Counted from the stretch's first letter, positions 1 to 50,737 are shown. The stretch: DNA of 50,737 nucleotides from Candidatus Binatia bacterium (GCA_036407055.1 DASWZY010000062.1:1-50737); one strand, 5' to 3'. The notes: generated from the sequence alone by a model not told the origin. Numbers and translations: made by a program.

Positions 1-1407
1 TATTGCATGGGTCTCAAGTGCGCTCCGGACGAAGTCGCCGACCGCTGGCTCTACGCGATGGATCATCCGATCGCGCCGGAAATCGTCGGCTACGGCCCGG
101 TGATGGAAGAGATTCACTCCGGCACGGAGCTTTTGAGCAGAGGCGGCTTCCACGAATTTCCGATCCCGATCTCGACGCCGGGCTTCGACAACGGCCCCTA
201 CGTCACCGCGGGCCACTGGATTACCAAAGATCCCGAGACGAAAAAGCGCAACGTGGGCAACTACCGGGGGCTCATCAAGGGCGCGGGCTGGAGCGGCCTC
301 ATGTCGGGCACGCCGCAAGACCTCTCGCGCCACTGGGAGAAATGCCGCCAGCGCGGTGTTCCGCTGGAAGTCGCCGTCGCCGTCGGCACGGTTCCCGCGG
401 TTTCGTTCGCCGCGACACAGAAAGTTCCGCCGGAGATGGACGAGCTCGCGCTCGCTGGCGGCCTCATCGGCGCGCCGATTCAGCTGGTGAAATGCAAGAC
501 CGTCGATCTCGAGGTGCCGGCGACGGCGGAGATCGTGCTCGAAGGCATCATCCCTACGAAATACCTTGAAGAGGAAGGGCCGTTCGGCGAGTCGATGGGC
601 TACGTCGATCCGCGCACGCTGAGCAACGTCTTCGAGCTCACGGGCGTGATGCACCGGAAGAATCCCATCTGGGTCTCCATCATCAGCCAGGTGACGCCGA
701 GCGAGAGCTCGAAGATCAAGGCGATGGGAATGGCGACGCTGGTTCTCCGCTATATGAAGAACAAGGGCTTCGACAGCGTGCTCGAAGTCTCGCTGATGGA
801 GCCGCTGGTGAATCTCCGTCCGTACGTCGTGCTGCGGATGAAAAAACGCGACGATCAGGACCCGTGGAATGCGATGGACGCGCTGCTCGCCTACGGCGAC
901 CGGGTCGGCAAGCTCGTCATCGCGGTCGATGAAGACATCAACCCGCACGATCCCGTGGCGGTCACGTGGGCGATCACGCACCGCTCGCAGCCGCACAAGG
1001 ACATCAAAGTCGTGAAGGACCGCCCCTTCGGCGCGACGCCGATCGGCATGGTCGCGAAGCATCCGTCGAGCCGCTACGACAACATGGAATCGTCGCTCCT
1101 CATCGACGCCACGCGCAAAGCCGATTACCCGCCGCTCTCGCTGCCGAAAAAAGAATACATGGACAACGCGCGGGCGATCTGGGAAGAGCTCGGCCTCCCG
1201 AAGCTCGAGCCGCACGAGCCCTGGCACGGCTATTTTCTCGGGCTGTGGCCCGACGCGCTCGACGAGGAGGCTCGCCTCGCCGCCGCCGGCGACACCGACA
1301 AGGTCGGCGAGAAGCTCCGCGAGACGCGCGTGCCCGTCGGCGAAGGCGAGACGCTGGGCTCGATGCGCGCGAAATGGGGCAAGACGCACTCCGGTAGATC
1401 CGAATAA
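1..1407 (+). CDS. UbiD-family decarboxylase, 5' end cut by the window edge
   Basis: The frame is open from nt 1. The UbiD core motif EGPFGESMGY is present, and the overall length and pattern resemble the second UbiD ORF at 48423..50009. The stop overlaps the next start (TAATG at 1405-1409). Confidence 0.8.
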   Translation, partial: YCMGLKCAPDEVADRWLYAMDHPIAPEIVGYGPVMEEIHSGTELLSRGGFHEFPIPISTPGFDNGPYVTAGHWITKDPETKKRNVGNYRGLIKGAGWSGLMSGTPQDLSRHWEKCRQRGVPLEVAVAVGTVPAVSFAATQKVPPEMDELALAGGLIGAPIQLVKCKTVDLEVPATAEIVLEGIIPTKYLEEEGPFGESMGYVDPRTLSNVFELTGVMHRKNPIWVSIISQVTPSESSKIKAMGMATLVLRYMKNKGFDSVLEVSLMEPLVNLRPYVVLRMKKRDDQDPWNAMDALLAYGDRVGKLVIAVDEDINPHDPVAVTWAITHRSQPHKDIKVVKDRPFGATPIGMVAKHPSSRYDNMESSLLIDATRKADYPPLSLPKKEYMDNARAIWEELGLPKLEPHEPWHGYFLGLWPDALDEEARLAAAGDTDKVGEKLRETRVPVGEGETLGSMRAKWGKTHSGRSE

Positions 1408-1955
1408 TGAAGCGCCCCGTCACATTAATCGTCAACGGCGAGAGCTACGACATCGAGATCGAGCCGAACCGCCTCCTGCTGCACGCGATCCGCGAAGACG
1501 TCGGCCTTACGGGCACGAAGGAAGGCTGCAGCATCGGCGTCTGCGGCGCTTGCAGCGTGACCATCGACGGCAGGCTCGTGAGCTCGTGCCTGACGCTCGC
1601 GGCCGCCTGCGACGGCAAGCAGATCGAAACCATCGAAGGTCTCGCGAAAGACGGCGCGCTGCATCCGCTGCAGCAGGCGTTCGTGGAATACGGCGGTCTC
1701 CAGTGCGGCATCTGCACGCCGGGCCAGATCATCGCCGCCAAGGCGCTGCTCGACAGCAATCCCAATCCGACCGAAGACGAGATCAAGGAATGGATGGCGG
1801 GGAATCTCTGCCGCTGCACGGGCTATTATAAAATCATGGAATCGATTCTGGCCGTGATGCACGGCAAAGTCACGACCGCTCAACCCGCCCGAAAGCCCGC
1901 GCACGAGGCGAAGATCCAGAGTCTCGGCGTCTACAAACCGGTGTCGAAAACGTAA
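1407..1955 (+). CDS. (2Fe-2S)-binding small subunit of a xanthine dehydrogenase / aldehyde oxidase family molybdenum hydroxylase
   Basis: Two classic cluster motifs are present: GCSIGVCGACSV, and CGICTPG...CRCTGY. Size is 182 aa. It lies immediately upstream of the large subunit. Confidence 0.9.
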   Translation: MKRPVTLIVNGESYDIEIEPNRLLLHAIREDVGLTGTKEGCSIGVCGACSVTIDGRLVSSCLTLAAACDGKQIETIEGLAKDGALHPLQQAFVEYGGLQCGICTPGQIIAAKALLDSNPNPTEDEIKEWMAGNLCRCTGYYKIMESILAVMHGKVTTAQPARKPAHEAKIQSLGVYKPVSKT

Positions 1956-1956
1956 T

Positions 1957-4236
1957 ATGGCGAAGCAAAGCTTTTCCGTCGTCGGGCAGCGCGTGCAGCG
2001 CGTCGAAGGCTATGAAAAAGCGACCGGCGAGTCGCGCTACATCGCCGACATCGTCCTGCCGCGGATGCTCTACGGCAAAATTCTGCGCAGCCCGTTCGCG
2101 CACGCGCGCATCCGCGGCATCGACACGAGCAAGGCGGAGAAGCTCCGCGGCGTGCGCTGCGTCGTGACCGCAGAGGACACGCTCAAAAAACCCTGGGGCG
2201 CATTCTTCGCGGACCAGTATCCGCTGTCAGTCGGAAAAGTGCGCTACGTCGGCGAAGAGGTCGCAGCGGTCGCGGCGATCGACCGCGACACCGCCGAAGA
2301 GGCGCTCGATCTCATCGAGATCGATTGGGAAGAGCTGCCCGGCGTCTTCGATGCCGAGGAGGCGATGCAGCCCGGCGCGCCGCTCATCCACGAGGACAAG
2401 GAGAGCAACGTCGCGATGGTGATCGATGTCGAGCGCGGCAACGTCGAGCAGGCGTTCGCCGAGTCCGACGTCATCGTCGAGGACACCTTTCAGAGCGCGC
2501 CGCAGTGGCATTGCGCGATCGAGACGATCGGCAGCGTCGCCGACTACTCTCCCTCCGGCAAGTATACGGTCTACATGAACACGCAGACGCTGTTCAACGC
2601 GCGCTATCGCATCGCCGCCGCCATCGGCGTGCGCGAGACCGACGTGCGCATCATCCAGAGCGCGGTCGGCGGCGGCTTCGGCGGCAAATCTTGCGACGAC
2701 AACAACGCGATCGTCGCCGCGATCCTCTCGCGCAAGGCGGGCAAGCCGGTGAAGCTCGTGAACACGCGCGAGGAAGAATTCCTCGCCGGCAGCCGCCCGC
2801 GCGTCTTCATGAAGATCTACGTGAAGATGGGCTTCAAGAAGGACGGCCGCATCCGCGCCAAGCAGACGCGCGTCATCGCCGACAACGGCGCCTATTCCGC
2901 CAAGGCGCCGGCGATCACCGGCGTCGCGGCCCTGCGCCACGACACCTGCTACAAGTATTCCGACGTCAAGACGCAAGCCTATCTCGTCTATACGAACAAG
3001 ATCCCCACCGGCGCGTTCCGCGGCTTCGGCAATCCTTCTGCGGAATGGGCCGTCGAGCAGGCGATCGACGAGGCGGCGCACAAGCTCGGCATCGATCCGA
3101 TCGAGATCGCGCGAATGAACGCCGCCGAGCCAGGCTATGTCTCGCCGCACGGCAACCACGTCATCAGCTGCGAATTGAAGCAGTGCATCGACAAGGCCGG
3201 AGAGCTGATCGACTGGAAAAAGAAGCGCGCGGCCAAAAAGCCCAACACCGGGCTCGGGCTCGCGTGCACGGTCCACGTGAGCGGCAAGCGCCATTTCGGC
3301 GATTACGACGGCAGCTCTGCGACGATCAAACTAAACGAGGACGGCAAGGCGCTGATCTTGAGCGGCGAGGGCGAATCCGGCCAGGGGTGCTACACGACGA
3401 TGTGCGCGATCGCGGCGGAAGAATTGGGCATCCCGATCGAGGACGTCGAGATGTCGCACGCCGACACGGATCTGACGACCTTCTGCCTCGGCGCGTTCGC
3501 GAGCCGCCTTACTTATATCAGCGGCAACGCCGTGCGAGATGCGGCGTCCAAAGTCAAGCAGCAGCTGTTCGAGCAGGCGGCGGACATGCTGGAGGCGAAC
3601 CCGGCCGACCTCGTCGCGCGCGAGGGGAAGATTTTCGTCAAAGGCGCCGAGCAGAAATCGCTGCCGGTCGCCGACGTCGCGCGCGCGCGATTATTCCGCA
3701 ACGGCGGCGCGCCGATTGTGGCCTCGGGCAAATTCGACGCAGATTCCGTACTGCAGGACTCGACGCGCTACGGCAACGAATCCGGCGCGTACAACTACGG
3801 CTGCCAGGCGGTCGAGATCGAAGTCGACCGCGAGACCGGGCAGGTAAAAATCCTGCAATACGCCGCCGCTTCGGACTGCGGCACCGTCATCAACCCGATC
3901 GGCGCCGAGGGACAGGTCGAAGGCGCCGTATCACAGGGCATCGGCTACGCGCTGATCGAGGGGCTGCGCTTCGACGAAGGGCGCCCGGTGAATCCGAATT
4001 TTTCCGATTACCGGATTCCGTCGATGCGCGACATGCCGCCGCTCAAGCACGCGTTCGCCGATTCCTACGAGCCGACCGGTCCGTTCGGCGCGAAAGGACT
4101 CGGAGAGCTCGGCATGGACCCGACGGCGGCAGTGATCAGCAACGCGATCTTCGACGCGGTCGGCGTGCGCATCAATACGCTCCCGATCACGCCGGAGAAA
4201 GTGTTGAAAGGGCTCAAGGAGAAGGAAGGAAAATAG
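1957..4236 (+). CDS. Molybdopterin-binding large subunit, xanthine dehydrogenase family
   Basis: 759 aa. Motifs VGGGFGGKS, GAFRGFGNP and FGAKGLGE are typical of the family. There is no AYxCSFR signature of the CO-dehydrogenase type. Confidence 0.9.
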   Translation: MAKQSFSVVGQRVQRVEGYEKATGESRYIADIVLPRMLYGKILRSPFAHARIRGIDTSKAEKLRGVRCVVTAEDTLKKPWGAFFADQYPLSVGKVRYVGEEVAAVAAIDRDTAEEALDLIEIDWEELPGVFDAEEAMQPGAPLIHEDKESNVAMVIDVERGNVEQAFAESDVIVEDTFQSAPQWHCAIETIGSVADYSPSGKYTVYMNTQTLFNARYRIAAAIGVRETDVRIIQSAVGGGFGGKSCDDNNAIVAAILSRKAGKPVKLVNTREEEFLAGSRPRVFMKIYVKMGFKKDGRIRAKQTRVIADNGAYSAKAPAITGVAALRHDTCYKYSDVKTQAYLVYTNKIPTGAFRGFGNPSAEWAVEQAIDEAAHKLGIDPIEIARMNAAEPGYVSPHGNHVISCELKQCIDKAGELIDWKKKRAAKKPNTGLGLACTVHVSGKRHFGDYDGSSATIKLNEDGKALILSGEGESGQGCYTTMCAIAAEELGIPIEDVEMSHADTDLTTFCLGAFASRLTYISGNAVRDAASKVKQQLFEQAADMLEANPADLVAREGKIFVKGAEQKSLPVADVARARLFRNGGAPIVASGKFDADSVLQDSTRYGNESGAYNYGCQAVEIEVDRETGQVKILQYAAASDCGTVINPIGAEGQVEGAVSQGIGYALIEGLRFDEGRPVNPNFSDYRIPSMRDMPPLKHAFADSYEPTGPFGAKGLGELGMDPTAAVISNAIFDAVGVRINTLPITPEKVLKGLKEKEGK

Positions 4237-4308
4237 AATCTAGAATATGGAAGCTAGAATTAGGAGGTTCTATCCGACCACCTTCTAGATTCTAAATTCT
4301 AGATTCTA
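4234..4308. repeat. CTAG-rich palindromic repeat cluster between the large and medium subunit genes
   Basis: TAGAATCTAGAAT (4234-4246) is the perfect reverse complement of ATTCTAGATTCTA (4296-4308). TTCTAGATTCTA occurs twice in direct orientation (4283-4294 and 4297-4308). There are three TCTAGA sites and one GCTAGA site within 70 nt. Confidence 0.7.
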
Positions 4309-4325
4309 TCTTCAGCATCTTTCAA

Positions 4326-5207
4326 ATGATCCGATTCGATTATTTTGAGCCGCAGAGCATCGCTGAGGCTTGCGGTTTATTGGACAAGCACGGCGACGAG
4401 GCACGGCTCATCGCCGGCGGCACCGCGCTGCTCATCATGATGCGCCTGCGCGTATTAAATCCGCGCGTCGTGGTGAGCCTGGGCAAGGTGCCGGACTTCG
4501 ACGCGATCCGCTTCGACGCCAAAAACGGCCTCACGATCGGCGCCGGCGCGCGCCACCGCGACATCGAGCTTCACGCCACAGTGCGCGAGCACTATCCCCT
4601 GCTGCACGAGACTTTCCAGAAAGTCGCGCAGCCGCGCATCCGCAACATGGCGACGATCGGCGGCAATCTCTGTCAGGGCGATCCGCTGACCGATCCCGGC
4701 GCGAGTCTCATGGCGCTCGACGCGTCCGTCGTCCTCCGCTCTTCGAAGGGCGAGCGGACCATTCCGCTCGATGAATTTTTCATCGATTACTACCAGACCA
4801 CGGCGGAGCCCGGCGAGATCATGACGGAAATCCGCGTCCCGCCGCCGGTGAAGAACCTTCGCTGGGCGCACATCAAGTTTCTGCCGCGGAGCCTCGAGGA
4901 TTTCGCTACGATCGGCGTCGCGCTCGCGCTCCGCACGACCGGCGGCCGCTGCGAGGATATCCGTCTTGCGCTCAACTCCGCCGCGCCGACGATCTTCCGC
5001 GCGAAAAAGGCGGAGGCGATCCTGCGCGGCCAGAAAATCACCGACAAGCTCATCGCCGACATGGCGGAATCCGCCGCCGCCGACTGCGATCCGATCGACG
5101 ACAACCGCGGCTCGCCCGAGTACAAACGCGAAATGGTTAGAGTGCTGGTGCGGCGCGCGGCGGCCCAGGCGACCGCGTCGACTCCCGCCGGGAACGCCTT
5201 GACGTGA
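4326..5207 (+). CDS. FAD-binding medium subunit (CoxM-like) of a molybdenum hydroxylase
   Basis: 293 aa. The motifs AGGTALL..MRLR and ATIGGNL are typical of the FAD-binding molybdopterin dehydrogenase domain. It completes the small-large-medium gene order. Confidence 0.85.
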   Translation: MIRFDYFEPQSIAEACGLLDKHGDEARLIAGGTALLIMMRLRVLNPRVVVSLGKVPDFDAIRFDAKNGLTIGAGARHRDIELHATVREHYPLLHETFQKVAQPRIRNMATIGGNLCQGDPLTDPGASLMALDASVVLRSSKGERTIPLDEFFIDYYQTTAEPGEIMTEIRVPPPVKNLRWAHIKFLPRSLEDFATIGVALALRTTGGRCEDIRLALNSAAPTIFRAKKAEAILRGQKITDKLIADMAESAAADCDPIDDNRGSPEYKREMVRVLVRRAAAQATASTPAGNALT

Positions 5208-5216
5208 GCCGCCAGG

Positions 5217-6047
5217 ATGGCCAATCGCGCTGACGCTCCGCATGCCCTCGTCAATCCTCTACTTCTCAGACTAATCCGCACGGCGAGGTGGTTTCTCCCG
5301 CCGTCTGCGCGGGCAAATCTGCGGGATCAGCTTTTTCGCTGGCTCGATCTCAGATGGAATATAGCACCCGGCTTGTCCGCTCGCATTTCCAGTTACGGCG
5401 ATTGGCTCATCTACAATGAGATCTTCGTAGCGCGCGAGTACGACCGAGCGCTTGCCATAGCCCTGGACTTCGCCGCTCGCGAGAACTCTCCGATTCACAT
5501 TGTCGACTTCGGCGCGAACGTCGGCTTCTTCACCATGCGAGCCGTCCAGGAGCTTCGCCGGGCGGAGATGGCGGGCCGTGACTTCACGATCACCGCCGTC
5601 GAAGCGAATGCCGGTTGCGCCGAAGATTTCCGTACGCGAATCTTCGGCGAGAACGGTCTCTCGGATAGCGTTACGCTGGCGCAAGGTCTGATCGGCGAGC
5701 GCAGCGGCACGGCGCCGTTTTACGAAAACTCTTTATTCCAGCATGGCGGCTATCGGCGCGTCGATCTTTCGTATATCGATCTATCCGCGCTGCTGGCAGC
5801 GACGCCGCGCATCGACCTGCTCAAGTGCGATATCGAAGGGGCCGAACTGCTCTTGCTTGAGAACTACCCCGACTTGTTTCACAAAACCCGGGTGGCGATT
5901 TTTGAGTTCCATCCCTACCTCTGCGACGTCGAGCGCTGCCGCCGGCTGTTGGAAGAATACGGGCTCACGCGCCAGGAGATGTTTCGTACCTCACGCGACA
6001 CTTCCATTTACGCAGTCTGGCGTGAACCGGAAACGAGCGGTCGCTAG
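5217..6047 (+). CDS. FkbM-family SAM-dependent methyltransferase
   Basis: The VDFGANVGFFT glycine-rich SAM motif and the later CDIEGAE motif are characteristic of FkbM-type methyltransferases. Confidence 0.7.
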   Translation: MANRADAPHALVNPLLLRLIRTARWFLPPSARANLRDQLFRWLDLRWNIAPGLSARISSYGDWLIYNEIFVAREYDRALAIALDFAARENSPIHIVDFGANVGFFTMRAVQELRRAEMAGRDFTITAVEANAGCAEDFRTRIFGENGLSDSVTLAQGLIGERSGTAPFYENSLFQHGGYRRVDLSYIDLSALLAATPRIDLLKCDIEGAELLLLENYPDLFHKTRVAIFEFHPYLCDVERCRRLLEEYGLTRQEMFRTSRDTSIYAVWREPETSGR

Positions 6048-6067
6048 GCGCTCCGACACCAGCTTTC

Positions 6068-7249
6068 ATGAAGAGGATTCTGATTGTTCAACCCAGTCTT
6101 CAGCCTCCCGGCGGCGGCAATTGCGTCGCCGCGTGGATCCTCGAGGGATTGAAAGTCGAACACGCGGTCTCCGTGCTCACCTGGATACCGATCGATTCCG
6201 CCGAGATCAACCGCTATTTCGGAACGTCGCTCGGCGCGGCGGAATTCGAGAACATTCTGCCGAACACCGGCCTCCGCCGCTTACTCAATGCGCTTCCCCT
6301 TCCGCTCGGTCTTTTGAAAATGAATCTCCTCCTCAGACACACCAAGCGCATCGGCCGGGATTTCGATATTCTGATGACGATCAACAACGAAGCCGATTTC
6401 GGATCGCCCGGCATTCAATACGTGCATTTTCCCATGGCGTATTGGCCCCGGCCACCGGCCGATTTGCGCTGGTATCACGCGTGGCTGCCGCTGCTTAAAA
6501 CCTATTACCGATGTTGTTGGAAGCTTTCTGATTTCTCTTTGGAACGCCTCAAAGATAACGTCACGCTGGCGAACTCCGACTGGACCGCCGGCAAAATCAG
6601 GGAATTCCATGGCATTGACAGCATCACACTGTACCCGCCCATTACCGGCGGATTTCCCGAGGTGCCCTGGGCCGAGCGGGAAAACGGCTTCGTGTGCATC
6701 GGCAGATTCTCGCCGGAAAAGGATTTGGACAAAATCATCAATATCCTTGCCGCGGTGAAAGTCTCGAGGCCGCAAACGCATCTGCACCTGATCGGCGCCC
6801 GGGAGGCGCGCGCCCATTCCTATTACGCGCATGTTCGCCGTCGTGTCGCGGAAAACGCCTCTTGGATTGCGCTTCACGAAAATATGTCGCGGGCGGAGAT
6901 GGCGCAGCTGATCGCGCGCCATCGCTACGGCATACATGGGATGGCGGACGAGCATTTCGGCATGGCGGTCGCGGAAATGGTGCGCGGCGGATGCATCGTC
7001 TTCATCCCGCGCGGCGGCGGTCAGATCGAGATCGTCGGAGGCGACGAGCGCGTGCTCTACGGTACAAAGGAAGAGGCGGTCAAGAAAATCGCCGCAACGC
7101 TGGACGACGCCGATCGGCAGTTCGCGGTACGCAAACTCCTGCAAAAACGCGTTGCACAATTTTCTACAGAGCAGTTCATAGTGCAGTTGCGAGAGATCGT
7201 ACGTGATTTCGCGCGCGGCGACCCTGCTGTCGACAGCGCGTCGGCTTGA
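6068..7249 (+). CDS. Glycosyltransferase, GT4 / GT-B fold
   Basis: The C-terminal EHFGMAVAEMVRGGCIVFIPRGGGQIEIV matches the E-x7-E motif of retaining GT4 enzymes. Size is 393 aa. Confidence 0.8.
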   Translation: MKRILIVQPSLQPPGGGNCVAAWILEGLKVEHAVSVLTWIPIDSAEINRYFGTSLGAAEFENILPNTGLRRLLNALPLPLGLLKMNLLLRHTKRIGRDFDILMTINNEADFGSPGIQYVHFPMAYWPRPPADLRWYHAWLPLLKTYYRCCWKLSDFSLERLKDNVTLANSDWTAGKIREFHGIDSITLYPPITGGFPEVPWAERENGFVCIGRFSPEKDLDKIINILAAVKVSRPQTHLHLIGAREARAHSYYAHVRRRVAENASWIALHENMSRAEMAQLIARHRYGIHGMADEHFGMAVAEMVRGGCIVFIPRGGGQIEIVGGDERVLYGTKEEAVKKIAATLDDADRQFAVRKLLQKRVAQFSTEQFIVQLREIVRDFARGDPAVDSASA

Positions 7250-7282
7250 AGGGGCACCATCGCAAACCTCTGCCCCAATCGC

Positions 7283-7400
7283 TCAACGTCCGAGCGCATG
7301 CCGCAGCGTTTTCGACATCGGACGATGACGATGCGCTCGCCATGTCAGTACCATCCGGAGTTTCGCGGCAAGCCGCTCCATCGCGATGTGCGACTCAGAG
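7283..7400 (-). pseudogene. Decayed 3' remnant of a paralogue of the 8637..9545 glycosyltransferase
   Basis: Minus-strand translation gives ...PMSKTLRHALGR*, matching the C-terminus ...LLSKTLRHALGR* of the 8637..9545 protein. Nucleotide similarity continues upstream with indels and frame changes (SGWY versus PEWY). Confidence 0.5.
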
Positions 7401-7467
7401 TTGACGCTCCGGAATCCAACGGATATGGTCTCGGCGCGAGCGCTGCTAGGATTCGGTTGATTCTTGG

Positions 7468-8616
7468 ATGACGATTCCCAACTTTGCCGGCCAGTGGCAC
7501 ACGACGTTCGGGCCGATGGAGCTGACGCAGGACGGCGCTGACGTCAAAGGCCACTATAAATTTCAGGGCAACCGCTGCGCGATCGAGGGCACGATCGCCA
7601 GCGGACGCTTCCAATTCAGCTACCAAGAGCCGAACGTCGCCGGCGAAGGCTGGTTCGAGCTCCTGCGCTACGGAAAATTCTCCGGCCAATGGCGTCCGAA
7701 TAACTCCGCGAGCTGGTCTTCATGGACCGGCGAGCGGGAGTATGAAGGCATCTGGGAAAGCTCGTTCGGTCTGCTTCGGCTGATTCAAGAGTCGGACCGG
7801 GTATTCGGCTTTTACGAAGGCGCCGGCCCGGCGTCGCTCGAGGGCCGGATCGAGAACAACCGGTTCGTCTTTCGCTATCGCGAGGCGAAGACGCAAGGCG
7901 AAGGCTACTTCGAGCTCGCGCCCGACAATGCGCGCTTCGAGGGCCGCTGGCGTGCCGATCGCGAGCCCGAATGGTCGGTGTGGGACGGCCGCCGCCTGCC
8001 TCAGCTGCCGGGCGCCATGTGGCTCGTCGTGATCGAGGCTTACTGGCAGCGTTCGTACCTCGAACGCGAGTATGCCTTCGGCAACATGCTGCGCGAGTTT
8101 TTCACCCGTCTGCAGCACATCAACATCCGGCAACGCTTTTTCGAAGACGAGACCGGCCTCGAGCGATGGTGCCGCGAATTGATGTATATTCCCGATCCGG
8201 TCGCGGTGGTGATCGCCAGCCACGGCTCGTCGGAAGGCTTGACCGTCCAGGGAAAGCCGCTCGACACGGCGCGCCTGGTGGAAAGCCTGCGCTACGCCGA
8301 CAACGTCGTGCTGCTTCACTTCTCTTCATGCCTGATGCTCGAGGACGGCCCGACCGCCGGACTCGCGCGCGCGCTGCAGCAGGCCGTGCGGTTTCCGATC
8401 TCCGGCTACGACCGCAGCGTCGACTGGAGCGCGAGCGCACTGATCGAATTTCATTACCTCGACATGGTGCTCGGCCGCGGCCTGACTCCCGCCGACGCCG
8501 CCGAGCAGGTGAAGCGGCTGATTCGCTACGCCGGCGATGAAGGCGTGCCCGGCTCGCCGTATGCATCGGCCGGATTTCGCATTTACATGCCCACCGATAA
8601 GTCATCCGCTTCATAG
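7468..8616 (+). CDS. Hypothetical protein: two N-terminal ~85-aa repeats followed by a C-terminal CHAT/caspase-like His-Cys domain
   Basis: An internal duplication is visible: FAGQWHTTFGPMEL...GEGWFEL...GQWR...W..W.G.R versus YEGIWESSFGLLRL...GEGYFEL...GRWR...W..W.G.R. The C-terminal part has VAVVIASHG followed 37 aa later by VVLLHFSSC, then GYDRSVDW..A..FHYLD. This pattern resembles the caspase/CHAT dyad. Confidence 0.6.
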   Translation: MTIPNFAGQWHTTFGPMELTQDGADVKGHYKFQGNRCAIEGTIASGRFQFSYQEPNVAGEGWFELLRYGKFSGQWRPNNSASWSSWTGEREYEGIWESSFGLLRLIQESDRVFGFYEGAGPASLEGRIENNRFVFRYREAKTQGEGYFELAPDNARFEGRWRADREPEWSVWDGRRLPQLPGAMWLVVIEAYWQRSYLEREYAFGNMLREFFTRLQHINIRQRFFEDETGLERWCRELMYIPDPVAVVIASHGSSEGLTVQGKPLDTARLVESLRYADNVVLLHFSSCLMLEDGPTAGLARALQQAVRFPISGYDRSVDWSASALIEFHYLDMVLGRGLTPADAAEQVKRLIRYAGDEGVPGSPYASAGFRIYMPTDKSSAS

Positions 8617-8636
8617 CGCGCGCGACGGATGGCGAG

Positions 8637-9545
8637 CTAACGCCCGAGCGCATGCCGCAACGTTTTCGATAAAAGACAATCCTTCTCAAACACCTCTTTT
8701 TCCGACAGCGCCCTGTACCATTCCGGCGTCCAGGAGTCGTGCAGCCCGATCACGCATTGCTTCGGACTGAAAACATATCGGACGTCGAGCTTCTCCTCGA
8801 ACCAAAACTTTCGATAGTCCGCGATGTGATCGGCGCCGCTCGTGCCGTAATGCGCGAGCTCGGCCATGAAGCCGTACTGCTTGCGATCGAGCATCGTGAG
8901 ATACTTTCGATAAACGGTCCTAAAGAAGAGACCCTTGCGCCGCGCCCATACAGGCTCGACCAGACGGCGCCACGCTCCGCGCGCAGCGCGCGGCCAATTC
9001 TCCTCCTGTTTTCGCAGGCGCTGGTAAATTCGGCCGGCGATGGAAGCATCCGCCATATCCTCCATCACCTCCGCCAGGGGCCCGTTACCGAGATAATTGA
9101 AGTCCGGCGCGCCGGCGCCGCTTTCGCTGAGACGGAGTAGTCTCTCCTGCACATGGCGCTTCCATCGACATGGTACGCGCGCGCCGCGCCGCGCGGCGGC
9201 AAAACCGATATGGACGTCGAAGAGAACCATTTCAGCGCGGCTGAGATTGGCGAGGACCGGCGCGATGTCGCGGGTCACGATCGTATCGATGTCCATGAAG
9301 ACGCCGCCGTGCTCGCACAAGACGGCCGCGAGCAGCGCGTCCTTTTGCAAGGCGAACGGAAGCCGCTTCAGGACAGCTAAGTCATATGTCGTTGACGGCA
9401 GGTATCCTTCGAGGTTCGCGTAATTTAACACGACGATCTCGTAGCCGCCGAGATTCCGCTTCCACGTCTCCATGCAGAGCCGTAGATACGCCGGCATCGA
9501 TCCCGGGGGCTCCCAGAAGCAGAATATTCTTTTTTCGTTCGCCAC
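8637..9545 (-). CDS. Capsular-polysaccharide-synthesis-type glycosyltransferase (Caps_synth / DXD-containing)
   Basis: The N-terminus KRIFCFWEPPGSMPAYLRLCMETWKRNL and the FMDIDT (DXD) motif fit this family. Size is 302 aa. Confidence 0.65.
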   Translation of the reverse strand: MANEKRIFCFWEPPGSMPAYLRLCMETWKRNLGGYEIVVLNYANLEGYLPSTTYDLAVLKRLPFALQKDALLAAVLCEHGGVFMDIDTIVTRDIAPVLANLSRAEMVLFDVHIGFAAARRGARVPCRWKRHVQERLLRLSESGAGAPDFNYLGNGPLAEVMEDMADASIAGRIYQRLRKQEENWPRAARGAWRRLVEPVWARRKGLFFRTVYRKYLTMLDRKQYGFMAELAHYGTSGADHIADYRKFWFEEKLDVRYVFSPKQCVIGLHDSWTPEWYRALSEKEVFEKDCLLSKTLRHALGR

Positions 9546-9638
9546 GTCGCTCAGCAGCGCATACTATCATCACGCTCAGCCCGCAAGCTTGACCGCGCGT
9601 CAGCCTCGTGCGGTTGACCCCTATTAGGGCAAAAGATA

Positions 9639-10121
9639 TTGTCGATTTACATGAAGCGGACGATCAGCGTGACGATCAACGGGCGGCGGTACGAGGAGGA
9701 CGTCGAGCCGCGCCAGCTTCTCCCCCATTTTCTCCGCGAGCAGATCGGTCTCACCGGCACGCACGTCGGCTGTGTCATCGGCGAGTGCGGCGCCTGCACG
9801 CTGCTGCTCGACGGCAAGCTCGTGAAGTCATGCCTGCTGTTCGCCGTTCAGGCGGACGGCAAGGAGATCACGACGATCGAAGGGCTCGCAAAGAACGGCG
9901 CGCTACATCCCGTTCAGGAAGCGTTCGTCGAGAAGTACGGCTTTCAGTGCGGCTATTGCACGCCGGGCATGATCATGGCCGCGCACGCACTAATACAAGA
10001 AAATGCCGATCCAAGCGAAGAAGATATTCGCCGCGGTCTCTCAGGAAATCTCTGCATGTGCACGGGCTACGCGCAAATCATAGACTCAGTGAAAGAAGCG
10101 GCCAAGAAAATAAAATCGTAA
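9639..10121 (+). CDS. (2Fe-2S)-binding small subunit of a second molybdenum hydroxylase
   Basis: Motifs GCVIGECGACTL, CGYCTPG and CMCTGY are present. It is a paralogue of 1407..1955. Confidence 0.9.
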   Translation: MSIYMKRTISVTINGRRYEEDVEPRQLLPHFLREQIGLTGTHVGCVIGECGACTLLLDGKLVKSCLLFAVQADGKEITTIEGLAKNGALHPVQEAFVEKYGFQCGYCTPGMIMAAHALIQENADPSEEDIRRGLSGNLCMCTGYAQIIDSVKEAAKKIKS

Positions 10122-10126
10122 AAGCA

Positions 10127-12538
10127 ATGTCCGACAAGTTTATCGGCAAAGCGATCCGCAGCAAGGAAGGGCCGCGGCACGCAACCGGCGGCGGTCACTT
10201 CACGGACGATATCGTCCTGCCGGGCATGCTGCAGGCGATGATCCTCCGCAGCCCGCACGCGCACGCGCGCATCCTGGGCGGAGACGCGCGGGAGGCGCTG
10301 GCGCTGCCCGGCGTCATGGCCGCGGTGGTACCGTCGGACGTCGTCAAACATACGAAACCGTTTAAGCCGGGGCGCTACGCCGCGGGTCTCAGAAAGCCGA
10401 TCGCGGAATACGCGACGGCGGTCGAAAAGGCACGCTACATGGGCGAGCCTGTCGCGGCCGTCGCGGCCCGCGACCGCGGCACCGCCGAGGACGCGCTGGA
10501 ATTGATCACGATCGATTACGACGCGCTTCCCGCCGTCGTCGAGACCGCCGACGCGATGAAGCCGTCCTCGGCGCTGCTCTACGAAGAGCTGGAATCGAAT
10601 ATCGCCTGGAAAGGCAGCCTGACCTACGGCGACATCGACGGCGCATTCAAGTCGGCGGACAAAATCGTCAAGGAGCATTTGAAAATCCACCGCTACAGCT
10701 CGACACCGCTCGAGCCCTTCGCGATCATCGCCGACTACGACGCCGCGAGCCGCAAGCTCACCGTATGGGTCAACGCGCAGGTGCCGGAGGTGATCTACGA
10801 CGCGCTGCGCGAAGCGCTCGAGCTCGAAGACATACGCGTCATCATCCCCGATATCGGGGGCGGCTTCGGCCAGAAAATCCATTTGATCCGCAAGTACGTC
10901 GTGATCGTCAGCCTGCTCGCGATTCAAAGCGGGCGTCCGGTCAAGTGGATCGAGGATCGCAGTGAGCACATGATGGCCGGCGGCCATTCGTGCGCGCAGG
11001 AATTCGAGGTCGAAGCGGCGGTCAAGAAAGACGGCACGGTCCTCGGCCTCAGGTTCAAGGAGATCGACGACGTCGGCGGCACCACCAGCACGCTGACGAT
11101 CCACTTCACCAACAAGCTCAACAACCTCGCGAACACTTACAAAGTTCAAAACATCGCGCTCGAAGGCTGGTCGGTCCTCACCAACAAGTGTCCGGTGATT
11201 CCCAACCGCGGCATCGGCAAGCCCGGCATGTGCTACATCTGGGAGCGGACGATGGACCGCATCGCCGAGGAATTGGGCATGAGCCCGATCGACGTGCGGC
11301 GCGTCAATCTGATTCAACCCGAGCAGATGCCGTACACGACGCCGAGCGGCAACGTGTACGACAGCGGCGATTATCCCGGTCTGCTCGAAACCGCGCTGGA
11401 GAAGATCGGCTACGACAAGCTGCGCGAGGAGCAGAAGCGTGCGCGCGAAAACGGGCGGCTGCTCGGCTTGAGCGTCGTGATCGGCGTCGAGCCCGGCGGG
11501 CGCAACGCCGCGCGCGACATCGCGATCTTTCCCGAGATGAAAGAAAGCCCCGGATCGGGCGGCGTCAACGGCGCGACGATCAAGCTCGAGAAAAACGGCA
11601 CGATCGCGCTTTACCTCGGCTCGCCCAACTGCGGCCAATCGCACGAGACGACGACGAGCCAGGTCGCCGCCGACGTGCTCGGCATTCCGCCGGAAAAGAT
11701 CAGCATCTCGACGCCGTTCGACAGCGACTTGGCGCCGTGGGGCGTCTCGGCGGCCAACAGCGGCAACAATTTCCATCTCTACGATATCGGCGCGGTGCAC
11801 GGCGCGGCGACGAAGCTGAAGGAAAAGATTCTCGCGATCGCCGCGCACGTCCTGCGCGCGAATCCGGCCGATTTGAAGATCGAGGACGGCGCGGTGCATG
11901 CGTCCGGATCGCCGATGAAAAAACTCACGCTCGCCGAGCTGGGTAAGATCGTATACGGCAACCAGGCGCTGCTGCCGAAGGGAGCCGAGGCGGGATTGCA
12001 GGCGACTTTCTACTATACGTTTCCGCACGCCGAGCCGAACATGGTACCCGGCCCCGACCGCAAGGTGCGCGCGCAGTTCACGTTCTCCGCCGCCGCGCAC
12101 GCCGCGGTCGTCGAGGTCGACCGGGAAACGGGCAAAGTCCACGTGCTGCGCTATCTCATCGTCGGCGACAACGGCACGATCATCCATCCGAATGTCGTCA
12201 ACGGCCAAATCTACGGCTCCGCCGCCCACGGCATTTCCGTCGCGCTCGGAGAGGGCTTCGTCTACAACCCCGACGGGCAGCTGCTGACGCTGACATTCAC
12301 GGATTACGGCAAGTCCTCGACCGAAGAGACGCCCAAGGTCGAGATCATTCACAAACCTTCGCCTTCACCGTTTACGACGCTCGGGCAGAAAGCCGCCGGG
12401 GAAGGAGCCGCGATCCCCTCCCCCGCGGCGATCGCCGCGGCGGTGGAAGACGCGCTCAAGCCGCTCGCCGTCAAAGTGCGCGACCTGCCGCTCTCGCCGG
12501 AGCGCGTCTGGAATCTGATCCAGGAGGCGCGGCGATGA
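10127..12538 (+). CDS. Molybdopterin-binding large subunit, xanthine dehydrogenase family (second copy)
   Basis: The family-typical N-terminus MSDKFIGKAIRSKEGPRHATGGGHFTDD begins at ATG 10127. The 976-aa ORF in the track includes a spurious Arg-rich upstream extension that overlaps the small-subunit gene. The DIGGGFGQK motif is present. Confidence 0.85.
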   Translation: MSDKFIGKAIRSKEGPRHATGGGHFTDDIVLPGMLQAMILRSPHAHARILGGDAREALALPGVMAAVVPSDVVKHTKPFKPGRYAAGLRKPIAEYATAVEKARYMGEPVAAVAARDRGTAEDALELITIDYDALPAVVETADAMKPSSALLYEELESNIAWKGSLTYGDIDGAFKSADKIVKEHLKIHRYSSTPLEPFAIIADYDAASRKLTVWVNAQVPEVIYDALREALELEDIRVIIPDIGGGFGQKIHLIRKYVVIVSLLAIQSGRPVKWIEDRSEHMMAGGHSCAQEFEVEAAVKKDGTVLGLRFKEIDDVGGTTSTLTIHFTNKLNNLANTYKVQNIALEGWSVLTNKCPVIPNRGIGKPGMCYIWERTMDRIAEELGMSPIDVRRVNLIQPEQMPYTTPSGNVYDSGDYPGLLETALEKIGYDKLREEQKRARENGRLLGLSVVIGVEPGGRNAARDIAIFPEMKESPGSGGVNGATIKLEKNGTIALYLGSPNCGQSHETTTSQVAADVLGIPPEKISISTPFDSDLAPWGVSAANSGNNFHLYDIGAVHGAATKLKEKILAIAAHVLRANPADLKIEDGAVHASGSPMKKLTLAELGKIVYGNQALLPKGAEAGLQATFYYTFPHAEPNMVPGPDRKVRAQFTFSAAAHAAVVEVDRETGKVHVLRYLIVGDNGTIIHPNVVNGQIYGSAAHGISVALGEGFVYNPDGQLLTLTFTDYGKSSTEETPKVEIIHKPSPSPFTTLGQKAAGEGAAIPSPAAIAAAVEDALKPLAVKVRDLPLSPERVWNLIQEARR

Positions 12539-13392
12539 TTCCCGCTGGCTTCGAATATTTTACGCCTTCGTCGGTGAAAGAAGCCGTCGAGCTGCTGTCG
12601 AACTACAAGGACGACGTCAAGATTCTCGCCGGCGGGCAGAGTCTCGTGCCTCTGATGAAATTGCGTCTCGCGAAGCCGAAGTATGTGATCGATCTGAACC
12701 GCATCGGCGATTTGAATTACATTCGCGAGGCGAACGGCGCTATTCACATCGGCGCGCTCGCGACGCACAGCGAGATCGAGCGCTCGGAACTTGTCCAGCG
12801 CGACTGCCGGCTGCTGGCGCAGACCGCCGCGACGATCGCCGACACGCAGGTTCGGAACCGCGGCACGCTCGGCGGCAGCCTGGCCCACGCCGATCCCGCC
12901 GGCGACATGCCGGCGGCGATCTTCGCGCTCGACGCCGAGATGAAGGCGAGCGGCCCGTCGGGCGAGCGCTGGATCAAAGCCGAGGACTTCTTCGTCGGCT
13001 TTCTAACCAGCGCGCTCGAAGCTGACGAAATTTTGACGGAGATCAAGCTGCCGGTCACGCGCGGCGAGAAAAGCGCCTATTTGAAGGCGGCGCAGCGCGC
13101 CTCGGGCTTCGCCGTCGTCGGCGTCGCGGTGCGATTGAGACTCGGCGCGAACGCGAATTGCGAAGACATCGCCGTCGGCGTCACGGGCGTTACGGATAAA
13201 GCGTACCGGGCGAAGAATGTCGAGCAGGTTTTGAAAGGCGCGCGGCTGGAAGACGATCCGATCGAGCGCGCGGCGAATCGCGTCGGCGACGGCATCGACC
13301 CGCTGGAAGACATCAACGGTTCGAAAGATTACCGCACGCACCTGGCGAGGGTTTATACGGCGCGCGCGATCAAGGCGGCTATCTCATCGTAG
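12535..13392 (+). CDS. FAD-binding medium subunit (CoxM-like), second copy
   Basis: The motifs AGGQSLVPLMKLRLA and GTLGGSLAHADP are present. There is a 4-nt start/stop overlap with the large-subunit gene. Confidence 0.85.
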   Translation: MIPAGFEYFTPSSVKEAVELLSNYKDDVKILAGGQSLVPLMKLRLAKPKYVIDLNRIGDLNYIREANGAIHIGALATHSEIERSELVQRDCRLLAQTAATIADTQVRNRGTLGGSLAHADPAGDMPAAIFALDAEMKASGPSGERWIKAEDFFVGFLTSALEADEILTEIKLPVTRGEKSAYLKAAQRASGFAVVGVAVRLRLGANANCEDIAVGVTGVTDKAYRAKNVEQVLKGARLEDDPIERAANRVGDGIDPLEDINGSKDYRTHLARVYTARAIKAAISS

Positions 13393-13413
13393 GGCGGTTC
13401 GCGAACCGCCCTA
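13390..13413. terminator. Perfect 24-nt palindrome between convergent genes (putative bidirectional terminator hairpin)
   Basis: TAGGGCGGTTCGCGAACCGCCCTA is self-complementary. It sits between the stops at 13392 (+) and 13419 (-). No clear U-tract is present. Confidence 0.45.
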
Positions 13414-13418
13414 CTTCG

Positions 13419-14879
13419 CTACGACTGTTCCTTCCCCAACGTCACAGCGAATCCTTCCTTCTCGACCCGCACATAGCTGAGGTCGCTGCGCGACGACAGC
13501 TCCTGCACGAGCTTCGTGAGCGGCTGATTGGCGTCGAGCGTCGCCCGCGGCGCGCCCTTCTTCATGACCTCGTCCGCGGCGTCGGGACCGGCATAAAAGC
13601 GGAGAATGAGCTGTTCGTCAGAAACGCCCGGACCGCCGAACTTCTCGCGCACCTCTTTGAGCGACGGGTCGGGTGGGGTCCAATTCTGCCATTTCTTCGC
13701 GCGCGGCCGGTTCAATATCTTATCCTTTACTTGAGGATCCATCAGCTCGGCGCCCTCTCTGCCCCAGATGCCTAGCGCGTACTGGATCGTCTGGTCCGTC
13801 ACCTCGCGGTAGCGCTCACTGGTGATGACGTTGATCGCGGCCTGAGAGCCCACGAACTGCGACAGCGGCGTTACCATGATCGGATAGCCGAATTCTCTGC
13901 GCACAAGCGCCGCCTCCTCCAGCGTCGCCTCGATCTTGTCGTCCATACCGACTAACTTCAACTGATGCTTTAAGTTCGATATCATGCCGCCGGGCACCTG
14001 GTGGCGATAGAGATTCTCGTCGTAATCGACCGGCTTGCCGATCGGCAGGCCGTCCCTTTGGGCGACCGCCGTGAAATGCTCGGTCACCGGGCCGATCTCC
14101 TCCTCGTTGATCAGCGGCGTGTGCCCCAGCGCGCGGGCGTTTTTGGCGACGTTCAGGATCGACGGCTGCGCCGAGCCATTCGCCAGCGGCGGAATGCCCG
14201 TGTGCAGGGTCGTGAGGCCGAGCTTGATCGCCTCCATGTAATTCAGCGGCGCGAGGCTGTTGTTGCAGTGCGCATGGAATTCGAGCGGCACGTCGCCGAC
14301 GTTTTTCTGCACGATGGGGATGAGCGTGCGCGCGCGCTCCGGCGTGAGCAGGCCGCCGACATCCTTGAAGCAGACGCGGAAGGGCTTCATCGCCGCGGCC
14401 TGCCGCGCGCGTTCGGCATAATATTCGTCTGTGTGGCGCGGCGAGACGGAATAAATCAGGTTCGCCACGCAGTCGATGCCCAGCTCGCGCATCGCGTCGA
14501 CCTCGTGCTTGAACAGCGAATAATCGTTCCAGCAGTTCGACGTGCGCGTTAGCGTGATGCCGTAGGAGAGCACGCGCTCCATCAGCAGGCGCATGATGCA
14601 GGTCGGGATCTTCTCGAAGCCGCCGTGCATGCCGCCGTGGTAGCGGAGCCGCGTGCGCTTGAAGAGCTTGGTGCCCTGGCGCAGCCACTCCCAGGCGTTC
14701 TCCTTGTGCTCACGCGCGTACTTCTTGAACATCATCGACAGGAAAAATTCCATCGACTCGTAGCCGCACTTGTCCATCTGCTCGGCGATGCCGAGCATCG
14801 CGCTCGTGCGCATGTTGAGCGCCCACAGGCTTTGCTGGCCGTCGCGCAGCGTGGTGTCGATAAAATGAATTTCGCTCAT
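13419..14879 (-). CDS. Pyruvate carboxyltransferase-domain protein (oxaloacetate decarboxylase alpha / transcarboxylase 5S-like), no biotinyl domain seen
   Basis: The N-terminus IHFIDTTLRDGQQSL is the HMGL-like/carboxyltransferase signature. The protein is 486 aa. No AMKM biotin attachment motif occurs at the C-terminus. Confidence 0.75.
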   Translation of the reverse strand: MSEIHFIDTTLRDGQQSLWALNMRTSAMLGIAEQMDKCGYESMEFFLSMMFKKYAREHKENAWEWLRQGTKLFKRTRLRYHGGMHGGFEKIPTCIMRLLMERVLSYGITLTRTSNCWNDYSLFKHEVDAMRELGIDCVANLIYSVSPRHTDEYYAERARQAAAMKPFRVCFKDVGGLLTPERARTLIPIVQKNVGDVPLEFHAHCNNSLAPLNYMEAIKLGLTTLHTGIPPLANGSAQPSILNVAKNARALGHTPLINEEEIGPVTEHFTAVAQRDGLPIGKPVDYDENLYRHQVPGGMISNLKHQLKLVGMDDKIEATLEEAALVRREFGYPIMVTPLSQFVGSQAAINVITSERYREVTDQTIQYALGIWGREGAELMDPQVKDKILNRPRAKKWQNWTPPDPSLKEVREKFGGPGVSDEQLILRFYAGPDAADEVMKKGAPRATLDANQPLTKLVQELSSRSDLSYVRVEKEGFAVTLGKEQS

Positions 14880-14956
14880 ACTAATCGAATATAAGAGCGC
14901 TCCGCCGAAGGCAAGCGAGCTTGCTTGGAGCGGATACGGATGTTATCCGTAAAAAG

Positions 14957-15562
14957 ATGCTACGACGATCAGTGATCCATCCCTGTCAATATATTTGTAT
15001 GCTGCTCGCAGCCGTTTTGCTCGCCGGCGCGGCCGCGACCGATTTAGGTCCGAAGGACGGCGCCGGACTGCCTCCGACTGACATCGAGCGCGTGAAAGTC
15101 GGCGATCAGGCGCCCGATTTCACTCTCGAGAATATGGACACGCGGCGCATCACGCTAAGCTCCTACCGCGGCAAGAAAAACGTCGTCCTGGTGTTTTACC
15201 GCGGCTACTGGTGAACCTACTGCACGCTTCAGCTCGGGAAGCTGAAAACACTCTTCACGCCGCAGGAGAAAAAGCAAACGGAGATTCTCGCCGTCAGCAT
15301 CGACACGCACGCGGAATCGAAAAAATTCGTGCAGAGGATCAAGGCGTTTCCGGGCGAGTTCGACTTCCCCCTGCTCGAAGACAAGAATCATAAGGTCATC
15401 GACCGCTACGGCCTGCTCAACCCCGAGGGCCAGGGCTGGCCGCATCCCGGCACTTTCGTGATCGACAAGCAGGGGGTCGTGCGCTGGAGCTTCATCGAGA
15501 CCGATTATACCAAGCGGCCTTCTAACGAGCAGATCCTCAAAGAAGTCCGCGCGCTGTCATAG
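14957..15562 (+). CDS. Secreted AhpC/TSA (redoxin) family protein with predicted selenocysteine (W-U-T-Y-C), in-frame TGA at 15212-15214
   Basis: ORFs 14921..15214 and 15329..15562 are in the same frame, and the only stop between them is this TGA. Read-through gives VLVFYRGYW-U-TYCTLQLGKL..., the thioredoxin-fold W-C-x-x-C position. A hairpin TTCAGCT-CGGGA-AGCTGAA lies at 15228-15246, 13 nt after the TGA. The start could be 14957 or 14999. A hydrophobic signal-like N-terminus is present. Confidence 0.65.
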
Positions 15563-15615
15563 CGCCGCTGCTGACATCATCTCTCTCGGCTGGAGAAACT
15601 CACGCAAGAAAAAAA

Positions 15616-15643
15616 AGAGGCCCCCGCTTGCGCGGAGGCCTCT
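15616..15643. terminator. Stem-loop terminator between convergent genes
   Basis: AGAGGCC-C-CCGC TTGC GCGG-A-GGCCTCT forms a stem of 7+4 bp with a tetraloop. It is preceded by an A8 run, which is the U-tract for the minus-strand transcript of 15670..16764. Confidence 0.55.
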
Positions 15644-15669
15644 CTGTATTAGCAGCGCGCGTGTCGCCT

Positions 15670-16764
15670 TTACACCGTGAGCTCTGTCGAGGTCATCGTG
15701 TAGCGGAACGATTCCGGCTCGAGGCTGTCTTTCTTGCCGTCGGCGGTCTCGGCCTGCGGGTACATGAAGTAAATGATCGGCTTCGACGCCGAATTGGGCA
15801 ATTTCACATCGTGATCGTAGTTGAACGCGAGCCAGTTCATCTCCCATGCGCCGAAGAGCTTCGCGCGCGCCTTCTTGACCTGCGGGTCAGTCAGCGGCAA
15901 TCCTTCCGGTCTCTCTTCGAGAACAACTTTACGCACGTCCGCGGGATCGACCGGTACCCAGCCGTAGTTGTTCAAATAAACCTCGGCGCGGCAGTGCTGC
16001 GCCTTGGTGATGTCGCCGGCTTTGCCCAAGCTCTTGAAATCGGCGGAGTTGGCGACGCGGACGCCGTAGACGTCGCGCGCCGGCAATCCCGAGGCGCGCG
16101 CCATGCCGACGTACAAAGCGTTCAGATCGGCGCATTTGCCGCCAAGGTTGCGCGATTCGAGCATCGCCCGAATATCGCCAATGCCGCAGCCTTTGACTTT
16201 CGGATCGCGGAACGTGTTGTCGACGATCCATTCGTAAATCGCTTTTGCCTTATCCACGTCGCGTTTAGCGCCCAGAGTCGCCACGCGCGCCGTATCGGCG
16301 ACGATGCCGTCGGTCGGGATGAAGGTCGACGGCTGGAGATAGTATTTCAAGACTTCCGCATCTTCCTTCACGGCCTTGGGCTTCTTGAAATCGATCTGGC
16401 GATCCCGCGTCATGAAGCGGCTTGTAAGTTGGAGCACCGGAGCTTTTTCGCCGTCTTTCCATTCCGCATAGACGATTCCCGCGCCGTAATTCCCGTTGCG
16501 GAAATTCCCCATGTTGACGGCGTTGCCGGTCCAGTCGTCGCCGAGCCGCTTGAAATAATCGGTGTCGGTCAAAAGCGGCACTGGAAGCCACGTTTTCGAA
16601 GCGCCTTTCGGTTCGAGGACTTCGACCTTGGTCGTCACCTCGAACGTGCGCCATTTGGAATTTTCGGTGGACGCTTCGGCCGGCTTCGGCGCGGGCAAGC
16701 GGCTCGCGACCAAAAGACCCGTGGACACCGTTAAGCTTTGCTTTAGAAAGCTCCGACGATTCAT
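15670..16764 (-). CDS. Transglutaminase-like cysteine protease superfamily protein with Tat signal
   Basis: The N-terminal MNRRSFLKQ is a twin-arginine motif. The candidate core triad comprises GGKCADL, HCRAEVY and VPVDPAD. Confidence 0.75.
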   Translation of the reverse strand: MNRRSFLKQSLTVSTGLLVASRLPAPKPAEASTENSKWRTFEVTTKVEVLEPKGASKTWLPVPLLTDTDYFKRLGDDWTGNAVNMGNFRNGNYGAGIVYAEWKDGEKAPVLQLTSRFMTRDRQIDFKKPKAVKEDAEVLKYYLQPSTFIPTDGIVADTARVATLGAKRDVDKAKAIYEWIVDNTFRDPKVKGCGIGDIRAMLESRNLGGKCADLNALYVGMARASGLPARDVYGVRVANSADFKSLGKAGDITKAQHCRAEVYLNNYGWVPVDPADVRKVVLEERPEGLPLTDPQVKKARAKLFGAWEMNWLAFNYDHDVKLPNSASKPIIYFMYPQAETADGKKDSLEPESFRYTMTSTELTV

Positions 16765-16886
16765 AAACCCTCCAGTGGTATTAGCGATGGACTCCAGCCG
16801 ATCGCTTCATTGTTTGGGAAGATATTAATTCTTATACAGTTCGCGCTTATCAAGTCAAACCGGCCGATAGGCCGTATCACAAATGT

Positions 16887-17681
16887 CTATAAGCTCACGT
16901 CCACGGCCAATTCCGCCATCTCGCGGATCGCGTTGTAATCGCCGTCCAATACGGCGGCGAAGCGGGTAAGTCTACCGCGCGCCAGGATCGCTTGTCCTTC
17001 TTTCCTTTCGTGCATGGCGAGCAGCTCGGCGCGGATCGTTGCACGCGTCTCCGCCGGAACTTTCTTCGATATCGCCCATGGAGGTACGGGGCTGGGTCCG
17101 AGCGTGCCGACGACGCGAATTTTCCCGGCCAGTTGCGGCTTGTGCCCCAATTCCCATTCGAGAACCATGCTGTCGATGGCCGCGCCGTCGACGGTTCCGT
17201 CGAGCACCATACGAAGCGATCGGCTGTGCGCGCCGGATTCGACGACAGAGCCGAAGAAGCCGCGCGTCACACCGAGCGACGCGAGATGCCAGCGAACGAG
17301 ATTGTAGCCCGAATGGGACAGCGGCTCGTTATAAGTCCAGCGGCTGCGATGGAGATCGGCGAAAGAGTGAAACGCGCTGTCGCGGCAGACGACGATGTCC
17401 GAAAAATAGATCGGCCGGTCGCGGTAGCGCTCACCCGCAGGCAGCGGCGCCCCGAGCAGCTCGATGTCGGCGCGCCGGTCCGCCTTGAGGACGTACGGCC
17501 AGCCACACAGCCAGCAGATGTGAATCAGTCCGGCATCGAAAAGCCGCTCACGCTCCTGCCAGGATCCCTGGTCCACGAACGCGACGGGCGTGGAAAGCCG
17601 CGTCTCGAGATAGACTGCGGCGGCGCGACAGAAGTCGGCGGCGTTGTCCCCCATACAGGAGGACAGCTTGAGCGGATTCAT
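16887..17681 (-). CDS. PhnD/SsuA/transferrin-fold substrate-binding-like protein, no signal peptide apparent
   Basis: The family-like sequence starts at MNPLKLSS (ATG at 17681). The 134-aa upstream extension in the track overlaps the preceding gene and is Arg-rich shadow. The gap to the upstream gene's stop is 23 nt. Confidence 0.55.
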   Translation of the reverse strand: MNPLKLSSCMGDNAADFCRAAAVYLETRLSTPVAFVDQGSWQERERLFDAGLIHICWLCGWPYVLKADRRADIELLGAPLPAGERYRDRPIYFSDIVVCRDSAFHSFADLHRSRWTYNEPLSHSGYNLVRWHLASLGVTRGFFGSVVESGAHSRSLRMVLDGTVDGAAIDSMVLEWELGHKPQLAGKIRVVGTLGPSPVPPWAISKKVPAETRATIRAELLAMHERKEGQAILARGRLTRFAAVLDGDYNAIREMAELAVDVSL

Positions 17682-17704
17682 ATGCGCATCGACCCTGGCT
17701 TCAC

Positions 17705-19021
17705 CTAGGCCTCCGAGACGCAGCGGAATTTCGCGAACACGTACGGATAATGCGCTTGGTACCAGTTGCGGAAGCTCGGCCGGATGAGGCGCGCGGCCGT
17801 GGCCCACGACGCGCCTTTCAGGACGAAGTGTTTGCCGTCGAAAAAATCCGCCGAGTATTCCGGATAGGTTTTCTGCGGCACGAAACCCGGGAATGGAGCG
17901 AAGGGAGTATCGGTCCACTCCCAGCCGTTGCCGCAAAGCTCGTGAACGCCCCATGCGCTCACGCCGTCGGGATGCGAGCCGACGGGAATGGGCGACCAGT
18001 GCGTGAAATCGAAATTGCCGTGCTGCGGCGCCGGCGCGTCGTTTCCCCACGGGTAACGCGCGACCGAGCCGTCGGCGCGGCAAAACGCCGCGCGATGATA
18101 TTCAGCCTCCGTGAGGAGGCGTTTGCCTTTCCAGCGGGCGTAGGCGCGCGCCTCGGCGAGGCTCGTATAGGCCGGCCACGAGAACACCGCCGGCAGCGGC
18201 AGAATGTCGAACATCGCGCGGTAAAACCACGACCCGCGCTCGGAGAACCAGAAGTTCGGGTGATGCAGATTCTCTCGCGTCTTCCACGCCCAATCGCCCT
18301 CGGTCCAATAACGTCGGTCGCCGTAAGCGCCGCTCGCGACGAATTCGTAATATTGCCCGACCGTTACCGGTAGCGAGTCGATTTTGAATGCCGCCACTTC
18401 CACGGTCGTCGATTTGAATTCGTTGTCCCAGCCGTATGCGAGCTCATCGTCGGACGTGCCGAGCCGCGCCGGCCCTGCGGGAATGACGATTTGCGCGCAG
18501 GCCGGCGGCTCGTGAAAAATATCTTCGGGAAAATCGCGCGGGCGAATCTTCCGGCCGGGCGCGAGCTGGTAGACCATGTAGAGAAGGGTTTCCTGATGCA
18601 TCAGCTCGTGCTCGAGAGCGATATATAAACTCTGCCGCCGCTCTGCGTCGCGCGGTTTTGCGCGGGCGCCGTCGAGCGCCTCCAAAACCGACTCGCGCAC
18701 GCCGTCGCGATACCGGAGCACCGCCTCGAAATCCGGCCAGCGGCCCGGCGCTTCGGGGTGGGCGTGGCACGCGCCGGAATCGATGTCGGGATCGATACCG
18801 CGCGAGAAAATATCGTCGAAGTAGGGATTGGCAGACGGCCGGCCGCGATGGACCTGGTTCCAGGCGAACGCCGGCAGGTGACCGATATAAAAGATAAACG
18901 GATGGCGCCAGACGATCGGACGGAACAGCAGCGCCTCGGGGCGCAGCAGCGCGAAAATGTCGTCGCTACGCCGCCACGCTGCGTCAAGCTCGGCTTCGAT
19001 GCGGTCGAAAGAAACGTCCAT
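17705..19021 (-). CDS. EgtB/OvoA-like sulfoxide synthase (DinB-like iron-binding domain + FGE-sulfatase/SUMF1 domain)
   Basis: Motifs HPFIFYIGHLPAF and ALEHELMHQETLLYM provide the iron-binding His residues. The C-terminal GNGWEWT and RPSFRNW are typical of the FGE/SUMF1 fold. ATG 19021 lies 2 nt after the bcp stop. Confidence 0.75.
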   Translation of the reverse strand: MDVSFDRIEAELDAAWRRSDDIFALLRPEALLFRPIVWRHPFIFYIGHLPAFAWNQVHRGRPSANPYFDDIFSRGIDPDIDSGACHAHPEAPGRWPDFEAVLRYRDGVRESVLEALDGARAKPRDAERRQSLYIALEHELMHQETLLYMVYQLAPGRKIRPRDFPEDIFHEPPACAQIVIPAGPARLGTSDDELAYGWDNEFKSTTVEVAAFKIDSLPVTVGQYYEFVASGAYGDRRYWTEGDWAWKTRENLHHPNFWFSERGSWFYRAMFDILPLPAVFSWPAYTSLAEARAYARWKGKRLLTEAEYHRAAFCRADGSVARYPWGNDAPAPQHGNFDFTHWSPIPVGSHPDGVSAWGVHELCGNGWEWTDTPFAPFPGFVPQKTYPEYSADFFDGKHFVLKGASWATAARLIRPSFRNWYQAHYPYVFAKFRCVSEA

Positions 19022-19023
19022 CG

Positions 19024-19491
19024 TCACGAGCCCGCGCGCAGGAACTCCAGCACCTCTTCGGGATGCGCCTCGGCGTTTTTCACCGTCTGCCAGTGTTTGC
19101 GCACCTTGCCGTCGGGGCCGATGACGACCGTGGAGCGGATCGTCCCCTCGACTTCTTTGCCGTACATCATTTTCTTCCCCCACGCGCCGTAGGCGCGCAT
19201 CGTCTTCGTATCGGGATCCGAGAGCAGCGGGAAATTCAGGCGGTATCCGTCGCGGAATTTCTCGTGCGAGTTGATGCTGTCCTTGCTGACACCCAACACG
19301 ACCGCGCCGGCCTTCTGCGTGTCTTTATTCAGGTCTCTAAAGCCGCAAGCCTCCTTGGTGCAACCCGGCGTGTTGTCCTTCGGATAAAAATACAGGACCA
19401 CGGTCTTGCCCTTGTAGTCTTGCAGCTTGTGGCGATTGCCGTCGCTGCCTTCGAGATCGAAATCCGGGGCCTTCTTCCCTTCCAGGTTCAT
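19024..19491 (-). CDS. bcp: Thioredoxin-dependent thiol peroxidase (peroxiredoxin Q / Bcp)
   Basis: KAPDFDL..GKTVVLYFYPKDNTPGCTKEAC is the canonical Bcp active-site region. Size is 155 aa. Confidence 0.9.
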   Translation of the reverse strand: MNLEGKKAPDFDLEGSDGNRHKLQDYKGKTVVLYFYPKDNTPGCTKEACGFRDLNKDTQKAGAVVLGVSKDSINSHEKFRDGYRLNFPLLSDPDTKTMRAYGAWGKKMMYGKEVEGTIRSTVVIGPDGKVRKHWQTVKNAEAHPEEVLEFLRAGS

Positions 19492-19604
19492 GCATCCACC
19501 TCCTCGTAAGTTTCATATTAGAGATAAAAACTATATGTCAAGTAGGCGGGCTCTATGGCCGGAGAAAATCTATGCGTGCATGAATCGACGGGCCGGGCTT
19601 CGGT

Positions 19605-20522
19605 TTACGAATTCTTTTTCAGGAATTGGAGGAAGGCATGCGCGACCGGAGAGAGCGCGCGCTGGCGATGGACGACCTGATAGAAGTCGCGCTGCAATCG
19701 GCCGAGACCCCGGAGCGGGACCACGGCGAGGACGCGGTCGCGGAGCTCGCGCTCGACGGCGTGCCGCGAGAGAATGGAAAAGCCGCTGCCAGAGAGCAGC
19801 GCTTGTTTGATCGCTTCGGTGCTGCCGAGCTCCATCGCCGCACGGAGCGCGTTATCCGACCCGCGTCCTTTGCGCGCGAGCAGGCGCGTGAACGACCGCA
19901 GCGTGCCCGAGCCGCCTTCCCGAGAGATGAATCCCCTGCCGGCGAGGTCTTTAACGTTGACGGTCTTTCGGCGTGCCCACGGATGCCGCGCGCCGACGAC
20001 GAGCACCATCTCGTCTTTCCAAAGTTTTTGAAACACGAGCCGGCGGTCGCTGCTTTTGAAACCGACGAAGCCGATGTCGACAGCGCCGTCGAGCACTGCC
20101 TGGACGATGCCGGCGGAGTCGCCGATCTTGAGCGCCGGCTTCGCTTCGGGATAACGCGCCGCGAACGCGGCGAGCTTCGGCGGCAGGATATATTCCCCCG
20201 GAATATTGCTGCCGCCCAAAATCAAATCGCCAGCGATCCTGCCCTGAAAGCGGTCCAGCGAAGCGAGGGCTTCCTGCTTGAGTGCGAGCATCTTGCGCGC
20301 CGATTCCAGCAGCATCTCGCCGCACGAAGTCGGCGCCACCTTGCCGCCGAAGCGATTGAAAAGCTTGGCGCCGAGCTGCTCTTCCAGCTCGCGCACGTGC
20401 GCGCTTACCGTCGGCTGGCGCAGCGACAGGCGGCGCGCTGCGGCGGAGAAGCTTTTATACTCCGCCACCCAGTGAAACACCTCCAGCTTGTGGAGGTCGA
20501 TATCCCGCTTCGGGCGCGCCAT
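19605..20522 (-). CDS. LysR-family transcriptional regulator
   Basis: The N-terminal HTH is LEVFHWVAEYKSFSAAARRLSLRQPTVSAHVRELEEQLG, followed by a periplasmic-binding-like effector domain. Start is taken at MARPK; the alternative is 20558. Confidence 0.85.
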   Translation of the reverse strand: MARPKRDIDLHKLEVFHWVAEYKSFSAAARRLSLRQPTVSAHVRELEEQLGAKLFNRFGGKVAPTSCGEMLLESARKMLALKQEALASLDRFQGRIAGDLILGGSNIPGEYILPPKLAAFAARYPEAKPALKIGDSAGIVQAVLDGAVDIGFVGFKSSDRRLVFQKLWKDEMVLVVGARHPWARRKTVNVKDLAGRGFISREGGSGTLRSFTRLLARKGRGSDNALRAAMELGSTEAIKQALLSGSGFSILSRHAVERELRDRVLAVVPLRGLGRLQRDFYQVVHRQRALSPVAHAFLQFLKKNS

Positions 20523-20588
20523 ATGCACATTAAAGGTACCGCGCGGCGTCGTTGTCAACTCCGGCGGCCGCGTTATATATATTTAAGT

Positions 20589-21683
20589 ATGTCCCAGCCT
20601 ACGATCCTCGCCGACAAACACCGCGCAAACGGCGCCGAATTAGTCGACGAGGACGGCTGGCTGCTGCCGAAGCACTTCGGCGATCCGGCCGCGGAATACG
20701 CGGCCGTCCGTTCCGCCGTCGGGCTGATCGACCTCTCGCACTATGCCTTCGTCGAGCTCACCGGGCCTGACCGCGTCTCGTTCCTTCAAGGCATGGTGAG
20801 CAACGACGTCAAGAAGCTCAAAGCCGGCGACGGTGTCTACGCCGCGGTGCTCGACGTCAACGGCAAAGTCCTCGCCGACCTTCGCGTGCTCTGCGCCGAG
20901 GACAGCTTCATCCTTCTCGTCCGTGCGTCGCTAAAGCAACCGGTCATCGATCAGCTCAATCGCTATCTCGTCGCGGACGATGTCACAATCGAGGACGCGG
21001 AAGCGAATTACGGAATCATTTCCATTCAGGGACCGCACGCGCTGCTGCTGCTTGAAGCGGCCGCGCCGCATCAGGACCCGCCGGTGCATATGTTCGAGCA
21101 CGCTGTCATGCGTTTGGACGGCCGCGAGGCGCGCGTCGTGCGCACGACGCATACCGGCGAAGAAGGCTTCGATGTCGTTGCGGCAATCGAGGACACGGTT
21201 CCGATAGCGGAAACGTTGGAGCGCGCCGGCGCCGCTCTCGGCGCCCGCTGGGTCGGCCTCGAGGCTCAGGAAATTCTCCGCGTCGAGGCCGGACTGCCGC
21301 GCTACGGCGTCGACATGACCGAGGAGAATATATTGCTCGAGACCGGCCTCGATCACGCGGTCAGCTTCAGCAAAGGCTGCTACCTCGGGCAGGAGGTGAT
21401 CGAGCGCATCCACTCGCGCGGGCACGTGAACCGCAAGCTCGCCGGCCTGGTGCTCGACGGAGACGAGCCGGCCGCGCGCGGGGACGCGGTGTTTGTGGGC
21501 GATAAAGAAGCCGGCAGGGTCACGAGCTCGGTTTTCTCGCCGAAGGTCAATCATCCGATCGCGCTGGCGTACCTCCATCGCGATTATCTCGAGCCCGCGA
21601 TCGACGTGACGGTCCGCTCGGCGACGAGAGAGATCGCCGGAACCGTCGCCGAGCTGCCGTTCGTTTACGAGACCTCGCCTTGA
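20589..21683 (+). CDS. Folate-binding YgfZ / GcvT-like aminomethyltransferase-family protein
   Basis: The real start is MSQPTILADKH at 20589; the upstream part of the 685-aa ORF is antisense shadow of lysR. EYAAVRSAVGLIDLSH and the C-terminal barrel region are GcvT-family-like. Confidence 0.7.
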   Translation: MSQPTILADKHRANGAELVDEDGWLLPKHFGDPAAEYAAVRSAVGLIDLSHYAFVELTGPDRVSFLQGMVSNDVKKLKAGDGVYAAVLDVNGKVLADLRVLCAEDSFILLVRASLKQPVIDQLNRYLVADDVTIEDAEANYGIISIQGPHALLLLEAAAPHQDPPVHMFEHAVMRLDGREARVVRTTHTGEEGFDVVAAIEDTVPIAETLERAGAALGARWVGLEAQEILRVEAGLPRYGVDMTEENILLETGLDHAVSFSKGCYLGQEVIERIHSRGHVNRKLAGLVLDGDEPAARGDAVFVGDKEAGRVTSSVFSPKVNHPIALAYLHRDYLEPAIDVTVRSATREIAGTVAELPFVYETSP

Positions 21684-21739
21684 AAAAGGCTTCGCTGCTG
21701 AGGTAAAAGTATCGGACTTCGCAACCAAGGGGGATTTGA

Positions 21740-22042
21740 ATGGCATTCGTCAAAGTCTGCAAACAAAGCGATATTCCCGCGGGGACGGGAAAAACCGTCA
21801 GCGTGAACGGCAAGCCGGTCGCGCTGTTCAACGTCGAAGGCACGTTTCACGCGATCGACGATACGTGCATCCATCGCGGCGGGCCGCTCGGCGAGGGCGA
21901 GCTCGACGGCAAAATCGCGATCTGCCCGTGGCACGGTTGGCGCTGGGACGTGACCAACGGCGTGAATCAGCTCAACCCCGCGATCTCGATAAAGACCTAC
22001 GAAGTCAAAGTCGAAGGCGACGACGTGCTCGTCGCCGGGTAA
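21740..22042 (+). CDS. Rieske (2Fe-2S) domain protein (NirD-like small ferredoxin)
   Basis: The Rieske ligand motifs CIHRGGPL and CPWHGWRW are present. Size is 100 aa. Confidence 0.85.
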   Translation: MAFVKVCKQSDIPAGTGKTVSVNGKPVALFNVEGTFHAIDDTCIHRGGPLGEGELDGKIAICPWHGWRWDVTNGVNQLNPAISIKTYEVKVEGDDVLVAG

Positions 22043-22060
22043 AATCTTTTCGGAAAAAAA

Positions 22061-22090
22061 GAGCCTGGATTCCGCGAGGGATCCAGGCTC
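22061..22090. terminator. Rho-independent terminator (strong for the minus-strand gene, possibly bidirectional)
   Basis: GAGCCTGGAT and ATCCAGGCTC form perfect 10-bp arms, extendable to about 13 bp around a GCGA loop. The plus-strand A7 run just upstream provides the U-tract for the minus-strand transcript ending at 22115. Confidence 0.7.
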
Positions 22091-22114
22091 TCGTATTATC
22101 ACCCGCCTTAAGCG

Positions 22115-22582
22115 CTATTTCCGATTGATCTTATCGACCTCCGCGAGCAGTTCTTTGTCGTCCGGAATCCCCTTGTCGTATTCCCTCCGGTACCGGATCA
22201 CGCCCTCTTTGTCGATGATGATGACCGCGCGCTTGGGGTAGCCCTCCGCCCGCAGCACACCGAAAAGGTCGCAGACCGCGCCGTGCGGATAGAAATCCGA
22301 CAGCATCGGAAAGTTGATGCCGCCGATCTTCTCGGCGAACGCTTTATGCGAGAAAACCGAATCGACGCTGATGCTCAGGACCTGAGCGTCTCGCGCCTCG
22401 AACTCCTTGCGGTCGGATTCGAGATTCGCGAGCTCCTGGCTTCAGCCGCCGGTGAAATCGAGCGGGTAGAACGCCAGCAGGACGTTCTTTTTCCCGAGAT
22501 AATCTTTCAAGCCGACTTTCTGCTCCCGCGACACGGGCAGCGAAAAGTCGGGCGCTTTTTGCCCGATATCGAGAGTGGACAT
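22115..22582 (-). CDS. Peroxiredoxin with predicted selenocysteine at the peroxidatic position (FYPLDFTGG-U-SQE), in-frame TGA at 22442-22444
   Basis: MSTLDIGQKAPDFSL...LLAFYPLDFTGG ends at a TGA. The same frame continues without any other stop into ORF 22115..22306, with 45 codons between. The total is 155 codons, a normal Prx size. GGAGG lies 5 nt upstream of ATG 22582. A candidate SECIS hairpin CTCGAAUCC..GGAGUUCGAG lies at 22397-22423, 18 nt after the UGA. Confidence 0.65.
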
Positions 22583-22611
22583 GAGACCTCCGGGTGATCG
22601 TTTGGTATCCT

Positions 22612-23175
22612 CTACCCCATTCCCGCTCTGAGGTAAAGCCGAAGATAATCGCGGAGCGCGTCCCGCGTGCTGTCGAAGCCGAGCTCCGCCCACGGAATAG
22701 CGTCGGGCGCGAAGGCGCGCGCCTCGACCGACTCGTCGCCGGCGGCGAGCGCGCCGCCGATCACTTCCGCGGCATAGACGATGATGACGTTGGGCGAGCC
22801 GGCGTAAGAGTAAACGCCGACGAGCGAGCCGAGCCGCACGTCGAGGCACGACTCTTCTCTGGTCTCGCGCACCGCCGCGTCGGCGACGCTCTCGCCGCGA
22901 TCGACGTAGCCGCCGGGGAAAACCCACTTGCCGAGCGACGGCTCGACGCCGCGCCGCAACAGAACGATGCCGCCGCCGATCGTGAATACCGTGCCCGCGA
23001 CGACTTTCGGATCGAGGTAGAAAATAAACGCGCAGCCGGCGCAGACGAGCCGCTCGGGCTCGCCGTGTTTGACGATGCGGCGCTCCAGCGCGCCGCCGCA
23101 TTTCGGACAAAAGCGATACTCCGGCGCGCCGTGCGCGTGCGCATGGCCGTGATGATGCTCTTTGGCGTGGGCCAT
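22612..23175 (-). CDS. NUDIX hydrolase with N-terminal zinc ribbon and His-rich tail
   Basis: The Nudix box is GGYVDRGESVADAAVRETREESCL. The N-terminus carries CPKCG...CAGC. Confidence 0.85.
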   Translation of the reverse strand: MAHAKEHHHGHAHAHGAPEYRFCPKCGGALERRIVKHGEPERLVCAGCAFIFYLDPKVVAGTVFTIGGGIVLLRRGVEPSLGKWVFPGGYVDRGESVADAAVRETREESCLDVRLGSLVGVYSYAGSPNVIIVYAAEVIGGALAAGDESVEARAFAPDAIPWAELGFDSTRDALRDYLRLYLRAGMG

Positions 23176-23234
23176 TTTTTCTTCCTATCTTAGACTCGGT
23201 TGAAACGAAAGACCCGATTGGATAGCGTGAGCCA

Positions 23235-23909
23235 ATGCTGAAAGCGGTCATCTTCGATTTCAACGGCGTCCTCGTCGACGATGAGCCGATCCACTTCGAG
23301 CTCTTCCGTAAAGTGCTGGCCGAAGAAGGTTTGACTCTGACAAAGGAAATGTATCTCGAGCGGTACATGGGCATGGACGACCGCGGCTGCTTTCGCGCCG
23401 TCTTCGAGGACAACGGCCGCCAATTGAGCGATGCGCAGGTCCCGCATCTCATCCGGCGCAAGGCCGCCTATTATCGAGACACGATCGCCGAGCGCATCGT
23501 CATCTTTCCCGGCGTGAAGCGGCTCGTGCCCGAGCTCGCCGCGCGCTTTCCGCTCGCCGTCGCCTCCGGCGCGCTGCGCGCGGAGATCGAGATGATTCTC
23601 CAGGTCGCCGGCTTGAAGGATTGTTTCCAGGTCATTGCAAGCGCCGAGGATGTTGACCACGGCAAGCCGCATCCGGAGGTTTTCATCAAGGCGCTCCGCG
23701 GCTTGAACGAGAAGCAGCGAGAGCCGATCCGCGCCTCGGAATGTCTCGTGATAGAGGATACGAAGGACGGGCTCGCCGCGGCGCACCGCGCCGGCATCAA
23801 GTGCCTCGCGGTGACGAACTCCTACCCCGCCGCCGAGCTCGAAGCCGAAGCCGTGGTCGACAGCCTCGAAGAAGTAACGATCCCCTCCCTCGAAGCCATA
23901 TTCAAGTAA
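23235..23909 (+). CDS. HAD-superfamily hydrolase, subfamily IA (beta-phosphoglucomutase-like)
   Basis: Motif I is AVIFDFNGVLVDDE. The late motif VIEDTKDGLAAAHRAG is also present. Confidence 0.8.
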   Translation: MLKAVIFDFNGVLVDDEPIHFELFRKVLAEEGLTLTKEMYLERYMGMDDRGCFRAVFEDNGRQLSDAQVPHLIRRKAAYYRDTIAERIVIFPGVKRLVPELAARFPLAVASGALRAEIEMILQVAGLKDCFQVIASAEDVDHGKPHPEVFIKALRGLNEKQREPIRASECLVIEDTKDGLAAAHRAGIKCLAVTNSYPAAELEAEAVVDSLEEVTIPSLEAIFK

Positions 23910-23919
23910 TACTTGAAGT

Positions 23920-24642
23920 TTAGCGGTACGGCGTCTGCTGCGGACGGATCGTCATCTCGACGGGACAGGAATTCACCGGCGTCGAGAGCACGAACAGGAC
24001 CGCCTCCGCGATGTCGCGGGGCTGGATCATCCGGCTGCGGTCGAGGCGCCGGTTCAGCGGTATGAGCGGGGTGTCGACGAAGCCGGGCAGAAGGATCGAG
24101 ACCTTGATGCCGTACTCCCTCACCTCTTCGAAGAGCGACTGCGTGAAGCCGAGAATGCCGAACTTCGATGCCGAATAGGCGGAGGTGTTCGCGGTTCCCG
24201 CCTTGCTGGAGATCGAGCCGATGTTGATGACCGCGCCGGACTTCTTCGCCATCATTCCCGGCAGCACGAGGCGCGTGAGCACCATCGGCGCCCGCAGATT
24301 GATCTGCAGCGTGCGGTCCCAATCCTCGACGCGGCTGTCGGCCACCGTCGCGGTCTTGCCCCAGCCGGCGTTGTTGACGAGAATATCGACGGGACCCCAT
24401 TCCTTCGTCGTTTGCTTGACGAGCCGCTCGATTTCCTCATCGCGCGAGAGGTCCGCCGCGATCGCGAGCGCGTCCCCGTGTTTACCGCGGATCTCGTCCG
24501 CGACGGAGCGGATCTCGCCTTCGCTGCGCGCCGCGAGCCCGACGCGCGCGCCGGATTCAGCGAGCCCGAGCGCGATCGCGCGGCCGATGCCGCGTCCCGC
24601 GCCAGTGACAATCGCGACCTTGCCTTTCAGCTGCACACTCAT
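23920..24642 (-). CDS. SDR-family oxidoreductase
   Basis: The cofactor motif is VTGAGRGIGRAIA. The catalytic motif is YSASKFG. Confidence 0.85.
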   Translation of the reverse strand: MSVQLKGKVAIVTGAGRGIGRAIALGLAESGARVGLAARSEGEIRSVADEIRGKHGDALAIAADLSRDEEIERLVKQTTKEWGPVDILVNNAGWGKTATVADSRVEDWDRTLQINLRAPMVLTRLVLPGMMAKKSGAVINIGSISSKAGTANTSAYSASKFGILGFTQSLFEEVREYGIKVSILLPGFVDTPLIPLNRRLDRSRMIQPRDIAEAVLFVLSTPVNSCPVEMTIRPQQTPYR

Positions 24643-24671
24643 ATCTTTGCCAAGTTATTCGCGAGGAAATA

Positions 24672-24998
24672 TTATCCGTGCGGTTTCGGCGCCATGAGTA
24701 CGAGCAGGACCAATCGCTCGGGCCCCTTGTTCTCGACGCCGTGCTTGAGCCCCGACGGCGCGATCGCGATCTCGCGCGCGCCGAGCTCGCGCTCTTCGTC
24801 GCCGATATGAAACAATCCCTTGCCGTCTACGACATAGTAGATCTTGTCCGATCCCTCGTGCGTGTGCGGCGCCTGGCTCTGCCCGGGCTCGAAACAGTAG
24901 AGATCGCAGAAGAGCCTCGGCGTCTCGAACAAGCCGTTCTTTTTCATCTTCTCGCCGGCGAACGCCAGCGCCTCGGAGATTTTGCGAAAATTCGCCAT
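24672..24998 (-). CDS. Cupin-domain protein
   Basis: The 108-aa product MANFRK... carries PHTHEGSDKIYYVVDG and H-G-V-E-N cupin motifs. GGAGGAG lies upstream of ATG 24998. The remainder of the 340-aa ORF is shadow of thiI. Confidence 0.7.
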   Translation of the reverse strand: MANFRKISEALAFAGEKMKKNGLFETPRLFCDLYCFEPGQSQAPHTHEGSDKIYYVVDGKGLFHIGDEERELGAREIAIAPSGLKHGVENKGPERLVLLVLMAPKPHG

Positions 24999-25076
24999 GG
25001 CTCGCTCCTCCGCTCTCTGAGTTTCATACAGCGACGCCGCCCTGCAAATCAAGGACGAATCTGCTATTTTGACGGC

Positions 25077-26258
25077 GTGGATTCGGTCTTGATCCGCTAT
25101 CACGAGATCGCGCTGAAGAAAGGCAACCGCCCGTACTTCGTCGATCTCTTGAAGCGCAACCTGGTCGCGTCGCTTCGCGGCGTCGAGGTGAAGGAAGCCA
25201 AGACGCTGCAGGCGCGCATCCTGCTGACGCTCGCAGGCGGCGCCGCGCGTGAAGAGATCGCGCGGCGACTGGCAGGCGTCTTCGGCGTCGCGAATTTTTC
25301 CTTCGTCGAGCGCACCGAAGCCGATATCGACGCGCTGCGTGAGCGCATTCTGGGCGGCCTCGACGGCAAACGCTTCGCGTCGTTCCGCATCGACGCGCGC
25401 CGCGCCGACAAGAGCTTCCCGCTGATCTCGCCGGAGATCAACCGCGTCCTCGGCGCTGCGGTGAAGGAGAAGACCGGCGCGCGCGTGGATCTCGAAAACC
25501 CCGAGGTGACGATCGACGTTGAGATCCTGCCGCAATGCGCCTTCTTCGGCTTCGAGAAGATCCCCGGCCCCGGCGGCCTGCCGGTGGGCGGCAGCGGCCG
25601 GGTCGTTTCTCTCATCTCGGGCGGATTCGATTCTCCGGTCGCGGCGTACCGCATGATGCAGCGCGGCTGCCGGCTGATTTTCGTGCACTTTCACAGCGCG
25701 CCGTATCTCGACGGGACTTCACAAGAGAAATGCCGCGAGCTGGTGCAGCTGCTGACGCGGCATCAGTTCAAGTCGCGCTTATACCTCGTACCGTTCGGTG
25801 AGATTCAGCGCGCCATCGTGGCCGGCGTCCTTCGGCCGCTCCGCGTCGTGCTCTACCGCCGGATGATGCTGCGGATCGCCGAGACGATCGCGCGCAAGGA
25901 AAAAGCGCTGGCGCTCGCGACCGGCGAGAGCCTCGCGCAGGTCGCTTCGCAGACACTCGAGAACATGGCGGTCATCGAGCAGGCGGCGGCGCTGCCGATC
26001 CTCCGGCCGCTCGTCGGCATGGACAAGCAGGAGATTATCGACCAGGCGCGCCGCATCGGCACCTTCGAGGTTTCCTCGATGCCGGACCAGGACTGCTGCC
26101 AGCTTTTCGTTCCGAAGCATCCTGCGACCAAATCGCGCCTCGCCGATGTAGAAAAGGCCGAGGAGCGATTGGATATCGCAGCGCTCGTTCACACGGGAGC
26201 GGAGCAGGCGGAAGTCGAGAGCTTCGAATTCCCGGGGCCGTCCCGAGCCGCGTCGTGA
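25077..26258 (+). CDS. thiI: tRNA 4-thiouridine sulfurtransferase ThiI (short form, no rhodanese domain)
   Basis: It begins (GTG 25077) DSVLIRYHEIALKKGNRPYF. The PP-loop motif is SLISGGFDSPVAAY. The product is 393 aa. Confidence 0.8.
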   Translation: MDSVLIRYHEIALKKGNRPYFVDLLKRNLVASLRGVEVKEAKTLQARILLTLAGGAAREEIARRLAGVFGVANFSFVERTEADIDALRERILGGLDGKRFASFRIDARRADKSFPLISPEINRVLGAAVKEKTGARVDLENPEVTIDVEILPQCAFFGFEKIPGPGGLPVGGSGRVVSLISGGFDSPVAAYRMMQRGCRLIFVHFHSAPYLDGTSQEKCRELVQLLTRHQFKSRLYLVPFGEIQRAIVAGVLRPLRVVLYRRMMLRIAETIARKEKALALATGESLAQVASQTLENMAVIEQAAALPILRPLVGMDKQEIIDQARRIGTFEVSSMPDQDCCQLFVPKHPATKSRLADVEKAEERLDIAALVHTGAEQAEVESFEFPGPSRAAS

Positions 26259-27229
26259 AGGTCGTTTACAAAAACGGTAAGATTCTCACGCCGCAGCTTG
26301 AGCTCAACGCAGCCGAGCACTGCAACCTGCGCTGCGTGGAATGCAGTCATCTCTCGCCCTACGTGCCGACGGCGCTGGCGGAAACGGCCTGGGTCCGGCG
26401 CGACCTCGCCGCGCTGGCGCCGGTGCTGCATTGCGAAGCTTTCCGCTTCGTGGGCGGCGAGCCCCTGCTGAACAAGAACCTCCTCGAGCTGGTTCGCGCC
26501 GTGCGCGAAAGCGCAATCGCCGACCGCATCGTCGTCGTGAGCAACGGAACGCTCATCGACCGAATTGGCGATGATTTCTTTCAGTCGATCGACGCCCTCG
26601 ACATTTCGCGCTATCCGGAGACGGACGTCGACGCCGCCAAGATCGATATCGCCCGCACGCGCTGCGCGAGATTTGCCGTCCAGCTTTCCGTGAACGACAA
26701 GCCGCAGTTTCGCAAGGTTCAGATCGATCGCGAGATCGAGGACGAGGCGATCGTGCGGATGATCTATGGCTCATGCCGGAACGCGCACATGTCGGTCTGC
26801 CATGCGTTCCACAACGGCTACTACTATAAATGCTCGCGGCCGATCTTCAGCGATCGCTACCTCGCGCTGAAGGGCACGCCCGTCCAGGACCTGGCGCACG
26901 CCGACGGTGTCTCTCTTCACGGCGCCGATCTACTCGCGCGGCTCGCGTCCTATATCGAAGAGGAAGCGCCGCTCCGGTCCTGCCGGTACTGCCTCGGGAC
27001 CGCCGGCAAAAACGTGACGCAGCGCCAGATGTCGCGCGAGGAGGCGCGTAGCGCGGAAGCCGACCCGCGGCCGGCCGGCGAGCTACTGGATTGGAAACTG
27101 CTGCGCTTCGACCTTCGGCTCCGGCGCGTGCTGGACGGCATCGACGGTATTGTGCCTAATCCTTCGATCAGGCATGCGCTTATGCGCGTCGCCGACCGGC
27201 TGCGGCCGAAACGGACGCGGATGGAATAG
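26255..27229 (+). CDS. Radical SAM protein of unknown function
   Basis: The motif CNLRCVEC (CxxxCxxC) lies about 22 aa from the N-terminus. The GTG start overlaps the thiI stop (GTGA). Additional C-terminal cysteines are present (CRYCLG). Confidence 0.7.
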   Translation: MKVVYKNGKILTPQLELNAAEHCNLRCVECSHLSPYVPTALAETAWVRRDLAALAPVLHCEAFRFVGGEPLLNKNLLELVRAVRESAIADRIVVVSNGTLIDRIGDDFFQSIDALDISRYPETDVDAAKIDIARTRCARFAVQLSVNDKPQFRKVQIDREIEDEAIVRMIYGSCRNAHMSVCHAFHNGYYYKCSRPIFSDRYLALKGTPVQDLAHADGVSLHGADLLARLASYIEEEAPLRSCRYCLGTAGKNVTQRQMSREEARSAEADPRPAGELLDWKLLRFDLRLRRVLDGIDGIVPNPSIRHALMRVADRLRPKRTRME

Positions 27230-27319
27230 GCTGAGGGCACGGCAGATCGCGTCGCTCGTTCGAATACACGCGGATCAGCCCGAGGGCGAAGAGAATTCAG
27301 CGCTCCGTTAGGAGCGGTT

Positions 27320-28291
27320 TCAGAGATAGCTCTGGATCTCCTGCAGGCTCGCCGGGAAGAACAGCTCTTCGATCGCGAATTTCTTTCTGATCATCCCCTG
27401 CTCGTGCTCGTAGCGCACGGCCGCCTCGAGCGCCTTGCGGTTTTGCTCGAGGTTATACGGCCAAGGATCGGGACCGAAAATCTTTCTCTGCTCCTGCAGC
27501 GCCTCTTTGAACCATACGATGATCGAATTGCGCGGGTCCTGGTAGCGCTCGTAACACATCTCCTTCGAGCGCTGGAGCGCCTGAAGGAGGCTCACGGCCA
27601 CCCAGGGATTTTTTTCGAGGATGTGGCCTTTGACGACGACGGTGTGCATGATCGGATAGATGCCGCTTTTCTTGTAATACTCGATCTCCGCCGCCTTGGG
27701 GTCCGGAAACAGGAGCGCGACGCGCGGCGAGGCGTTTTTTATCGACGGCAAAGTCTCGGGATAGAGCGCGCCCTCCAATTCGCCGTCGACGAGCATCTGA
27801 TCGATATTCTTCCCCTTCGGCACGCGATGGAGCTTCATCCACTTCGCCGGCTCGAAAGCGACGTCCTCCTCCTCCTGGCACCACCATTCGACGCTCTTTA
27901 GATCGACGCCGTAATGGTCCTGCAAAATGCCGCGCATCCACAGCCCGGCGGAATTTTGCAGCGTATCGAGGCCGACGCGCTTGCCGTTCAGATCCGACGG
28001 CCGCTCGATGCCGGCGTCCGTCCGCTTCACCATGTAGCTATGGCGGAACCGCCGGTGCGGAAACGCCGGAATCGCGCGAAACGTTCGCCCCTGGTCGAGT
28101 GCGACGAGATAGGCGATAAGCGAGAGCTCGCAGACGTCGAATTCCTCGTGGCGCAGCATGCGGCCGTGGCGCTCGGGCGACGCCATCGTGACCACGTTGA
28201 GATCGATCCCCGCGGGCGCGACGGTGCCTTCCATCAGCGGGCGCAACAAGTCGTATGCGCCGCACGCGAGCGTAAGCTTCAGTCGTGACAT
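27320..28291 (-). CDS. 4,5-dihydroxyphthalate decarboxylase (PhtD)-like protein with a binding-protein fold, cytoplasmic
   Basis: The N-terminus LKLTLACGAYDLLRPLMEGTV..GIDLN...FDVCELSL matches my recollection of the PhtD family pattern. No signal peptide is present. Confidence 0.6.
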   Translation of the reverse strand: MSRLKLTLACGAYDLLRPLMEGTVAPAGIDLNVVTMASPERHGRMLRHEEFDVCELSLIAYLVALDQGRTFRAIPAFPHRRFRHSYMVKRTDAGIERPSDLNGKRVGLDTLQNSAGLWMRGILQDHYGVDLKSVEWWCQEEEDVAFEPAKWMKLHRVPKGKNIDQMLVDGELEGALYPETLPSIKNASPRVALLFPDPKAAEIEYYKKSGIYPIMHTVVVKGHILEKNPWVAVSLLQALQRSKEMCYERYQDPRNSIIVWFKEALQEQRKIFGPDPWPYNLEQNRKALEAAVRYEHEQGMIRKKFAIEELFFPASLQEIQSYL

Positions 28292-28879
28292 TCAGTTGCC
28301 TCCTATGCGCCGGCGGTATTCCTCCGGCGTGTCGATGTCGTACGTAATGCCTTCGTCGTCGGTCTCCACCTCGACCGTTTCCTTCGCGTGCGCGCGCACG
28401 ACGCTTTTCGCGCCTTCATCGAGCGGCGACGCAAGCAATTCCGGAAACAACCCCCGTGAGAAAATCACCGGGTGGCCGCGGCGCCCGCGGCATACCGGAA
28501 CGACGATCAGCGGCTGCGACGCATAAAATGCCTCGATCATGCGGTCGACGAGCGCTGCGTCGATGAAAGGATGGTCCACGAGATGAAGCACGATTCCGTC
28601 GATGGCGTCGTTATCCAGCTCGCGCAATGCGACCTGGAGCGAAGAGAGCTGGCCGCGCGAATAATCGGGGTTCACCAGGATCGTCACGGGCAGCTGGCGG
28701 ATCTTCTCTTCGAGCGCCCGGGCGTTGTGGCCGAGCACGACGAAGATTTTTTCGACGCGCGTTCGGCGCAGGGCGTTGACGATCCGCTCGAGAAAAAAGC
28801 TGTCGCCCACCGGCAGCAACGCCTTGGGGCGCCCCATGCGGCTCGATTCGCCCGCTGAAAGGACGACGGCGACGACCAT
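28292..28879 (-). CDS. MocA/MobA-like nucleotidyltransferase (molybdenum cofactor cytidylyl/guanylyl-transferase family)
   Basis: The motif VVLSAGESSRMGRPKALLPV is typical of NTP_transf_3 proteins. It abuts the PhtD-like gene with no gap. Confidence 0.7.
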   Translation of the reverse strand: MVVAVVLSAGESSRMGRPKALLPVGDSFFLERIVNALRRTRVEKIFVVLGHNARALEEKIRQLPVTILVNPDYSRGQLSSLQVALRELDNDAIDGIVLHLVDHPFIDAALVDRMIEAFYASQPLIVVPVCRGRRGHPVIFSRGLFPELLASPLDEGAKSVVRAHAKETVEVETDDEGITYDIDTPEEYRRRIGGN

Positions 28880-28940
28880 AATCCGAAATCTTCCTACAAA
28901 CCGTCCGGACCGTCAATCGCGCGACCGGCCACGAAACTGG

Positions 28941-30014
28941 TTATTTCGACGGATGGATGAGCTTTTGCAGCTTTGCCTTGAGCTCCGGGGACATGCCCAA
29001 GAATTCTGTCACGAGCTTTTGCGTACGCTGCGCCGACAGCGGCTTGATCTCGAGCCGCCCTTTCTCGGCTTCCGCCAGCAGATCCTTGTCCGCGAACGCC
29101 TTTGCGAACGCGGTCTCCAGCGCCATGGCGCGGTCCGCCGGCACACCGGTCGCGAGCAGATACACCTTGCCGAACTGGTTGGGCACGCTCGTGCCGAAGC
29201 GCAGGAGCTGCCGCTGCTCGTCGCTTTTCGCGAGCATTGGAATCGTCGGCACGTTAGCCGACGGCAAGTCCGGCAGGGACTCGTCGCCCATCTGGGCAAG
29301 GATGGTCCATTCGCCGGTCTTAAATTTATCCATCGAAGTAACCTTGCTCGATGTCCAGGTGTTGAAGAATCCGTCGACCTCGCCGCTGTCGATCGCAAGC
29401 CGCACGTCGGCGGTGCCCTTGTACCCCGCTACGAGCTTGATGTTCGCCCCGAGGACGTCGCGCACGATGATCGGCGCGTGCTCCACCGTCGAGCCCGGAA
29501 TGCCGCCGAGGACGACCTGCTTGCCCTTCGGCCCGAGCATGTCGTCGAAGCGAGAAACCCCGGGTTTTTTGCTGACGATTAAAAGATAGGTTTCCTCCAC
29601 CGGCACGGCGAGGTAGCGCAGCTTCGCCATGTCGAACTGCACCGCCGGCGTGCCGAAAAGCTGCTCCAGGATAATCGGGCCGGAGATGTTGCCGACGACC
29701 GTGCCGTCCTTCGGCGCCGCGTTAGCGACGGTGTTGGCCGCGAGAATACTGCCGGCGCCGGCCATGTTCTCGACGATGACGTTCGGGGTGCCCGGAATGT
29801 ATTTTCCGAGATACCGCGCCACCAGGCGCGAGTATAAGTCGTAGCCGCCGCCCGCGGAGAAGCCGACGATGATGCGGACGGTTTTCCCCTTGTAGAAATC
29901 CGCGACTGCTTTTTCATTGAAAGCAGGCTTCTCGGCGGCGAACGAATGGCCTACCAAGACCGACAACGCCAACCAGAAAGCCGCCGACAATATCGCGCGC
30001 GGAGTGACTTTCAT
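28941..30014 (-). CDS. Bug/TctC-family tripartite tricarboxylate transporter substrate-binding protein
   Basis: It has a signal peptide, then the motifs IIVGFSAGGGYDLYSRLVA and VENMAGAGS. Confidence 0.8.
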   Translation of the reverse strand: MKVTPRAILSAAFWLALSVLVGHSFAAEKPAFNEKAVADFYKGKTVRIIVGFSAGGGYDLYSRLVARYLGKYIPGTPNVIVENMAGAGSILAANTVANAAPKDGTVVGNISGPIILEQLFGTPAVQFDMAKLRYLAVPVEETYLLIVSKKPGVSRFDDMLGPKGKQVVLGGIPGSTVEHAPIIVRDVLGANIKLVAGYKGTADVRLAIDSGEVDGFFNTWTSSKVTSMDKFKTGEWTILAQMGDESLPDLPSANVPTIPMLAKSDEQRQLLRFGTSVPNQFGKVYLLATGVPADRAMALETAFAKAFADKDLLAEAEKGRLEIKPLSAQRTQKLVTEFLGMSPELKAKLQKLIHPSK

Positions 30015-30128
30015 GAATTCCTCCGATCCATGTCTCTATATCGAGAGCACCGCCGAGTATGCATTGGCGCAAACGTCCGAACCGCCCAAGGGTGTACAAC
30101 AAACATTTTTAGCCGTCAATTGGGCCGC

Positions 30129-30158
30129 TTGACACTCCACGCGCATAACTTCTATGGT
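30129..30158 (+). promoter_or_regulatory. Possible sigma-70-type promoter for the SDR gene
   Basis: TTGACA (30129-30134) is followed by an 18-nt spacer and then TATGGT (30153-30158). If real, it favours ATG 30193 over ATG 30154 as the start. Confidence 0.25.
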
Positions 30159-30192
30159 AAACGCGATCGAGAATATCCAGCGAGGTACAGCC

Positions 30193-30963
30193 ATGATCCA
30201 GGGACTCAAAGATAAAGTCGTCATTGTCACAGGCGCCGGACACGGCATCGGCAGGGCCTATTCCCGCGGCTTCGCCGATGCCGGCGCGCGCGTCGCGGTT
30301 ACGGACATCGACGGCCCGGCCGCCGAAAAAGTAGCGGGCGAAATCTCCGGCAAGGCCGAGGGACGCGCCATCTCTATCCGCGTCGATGTGGCCGACGAGC
30401 AGTCGACCAAGCAGATGGCGAAGACCGTCCTCGACCGCTTCGGCCGCATCGACTTTCTGATCAACAACGCAGCCATCTTCGCGACCATCCCGATGAACCG
30501 CGGCGGCATCGAGACGATCGACCCGGCCGAATGGGACCGCATGATGGCGGTCAATCTCAGAGGCGTTTTCTTCTGCTGCCGCGCCGTGCTGCCGACGATG
30601 CGCGCGCAGAAATCCGGCAAGATCGTCAACATCGCCTCCGGCACGGTGCTCTCCGGCAGCTTGGGGCGCATCCACTACGTGACGTCCAAGGCGGGAGTCA
30701 TCGGCTTCACCCGCACGCTCGCGCGCGAGGTCGGCGGCGATAATATCCAGGTTAACTGTATCGCGCCGGGCTCGACGCTCTCGGAGGATAATCCGACCGA
30801 GGAGATTCTCCGCATGCGCCAGGCGCCCGTACAGGGGCGGTCGCTCAAGCGCGTGCAGAAGCCCGAGGATCTTGTCGGCGCGATGCTCTTTCTCTGCTCG
30901 CCGCTGAGCGACTTCATGACCGGTCAGACCGTCTCTATCGACGGCGGCCAGAACTTCCTCTAG
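30193..30963 (+). CDS. SDR-family oxidoreductase
   Basis: The cofactor motif is VTGAGHGIGRAYS. The catalytic motif is YVTSKAG. Confidence 0.85.
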   Translation: MIQGLKDKVVIVTGAGHGIGRAYSRGFADAGARVAVTDIDGPAAEKVAGEISGKAEGRAISIRVDVADEQSTKQMAKTVLDRFGRIDFLINNAAIFATIPMNRGGIETIDPAEWDRMMAVNLRGVFFCCRAVLPTMRAQKSGKIVNIASGTVLSGSLGRIHYVTSKAGVIGFTRTLAREVGGDNIQVNCIAPGSTLSEDNPTEEILRMRQAPVQGRSLKRVQKPEDLVGAMLFLCSPLSDFMTGQTVSIDGGQNFL

Positions 30964-30975
30964 GCCGAGACGACG

Positions 30976-31962
30976 ATGCCTCGCCTTCGCCTCTTCGCTC
31001 TTGTCGCCGCCCTAAGCTTCATCCTGCCGGCGCTCGCGCCGGCGCAGATGATCCGGCTAAAGACCTCTTACAGCTCGATCACGGCAAACAACGCCCCCGT
31101 ATGGATCGCGAAGGACAAGGGCATCTTCGCGAAGCATCGCCTCGACGTGCAGCTGGTGCTGATCGAAAGCGGGACGACCTCGATTCAGGCGCTGGTCGCC
31201 GGCGAGACCCAGATCGCACAGCTTTCCGGCGGCGTGATCCTCAGCAGCGGCCTTGCGGGATCGGACGTCGTCTGTATCTCGGGCCTCGAGAACCGCTCGG
31301 CGTTCAGTCTCATCGCGCAGAAAGAAATCAAAAGCGCCGAGCAGCTCAAAGGCAAGCGCCTGGCGATCTCCCGCTTCGGCAGCGCGTCGGATCTCGCCGC
31401 CCGGCTCATTCTCCAAAAGCTCGGATTGAACGCGGATAAGGACGTGACGCTGCTTCAGGTGGGCGGCACGAGCACGCGCCTCGCGGCGATTACAAAGGGC
31501 GCCGTCGAATCGACGGTGATCACGCCGGAATTTTACATCCTGGCGAAAAAAGCCGGCATGACCACGCTCGCCGATCCGCTGTCGGCGAAAATCGATTTCC
31601 CGCAGAATACGATCGGCACGGCGCGCGCTATGCTGAAGTCGCAGGCCGAGACGGTGAATTTATACTTGAAGTCGATCGTCGAAGCGATCCACTACTTCAA
31701 GACCAACCGCGAGGAGACGATCCCGATACTCTCGAAGTATCTGAAGATCGCCGACAAGGACGCGCTCGCCCAGATTTACGATCTCTACAAGAACATTCTC
31801 CAGCCGCTGCCGCTGCCGACGCCGGAAGGCATGCAACTCCTGCTCGGCTGGATCGCGCAGTCGGATCCGCGCGCGAAGGGCGCCAAGGCCGATCAGTTCA
31901 TCGACAACGGGCCGCTGCGGGAGATCGAGAAGAGCGGCTTCGTCACGGCGTTGTACCGCTAG
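30976..31962 (+). CDS. NMT1/THI5-like (NitT/TauT-type) ABC transporter substrate-binding protein
   Basis: It has a signal peptide. The overall pattern is shared with the paralogue at 36103..37095 (IFAK.. and ..KGKR.AISR.GS motifs). Confidence 0.7.
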   Translation: MPRLRLFALVAALSFILPALAPAQMIRLKTSYSSITANNAPVWIAKDKGIFAKHRLDVQLVLIESGTTSIQALVAGETQIAQLSGGVILSSGLAGSDVVCISGLENRSAFSLIAQKEIKSAEQLKGKRLAISRFGSASDLAARLILQKLGLNADKDVTLLQVGGTSTRLAAITKGAVESTVITPEFYILAKKAGMTTLADPLSAKIDFPQNTIGTARAMLKSQAETVNLYLKSIVEAIHYFKTNREETIPILSKYLKIADKDALAQIYDLYKNILQPLPLPTPEGMQLLLGWIAQSDPRAKGAKADQFIDNGPLREIEKSGFVTALYR

Positions 31963-32737
31963 CCGCCGCCTTGCGCTTCAAATAGAAGTACATCCGCCAG
32001 CGATAATTGATCAGGCCGATGTACTCGTAGATCGCCTCGCCGATTTTGTCCGCGGCGTCCTCGCCTACCAAGTCCCAACTGCCGTCGCCGGCATAGCTGA
32101 AATCTCCCGGCGCAGCCAGCGGCTCCGGCGCCAAGGCGCCGAACGCCAGCATGCTGCGCGGCATGTGCGTCGCCGACGTGACGAGCAGATATCTTTTCCA
32201 GCCTTTCTGCCGAAGAATCTTATCGACCTCGATGGCGCTCTCGAAGGTGTCGCGCGAGTACGGCTCGGGAACGATGTGCGCGCGCGGGACGCCCCATAGA
32301 ATCAGATAATCACAGGCGATCTGGTTTTCGTTCTGCGGCTTCGTCCACGGATTGACGTGGCCGCCGGAGACGATGATCGGCCTCGGCCGAATACGGTACA
32401 GCCGCCAGGCCTCGTCGAGACGGTGAAACAGCGGCGCTTCGACCGTGGGGAAAGGAACCGGTCCTCCCGCGGGGATCACCCCGGCCATCAGGACAACGAT
32501 CGCGTCGTACGGCTCGGCGGCGGCCGGCTCGATCAATGGAGCATAGCGCGTTTCCAGCGGATCGCGCAGTAACCGGCTGACCTGAGGACTATGAAAAAGG
32601 AAAATCAGGCCGAAGGCCGCCCAAAAGAGCGCCCGCCCCCATCGTTTGCGCCAGAAGATGCCGGCGAGGAGCAGCAGCACGAACCACGGCATCGGCGGCA
32701 GAATGAGCGGCTTCAAGAATTGTTTCAGCAGAAACAT
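31943..32737 (-). CDS. YdcF/DUF218-family membrane-anchored protein
   Basis: An N-terminal transmembrane region is followed by IVVLMAG, IIVSGGH and LLVTSATHMPRS, the DUF218 pattern. Confidence 0.7.
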   Translation of the reverse strand: MFLLKQFLKPLILPPMPWFVLLLLAGIFWRKRWGRALFWAAFGLIFLFHSPQVSRLLRDPLETRYAPLIEPAAAEPYDAIVVLMAGVIPAGGPVPFPTVEAPLFHRLDEAWRLYRIRPRPIIVSGGHVNPWTKPQNENQIACDYLILWGVPRAHIVPEPYSRDTFESAIEVDKILRQKGWKRYLLVTSATHMPRSMLAFGALAPEPLAAPGDFSYAGDGSWDLVGEDAADKIGEAIYEYIGLINYRWRMYFYLKRKAAASGTTP

Positions 32738-32853
32738 TATCGCCGTTTTATCCGAAGCTTCGCCGGTTTTCCATAACGAATGCTCAGGTATTTACTCTAT
32801 TGCGCGGTAAGGAGATTCGACGCTACGCTGGTTGCTGGAAGGGAGGAGGAAGG

Positions 32854-33333
32854 ATGAAAATCATCTCAATAATCGTTCCGATTGCTGCTTTGGTCTTGAG
32901 CGGCTTCGGCTTCGCGCACGCGGCCGAGCGCGGCCGGGTTCATTGCGGCGGCAATCATCGCATCTCGATCGAGGATCTCGACATGTCGCCGGATCCCGTC
33001 AATCGCGGCGAGCGCGTCCAGAACTGGCGCCTCAAAGTCCACGTCGACGGCTCGGGCGAGTGCGACACGCTTTTCGAGATCCGCGAAAAGCCCGGCGACA
33101 CGGTCGTGGCGCGCGGCGCCACGCACGTCCTGCGCCCGGGGGAAAACGAGATCGTCATTCCCGCGGCGCAAGGCTACCGCTTCAAGAGAAACGAGACTTG
33201 CTTTCAAGTCCTCGCAAACATCGAGAATACGCGCAAGCCGATCGATACCAAGGAGAAGTTCTGCGCCCGGGGGCGCGACGACGGCAAGCGCTACAGCATG
33301 CGCGAGCGCGGCGACCGGCCGGTGCCGCACTAA
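32854..33333 (+). CDS. Secreted hypothetical protein
   Basis: GGAGGAGGAAGG lies upstream of ATG 32854. The signal peptide is MKIISIIVPIAALVLSGFGFAHA. No family was recognised. Confidence 0.5.
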   Translation: MKIISIIVPIAALVLSGFGFAHAAERGRVHCGGNHRISIEDLDMSPDPVNRGERVQNWRLKVHVDGSGECDTLFEIREKPGDTVVARGATHVLRPGENEIVIPAAQGYRFKRNETCFQVLANIENTRKPIDTKEKFCARGRDDGKRYSMRERGDRPVPH

Positions 33334-33363
33334 AATATCTATCGGTGGTCCACGCGCATCCTG

Positions 33364-34377
33364 CTACTGGAACGCCAGCCGCAGGATGCGCTGGATCAGC
33401 GCTTCGTACGACAATCCCGCCTTCATCGCCGACTGGGCGAATTCGTCCTCGCGCTCGAGGTTCGGATTGGGATTTGCCTCGAGAATCACGATCTCCCCCG
33501 CCGGCGTGACGCGGAGATCGATGCGCCCGTAGCCGCGGACGCGGAGCACGCGGTAGGCTTTCTTGCAGATCTCCGCGATGCGCTCGCTCATCTCGCTGTC
33601 GAGACCCTCGGCGAAGATGTTCTGGATGCCCCATTTTTTCCGGTAGGCGTCGTCCCACTTCGCCTTGAAGGTCGAGAAGCGCGGCTGCCCTTCGGGCACC
33701 TCGGCGAAGATCACCTCGCGCAGCGGAAAGACGTTCAGCCGCGCGTTGCCGAGGATGCTGACGTAAAGCTCGCGCCCCTCGATATACTCCTCCGCCAGCG
33801 CCGCCTGATTCATCCGCTCGTGGATGAAGCGGACGCGCTCTTCGAAGGCCTGGTCGTTTTCCACGAAGGAATCTTGCGCGATGCCGTACGACGCCTCCTT
33901 CGCGACCGGCTTGATGAAAAGCGGGAATGCGAGGCGCTTGGGCCGCCGGATCGCGCTGCCGGGCGGGAACACGGCGGAATCCGGCACGCGGATGTGGTGG
34001 TAGGCGAGAATCTCCTTCGCCATGCCTTTATGCTTGCACAGCGTGAGGCCGGTCGGGCCCGAGCCCGTGTAGGGCAGGTCGAGCATCTCGAGCAGACCGG
34101 CGACGTTGCGGTCGTAGGCGGAGCGCGCGTTGAAGTGCTCCGCGAGATTGAAGACGACGTCCGGCGGATGCGCCTTGACTTCAGTGATAATGAGCCCCGG
34201 GTCCTCGTAGACGCCGATCGTCCGCACTTCGTGGCCGAGCTTCGTGAGGGCGTCGATGACGTGCGCCTCAGTCGCCCAATCGTCGGTTTTCAGCTCGCGG
34301 CTGAAGTCCTGGTCGTCCGGCGGCGTTCCCGCCGAATCGAAGAGGACCAGGACTTTATTTTTCCGCCGCGCCGGCAT
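33364..34377 (-). CDS. ATP-grasp enzyme, D-alanine--D-alanine ligase-like
   Basis: A Ddl-type N-domain (KVLVLFDS...HEV) is followed by the ATP-grasp core (LFIKP..EASYGI and EEYIEGRELYVSILGN). Confidence 0.75.
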   Translation of the reverse strand: MPARRKNKVLVLFDSAGTPPDDQDFSRELKTDDWATEAHVIDALTKLGHEVRTIGVYEDPGLIITEVKAHPPDVVFNLAEHFNARSAYDRNVAGLLEMLDLPYTGSGPTGLTLCKHKGMAKEILAYHHIRVPDSAVFPPGSAIRRPKRLAFPLFIKPVAKEASYGIAQDSFVENDQAFEERVRFIHERMNQAALAEEYIEGRELYVSILGNARLNVFPLREVIFAEVPEGQPRFSTFKAKWDDAYRKKWGIQNIFAEGLDSEMSERIAEICKKAYRVLRVRGYGRIDLRVTPAGEIVILEANPNPNLEREDEFAQSAMKAGLSYEALIQRILRLAFQ

Positions 34378-34383
34378 TGAGCG

Positions 34384-35418
34384 TCACGACTCCTTGAATT
34401 TGCCCGTCATGCGGTAATGCGCGGCGAGTGTCGCGAGATAGGCGGCGATTTCGAGGCCGGCGGAATCGGAGCGCACGCGCAGATCGAGCGCGGCGCAGCG
34501 CTCGGTGAGCGCGCGCAGCAGCCGGTCGACGGTGAACTTCGGCTCGCCGGTCCAGGCCGCGACCGCGCTCAGCATCGGCTTGCGGTTGTGCCGGAGAAAA
34601 GCCGCGGCGCGCTCGGCGCCGGGCGCCGACGACGCGGCGGCGAAGAGCTTTTTTAAATCGGCGTCGAAAAATTCCGGAAAGTCCTGCGCGTAGAGCTTGC
34701 GCCGCTTCTTGTAGTAGGCGTCGAGGCGCGAGCGCAGGCGCGACGCCTCGCTCAAGTGGCTGCGCGTCAGCACGAGCGGCTTCTGCCCGGCGAGCTTCGC
34801 CATCATGCGGTCGACGTATTCGAGCTTCTCCAGCGCCTTCCAGCCGCGATACTGGCTCCGCCAGTCGAGCGCCGGCGTGAGCCAGATCGCCAGCGTCTCG
34901 GCGAAGTCCTCCTCGGGATGGCTCTGCGCGTACCAGCCCTCCAGATGGCGCACGAAGCGCTTGCTGTACGGCCGCGCGCGGAAGCTCTCGGAATATTCGT
35001 GCGACGGCGAGCCGAACAGCTTCTGCCACTCCTTGTCCTTCGCGAGCAGATACGCGTGGATGATCACGTGGCCCATCTCGTGGCGCAGCAGCCGCATGCA
35101 CCACTCCTCGGTCCCGCCCTCGACCTCCATCATCATCTTCTCTTCGAGGCGCTTCAGCCGCGGATGCGCGAGGTAGAACGGGATAGCGATGTTCGCCGCG
35201 CCCTCGGCGCAGAACCACTCGTCGCCAAGGTAACACTGCGGCTTCAGCGCGATGCCCTTCTCGCCCAATTCGCGATGGAATCGCGCGATGCGCGCTTCGA
35301 GCTCGCTGCCGGCGATCTGCGCCTTCAAGTCGCAGATGCGCATCTTGAGCAGCTCATCGTCGCTCATCGACGCGAGATCGGGCTGATGCGAAGGTTTTTC
35401 CTTCGTCGCGGGTTCCAT
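34384..35418 (-). CDS. Putative zinc metallopeptidase (HExxH)
   Basis: The motif LLRHEMGHVIIH is present. Size is 344 aa. The stop lies 6 nt upstream of the ATP-grasp gene. Confidence 0.6.
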   Translation of the reverse strand: MEPATKEKPSHQPDLASMSDDELLKMRICDLKAQIAGSELEARIARFHRELGEKGIALKPQCYLGDEWFCAEGAANIAIPFYLAHPRLKRLEEKMMMEVEGGTEEWCMRLLRHEMGHVIIHAYLLAKDKEWQKLFGSPSHEYSESFRARPYSKRFVRHLEGWYAQSHPEEDFAETLAIWLTPALDWRSQYRGWKALEKLEYVDRMMAKLAGQKPLVLTRSHLSEASRLRSRLDAYYKKRRKLYAQDFPEFFDADLKKLFAAASSAPGAERAAAFLRHNRKPMLSAVAAWTGEPKFTVDRLLRALTERCAALDLRVRSDSAGLEIAAYLATLAAHYRMTGKFKES

Positions 35419-35460
35419 GAGGATGCTATTTTAGCAAAGGTGGGTTTCGCGAGCGAACTG

Positions 35461-35544
35461 CCCTCACCCTTCCCTCTCCCACAGGGAGAGGGCACTAAGA
35501 AGTCTTCTCCCTCGCCCCTTTGGGGAAAGGGTCGGTGTGAGGGG
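35461..35544. repeat. GC-rich nested palindromic (REP-like) element
   Basis: The inner hairpin is CCCTCTCC-CACA-GGAGAGGG. There is a second imperfect hairpin around CCCCTTTGGGG. The outer arms are CCCTCACCC and GGTGTGAGGGG. It is intergenic, between 35418 and 35546. Confidence 0.55.
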
Positions 35545-35545
35545 T

Positions 35546-36100
35546 CTATTTCGGCTGCAGGAACGAAAGCCGCTCGGCCATCGGCGTAGTCGGGAACGTA
35601 TAGCCGCAGGCCACGCAGGTGCGGAGCGCCGGATCGGCGTTGAACTCCGAGTAGACTTTGGAAACCTGGCCGCCGACGTCGCCCTGGACGACGGCGCGCG
35701 CGAGAACCTTGGCATCGCATTTCTCGCAGAACCAGACGAACTCTTCGGTCTCGTCGGGCTTGCGCTTGCGCTCGATCACGAGCCCCCAGGTGTTTTCCGG
35801 CCGGCGCGGCGAATGCGGCAGATTGCCGGGGCAGACGAAAATTTCCCCTTCGCGGATGTGGACCACCTCGCGCCTTTTGCCTTCCGGCTTTAAGTGCAGC
35901 TCCATGCCGCCCTCGACTTGATAGAAAAATTCGTCGCCCGGGTCGATGTGGAAATCGAGCCGCGTGTTCGGCCCGCGCAGCATCATCACGAGAAAGTCCT
36001 GGTGATGGACGAGCAGCCGGTTGGTCTTGAACGGCGGCGAGAAGAGATGCTGGTTCTCCTCGATCCAGCGCTTCAGATGAAATGTCGAGAGCGCATCCAT
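35546..36100 (-). CDS. nbaC: 3-hydroxyanthranilate 3,4-dioxygenase
   Basis: The 184-aa product MDALSTFHLKRWIEENQHLFSPPFKTNRLL...HIDPGDEFFYQVEG...PHSPRRP plus the C-terminal CEKC...CVAC rubredoxin-like site is the HAAO pattern. The rest of the 368-aa ORF is shadow. Confidence 0.85.
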   Translation of the reverse strand: MDALSTFHLKRWIEENQHLFSPPFKTNRLLVHHQDFLVMMLRGPNTRLDFHIDPGDEFFYQVEGGMELHLKPEGKRREVVHIREGEIFVCPGNLPHSPRRPENTWGLVIERKRKPDETEEFVWFCEKCDAKVLARAVVQGDVGGQVSKVYSEFNADPALRTCVACGYTFPTTPMAERLSFLQPK

Positions 36101-36102
36101 TT

Positions 36103-37095
36103 TTATTTGCCGTACAGCTTGGCGACGAAGCCGCTGTCTTCCAATTCTTTTAGGAAGCGCGGCTCGACGAAACGCTTCGGGTCTGCGCCCTTCGCCTTGG
36201 GATTCGTTTTCGCGAGATCGTCGATGATCGCCTCGATCCCCTTCTCCGTCGGATACGGCACCCGCGCCATGAACTTGATCGCATAGGCGTCGTAGGATTC
36301 TTCCAGCGCCTCGGGATCGTTGGTGTTCATCAGCTTCGCGATCACTTTCAAGCTCGCCGGCTTGTTGGTCTTGAAGTAGTGAATGCCCTCGACGAACGCC
36401 TTCGTGAGGCGGCGCACGAGGTCCTCTTTCTTGTCGATAACCGTGCGCGTGGTCGCGAGCGAGGTGCCGAGATAATCGAGCCCAAGATCGACAAGCGCGA
36501 CGAGGCGGTTGAAGCCCGCCTTCTGCGCCTTGGTCGTGAGCGGCGGCTGGAACAGCGCCGCGTCCACCCTGCCGGACTGGAGCGCGAGATAGCGGTCCGG
36601 CGGCCCGCCGATCGAGACCAGCGCGACGTCCTTGTCGGGCTCGAGCCCCCACTTCTTCAAAGCGACCGTCGCGCCGTAGTAGTCCGAAGATCCGGGACGC
36701 GCGATGCCGATGCGCTTGCCCTTGAGATCGGCCGGCTTCTTGATCGACGGCGCGGCGAACACAGAATGCTCCAACACGTTGACGAAGCTCATCAGGATCG
36801 CGGTGTCCGCGCCCGACAGATTGGCCGCGACCGAGGACGGCCCGGCGAAGATGTTGAAATCGACGCTGCCGGAGATCAGCGCGGCGGTGTTGGTGGGGCC
36901 GCCGACGATGTAGACGATCTGCGGCTCGATGCCGTACTTGGCGAAGATGCCGGCGTCACGCGTGAGGTAGAGAATCGCCTGCGACGCGGACATCGCGCTG
37001 TGCGCGATCGGCACCTTGTCGAGCGCCGCGCTGGAGCCGGCGCCGGAAAGGATCAGGAGCGAGGACGCCGCCAACGCCTTGAGACTCAGTCGCAT
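36103..37095 (-). CDS. NMT1-like ABC transporter substrate-binding protein
   Basis: The start at MRLSLKALAASSLLILSGAGS gives a signal peptide. ATG 37095 overlaps the VOC stop (TAATG). It is a paralogue of 30976..31962. Confidence 0.7.
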   Translation of the reverse strand: MRLSLKALAASSLLILSGAGSSAALDKVPIAHSAMSASQAILYLTRDAGIFAKYGIEPQIVYIVGGPTNTAALISGSVDFNIFAGPSSVAANLSGADTAILMSFVNVLEHSVFAAPSIKKPADLKGKRIGIARPGSSDYYGATVALKKWGLEPDKDVALVSIGGPPDRYLALQSGRVDAALFQPPLTTKAQKAGFNRLVALVDLGLDYLGTSLATTRTVIDKKEDLVRRLTKAFVEGIHYFKTNKPASLKVIAKLMNTNDPEALEESYDAYAIKFMARVPYPTEKGIEAIIDDLAKTNPKAKGADPKRFVEPRFLKELEDSGFVAKLYGK

Positions 37096-37529
37096 TATTT
37101 CCTCCGCCCCCGGCGCCGCCGGACGAATTTGTTGCGGTTGCAAGCGACCTCGACGCGGTTGCCGTCGGGGTCGAGGAAGCTGACCGAACGGTTCTGCGCG
37201 ACCTCCAGAATCTCGGGGCCGCTGACGATCTCGATGCCGCGCTTCTGTAAAACCGGATAGAGCTTGTCGACGGCCTTGTCGTCGTCGACGTAGACGCAGA
37301 AGTGATGCAGCCCCGGGATGCCGTCGCCGGCGATCCGCTTCGCGCCGCGCGGCAGCTCCATCAAAGCGATGTCGTGGTGCTCGGCGCCGAAGCTCAAGAA
37401 CGACATCTTCGTGCGCGCGTTGCGCCCCGAGACCGCCATGCCGAGAATATCGCGGTAAAAGCGCTCGGACTTTTTCAAGTCCCGCACGTTCAAGACGACG
37501 TGGCCCAGGACGCCGCGCGCAATAGCCAT
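37095..37529 (-). CDS. VOC-family protein (glyoxalase / extradiol dioxygenase fold)
   Basis: LGHVVLNVRDLKKSERFYRDILGM is a typical VOC N-terminal module, and HHFCV is also present. Size is 144 aa. Confidence 0.8.
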   Translation of the reverse strand: MAIARGVLGHVVLNVRDLKKSERFYRDILGMAVSGRNARTKMSFLSFGAEHHDIALMELPRGAKRIAGDGIPGLHHFCVYVDDDKAVDKLYPVLQKRGIEIVSGPEILEVAQNRSVSFLDPDGNRVEVACNRNKFVRRRRGRRK

Positions 37530-37614
37530 TGCGCTAACTTTTAGACGGGAAGGAAGAAGGTGTCAAGAAAGCGCCGGCGCGGGCACGGGCATGAGACCGG
37601 TTCGGGATTAGAAA

Positions 37615-37926
37615 TTAAAGCGTGCAGGAAAGATCGAGGCTGCCGATATCTCGAATCGTCCAGCCGCGGTGCGTTTGGAGGATGCGAAAAATGTCCCCGC
37701 AAAATGCGGGATCGTCGAACAGCAGGCAGCCCATGTATTCGCTATCTTCATGCTCGACGATCAGAAATATCCTGGTCGTCGGCGGCACAATCGACGGGAT
37801 AACGTCTTTCAAAACCCCGATCTCGCCGCGCACTTCTTGTTCATTTTTTCGGGCGCGCGCGACCCAGGCCGGGGGCCAGTTCGCTACGCTCCGGTAAGAC
37901 ATGAGAGGATGAAATCGCAGCTCCAC
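37615..37926 (-). CDS. Conserved-looking small hypothetical protein
   Basis: 103-aa ORF with lower GC. The motifs WPPAW, GEIGVL and CLLFDD..FC were not assignable to a named family. Confidence 0.45.
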   Translation of the reverse strand: MELRFHPLMSYRSVANWPPAWVARARKNEQEVRGEIGVLKDVIPSIVPPTTRIFLIVEHEDSEYMGCLLFDDPAFCGDIFRILQTHRGWTIRDIGSLDLSCTL

Positions 37927-37953
37927 AAATTCCGTTGAATCTAATCTGCGCCG

Positions 37954-38580
37954 TCAGAGCTCCAACGCCTGCCAATCGGTGCCGGCTCTGTGGATCGTGA
38001 CCTGATGACTGTGGACGGCATCGAACATTCTCGCCGGCGTAACGGCAAGCAGATTGTAGCTGCACAGCGCGACGATTCTGTGCTTCTGTAACATTTCCTG
38101 GTTGAAGCCGTTCTCGTACTCTATGAATAGCCGCCAATCGTCTTCGCTGACAAATGAGGTATTGGTGGCAATGCGAAGACCGCTGTAGCCGGCGGCCAGC
38201 GCTTCGCGCTCCTCCGCGAGCCAGTGTTCGACGACATTTAAGCCGCGGAGGCTATTCCCGTTAACGTACCAGCCGCCGGCATCGACGATACGCATCTGTT
38301 TGTCGGCGATCATTCGGTCCAATCCCGCCACGGCTGCTTCGAGGTCACGCTTCGCGTCGGCCATCTCGTACGGCGCGGCCGTGACCCAGACGCACCGTTC
38401 ACGGTTTTTCAACCCGGCCTCGAAGTACGGCACGAGAGTTTGCGCGAGGTCTTCGCGTCTCAAATACCACTGGCAGATATGGCTACCCCAGCGCAGATCC
38501 TCGATGCCGCAGATTCCGGACGGGGTAGTCGCCGCTAACGGCGTTGTTCTCGCCCTTGCCGTCTCCAATTTCAACTCCAA
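37954..38580 (-). CDS. MEDS-domain protein
   Basis: The pattern GSHICQWYLRREDLAQTLVPYFEAGLKNRERCVWV, followed by RIVALCSY, fits the MEDS (DcmR-like sensory) domain. Confidence 0.65.
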   Translation of the reverse strand: MELKLETARARTTPLAATTPSGICGIEDLRWGSHICQWYLRREDLAQTLVPYFEAGLKNRERCVWVTAAPYEMADAKRDLEAAVAGLDRMIADKQMRIVDAGGWYVNGNSLRGLNVVEHWLAEEREALAAGYSGLRIATNTSFVSEDDWRLFIEYENGFNQEMLQKHRIVALCSYNLLAVTPARMFDAVHSHQVTIHRAGTDWQALEL

Positions 38581-38800
38581 TCGAGCTTCCGTGTTACTCC
38601 CTACCTCAAGGATAACGCTAATAACCCGAGTTTGGATTTCGCATTATGAAAAAATTTTACCTGCATCGGGATATTTTTTCCTTATTTTTTAAATCCGGGA
38701 GCAGCTTTATGGCGTTTTATTTTTGTGTAAGCGCGACACGACAAGATCATGCTGCGGGCTCCTTGATTTCTGACCGCTTGACTGACAAAATTCCGCCTGC

Positions 38801-39430
38801 ATGACCTTCGCCGCGGTGCGCTCGATGAAAACGCTCGGGGATGTTCTCTATGCCGAGAAGTCAAAGTCTTGCGTATCCGAGGACGAGTGGCTCGAGCTTG
38901 TCCGCGGCGTCGCGGCCGGCGACCAGCAGGCGCTTCATTCCTTATACGAGAAGGCGCATCGAATCGTTTTTACGCTGATCATGCGCATAACCGCCAATCG
39001 AGAAACCGCCGAAGAAGTCACGGTCGACGTCTTCCACGACGTGTGGCGCAAAGCGTCGGCCTACGATCCCGCCAACGGATCGGTCGTCGGCTGGATCATG
39101 AATCAGGCGCGCAGCAGGGCTATCGATCGGCTGCGGTTCGATCAGCGAAAAAAGCGGGTGGACCCTTATCCGCACAGCTTGGGGCCGACAACGGACATGG
39201 TCGATCCTCAACAAGCCTGTCTGTTCGAGGAGCAGAGCCGGATGTTGCGGTATGCGCTGGAGCTCCTGACCCCGGAGGAACGAACGTCGATCGAAACCGC
39301 CTTTTTCTCCGAATTGACTTACGAAGAGGCGGCAAAGCAGCTGAATCAGCCCCTCGGAACCGTCAAGACGCGAATTCGCTCGGGATTGCGAAAACTTCGA
39401 GAGGCGCTGGGAAGGAATAAGATCGCATGA
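38801..39430 (+). CDS. ECF-type RNA polymerase sigma factor
   Basis: The region 2 pattern is ETAEEVTVDVFHDVWRKASAYD. The region 4 pattern is LTYEEAAKQLNQPLGTVKTRIRSGL. The exact start is uncertain. Confidence 0.85.
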   Translation: MTFAAVRSMKTLGDVLYAEKSKSCVSEDEWLELVRGVAAGDQQALHSLYEKAHRIVFTLIMRITANRETAEEVTVDVFHDVWRKASAYDPANGSVVGWIMNQARSRAIDRLRFDQRKKRVDPYPHSLGPTTDMVDPQQACLFEEQSRMLRYALELLTPEERTSIETAFFSELTYEEAAKQLNQPLGTVKTRIRSGLRKLREALGRNKIA

Positions 39431-40008
39431 TCGCAAAAGCGGGTGCACATAGCCAAGAGCATCAGGAGCTTGTGTCGCTGTTCGCCTTACATGCGATTCC
39501 ATCGCTTGAGATCGCCGCGGCCGAGGCACAAATCGCATCGTGCGCGAAGTGCCGCCGCGAACTCGAAACGCTCCGGCCGGTCGTCCGCTCGTTCGCCGGC
39601 TGGTCCACCGATGTGTTGCGCCCCGCGGAATCCCTATGGGGCCGGCTCGCGGAGCGCGTCGCCGGAGAAACGGGCACCGCGCCGTTCATGCCTCCTCCAC
39701 AAGCGCGAATTAAGCCGGAGTGGGAGGAGCCGGCGCCCGGTATCCACGTCCAAATACTCGCGCGGAACGCTCAAACCGATAGCGTGAGCATGCTGGTCCG
39801 GCTCGAGCCGGGAACCGATTATCCCGCGCATAGGCATGCCGGCGTCGAGGAATTGCATCTTCTCCACGGCGTATTGAAGGTCGACGACAGAACACTCTAT
39901 CCCGGCGATTTTATTCGCAGCGAGGCGGGCACCGTCGACCGTCGCGTGTGGAGCATCACCGGATGCACCTGCTTTCTCGTGACCTCCACCAAAGACTCGC
40001 TTTTCTGA
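39427..40008 (+). CDS. ChrR-type anti-sigma factor (zinc-binding N-domain + C-terminal cupin)
   Basis: There is a 4-nt overlap with the sigma gene. The N-terminal H..(x)..CAKC motif is ZAS-like. The C-terminal region YPAHRHAGVEELHLLHG is cupin-like. Confidence 0.75.
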   Translation: MIAKAGAHSQEHQELVSLFALHAIPSLEIAAAEAQIASCAKCRRELETLRPVVRSFAGWSTDVLRPAESLWGRLAERVAGETGTAPFMPPPQARIKPEWEEPAPGIHVQILARNAQTDSVSMLVRLEPGTDYPAHRHAGVEELHLLHGVLKVDDRTLYPGDFIRSEAGTVDRRVWSITGCTCFLVTSTKDSLF

Positions 40009-40031
40009 TTTCTCAGGTTTGATCGAGTCTT

Positions 40032-40394
40032 ATGCCTATTCCGATTCTGGTTGTCGACGACGAGCCCAACTTCCTGATGCTGATGCGAAAGGCTTTGGGA
40101 AGACGCGGCTTCGAGGTCAGCATCGCGGCGACGGCGTCTGCGGCGCTCGATCTGCTCGATCACGAGTTCTTCAACTTCGCTCTCGTCGACCTGCGGCTCG
40201 GCGGCGGCAGCGGCATGGAGCTGCTCGCCGATCTCAAGCAGCGCAAACCGAACGTCCACGCGATCGTCGTGACGGGCTACCCCAGCGACGAGACGCGCGC
40301 AGCCGCCAGAGATAACGGCGCATCGGCGTACCTGATCAAGCCCGTGACCATTAACAATCTGTTCGATGCCATGACGAAAATCCTCACGAACTGA
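40032..40394 (+). CDS. Single-domain response regulator (CheY-like receiver)
   Basis: ILVVDDE and ALVDLRLGGGSG (phospho-acceptor Asp) are present, together with VVTGY and YLIKP. Confidence 0.9.
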   Translation: MPIPILVVDDEPNFLMLMRKALGRRGFEVSIAATASAALDLLDHEFFNFALVDLRLGGGSGMELLADLKQRKPNVHAIVVTGYPSDETRAAARDNGASAYLIKPVTINNLFDAMTKILTN

Positions 40395-40534
40395 AAACGC
40401 CGGAAGCCGGATTCGTCGCCGCAGCCCGGTCCCGACAATCAATCAGCAGCAATTAATTTCCGGCGAGCGCCCTGTTTACAAAACTCGGGCTATTTCCGTA
40501 TTGCAGCGCTCGGCAGTAGCTCTAAAATTTTTAC

Positions 40535-40756
40535 ATGGCCTACGAGTACCAACCGTGGACCATCGTGCTCCGCTGTTATCGCTGCCAGGGCAAGTTCACC
40601 GTGACCGATGTTTCATTTTCGAAGGTCGCCGCGCTGCCGCTCGTAACCCCGTGCCCGCACTGCCGCGCGCGGCCCTTCGTCTCTGCAAGAGAAGATGAAA
40701 GCAGAGTCCACCGGGTCTTCGACCTTCGCCGTCGCGGGCACGCCGACGCGGCATAA
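40535..40756 (+). CDS. Small zinc-ribbon protein, paralogue 1
   Basis: WTIVLRCYRCQGKFTV...CPHC...HRVFDL. The pattern is shared with the two following genes. Confidence 0.55.
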   Translation: MAYEYQPWTIVLRCYRCQGKFTVTDVSFSKVAALPLVTPCPHCRARPFVSAREDESRVHRVFDLRRRGHADAA

Positions 40757-40773
40757 TCGACCGCGCGGGTCGC

Positions 40774-41001
40774 CTATGCATCCTCGCGCGTTAAACGAAC
40801 GATTAGATGCCGCCGCGGCATTCGCGGAAAGCATGTCGCGGCGTCGGCCTTCGCCGCGCAATGAGGGCAGACGGTGGAATCGGCTGTTGTCCGGATCTCT
40901 GTCGCCGCGATTCCGTTTACGGGGAATTCACCCCCGCATTCGTAGCACCGCAGCTGCAAGGACCAACTACGGCTCATACTTATGACGTAGCCAATATCCA
41001 T
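40774..41001 (-). CDS. Small zinc-ribbon protein, paralogue 2
   Basis: WSLQLRCYECGGEFPV...CPHC...HLIVRL. Confidence 0.55.
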   Translation of the reverse strand: MDIGYVISMSRSWSLQLRCYECGGEFPVNGIAATEIRTTADSTVCPHCAAKADAATCFPRMPRRHLIVRLTREDA

Positions 41002-41078
41002 CGTTCGGGAAGTAGAGGAGATTACTGATCGGTATTACTTCACGGATTGTCCCGATTAAATTCAGCCGGAGGGCGCTT

Positions 41079-41288
41079 ATGCCGGATCGCGGTAAATGGA
41101 CGCTTCGGTGTCAGAACTGCCAGAAAGACTTTCAAGTCGTGGTGAAGCCCGGCGAGCGGCTCAGCGATTTCGCGCGCTATCGCCCGTGCCCGCGCTGCGG
41201 CACGAAGCCGGACGACGTGAGCGACCATCGGTCGCTGGGAACATGGCACCACGTGATCGATTTTCGGAGCATTAAAGAACCGACATGA
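41079..41288 (+). CDS. Small zinc-ribbon protein, paralogue 3
   Basis: WTLRCQNCQKDFQV...CPRCG...HHVIDF. Confidence 0.55.
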   Translation: MPDRGKWTLRCQNCQKDFQVVVKPGERLSDFARYRPCPRCGTKPDDVSDHRSLGTWHHVIDFRSIKEPT

Positions 41289-41321
41289 ATGCCATCCGAT
41301 GCGGGCGGCTGTCGCGCAAAC

Positions 41322-41525
41322 TTAACCGCCGTCGGTCGGCGGTGGAAGGAGGCAAAAGCTGCATTCGGCAAAGTGCCGCTTTGTGATGCACTCCAAGCAC
41401 AGAGCCGCGCTCAGACTGTTCTCCACGGTCTCCAGCTGAAGATAATCGCTCTTCGGCCAGGTGCTGCAATTCTGGCAGAAGTGCCACTTTTCGCTGCCGT
41501 TCCTTCGCCGGTAAGTTACGTTCAT
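41322..41525 (-). CDS. Small Cys-rich protein (WHFCxNCxxWP type)
   Basis: 67 aa. The motifs KWHFCQNCSTWP and CLEC give a four-Cys pattern. It is a different family from the three preceding genes. Confidence 0.45.
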   Translation of the reverse strand: MNVTYRRRNGSEKWHFCQNCSTWPKSDYLQLETVENSLSAALCLECITKRHFAECSFCLLPPPTDGG

Positions 41526-41699
41526 ACGGGAGGGTCCGAAAAAGTCAGTTCCTGTAGGAAATCACAGCATTGCCTCCGGCGCAAGACGGTCGGCGGTAAA
41601 ATTAGCAACTTGCTCGCTGCGGCGCGGGATCGCTTGCGAATTCTCGCGCGATAAACGTCCAACCCCACCCCAGGGTCGCGCAGATCGCCGTGACCCGGG

Positions 41700-42104
41700 C
41701 TACTTTTTCTTTTTCCCGGACTCGGCCGCTTCCGATAGGGTGCCCGTGCCGTGGCTCGCGACGATTTGGTCCTTGATCTTATCGTAATCCTTCTGCTTGA
41801 TGATTTTCTTCGAGACCAGCTCGTCCTTGCGGGCGTAGGGGCGATTTTTGACGATCTTCTTCGCCACATCCTCGTCGACGCCCTTGAGCTCGCCGAGATC
41901 CTTTGCCGAGGCGCTGTTGATGTCGACAAGATGTTTCTTGTCGCCGTTCCTGTCATCCGTCTTCGACCCGCTATGCCCGGTCGCCTTGTCGTAAATCTCG
42001 TTCGCCCCGGGAATCGACGGCATATCGGCCGACCACGCCAACGGCACCCCCATCACCCCCGAGAAAAATAACGCTCCCACGATCGAGAAAACCGATTTTT
42101 TCAT
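41700..42104 (-). CDS. Secreted helix-hairpin-helix (ComEA-like) DNA-binding protein
   Basis: A signal peptide is followed by VDINSASAKDLGELKGVDEDVAKKIVKNRPY, a typical ComEA HhH motif. Confidence 0.7.
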   Translation of the reverse strand: MKKSVFSIVGALFFSGVMGVPLAWSADMPSIPGANEIYDKATGHSGSKTDDRNGDKKHLVDINSASAKDLGELKGVDEDVAKKIVKNRPYARKDELVSKKIIKQKDYDKIKDQIVASHGTGTLSEAAESGKKKK

Positions 42105-42259
42105 AAAACCTCCCTGCTAATGACTTCCGTGTAGTCCATGCCGTTACCTTGGCAATGGCACACGACGGCGAGGGTGGATATCGGGGAAGGCCCTATTTTA
42201 GGTTCGTAAGTCCTGGTACGGGAGTCAGGCTTGCATAGATGAATAGCTCGGAAGACTCA

Positions 42260-42400
42260 ACGTCGCGGTAAAAGCGCTCAGACTTTTTCAAGTCCCGCAC
42301 GTTCAAGACGACGCGGCCCAGGAGCGCGGGAGGGAGAGGCATTGCGCTAAGTTTTGGGTTGGAAAAGAAAGAGGTTTAGCAACGGCGAGCGGGTGCGGTT
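42260..42400 (-). pseudogene. Duplicate fragment (copy B) of the VOC gene 5' end plus leader
   Basis: It aligns by eye to 37449-37590. The minus-strand translation MPLPPALLGRVVLNVRDLKKSERFYRD compares with MAIARGVLGHVVLNVRDLKKSERFYRD in the intact gene. Confidence 0.75.
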
Positions 42401-42519
42401 TGCGCGGCGGGAGAAAATTCAAGATCCAAGACCTGACCCCGCATCTTCTGTTTTCGCCCGATTATAAGTCATTCGTATCCGACAATCAAAATTCAATGTT
42501 GAGAGGACAATGAACCGAG

Positions 42520-42700
42520 AGACGACATCTGGTGCGCCGGTTGCGCCCGGAGACCGCCATGCCGAGAACGTCGCGGTAAAGCGCTCGGAGTTCTTCAAGA
42601 CCGGAGGTTCAGGAGGACTGGCCCCAAGACTGCGGGAGGGATTGCAACAGTGGATAAGTTTTTGACGGGAAGAAGGAAGGTGGCAAGAAATGGGGTTGGC
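42520..42700 (-). pseudogene. Duplicate fragment (copy C) of the VOC gene 5' end plus leader, decayed
   Basis: It aligns to about 37400-37575. It contains a stop (..LLNLRS*) and a 1-nt deletion (cggtaaagcg versus cggtaaaagcg) relative to the intact gene. Confidence 0.7.
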
Positions 42701-42795
42701 GGATGCAGCGGATGAAACTTGACGGATGGTTCGTGGATGAAATAGGCTGCGGCCCAACAGCGAGATAGGCCGACGCTCAATAGCATGAGGTAAAA

Positions 42796-43704
42796 ATGGC
42801 AGTACCCGATTTCCAATCGTTCTTTAAGCCGCTACTGGAACTCGCTTCTGACGGGATTGAGCATTCAGTCGCAGAAGCTCGGGAAAAGATCGCGCAAACA
42901 ATGGGCGTATCCAGTCAGGATCAGGCCGAGTTATTGCCTAGCGGCACTCAAACAAAATTTGACAATCGAGTGGCTTGGGCAAAGAGCTATTTCATTCAGG
43001 CCAAAGTACTCGAAGCGACTCGTCGCGGGCATTTTCGAATCACGGACAGAGGGCATGAGCTGTTGGCCAAAAGGCATCCTCGCATCGATGTTCGGATTCT
43101 TGATCAATATCCTGAGTTTGTTGAGTTTCATACAGCTACTAACGATGGTGACGAGACCAAGCCTGACACTCCGCCAACAACGGCTGAGACTCCCGAGGAG
43201 GTTTTGCAGAAGGCGTATCAAGGAATCCGCCATGAATTGGCTGGTGAAATGCTCAATCGGATAAAAGCAAACTCTCCTCGCTTTTTCGAATTACTCGTCG
43301 TCGACCTAATGGTTGCAATGGGGTACGGCGGATCAAGAGCTGACGCAGGTAAAGCAATAGGCCAGACCGGCGATGAAGGCATTGATGGGATCATCAAAGA
43401 AGATCGACTGGGCCTCGATATCATTTACCTGCAAGCCAAGAGATGGGAAGGAACCGTCGGCAGGCCTGAGATTCATAGATTTGTTGGCGCTCTCCATGGC
43501 AAACGCGCGAGGAAAGGCGTCTTTATCACTACCGGCCGTTTCTCCGAGGATGCGATCAATTATGTGAACAGCATCGATCCAAAAGTCATACTAATAGATG
43601 GCCGCACGCTCGCAAATCTAATGATTGATTTCAATCTGGGAGCTAACACTACAGCTAACTATGAAATTAAACGTATCGATTCCGATTATTTCGGGGAAGA
43701 ATAA
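42796..43704 (+). CDS. mrr: Mrr-type restriction endonuclease (Mrr_N winged helix + Mrr catalytic domain)
   Basis: The N-terminus is MAVPDFQSFFKPLLELASDG. The catalytic region is GDEGIDGII...DIIYLQAKRW..(D..(Q/E)xK). GAGG lies upstream of the ATG. GC is low. Confidence 0.85.
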   Translation: MAVPDFQSFFKPLLELASDGIEHSVAEAREKIAQTMGVSSQDQAELLPSGTQTKFDNRVAWAKSYFIQAKVLEATRRGHFRITDRGHELLAKRHPRIDVRILDQYPEFVEFHTATNDGDETKPDTPPTTAETPEEVLQKAYQGIRHELAGEMLNRIKANSPRFFELLVVDLMVAMGYGGSRADAGKAIGQTGDEGIDGIIKEDRLGLDIIYLQAKRWEGTVGRPEIHRFVGALHGKRARKGVFITTGRFSEDAINYVNSIDPKVILIDGRTLANLMIDFNLGANTTANYEIKRIDSDYFGEE

Positions 43705-43752
43705 CGATGCTCACATTGGCTAAAGAAAAGCTTTTAGCGCACGGCCTGCTCA

Positions 43753-45366
43753 ATGCACCGTCACATTTCATTGCCCGCACCGCCGCGCGTCAGAGCGATT
43801 AGAAAGCCTCGTTCAGGTACCGTGAAATATATAACGCACTTTCCTACACCGGTCCTTACTGACCTCGTGAACGGCCGCTGGTTGCCAACCGTAGGGGCAG
43901 GACTATCACGCAACGCGGTTACTCCGGACGGTAAGCCGATTCCCTTATGGAGTGAGCTCGGTGATCAGGTAAACAAAGATCTCGGAGATTACTCTCCTAC
44001 CGGCCCCATTGATGCGCTATCTGCATTCGAACATGAGTTTGGACGGCCGAAACTTATTGAGAGATTGGCCGATCTATTGCGCGTAGACATCGCCCGGCCA
44101 GGTGATGCACACAAGGCGTTCTGTAAATTGCCTTTTGAGCTTGTTTGCACAACGAATTTCGATTTTCTACTCGAACGGCAGTATGAAATTATCCCTCGAC
44201 ATTGCACACCCCTCATTGAGGAGGATCAACTCTCAGTAAACCTCGACAAATCAGGTACAGGTCTTCTTAAATTACATGGCGATCTCAATCATCCGACGCG
44301 TCTTGTAGTCACAGAAGCCGACTATGATTCTTTTCTTGAACGATTTCCACTTTTAGCAACTTTCCTCGCAAATCTTCTGATCACCCGGACAGCAGTGCTT
44401 ATAGGTTATAGTCTCGATGATCCAGATTTTCGCCAGATATGGCAGGTTGTAGGCGAACGACTTGGCCGATCACGACGGATCGCCTACGTCATTATGGTTG
44501 GAGCTAAGCCATCGGACATAGCACGTTTTGAACGGAGGGGTGTGAAAACAATCAATCTTCCTGGCAGTCGAAATCGCTATGGGGAAGTACTCACCAGTGT
44601 ATTCAATGAACTTTACGAATACTGGCAAGAGCGAGTTATTCCAGCCAGTAGGGTGAGAGAAGAAGAGCCCCTTCGGCAGCTTTCGCTTCCACGCGATGCT
44701 AATACCCGCCTCTGTTATTTTGCAATACCTCTGGCGCTTGAGCCGTTTTATCGTGAACGAGTGTTCCCAATCGTTCGCGAAGTGGGGTTCGTCCCGGTTA
44801 CCGCCGACGATATAGTTTCACCCGGGGATAATATAATAGCCAAGATTGATGCACTCTTGGAACGTGCTCTTCTTGCAGTTGTTGAGGCCGCAACCGCAGC
44901 AACTTTGTCTGAACTTCAGCTCGCCATGATGCGACTTGGCTCTGAACGGGTTCTGGTAATTACTCCCGAAGGATCACGTCCTCCGATACAGATCGGCCAG
45001 CCTTATTCCATCTCGCGTCCAGAAATGACAACAGTAGACCCCGTCGACTTCCTGATGCGACTCAGGGAATGGTTCGAAGTCGCGGCTAAAATTCACTTGG
45101 CCGCGTTTTCAGGAGAACCCAGTCGCCTTCTCATGGTCAAAGCTCCAACGTCGCGCGTGGTCTCACTCCGACAAATGCTTGATTTTGTCGTTCAGCAAGG
45201 GCTTGTTTCTCAAGACGACACCGCGAACATTATCGATTGGCTCCGCATTCGGAATGAAGCCGTGCACAGTAGAAAGGTAATACAACGCGATACCGCTGAG
45301 GAGATTGTTTCTGGGGTCTTAGCAATCGTGAAACGAATGAATGATCAATTTGGGGTGAAAGGCTGA
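43753..45366 (+). CDS. SIR2-family (SIR2_2-type) protein fused to a TIR/nucleoside-deoxyribosyltransferase-like Rossmann module and a C-terminal HEPN-like (Rx4H) domain
   Basis: SIR2 motifs are LPTVGAGLS, TTNFDFLLE (Asn135), LLKLHGDLNHP (His175) and LIGYSLDDPDF. The middle region is CYFAIP...VFPIVREVGFVPVTADDI...IIAKIDALLERALLAVVEAA...LVI. The C-terminus has WLRIRNEAVHS (R500-x4-H505, nt 45250-45267). The start is uncertain: ATG 43753, or GTG 43822 preceded by a 31-codon ORF at 43707..43802. Confidence 0.7.
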   Translation: MHRHISLPAPPRVRAIRKPRSGTVKYITHFPTPVLTDLVNGRWLPTVGAGLSRNAVTPDGKPIPLWSELGDQVNKDLGDYSPTGPIDALSAFEHEFGRPKLIERLADLLRVDIARPGDAHKAFCKLPFELVCTTNFDFLLERQYEIIPRHCTPLIEEDQLSVNLDKSGTGLLKLHGDLNHPTRLVVTEADYDSFLERFPLLATFLANLLITRTAVLIGYSLDDPDFRQIWQVVGERLGRSRRIAYVIMVGAKPSDIARFERRGVKTINLPGSRNRYGEVLTSVFNELYEYWQERVIPASRVREEEPLRQLSLPRDANTRLCYFAIPLALEPFYRERVFPIVREVGFVPVTADDIVSPGDNIIAKIDALLERALLAVVEAATAATLSELQLAMMRLGSERVLVITPEGSRPPIQIGQPYSISRPEMTTVDPVDFLMRLREWFEVAAKIHLAAFSGEPSRLLMVKAPTSRVVSLRQMLDFVVQQGLVSQDDTANIIDWLRIRNEAVHSRKVIQRDTAEEIVSGVLAIVKRMNDQFGVKG

Positions 45367-45395
45367 ATAGGCTCTTGTCATCAAGTAGGCCTGCA

Positions 45396-46616
45396 ATGAT
45401 ACTAACGAGAGAAGTCACAGATTTGCTGCTAATTAGCAAAGCTATTATCGATACCGTGAGATTTCAGCTTGGCGGTGCGCCGGATCGCCATTCTTTGGCT
45501 CTTCGCATTCTCGCGGCTCATGATGCTGCAGAACTGTGCCTTTCTGCTATCGGCAATGCCCGTGGAAAGATGCCGAATAAATCACAACGCTTTTTGATGG
45601 ATTACTTTGAACCCTTGAAAACATTGCATCCGAGGAGCGAAGTGGCGGGCAAAGAATACTTCAACCAGCTCAACAGGGTCAGAGTCGCTATTAAACATCA
45701 TGGTATCTTTCCAGATGCAAGGCAATGGGACACAGTAGGTGAAAATGTTTATAAGTACATGTCCAAATGGTGCGCTAAGTATCTAAGCGTTAATTTGGAG
45801 GATCTTGATGAATCAGTCTTACTAGAGAACGTGAAAGCCAAAGCGAATTATATCGAAGCAAAACAATGCGTCGAGCAACAAAGTTACAAAGGAGCTCTTG
45901 AGAATATCGCGTTAGCGTTACACATAATTTTGGACACAAACCCAGCCGTGCGCGGCTTAATGGTTGGATCTGCACATGCCGAAGATGCCATTAAGCTCGC
46001 GACGTTCGGAGTCCAAGCAAATGACTTCTTAACGCTGCAAAATTTCCTTCCGAAAATATTCTCTAGCGGCGAAGAACGTGGCGCCCATTGGGATCAGGAG
46101 CAATTTGGACACCCTGGAAACTGGAATAGAGAAACCTGTCTGTTTTGCCTGAAGGCATTCCTCGACGTGGCACTCAAGATTCAGCATGCACCGAAAATTC
46201 CTGGACCAACGAAATTCGGTGATGTTTACGAATACAAAATAACTGCGCTAAAGGATCGGACGGAAATTCGGAATTTTCCCGAAAGTCCCTACGGGATTGA
46301 TAAACATAAAATCTTAAAAACTCTGTCTCGCGGTGAATCAATAAGAGGAATCGTTACTGTATTAAAAAGTGACCCTCTGTTCGAATCAATTGTTTTAGGA
46401 ATACCTCCGCGAAAAACGGAACTCAAAATTGAATCGACGTCGGAGCATTTGAATGGCTTCGTTAAAGAAGAGGACGTTCATGTCACATGTGTACCAAAAC
46501 AGAATACTTATGTTAAAAGCTCTTTTCCTGATCTTCCTGAGATTAACTGGCAGAAAGGTCGAATGTTCGACTTGATCCGTACACGCTTTAAAGACTCGGA
46601 GGATTCGGCCGATTAG
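45396..46616 (+). CDS. Hypothetical protein with an N-terminal HEPN-like helical domain (Rx4H) and a C-terminal beta-rich region
   Basis: The helical N-terminus runs ..ILAAHDAAELCLSAIG.. and then LNRVRVAIKHHG (R-x4-H, nt 45681-45698). The gene begins 30 nt after the SIR2 stop (alternative TTG start at 45375). GC is about 40% by spot count. No family was recognised. Confidence 0.55.
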   Translation: MILTREVTDLLLISKAIIDTVRFQLGGAPDRHSLALRILAAHDAAELCLSAIGNARGKMPNKSQRFLMDYFEPLKTLHPRSEVAGKEYFNQLNRVRVAIKHHGIFPDARQWDTVGENVYKYMSKWCAKYLSVNLEDLDESVLLENVKAKANYIEAKQCVEQQSYKGALENIALALHIILDTNPAVRGLMVGSAHAEDAIKLATFGVQANDFLTLQNFLPKIFSSGEERGAHWDQEQFGHPGNWNRETCLFCLKAFLDVALKIQHAPKIPGPTKFGDVYEYKITALKDRTEIRNFPESPYGIDKHKILKTLSRGESIRGIVTVLKSDPLFESIVLGIPPRKTELKIESTSEHLNGFVKEEDVHVTCVPKQNTYVKSSFPDLPEINWQKGRMFDLIRTRFKDSEDSAD

Positions 46617-46671
46617 TCTTCGCGATTCGGCTGCCATTTGGGGATCAAACTATTCTGGAAAATCTCTATTA

Positions 46672-46881
46672 TAGCGCTCCGCTTGAAGCGTGAGTGCTGC
46701 ATCGACAACCCCCCGCTTGCTCTCTCCCCTTCTATATCGTAAGACTTCCCCCATGAAGCTCGGCGTCTTCGATCATTTGCAGAAGAACGACCGCCCGGAA
46801 TTGTCGTACCAGGACCTCTACGCGCGCCATCTCGACATGGTCGAGTACCTCGATCAGGCAGGGTTCGACCTGACGCGTTAG
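46672..46881 (+). pseudogene. Duplicated leader + first 42 codons of the LLM oxidoreductase gene (truncated copy)
   Basis: Positions 46672-46869 align to 47218-47450; the intact copy carries an extra insert of about 35 nt. MKLGVFDHLQKNDRPELSYQDLYARHLDMVEYLDQAGFD then diverges and stops at 46881. Confidence 0.8.
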
Positions 46882-46912
46882 ACGTCGAGCCGTCCTTAGT
46901 CTAATATACGAA

Positions 46913-47170
46913 ATGAGACGTAAGCAGCATACTAATGAGTTGCGCCCGGAGTACAACTTTGACTATTCCAAAGCTGTGCGTGGTAAGTATTACCGGCGCA
47001 TTTTGAAGGAGGGCGCGAACGTTGTCATCCTTGAACCCGACGTGGCCAAGGCGTTCCGCGACTCCGCTGCCGTCAACGATGCACTGCGTGTGCTTCTTGC
47101 CGCTGCCCGTTCATCCCGGCGCCCAACTTCCCGCCAAACACGGGCGTCGCGTCAACGCGCCGCCGGTTAG
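46913..47170 (+). CDS. Small antitoxin-like protein (EY.F.YSKAVRGKYY ... LEPDVAKAFRDSAAVNDALR signature), orphan
   Basis: 85 aa. The motif pair resembles small type II antitoxin-like proteins that I recall from other genomes. No cognate toxin ORF is visible next to it. Confidence 0.4.
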   Translation: MRRKQHTNELRPEYNFDYSKAVRGKYYRRILKEGANVVILEPDVAKAFRDSAAVNDALRVLLAAARSSRRPTSRQTRASRQRAAG

Positions 47171-47334
47171 TGGAACGTCTGGGCATCGGCGGTGAATTTT
47201 CTATTCGGACACCGTTTGTAGCGCGCTCCGCTCGAAGCGGTGAGCGCTGCATCGATGCCTGTTCCCGAGGCAACTGGCTCTTCTTTTCCCGCCCCCGCTT
47301 GCACCCTTCCCTTCTATATCGTAAGACTTCCCCC

Positions 47335-48459
47335 ATGAAGCTCGGCGTCTTCGATCACCTGCAGAAGAACGACCGCCCGGAATTGTCGTATCAGGACCTT
47401 TACGCGCGCCATCTCGACATGGTCGAGTATCTCGACCGGGCGGGGTTCGACTACTACTTCGTCGCCGAGCATCATTTCGATCTGGGCTTCGCCGAGTGCC
47501 CGAGCGCGGGCGCGTGGATGGCCGCGGCGTCGCAGCGCACCAAGCGCATCCGCCTGGGCCCGCTCGTCTACGTGCTGCCGCTCTGGCATCCGGTGCGCGT
47601 CGCGGAGGAAGTCGCGTTTCTCGACAACGTGACCGGCGGCCGGTACGAGTGCGGCATCGGCAGCGGCATCGGCAAGTACGCCTTCTCCGCCTACGACGCG
47701 CCGTGGGACGAGAAGAACGACGTCACCTGGGAGGCCTACAAGATCATCAAGGGCATGTGGAGCAACCCGGGCGGCTTCAGCCACCGGGGAAAATATTTCA
47801 AGGTCGACAACGCCGAGCTGAATATCCCCTTGGTGCAGAAGCCGCACCCGCCGCTGTGGATGCCGACGCGGAGCCCCGAATCGGTCGCGGCGGCGGCGCG
47901 CGAGGGCTTCAGCACCGTGCAGTGGTGCCCGCCCAAGATGGACGTCGTGCGCGAGATCTTCGATTATTTCCGCGAGACCTACCACAAGACGAAGCCCGCG
48001 GGCCCGCGGCCGAGCGTCGCGCTGATGCGCCAGATGTACGTCGGCGAGACCGACAAGAAAGCCTACGAGGAATCCAAGGACCACTGGATTTATTTCTGGC
48101 ACCGCGTCGGCGGCGGCCGGGCGTACGGCGGCTACGGCAACGAGAACCTCGCCAACATCACGCGCGAGGAGCGGAAGAAAGAGCTGCTCGACGTCGACAA
48201 CGCGATCCGCGAGGGCTCGTTCATCTGCGGCTCGCCCGAAACGGTCGTCAAGCAGATCGAGAAGATCGCCCGCGAGGCCGGCGCCGACACCTTCCTCGGC
48301 GAGTTCACCTTCGGCGCGCTGGAGCATGACCAGGTGATGCGGTCGCTCAAGCTCTTCGCCGAGCGCGTGATGCCCGAGCTGAAAAACTTGGCGATCGACG
48401 CGCTCGACTATCCCAAGAAGGGCTACCGCGTCTGGCTCAAGCCCTCGGCGACGGCGTAG
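47335..48459 (+). CDS. LLM-class (luciferase-like) flavin/F420-dependent oxidoreductase
   Basis: MKLGVFDHL...YYFVAEHHF...LGPLVYVLPLWHPVRVAEE is typical of luciferase-like monooxygenases. The ORF upstream of ATG 47335 is leader. Confidence 0.8.
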   Translation: MKLGVFDHLQKNDRPELSYQDLYARHLDMVEYLDRAGFDYYFVAEHHFDLGFAECPSAGAWMAAASQRTKRIRLGPLVYVLPLWHPVRVAEEVAFLDNVTGGRYECGIGSGIGKYAFSAYDAPWDEKNDVTWEAYKIIKGMWSNPGGFSHRGKYFKVDNAELNIPLVQKPHPPLWMPTRSPESVAAAAREGFSTVQWCPPKMDVVREIFDYFRETYHKTKPAGPRPSVALMRQMYVGETDKKAYEESKDHWIYFWHRVGGGRAYGGYGNENLANITREERKKELLDVDNAIREGSFICGSPETVVKQIEKIAREAGADTFLGEFTFGALEHDQVMRSLKLFAERVMPELKNLAIDALDYPKKGYRVWLKPSATA

Positions 48460-50009
48460 TACTTCCCTTCAGAATCCTGCGCGATCTTCTTTTCCCGGTT
48501 GAGCTTCCCGACGGCGGCGGCGATGTCGCCGAACTCCTCGCCGCGAAACGTCTCCAGAATGTCGGCGAAAAAGGCGTGCGACTTCGCGAGCGCGTTCAGC
48601 AGCCGCGCTTCGAGCGGGGACGCCGTCCCATTGCCGGGGCGTGATTTTTTCTCGTCGCCCTTCCCCGCCGCGTCGAGATAATTTTTTAGCTTGGCCTTGC
48701 CCTCGTTCAGATAGACGATGCGCTTGTAGCGCTCGCGCGGGACATTCTCCGGGATCGTCGCGTCGATGCCCATCTTCGCCGTCGTCGGTATGCCGCCGGC
48801 GACCGGCGGGAGCGAGGGGTCGAGCGGCTTGGAGCGCGCGTTGGCGACGATCAGCACGTCGCGGTCGGCCTGGACGCGCGTCGCGACCGCCCATTCGAGA
48901 TCGACCGGGTCGAAGACGTCGATGTCGTCGTCGGTCACGACGACGTGCTTGATGTCGGCGATCGAGAGCAGCGCCATGATCGCGTTCTTGCCGTCGCCGG
49001 GCGATTTTTTGATCGACGCGGCGATGTGCCAGTGGCAGCAGCCGCCGGGCGTCACGTTGACGGCGGTCGCCGTCACGCCCGCCTCGCGCAGCACGCGGTA
49101 CGCCGCCGCCTCGTAGATCGGCGCGCTCATCCAGATATTTTCCCACGGCATGTGGAGCGCGTAGTAGATCGGGTCTCTCCGCTGCATGACGGCCTTGATC
49201 TTCACGCGCGGGTTCATGTGCAGCCCGCCCATCAGGCGGTTGAATTCCGAGAACGGCCCCTCGGGATGGACCCAGCCCTCGGGCGGGATCTCGCCTTCGA
49301 GCACGATCTCGGCGTCGGCGATGCACGGCACCGGCACGGTCTCGCCCGGCGCGAGCTTCAGCGCCGCGCCGCGCATGCCGCCGGCGAAGCCGAGCTCGTT
49401 CTGCCCGAGCGCGGCCTTGAAGGTCGAGGCGATCATCTCGTAGGGATGGACGCCGATCGAGATCGAGATCGGCAGCGGCTTGCGCCGTTGCAAAGCGCGC
49501 TCGGCGTAGCGCCGGAGATTGTTCGGCGTGACGATGTCGATGCCGGTGACGTTTTTTTCCTTGATCATCAAGCGGTACATGCCCGCGTTCATGCCGTACT
49601 CGGGGTCTTCGGCGATGACGACGCCGCCGGTGATCATCGGGCCGCCGTCCATCAGGCTGAAGACGGGCACCGGCAATTTGTAGAGATCGACCTTGCCGCC
49701 GGTGTGAATCACATCCTTGACCGGCGCGCGCTTGGCGATCTTCGGCGCGATGGGCCGGTCCATCGCCGCGCGGAGCTTGCCTTCGATCGCGCGATAATCG
49801 ACGCCCATCGCGAGCGCGAGGCGCGCGCGCGAATTCAGCAAGCCGGAGACGACCGGCGTCGGGTAGCCGCGCGGGTGGGTGAAAAGCACCGCCTTGTCCG
49901 ACTGCGGCACGAGCGCGGCCAGGTTGCGCAGATCGACGGGGCGGGAAATCTCGACCAGCTCGCCGTGCTCGCGCAACGATTTGAGAAAACCTCTGAAGCT
50001 CGATTCCAT
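48423..50009 (-). CDS. UbiD-family decarboxylase
   Basis: MESSFRGFLKSLREHGELVEISRPVD is a typical UbiD N-terminus. HPEGPFSEF lies in the core. There is a C-terminal extension of about 90 aa. The 3' end overlaps the LLM gene by 37 nt. Confidence 0.8.
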   Translation of the reverse strand: MESSFRGFLKSLREHGELVEISRPVDLRNLAALVPQSDKAVLFTHPRGYPTPVVSGLLNSRARLALAMGVDYRAIEGKLRAAMDRPIAPKIAKRAPVKDVIHTGGKVDLYKLPVPVFSLMDGGPMITGGVVIAEDPEYGMNAGMYRLMIKEKNVTGIDIVTPNNLRRYAERALQRRKPLPISISIGVHPYEMIASTFKAALGQNELGFAGGMRGAALKLAPGETVPVPCIADAEIVLEGEIPPEGWVHPEGPFSEFNRLMGGLHMNPRVKIKAVMQRRDPIYYALHMPWENIWMSAPIYEAAAYRVLREAGVTATAVNVTPGGCCHWHIAASIKKSPGDGKNAIMALLSIADIKHVVVTDDDIDVFDPVDLEWAVATRVQADRDVLIVANARSKPLDPSLPPVAGGIPTTAKMGIDATIPENVPRERYKRIVYLNEGKAKLKNYLDAAGKGDEKKSRPGNGTASPLEARLLNALAKSHAFFADILETFRGEEFGDIAAAVGKLNREKKIAQDSEGKYYAVAEGLSQTR

Positions 50010-50101
50010 AGCATCCCCCAAAGTCCGCACCTTAGTCAGCCGGCTTCGGCGTGTCAACGCGCTCGCTTGACAACGCGCACCCGCGCGGATACGCCAGACT
50101 C

Positions 50102-50737
50102 ATGCGGCACTCCTTCGGCCTCACGCTGGCGAACCGCGGCGTCATCATCGGCGCTGTGAAGGCGCGCGATCTCATTCACATGACCGTGCAGGCGGAAGCA
50201 TCGGGCGCGTTCGACGCGGTGTGGGTCGGCGACAGTTTGCTGGCGAAGCCGCGCCTCGAATCGGTCGCGCTCTTGTCGGCGCTCGCGGCGGTGACGAAAA
50301 AAGTGCGCCTCGCCGTCGGCTGCATGGCGACGTTTCCGCACCGCCATCCGGTGCTGTTCGCGCAGCAATGGGCGAGCCTCGACGTGATCTCGGAGGGGCG
50401 GAGCTGGCTCGTCGTATGCATGGGCGGCCCCGACGAGCAGAGCAAGGCGCAGGCGCTGGAGCACGCGGTGATGGGCATTCAAGCGAAGGAGCGTCCGGCG
50501 CGGATGATCGAGGGGATCGAGATTTTACGGAAATTATTTGCGGAGAAGAACGCGTCGCATCACGGCAAGTTCTACAACTTCGACGGCGTGACGCTGGAGC
50601 CGCGGCCGGTGCAGCAGCCCTGCCCGATCTGGATCGCGAGCAACCCGACGGGGCTCACGTGGAAGGACGGCGCGAGCGCGCCGGGCGAGATCATCGAGCG
50701 GAGCTTCCGGCGCGTGGCGAAGTACGCGGACGGCTGG
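50102..50737 (+). CDS. LLM-class F420/flavin-dependent oxidoreductase, 3' end cut by the window edge
   Basis: This is not in the supplied ORF track because it is open-ended. My own translation from ATG 50102 gives MRHSFGLTLANRG...FDAVWVGDSLLAKPRLESVALLSALAA...HHGKFYNFDGVTLEPRPVQQPCPIWIASN with no stop to nt 50737. Confidence 0.75.
   Translation, partial: MRHSFGLTLANRGVIIGAVKARDLIHMTVQAEASGAFDAVWVGDSLLAKPRLESVALLSALAAVTKKVRLAVGCMATFPHRHPVLFAQQWASLDVISEGRSWLVVCMGGPDEQSKAQALEHAVMGIQAKERPARMIEGIEILRKLFAEKNASHHGKFYNFDGVTLEPRPVQQPCPIWIASNPTGLTWKDGASAPGEIIERSFRRVAKYADGW

Follow-up and report, generated by a model that had tools for sequence, protein, structure and literature searches.

A low-GC island with three probably independent genes, one encoding a candidate SIR2-TIR-like-HEPN defence protein, in a Candidatus Binatia genome

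Results

Organization of the locus

The window, by which we mean the whole stretch of 50,737 nucleotides that was analyzed, contains a low-GC segment in which ORF calling identified three genes on the same strand, between positions 42796 and 46616 (Table 1). GC content is 0.44-0.50 over the three genes and 0.62 elsewhere in the window, in agreement with a previous interpretation made from the sequence alone (here, the sequence-only reading) that three co-directional genes form the lowest-GC part of the window. Gene 3 has a GC content of 0.44 and gene 2 of 0.49. Genes 2 and 3 are separated by 29 nt and no convincing terminator was found between them, and for these reasons the two are likely to be co-transcribed in the window. 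The ORF listing revealed no further long ORF in the island besides the three genes, and no TIR gene was found there among the ORFs and their Pfam matches.

Table 1. Coordinates of the genes, predicted domains and border features of the island.
Feature	Position	Strand	Basis or remarks
Left island border	42259..42690	-	Two degenerate copies of the 5' end of a VOC/glyoxalase-like gene
Gene 1, Mrr type IV modification-dependent restriction endonuclease, 302 aa	42796..43704	+	Pfam, PADLOC
Gene 2, stand-alone SIR2 / TIR-like / HEPN protein, 514 aa	43822..45366	+	Start by homologues
Gene 2, SIR2 domain of NADase type	43870..44532	+	Pfam SIR2_2, 1.5e-23
Gene 2, central TIR-like (TIR / DNPH1-NDT fold) Rossmannoid domain	44704..45027	+	Foldseek, model
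Gene 2, C-terminal HEPN domain, truncated in the window copy	45040..45342	+	Pfam hits, conserved motif
Gene 3, stand-alone protein of ~406 aa, large unnamed family	45396..46616	+	Homologue search, model
Gene 3, R96-V-A-I-K100-H101, R-x4-H motif	45681..45698	+	Context LNxxRxxxKHxG
Gene 3, C-terminal beta-rich SH3-like domain	46227..46505	+	Foldseek, weak E-values
Right island border	46675..46869	+	Orphan copy of the upstream region and first 38 codons of a luciferase-like monooxygenase gene

Gene-fragment scars are present at both borders of the island. On the left side, the two copies (42259-42355 and 42522-42690) match positions 37400-37570 with 79-87% identity by blastn; the source gene is an intact VOC/glyoxalase-like ORF at 37095-37529 on the minus strand. 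The duplication on the right side is a 160-nt direct repeat of 93% identity, the intact copy of which occupies 47222-47451, with the real start of the luciferase-like gene (Pfam Bac_luciferase, 1e-56) at 47335.

Gene 1 proved to be the canonical Mrr that it had been taken for. Both defining domains are present, the Mrr_N winged helix (Pfam, 1.4e-29) and the Mrr_cat PD-(D/E)xK nuclease (1.3e-34), and the protein matches the PADLOC model for type IV methyl-directed restriction endonucleases, mREase_IV, over its full length (positions 1-300 of 317, 1e-88).

The SIR2-TIR-like-HEPN protein

The start of gene 2 was reassigned. An ORF of 537 aa opens at the ATG at 43753, but this choice adds 23 residues without homology to relatives and was rejected. 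The GTG at 43822 yields a protein of 514 aa that opens MKYITHFP, in keeping with the MxxKY(I/L)xxFP of its homologues. Residue numbers given here for gene 2 (N135, H175, R500 and H505, for example) follow the numbering of the 537-aa ORF. The family to which the protein belongs is large: clustering at 90% identity gives over 1,235 clusters, most of them full length and about 535 aa long.

The N-terminus of gene 2 is a defence-type SIR2 domain, and from its sequence it is predicted to be an NADase. In addition to the Pfam match, the residues previously listed as hallmarks of the domain, Asn135 (codon 44155-44157) and His175 (44275-44277), are both present in 116 of 116 aligned sequences. PADLOC matched ThsA (1.7e-25) and Dsr2 (5.8e-20), in the SIR2 part only, and PDB profile matches to ThsA, DSR2 and KomC were likewise restricted to profile positions up to 234; the ThsA match scored 3.5e-18.

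The middle domain, in a predicted structure with a pLDDT of 86.6, has the TIR/NDT-like fold that had been suspected. Foldseek matched it equally to TIR-STING, SPARTA TIR, MyD88 TIR and DNPH1/NDT structures, with probability 1.0 and target TM scores of about 0.6, and sub-threshold Pfam matches were found to TIR_2 in 4 of 19 family members and to CAP12-PCTIR_TIR in 3 of 19. Of the 116 sequences, 112-115 retain D352, P357-G358 and E387 (114 in the case of E387). Judging from the alignment and the model, the D-x3-P-G loop and E387 may lie roughly at the places of the TIR BB-loop and catalytic glutamate.

The tail of the protein carries the R-x4-H motif of HEPN type, as the sequence-only reading had it. 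The motif, R500-N-E-A-V-H505 (45250-45267), is retained almost throughout the family (R500 in 115, N501 in 114 and H505 in 115 of 116 sequences), and HEPN-type Pfam matches below threshold recur among the 19 members: Hypoth_Ymh in 13, DUF4145 in six, HEPN_RiboL-PSP in six and Csm6 HEPN in one. The copy in the window has an in-frame deletion of 25 codons (junction 45138|45139). These codons are present in all 115 other aligned homologues, and their loss is also evident at the DNA level. The deletion removes helix 170-188 of the family model, which is a conserved HEPN core helix, so that the helical-bundle core seen in the family model is incomplete in the window copy; the HEPN domain of this copy is therefore probably defective.

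The third gene

Gene 3 belongs to a family that is also large, with 76 close clusters and, at E<=1e-3, a total of 2,131 representatives when clustered at 50% identity, and it had no match in Pfam, PADLOC 2.0 (the Abi models included) or NCBIfam 20. The predicted structure (pLDDT 90.5) falls into three parts: a HEPN-like helical domain at the N-terminus, a second helical domain in the center that bears a GHPGNW motif, and a beta domain of SH3-like type at the C-terminus. Numbered from the ATG at 45396, the R96 and H101 of the N-terminal motif correspond to residues that were previously designated R103 and H108. The proposal that this is a HEPN protein with an R-x4-H motif survives in part. The motif itself holds, and R96, K100, H101 and G103 are invariant in 75 divergent members, down to about 20% identity. 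The assignment to HEPN is tentative: Foldseek matches to the HEPN toxins 7bxo, 1o3u, 5yep and 4nqf are weak (probability 0.4-0.75, TM 0.45-0.62), and matches of family members to CARF_HEPN, Csx1, HEPN and HEPN_Apea profiles are sporadic and sub-threshold. The C-terminus resembles lysostaphin (4lxc_C) and endolysin-type binding modules in Foldseek searches, with weak E-values, and a phage SH3 domain protein with probability 0.97 and a target TM of 0.52, also with a weak E-value.

Genomic context of the two families

Eighty genome loci with homologues of gene 2 and 80 metagenome loci with homologues of gene 3 were compared. No relative of gene 3 was found near gene 2 homologues in any of the 80 loci (72 with room downstream) and no relative of gene 2 near gene 3 homologues in any of the other 80 (41 with room upstream), figures that apply to loci retrieved by short conserved peptide patterns, 80 per family, a procedure that rare co-occurring lineages could escape. 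A divergent profile at E<1e-2 left the count at zero in the same 160 loci. No close Mrr partner was seen in either set; neither family has a conserved neighbour, the largest neighbour cluster covering 4 of 80 loci; and each of the closest relatives (P0122, P0007, P0005 and P0003) lacks the other two genes. As none of these loci combines relatives of genes 2 and 3, the three genes appear to be independent modules rather than one new multi-gene system. The sequence-only reading had itself named, beforehand, such an absence of co-occurrence as the result that would speak against its proposal.

The immediate neighbours of gene 2 relatives include ThsB-like TIR proteins, a type III methyltransferase, DrmD, BrxH, Cas1, Mrr_cat and recombinases, while those of gene 3 relatives include type I restriction endonucleases, IetA, PbeA, LmuA, mREase_IV, PIN and IS transposases. 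P0122 is flanked by a KAP NTPase and Phd/PIN, and near P0007 lies a DUF4062-AAA_16-WD40 protein of NLR/STAND type. A row on Agrobacterium pAt1 contains ImmA/HTH, multiubiquitin-ThiF-DUF6527, a dCTP deaminase, the SIR2 protein and VapBC. The surroundings examined for both families thus often hold restriction, toxin-antitoxin, TIR and STAND genes, an enrichment that is qualitative and drawn from aggregate neighbour tables. Both families are patchily distributed, and the relatives come from over 10 bacterial phyla and a single archaeon.

Discussion

Interpretation of the island

We interpret the segment between about 42.8 and 46.7 kb as a small, horizontally acquired defence island in which three unrelated, individually mobile single-gene modules stand head to tail, and assign this reading a probability of roughly 0.7. 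Genes 2 and 3 are best explained as members of two large, unnamed, stand-alone families and not as partners, and it is reasonable to regard the SIR2-TIR-like-HEPN protein, on the strength of its domain predictions, as a candidate single-protein defence gene.

The identities of genes and domains, the conserved residues, the absence of co-occurrence, the variable neighbourhoods (rich in defence genes where examined) and the deletion are observations. For genes 2 and 3, a part in defence, action as NADase or RNase and a logic of activation are what we infer, and they can be set out as a model. As a canonical Mrr, gene 1 is a type IV restriction enzyme with modified DNA as its target. Gene 2 might be a single-chain abortive-infection protein in which the SIR2 site (N135/H175) hydrolyzes NAD+ after activation by the C-terminal half; the TIR-like/HEPN half would sense infection or drive oligomerization, and the HEPN R-N-xxx-H could be either an additional effector site, with RNase activity, or a dimer interface with a regulatory role. 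Sequence variation in the gene 2 family is greatest in the second half of the TIR-like domain, which is a candidate sensing surface. Gene 3 could be a stand-alone HEPN-type RNase toxin or an Abi-like protein, with the SH3-like domain perhaps binding a ligand or trigger.

It is conceivable, though unlikely, that gene 2, gene 3 or both have no part in immunity, and are selfish toxin-like or regulatory hitch-hikers of variable regions, or decaying remnants without function here. The defence annotation of the two genes comes from the SIR2 domain only, metabolic genes too are numerous around gene 3 relatives, and the window gene 2 bears a damaging deletion. Broken copies are frequent: frameshifts occur in 7 of the 80 gene 2 loci, and nonsense codons in gene 3 homologues at five independent loci, four of them at conserved Trp/aromatic positions. 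Against this, residues of catalytic type are strongly conserved throughout large, ancient families whose members repeatedly adjoin bona fide defence systems, and to our knowledge defence-type SIR2_2 domains with such Asn and His residues have been NADase effectors in every characterized case (ThsA, DSR1/2, SIR2-HerA, SPARSA).

Less probable still is the reading of gene 2 as a divergent ThsA of the Thoeris system, in which the TIR-like domain replaces SLOG as the receptor of a nucleotide signal made by a TIR protein, an arrangement that would need a ThsB-like TIR protein encoded nearby or at another place in the genome. The SIR2 domain is nearest to that of ThsA in both PADLOC and PDB comparisons, a ThsB-like TIR is the commonest immediate neighbour of the family (6 of 80 loci, best ThsB match 5e-47), and P0003 adjoins a TIR-DnaB_C protein. 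However, there is no adjacent TIR gene in 74 of the 80 loci or in the window, the TIR neighbours that do occur are in mixed orientations, and defence islands in general often contain TIR genes. Moreover, the PADLOC ThsA model aligns at positions 19-230 of 478 only, the SIR2 part, and no SLOG/STALD signal was found in gene 2, the fold there being TIR/NDT.

The sequence-only reading proposed a single cassette of genes 2 and 3, Mrr being optional, in which the two R-x4-H proteins together make a heteromeric HEPN RNase and SIR2 depletes NAD+ in a coupled step. This proposal can draw on the shared strand, the 29-nt gap, the common low-GC island and the strong conservation of both motifs, but we consider it very improbable in view of the absence of co-occurrence in 160 loci (nearest relatives of each gene included), the lack of significant homology between the two helical domains beyond the motif (hhalign), the difference in GC content, which hints at separate origins, and the loss from the window gene 2 of a core helix in the domain through which pairing was proposed. 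An interaction between genes 2 and 3 that evolved locally, in the window, is possible.

Comparison with known systems

The sequence-only reading could not place genes 2 and 3 among named systems, and this holds: PADLOC 2.0, NCBIfam 20 and Pfam contain no named system that covers either gene, and the SIR2-TIR-like-HEPN architecture has no named counterpart in the libraries and literature searched. Gene 2 also differs from each of the SIR2 systems with which it had been contrasted (ThsA, DSR1/2, SIR2-HerA, SIR2-pAgo and Avs5) in lacking defining features beyond the SIR2 domain. Domains of HerA, pAgo/APAZ and STAND type were not detected in the three proteins, and SIR2-HerA, SPARSA (SIR2-APAZ/pAgo) and Avs5 (SIR2-STAND) were rejected accordingly. 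Identification as DSR1 or DSR2 was rejected at a length of 514 aa, with NCBIfam scores of 68 bits for Dsr2 and 15 bits for Dsr1 against a cut-off of 1,400.

ThsA, of type I Thoeris (SIR2-SLOG), is the best sequence match of gene 2 in both PADLOC and PDB, and shares with it the N-terminal SIR2 domain, the catalytic Asn and His and a Rossmannoid domain that follows. The second domain is SLOG/STALD in ThsA, whereas in gene 2 it has a TIR/NDT fold and is followed by a third, HEPN domain; and while ThsA works with a ThsB partner, the gene 2 family has no obligate one. Gene 2 resembles DSR1 and DSR2 in its stand-alone logic, in the homologous N-terminal SIR2 domain and in a C-terminal region that is non-catalytic or sensing, but the DSR proteins are about 1,000-1,250 aa long with large helical sensors, compared with about 535 aa and TIR-like and HEPN domains in the gene 2 family. 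The fold of the middle domain is common to TIR-STING, SPARTA TIR-APAZ, the ThsB TIRs and DNPH1/NDT, although sequence similarity is sub-threshold; the domain may be catalytic, may bind a ligand or may serve for oligomerization alone.

In Mrr of the E. coli type, gene 1 has an ordinary counterpart, with no notable difference. HepT (HEPN-MNT) and the HEPN-type Abi proteins carry R-x4-6-H on a helical bundle, as the families of genes 2 and 3 do, and HEPN toxins give the gene 3 N-terminal domain its only fold matches, all of them weak. HEPN-MNT pairs include an MNT antitoxin, while the gene 2 and gene 3 families have neither MNT nor any other conserved neighbour. Relative to minimal HEPN toxins, gene 3 adds about 270 aa, comprising helical and SH3-like domains.

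Gene content and gene models of the island

Three co-directional ORFs had been described as the lowest-GC part of the window; all three were found as described, and the GC measurements match: 0.49 for Mrr (gene 1), 0.50 for gene 2 and 0.44 for gene 3, versus 0.62 in the first 41 kb of the window. The assignment of gene 1 as a canonical Mrr agrees with Pfam, which recognizes both domains (Mrr_N, 1.4e-29; Mrr_cat, 1.3e-34), and with a full-length match (1e-88) to the PADLOC model for type IV methyl-directed restriction.

Residue numbers for gene 2 follow a 537-aa ORF, and those for gene 3 count from ATG 45396. Homologues of gene 2 begin with the pattern M-x-x-K-Y-(I/L)-x-x-F-P, and the GTG at 43822 in the window yields MKYITHFP; because the homologue starts match this reading, gene 2 is assigned 514 aa. 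The ATG at 43753 would add 23 non-homologous residues, and the 499-aa start chosen by the gene caller would lose invariant residues. For gene 3 the most plausible start is ATG 45396 (406 aa), 29 nt past the gene 2 stop. Promoter and terminator scans did not outperform shuffled sequence, and do not inform operon structure.

Coordinates of the island genes, the duplicated segments at its borders and nearby features of the window
Feature	Position	Strand	Remark
Source gene of the left-border copies	37095-37529	-	
MEDS-domain protein	37954-38580	-	
ECF sigma factor	38801-39430	+	
ChrR-like cupin anti-sigma factor	39427-40008	+	
Stand-alone response-regulator receiver	40032-40394	+	
Zinc-ribbon-pattern ORF (CxxC...CPxC)	40535-40756	+	one of four paralogues, 65-75 aa
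Zinc-ribbon-pattern ORF	40774-41001	-	paralogue
Zinc-ribbon-pattern ORF	41079-41288	+	paralogue
Zinc-ribbon-pattern ORF	41322-41525	-	paralogue
Degenerate copy, 5' end of VOC/glyoxalase-like gene	42259-42355	-	left of Mrr
Degenerate copy, 5' end of VOC/glyoxalase-like gene	42522-42690	-	left of Mrr
Gene 1 (Mrr)	42796-43704	+	
Gene 2 (SIR2/TIR-like/HEPN)	43822-45366	+	
Gene 3	45396-46616	+	
Orphan copy, upstream region and first 38 codons of luciferase-like monooxygenase gene	46675-46869		right border
85-aa ORF	46913-47170		between the monooxygenase copies
Intact counterpart of the right-border copy	47222-47451		93% identity over 160 nt

Co-occurrence of the gene families

Gene 2 homologues form more than 1,235 clusters at 90% identity, nearly all of them full-length proteins of approximately 535 aa. 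For gene 3 there are 76 close clusters, and an exhaustive profile search gave 2,131 representatives at E<=1e-3. All ORFs of at least 60 aa in 160 loci, comprising 80 genome loci with gene 2 homologues (more than ten bacterial phyla and one Methanobacterium) and 80 metagenome loci with gene 3 homologues, were searched with the HMMs of both families and with the Mrr sequence. As a positive control, the anchor gene was recovered at every locus. The family HMMs found no gene 3 relative in the 80 gene 2 loci, 72 of which had downstream room, and no gene 2 relative in the 80 gene 3 loci, 41 of which had upstream room; a close Mrr was absent from both sets. Co-occurrence was still zero when the profile was built from 75 divergent relatives of gene 3 and the cut-off was eased to E<1e-2. 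All-against-all clustering of flanking ORFs of at least 90 aa revealed no conserved neighbor of either family, the largest cluster being present at 4 of 80 loci.

The loci of the nearest relatives (L161-L166) were judged from gene and Pfam tables. The closest gene 3 homologue, P0122 (60% identical), is flanked on one side by a KAP NTPase gene and a zeta-like gene and on the other by a Phd/PIN pair, and the gene 2 relatives P0007, P0005 and P0003 (63-73% identical) adjoin neither gene 3 nor Mrr.

The sequence-only reading had joined genes 2 and 3, with or without Mrr, into one cassette, and had stated that the idea would fall if the two families did not co-occur. They do not co-occur, and the nearest relatives stand without the partner. 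Nor is the heteromeric RNase that it envisaged, built from two HEPN proteins and coupled to NAD+ depletion, supported by families that are never found together in the sampled loci. Its domain calls survive; the proposed system is best read as three independent modules, and genes 1-3 are not a categorically new multi-gene system. Being neighbors in a defense island does not show that genes form a system; testing for co-occurrence, a simple step, was enough here to split an operon-like trio.

Architecture and conservation of the gene 2 family

The architecture of the gene 2 family is SIR2 / TIR-like / HEPN. Pfam SIR2_2 matches gene 2 at 1.5e-23, and PADLOC ThsA (1.7e-25), PADLOC Dsr2 (5.8e-20) and NCBIfam Dsr2 match its SIR2 part only (residues ~40-255). 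N135 and H175, which had been cited as marks of a defense-type SIR2, are present in 116 of 116 full-length relatives.

The region following SIR2 was modeled with AlphaFold on the intact homologue P0002, using a 19-sequence alignment (pLDDT 86.6, pTM 0.82), and folds as a five-stranded beta/alpha domain and then a helical bundle. Foldseek searches of the PDB matched the beta/alpha domain to TIR domains (TIR-STING 9lmr/9lmq, SPARTA TIR-APAZ, MyD88) and also to DNPH1 and nucleoside 2-deoxyribosyltransferases, in both cases with probability 1.0 and target TM ~0.6, as expected from the TIR/NDT-like module originally proposed. A lenient Pfam scan of 19 members gave weak matches to TIR_2 (four members) and CAP12-PCTIR_TIR (three) in the middle domain, and weak, recurrent matches in the tail to Hypoth_Ymh (13/19), DUF4145 (six), HEPN_RiboL-PSP (six) and Csm6 HEPN (one). 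Two of these four tail families carry HEPN in their names, and we take Hypoth_Ymh and DUF4145 to be HEPN-clan families. A PDB sequence-profile search with the C-terminal region returned nothing meaningful. The R-x4-H motif of the proposed HEPN tail is well preserved (W496, R500, N501 and H505 in 114-115 of 116 relatives) and, together with the HEPN-type Pfam matches, upholds that assignment. D352, P357-G358 and E387 of the middle domain occur in 112-115 of the 116, and E455 and R458 in all of them.

Catalytic-type residues are thus under strong constraint in all three domains. Variability, by contrast, peaks in the second half of the TIR-like domain (top-residue frequency 0.42-0.46 versus 0.77 in SIR2), which makes this half a candidate surface for sensing or evasion-driven change.

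A deletion in the window's gene 2

Missing from the window's own copy are 25 residues (GEYRAAVIAAITLLExxLRxRLDLP) that 115 of 115 other aligned members have and that count among the best-conserved stretches of the family's C-terminal half. The nucleotide sequence shows a clean in-frame loss of 75 nt (junction 45138|45139), and in the AlphaFold model of the intact homologue the missing segment accounts for the entire helix 170-188 in the C-terminal bundle. The window's copy is probably damaged; because a core helix of the HEPN domain is lost, this allele probably keeps at most the SIR2/TIR-like functions. The sequence-only observation of these genes therefore stands with two corrections, the start codon of gene 2 and this deletion in its HEPN domain, which among the aligned family members is unique to the window's copy.

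The gene 3 family

Gene 3 is a member of an unannotated family whose kind is uncertain. It had no match in Pfam, PADLOC or NCBIfam, a PDB sequence-profile search returned nothing meaningful, and the family was not described in the literature searched. Across 75 relatives, down to ~20% identity, R96, K100, H101, G103, P219 and N242 are invariant, and L92, N93, G238, H239 and W243 are nearly so. Because R96 and H101 never vary, R-x4-H is the top-conserved feature of the family, and the motif noted in the N-terminal domain is secure. The HEPN-like context claimed for it is less so. In the structural model (pLDDT 90.5), minimal HEPN toxins (7bxo, 1o3u, 5yep, 4nqf) are all that Foldseek sensibly matches to the N-terminal helices, and these matches are weak (probability 0.4-0.75, target TM 0.45-0.62); scattered members have sub-threshold matches to CARF_HEPN, Csx1, HEPN and HEPN_Apea models. 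A HEPN-like N-terminal domain is plausible but not established. Homology of this domain to the HEPN region of gene 2 was rejected (hhalign probability <1%, the sole local alignment overlaying only the motifs). The C-terminal beta domain has weak fold matches to SH3-type modules: that of lysostaphin (4lxc) and, with probability up to 0.97, phage SH3/endolysin domains. We suggest, with low confidence, that gene 3 acts alone as an RNase toxin of HEPN type or as an Abi-like protein, and binds through its SH3-like module.

Genomic neighborhoods and gene decay

Among the genes directly beside gene 2 relatives are those for ThsB-like TIR proteins, type III methyltransferases, DrmD, BrxH, Cas1, Mrr_cat proteins, resolvases and integrases. 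The neighbors of gene 3 relatives include a type I restriction enzyme, IetA, PbeA, LmuA, a type IV REase, PIN proteins and IS66/IS200 transposases, plus metabolic genes. A defense-island lifestyle is supported fairly well for the gene 2 family, and more weakly for the gene 3 family. A viral origin was rejected: IMG/VR contigs hold no gene 3 relative and one gene 2 relative, and BFVD gave just SH3-like partial matches. The closest gene 3 homologue (locus L162) has a UbiD gene nearby on the opposite strand, but a shared hotspot beside UbiD was dismissed, that UbiD being ~30% identical to the window's (blastn/tblastx) and the flanks being without synteny. One metagenome (JGI 3300036860) is the source of both P0003 and P0122, which lie on separate contigs.

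Plasmid pAt1 of Agrobacterium fabrum (NZ_CP048560.1, 23170-38765; L167) carries a dense defense island around a SIR2/TIR-like/HEPN homologue, with ImmA/IrrE-HTH, GNAT, a multiubiquitin-ThiF-DUF6527 system, a dCTP deaminase and VapBC. The homologue is annotated just as "SIR2 family protein", and pAt1 would be a handy cultured source of an intact copy. WP_262519055.1 is an intact gene 2 homologue of A. fabrum.

Both families show frequent inactivation, a pattern expected of costly or toxic effectors. Gene 2 homologues are frameshifted at 7 of 80 loci in species-representative genomes (L003, L012, L019, L024, L049, L057, L071), which fits the deleted allele of the window. On the Bradyrhizobium plasmid NZ_CP064685.1 the homologue matches in two pieces. 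Five independent gene 3 homologues (L084, L118/L119, L123, L139/L145, L156/L157) carry a single in-frame nonsense codon, four of the five at conserved Trp/aromatic positions (TGG -> TAG/TGA type), which suggests that a costly or toxic gene was inactivated repeatedly, not that the codons are recoded.

Island borders

The right edge carries a duplicated 5' end of the luciferase-like monooxygenase gene, 582 nt before the start of its intact copy, and this resembles a scar left by insertion or recombination. The ORF between the two copies has the motif EYNFDYSKAVRGKYY and no Pfam match. On the left, the degenerate copies are 79-87% identical to 37400-37570; considered as an RNA element, they had no Rfam match and are pseudo-fragments. 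No tRNA, integrase or Rfam element marking integration was found at the island. The border scars indicate past rearrangement at this site. Upstream lie a regulatory cluster (37954-40394) and the CxxC...CPxC ORFs, for which Pfam gave sub-threshold zinc-ribbon matches in one ORF only.

A proposed mechanism and comparison with known systems

SIR2 NADases are a recurring effector in bacterial immunity. We put at roughly 0.4 the probability that the ~535-aa SIR2/TIR-like/HEPN family is an undescribed single-protein immune system in which one chain unites a TIR-type module, a SIR2 NADase and a HEPN RNase with a Thoeris-like logic, and the gene 3 family a second, unannotated stand-alone defense or toxin family. 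Mrr would cleave incoming modified DNA. The gene 2 family would act as a single-chain abortive-infection protein: by analogy with TIR assemblies and HEPN dimers, a phage cue on the C-terminal half may drive oligomerization, which would turn on NAD+ hydrolysis by SIR2, and the HEPN site could add an RNase as second effector or serve as an interface for regulation. If both families are new in this sense, the defense catalogue would gain two entries, which are not partners. Both families are large, conserved, uncharacterized and easily testable; one question is whether a single gene 2-type protein both depletes NAD+ and cleaves RNA. The gene 3 family, with more than 2,000 representatives, is protein dark matter in which one candidate active site stands out clearly.

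SIR2 beside TIR suggests Thoeris. ThsB-like TIR proteins are encoded next to gene 2 homologues at 6 of 80 loci (5e-47 for the best match to ThsB), and in three of the loci (L027, L047, L048) a TIR gene lies directly upstream on the same strand; at the remaining loci it lies downstream, is encoded on the other strand or is separated by more than 1 kb. No TIR gene adjoins gene 2 at the other 74 loci or in the window. The SLOG domain is the defining feature of ThsA, and it has no counterpart in gene 2, since alignments to the solved structures of ThsA, DSR2 and KomC stay within profile positions <=234 of 534. Because the TIR gene is mostly missing and there is no SLOG domain, gene 2 is not filed under Thoeris, though a Thoeris-like dependence in a minority subclade is possible. 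At L166, a divergently oriented gene for a 450-aa TIR_2 + DnaB_C/AAA_25 protein (127-1479, minus strand) adjoins P0003, which is 73% identical to gene 2.

A literature search returned neither "SIR2-HEPN" nor "SIR2-TIR", and no paper joining SIR2, a TIR-like domain, a HEPN domain and NADase; SIR2 goes unmentioned in the 2013 HEPN survey. To our knowledge, each characterized SIR2 system pairs SIR2 with a distinct sensor: SLOG (Thoeris), large helical domains (DSR1/2), HerA, pAgo or STAND. Nearest among known systems are ThsA and DSR2, with a SIR2 effector and single- or two-gene logic, the TIR modules of TIR-STING and SPARTA, and the minimal HEPN toxins; none of the non-SIR2 features that define these was found. 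A compact and widespread fusion of SIR2 to TIR-like and HEPN domains would add a new wiring diagram to them.
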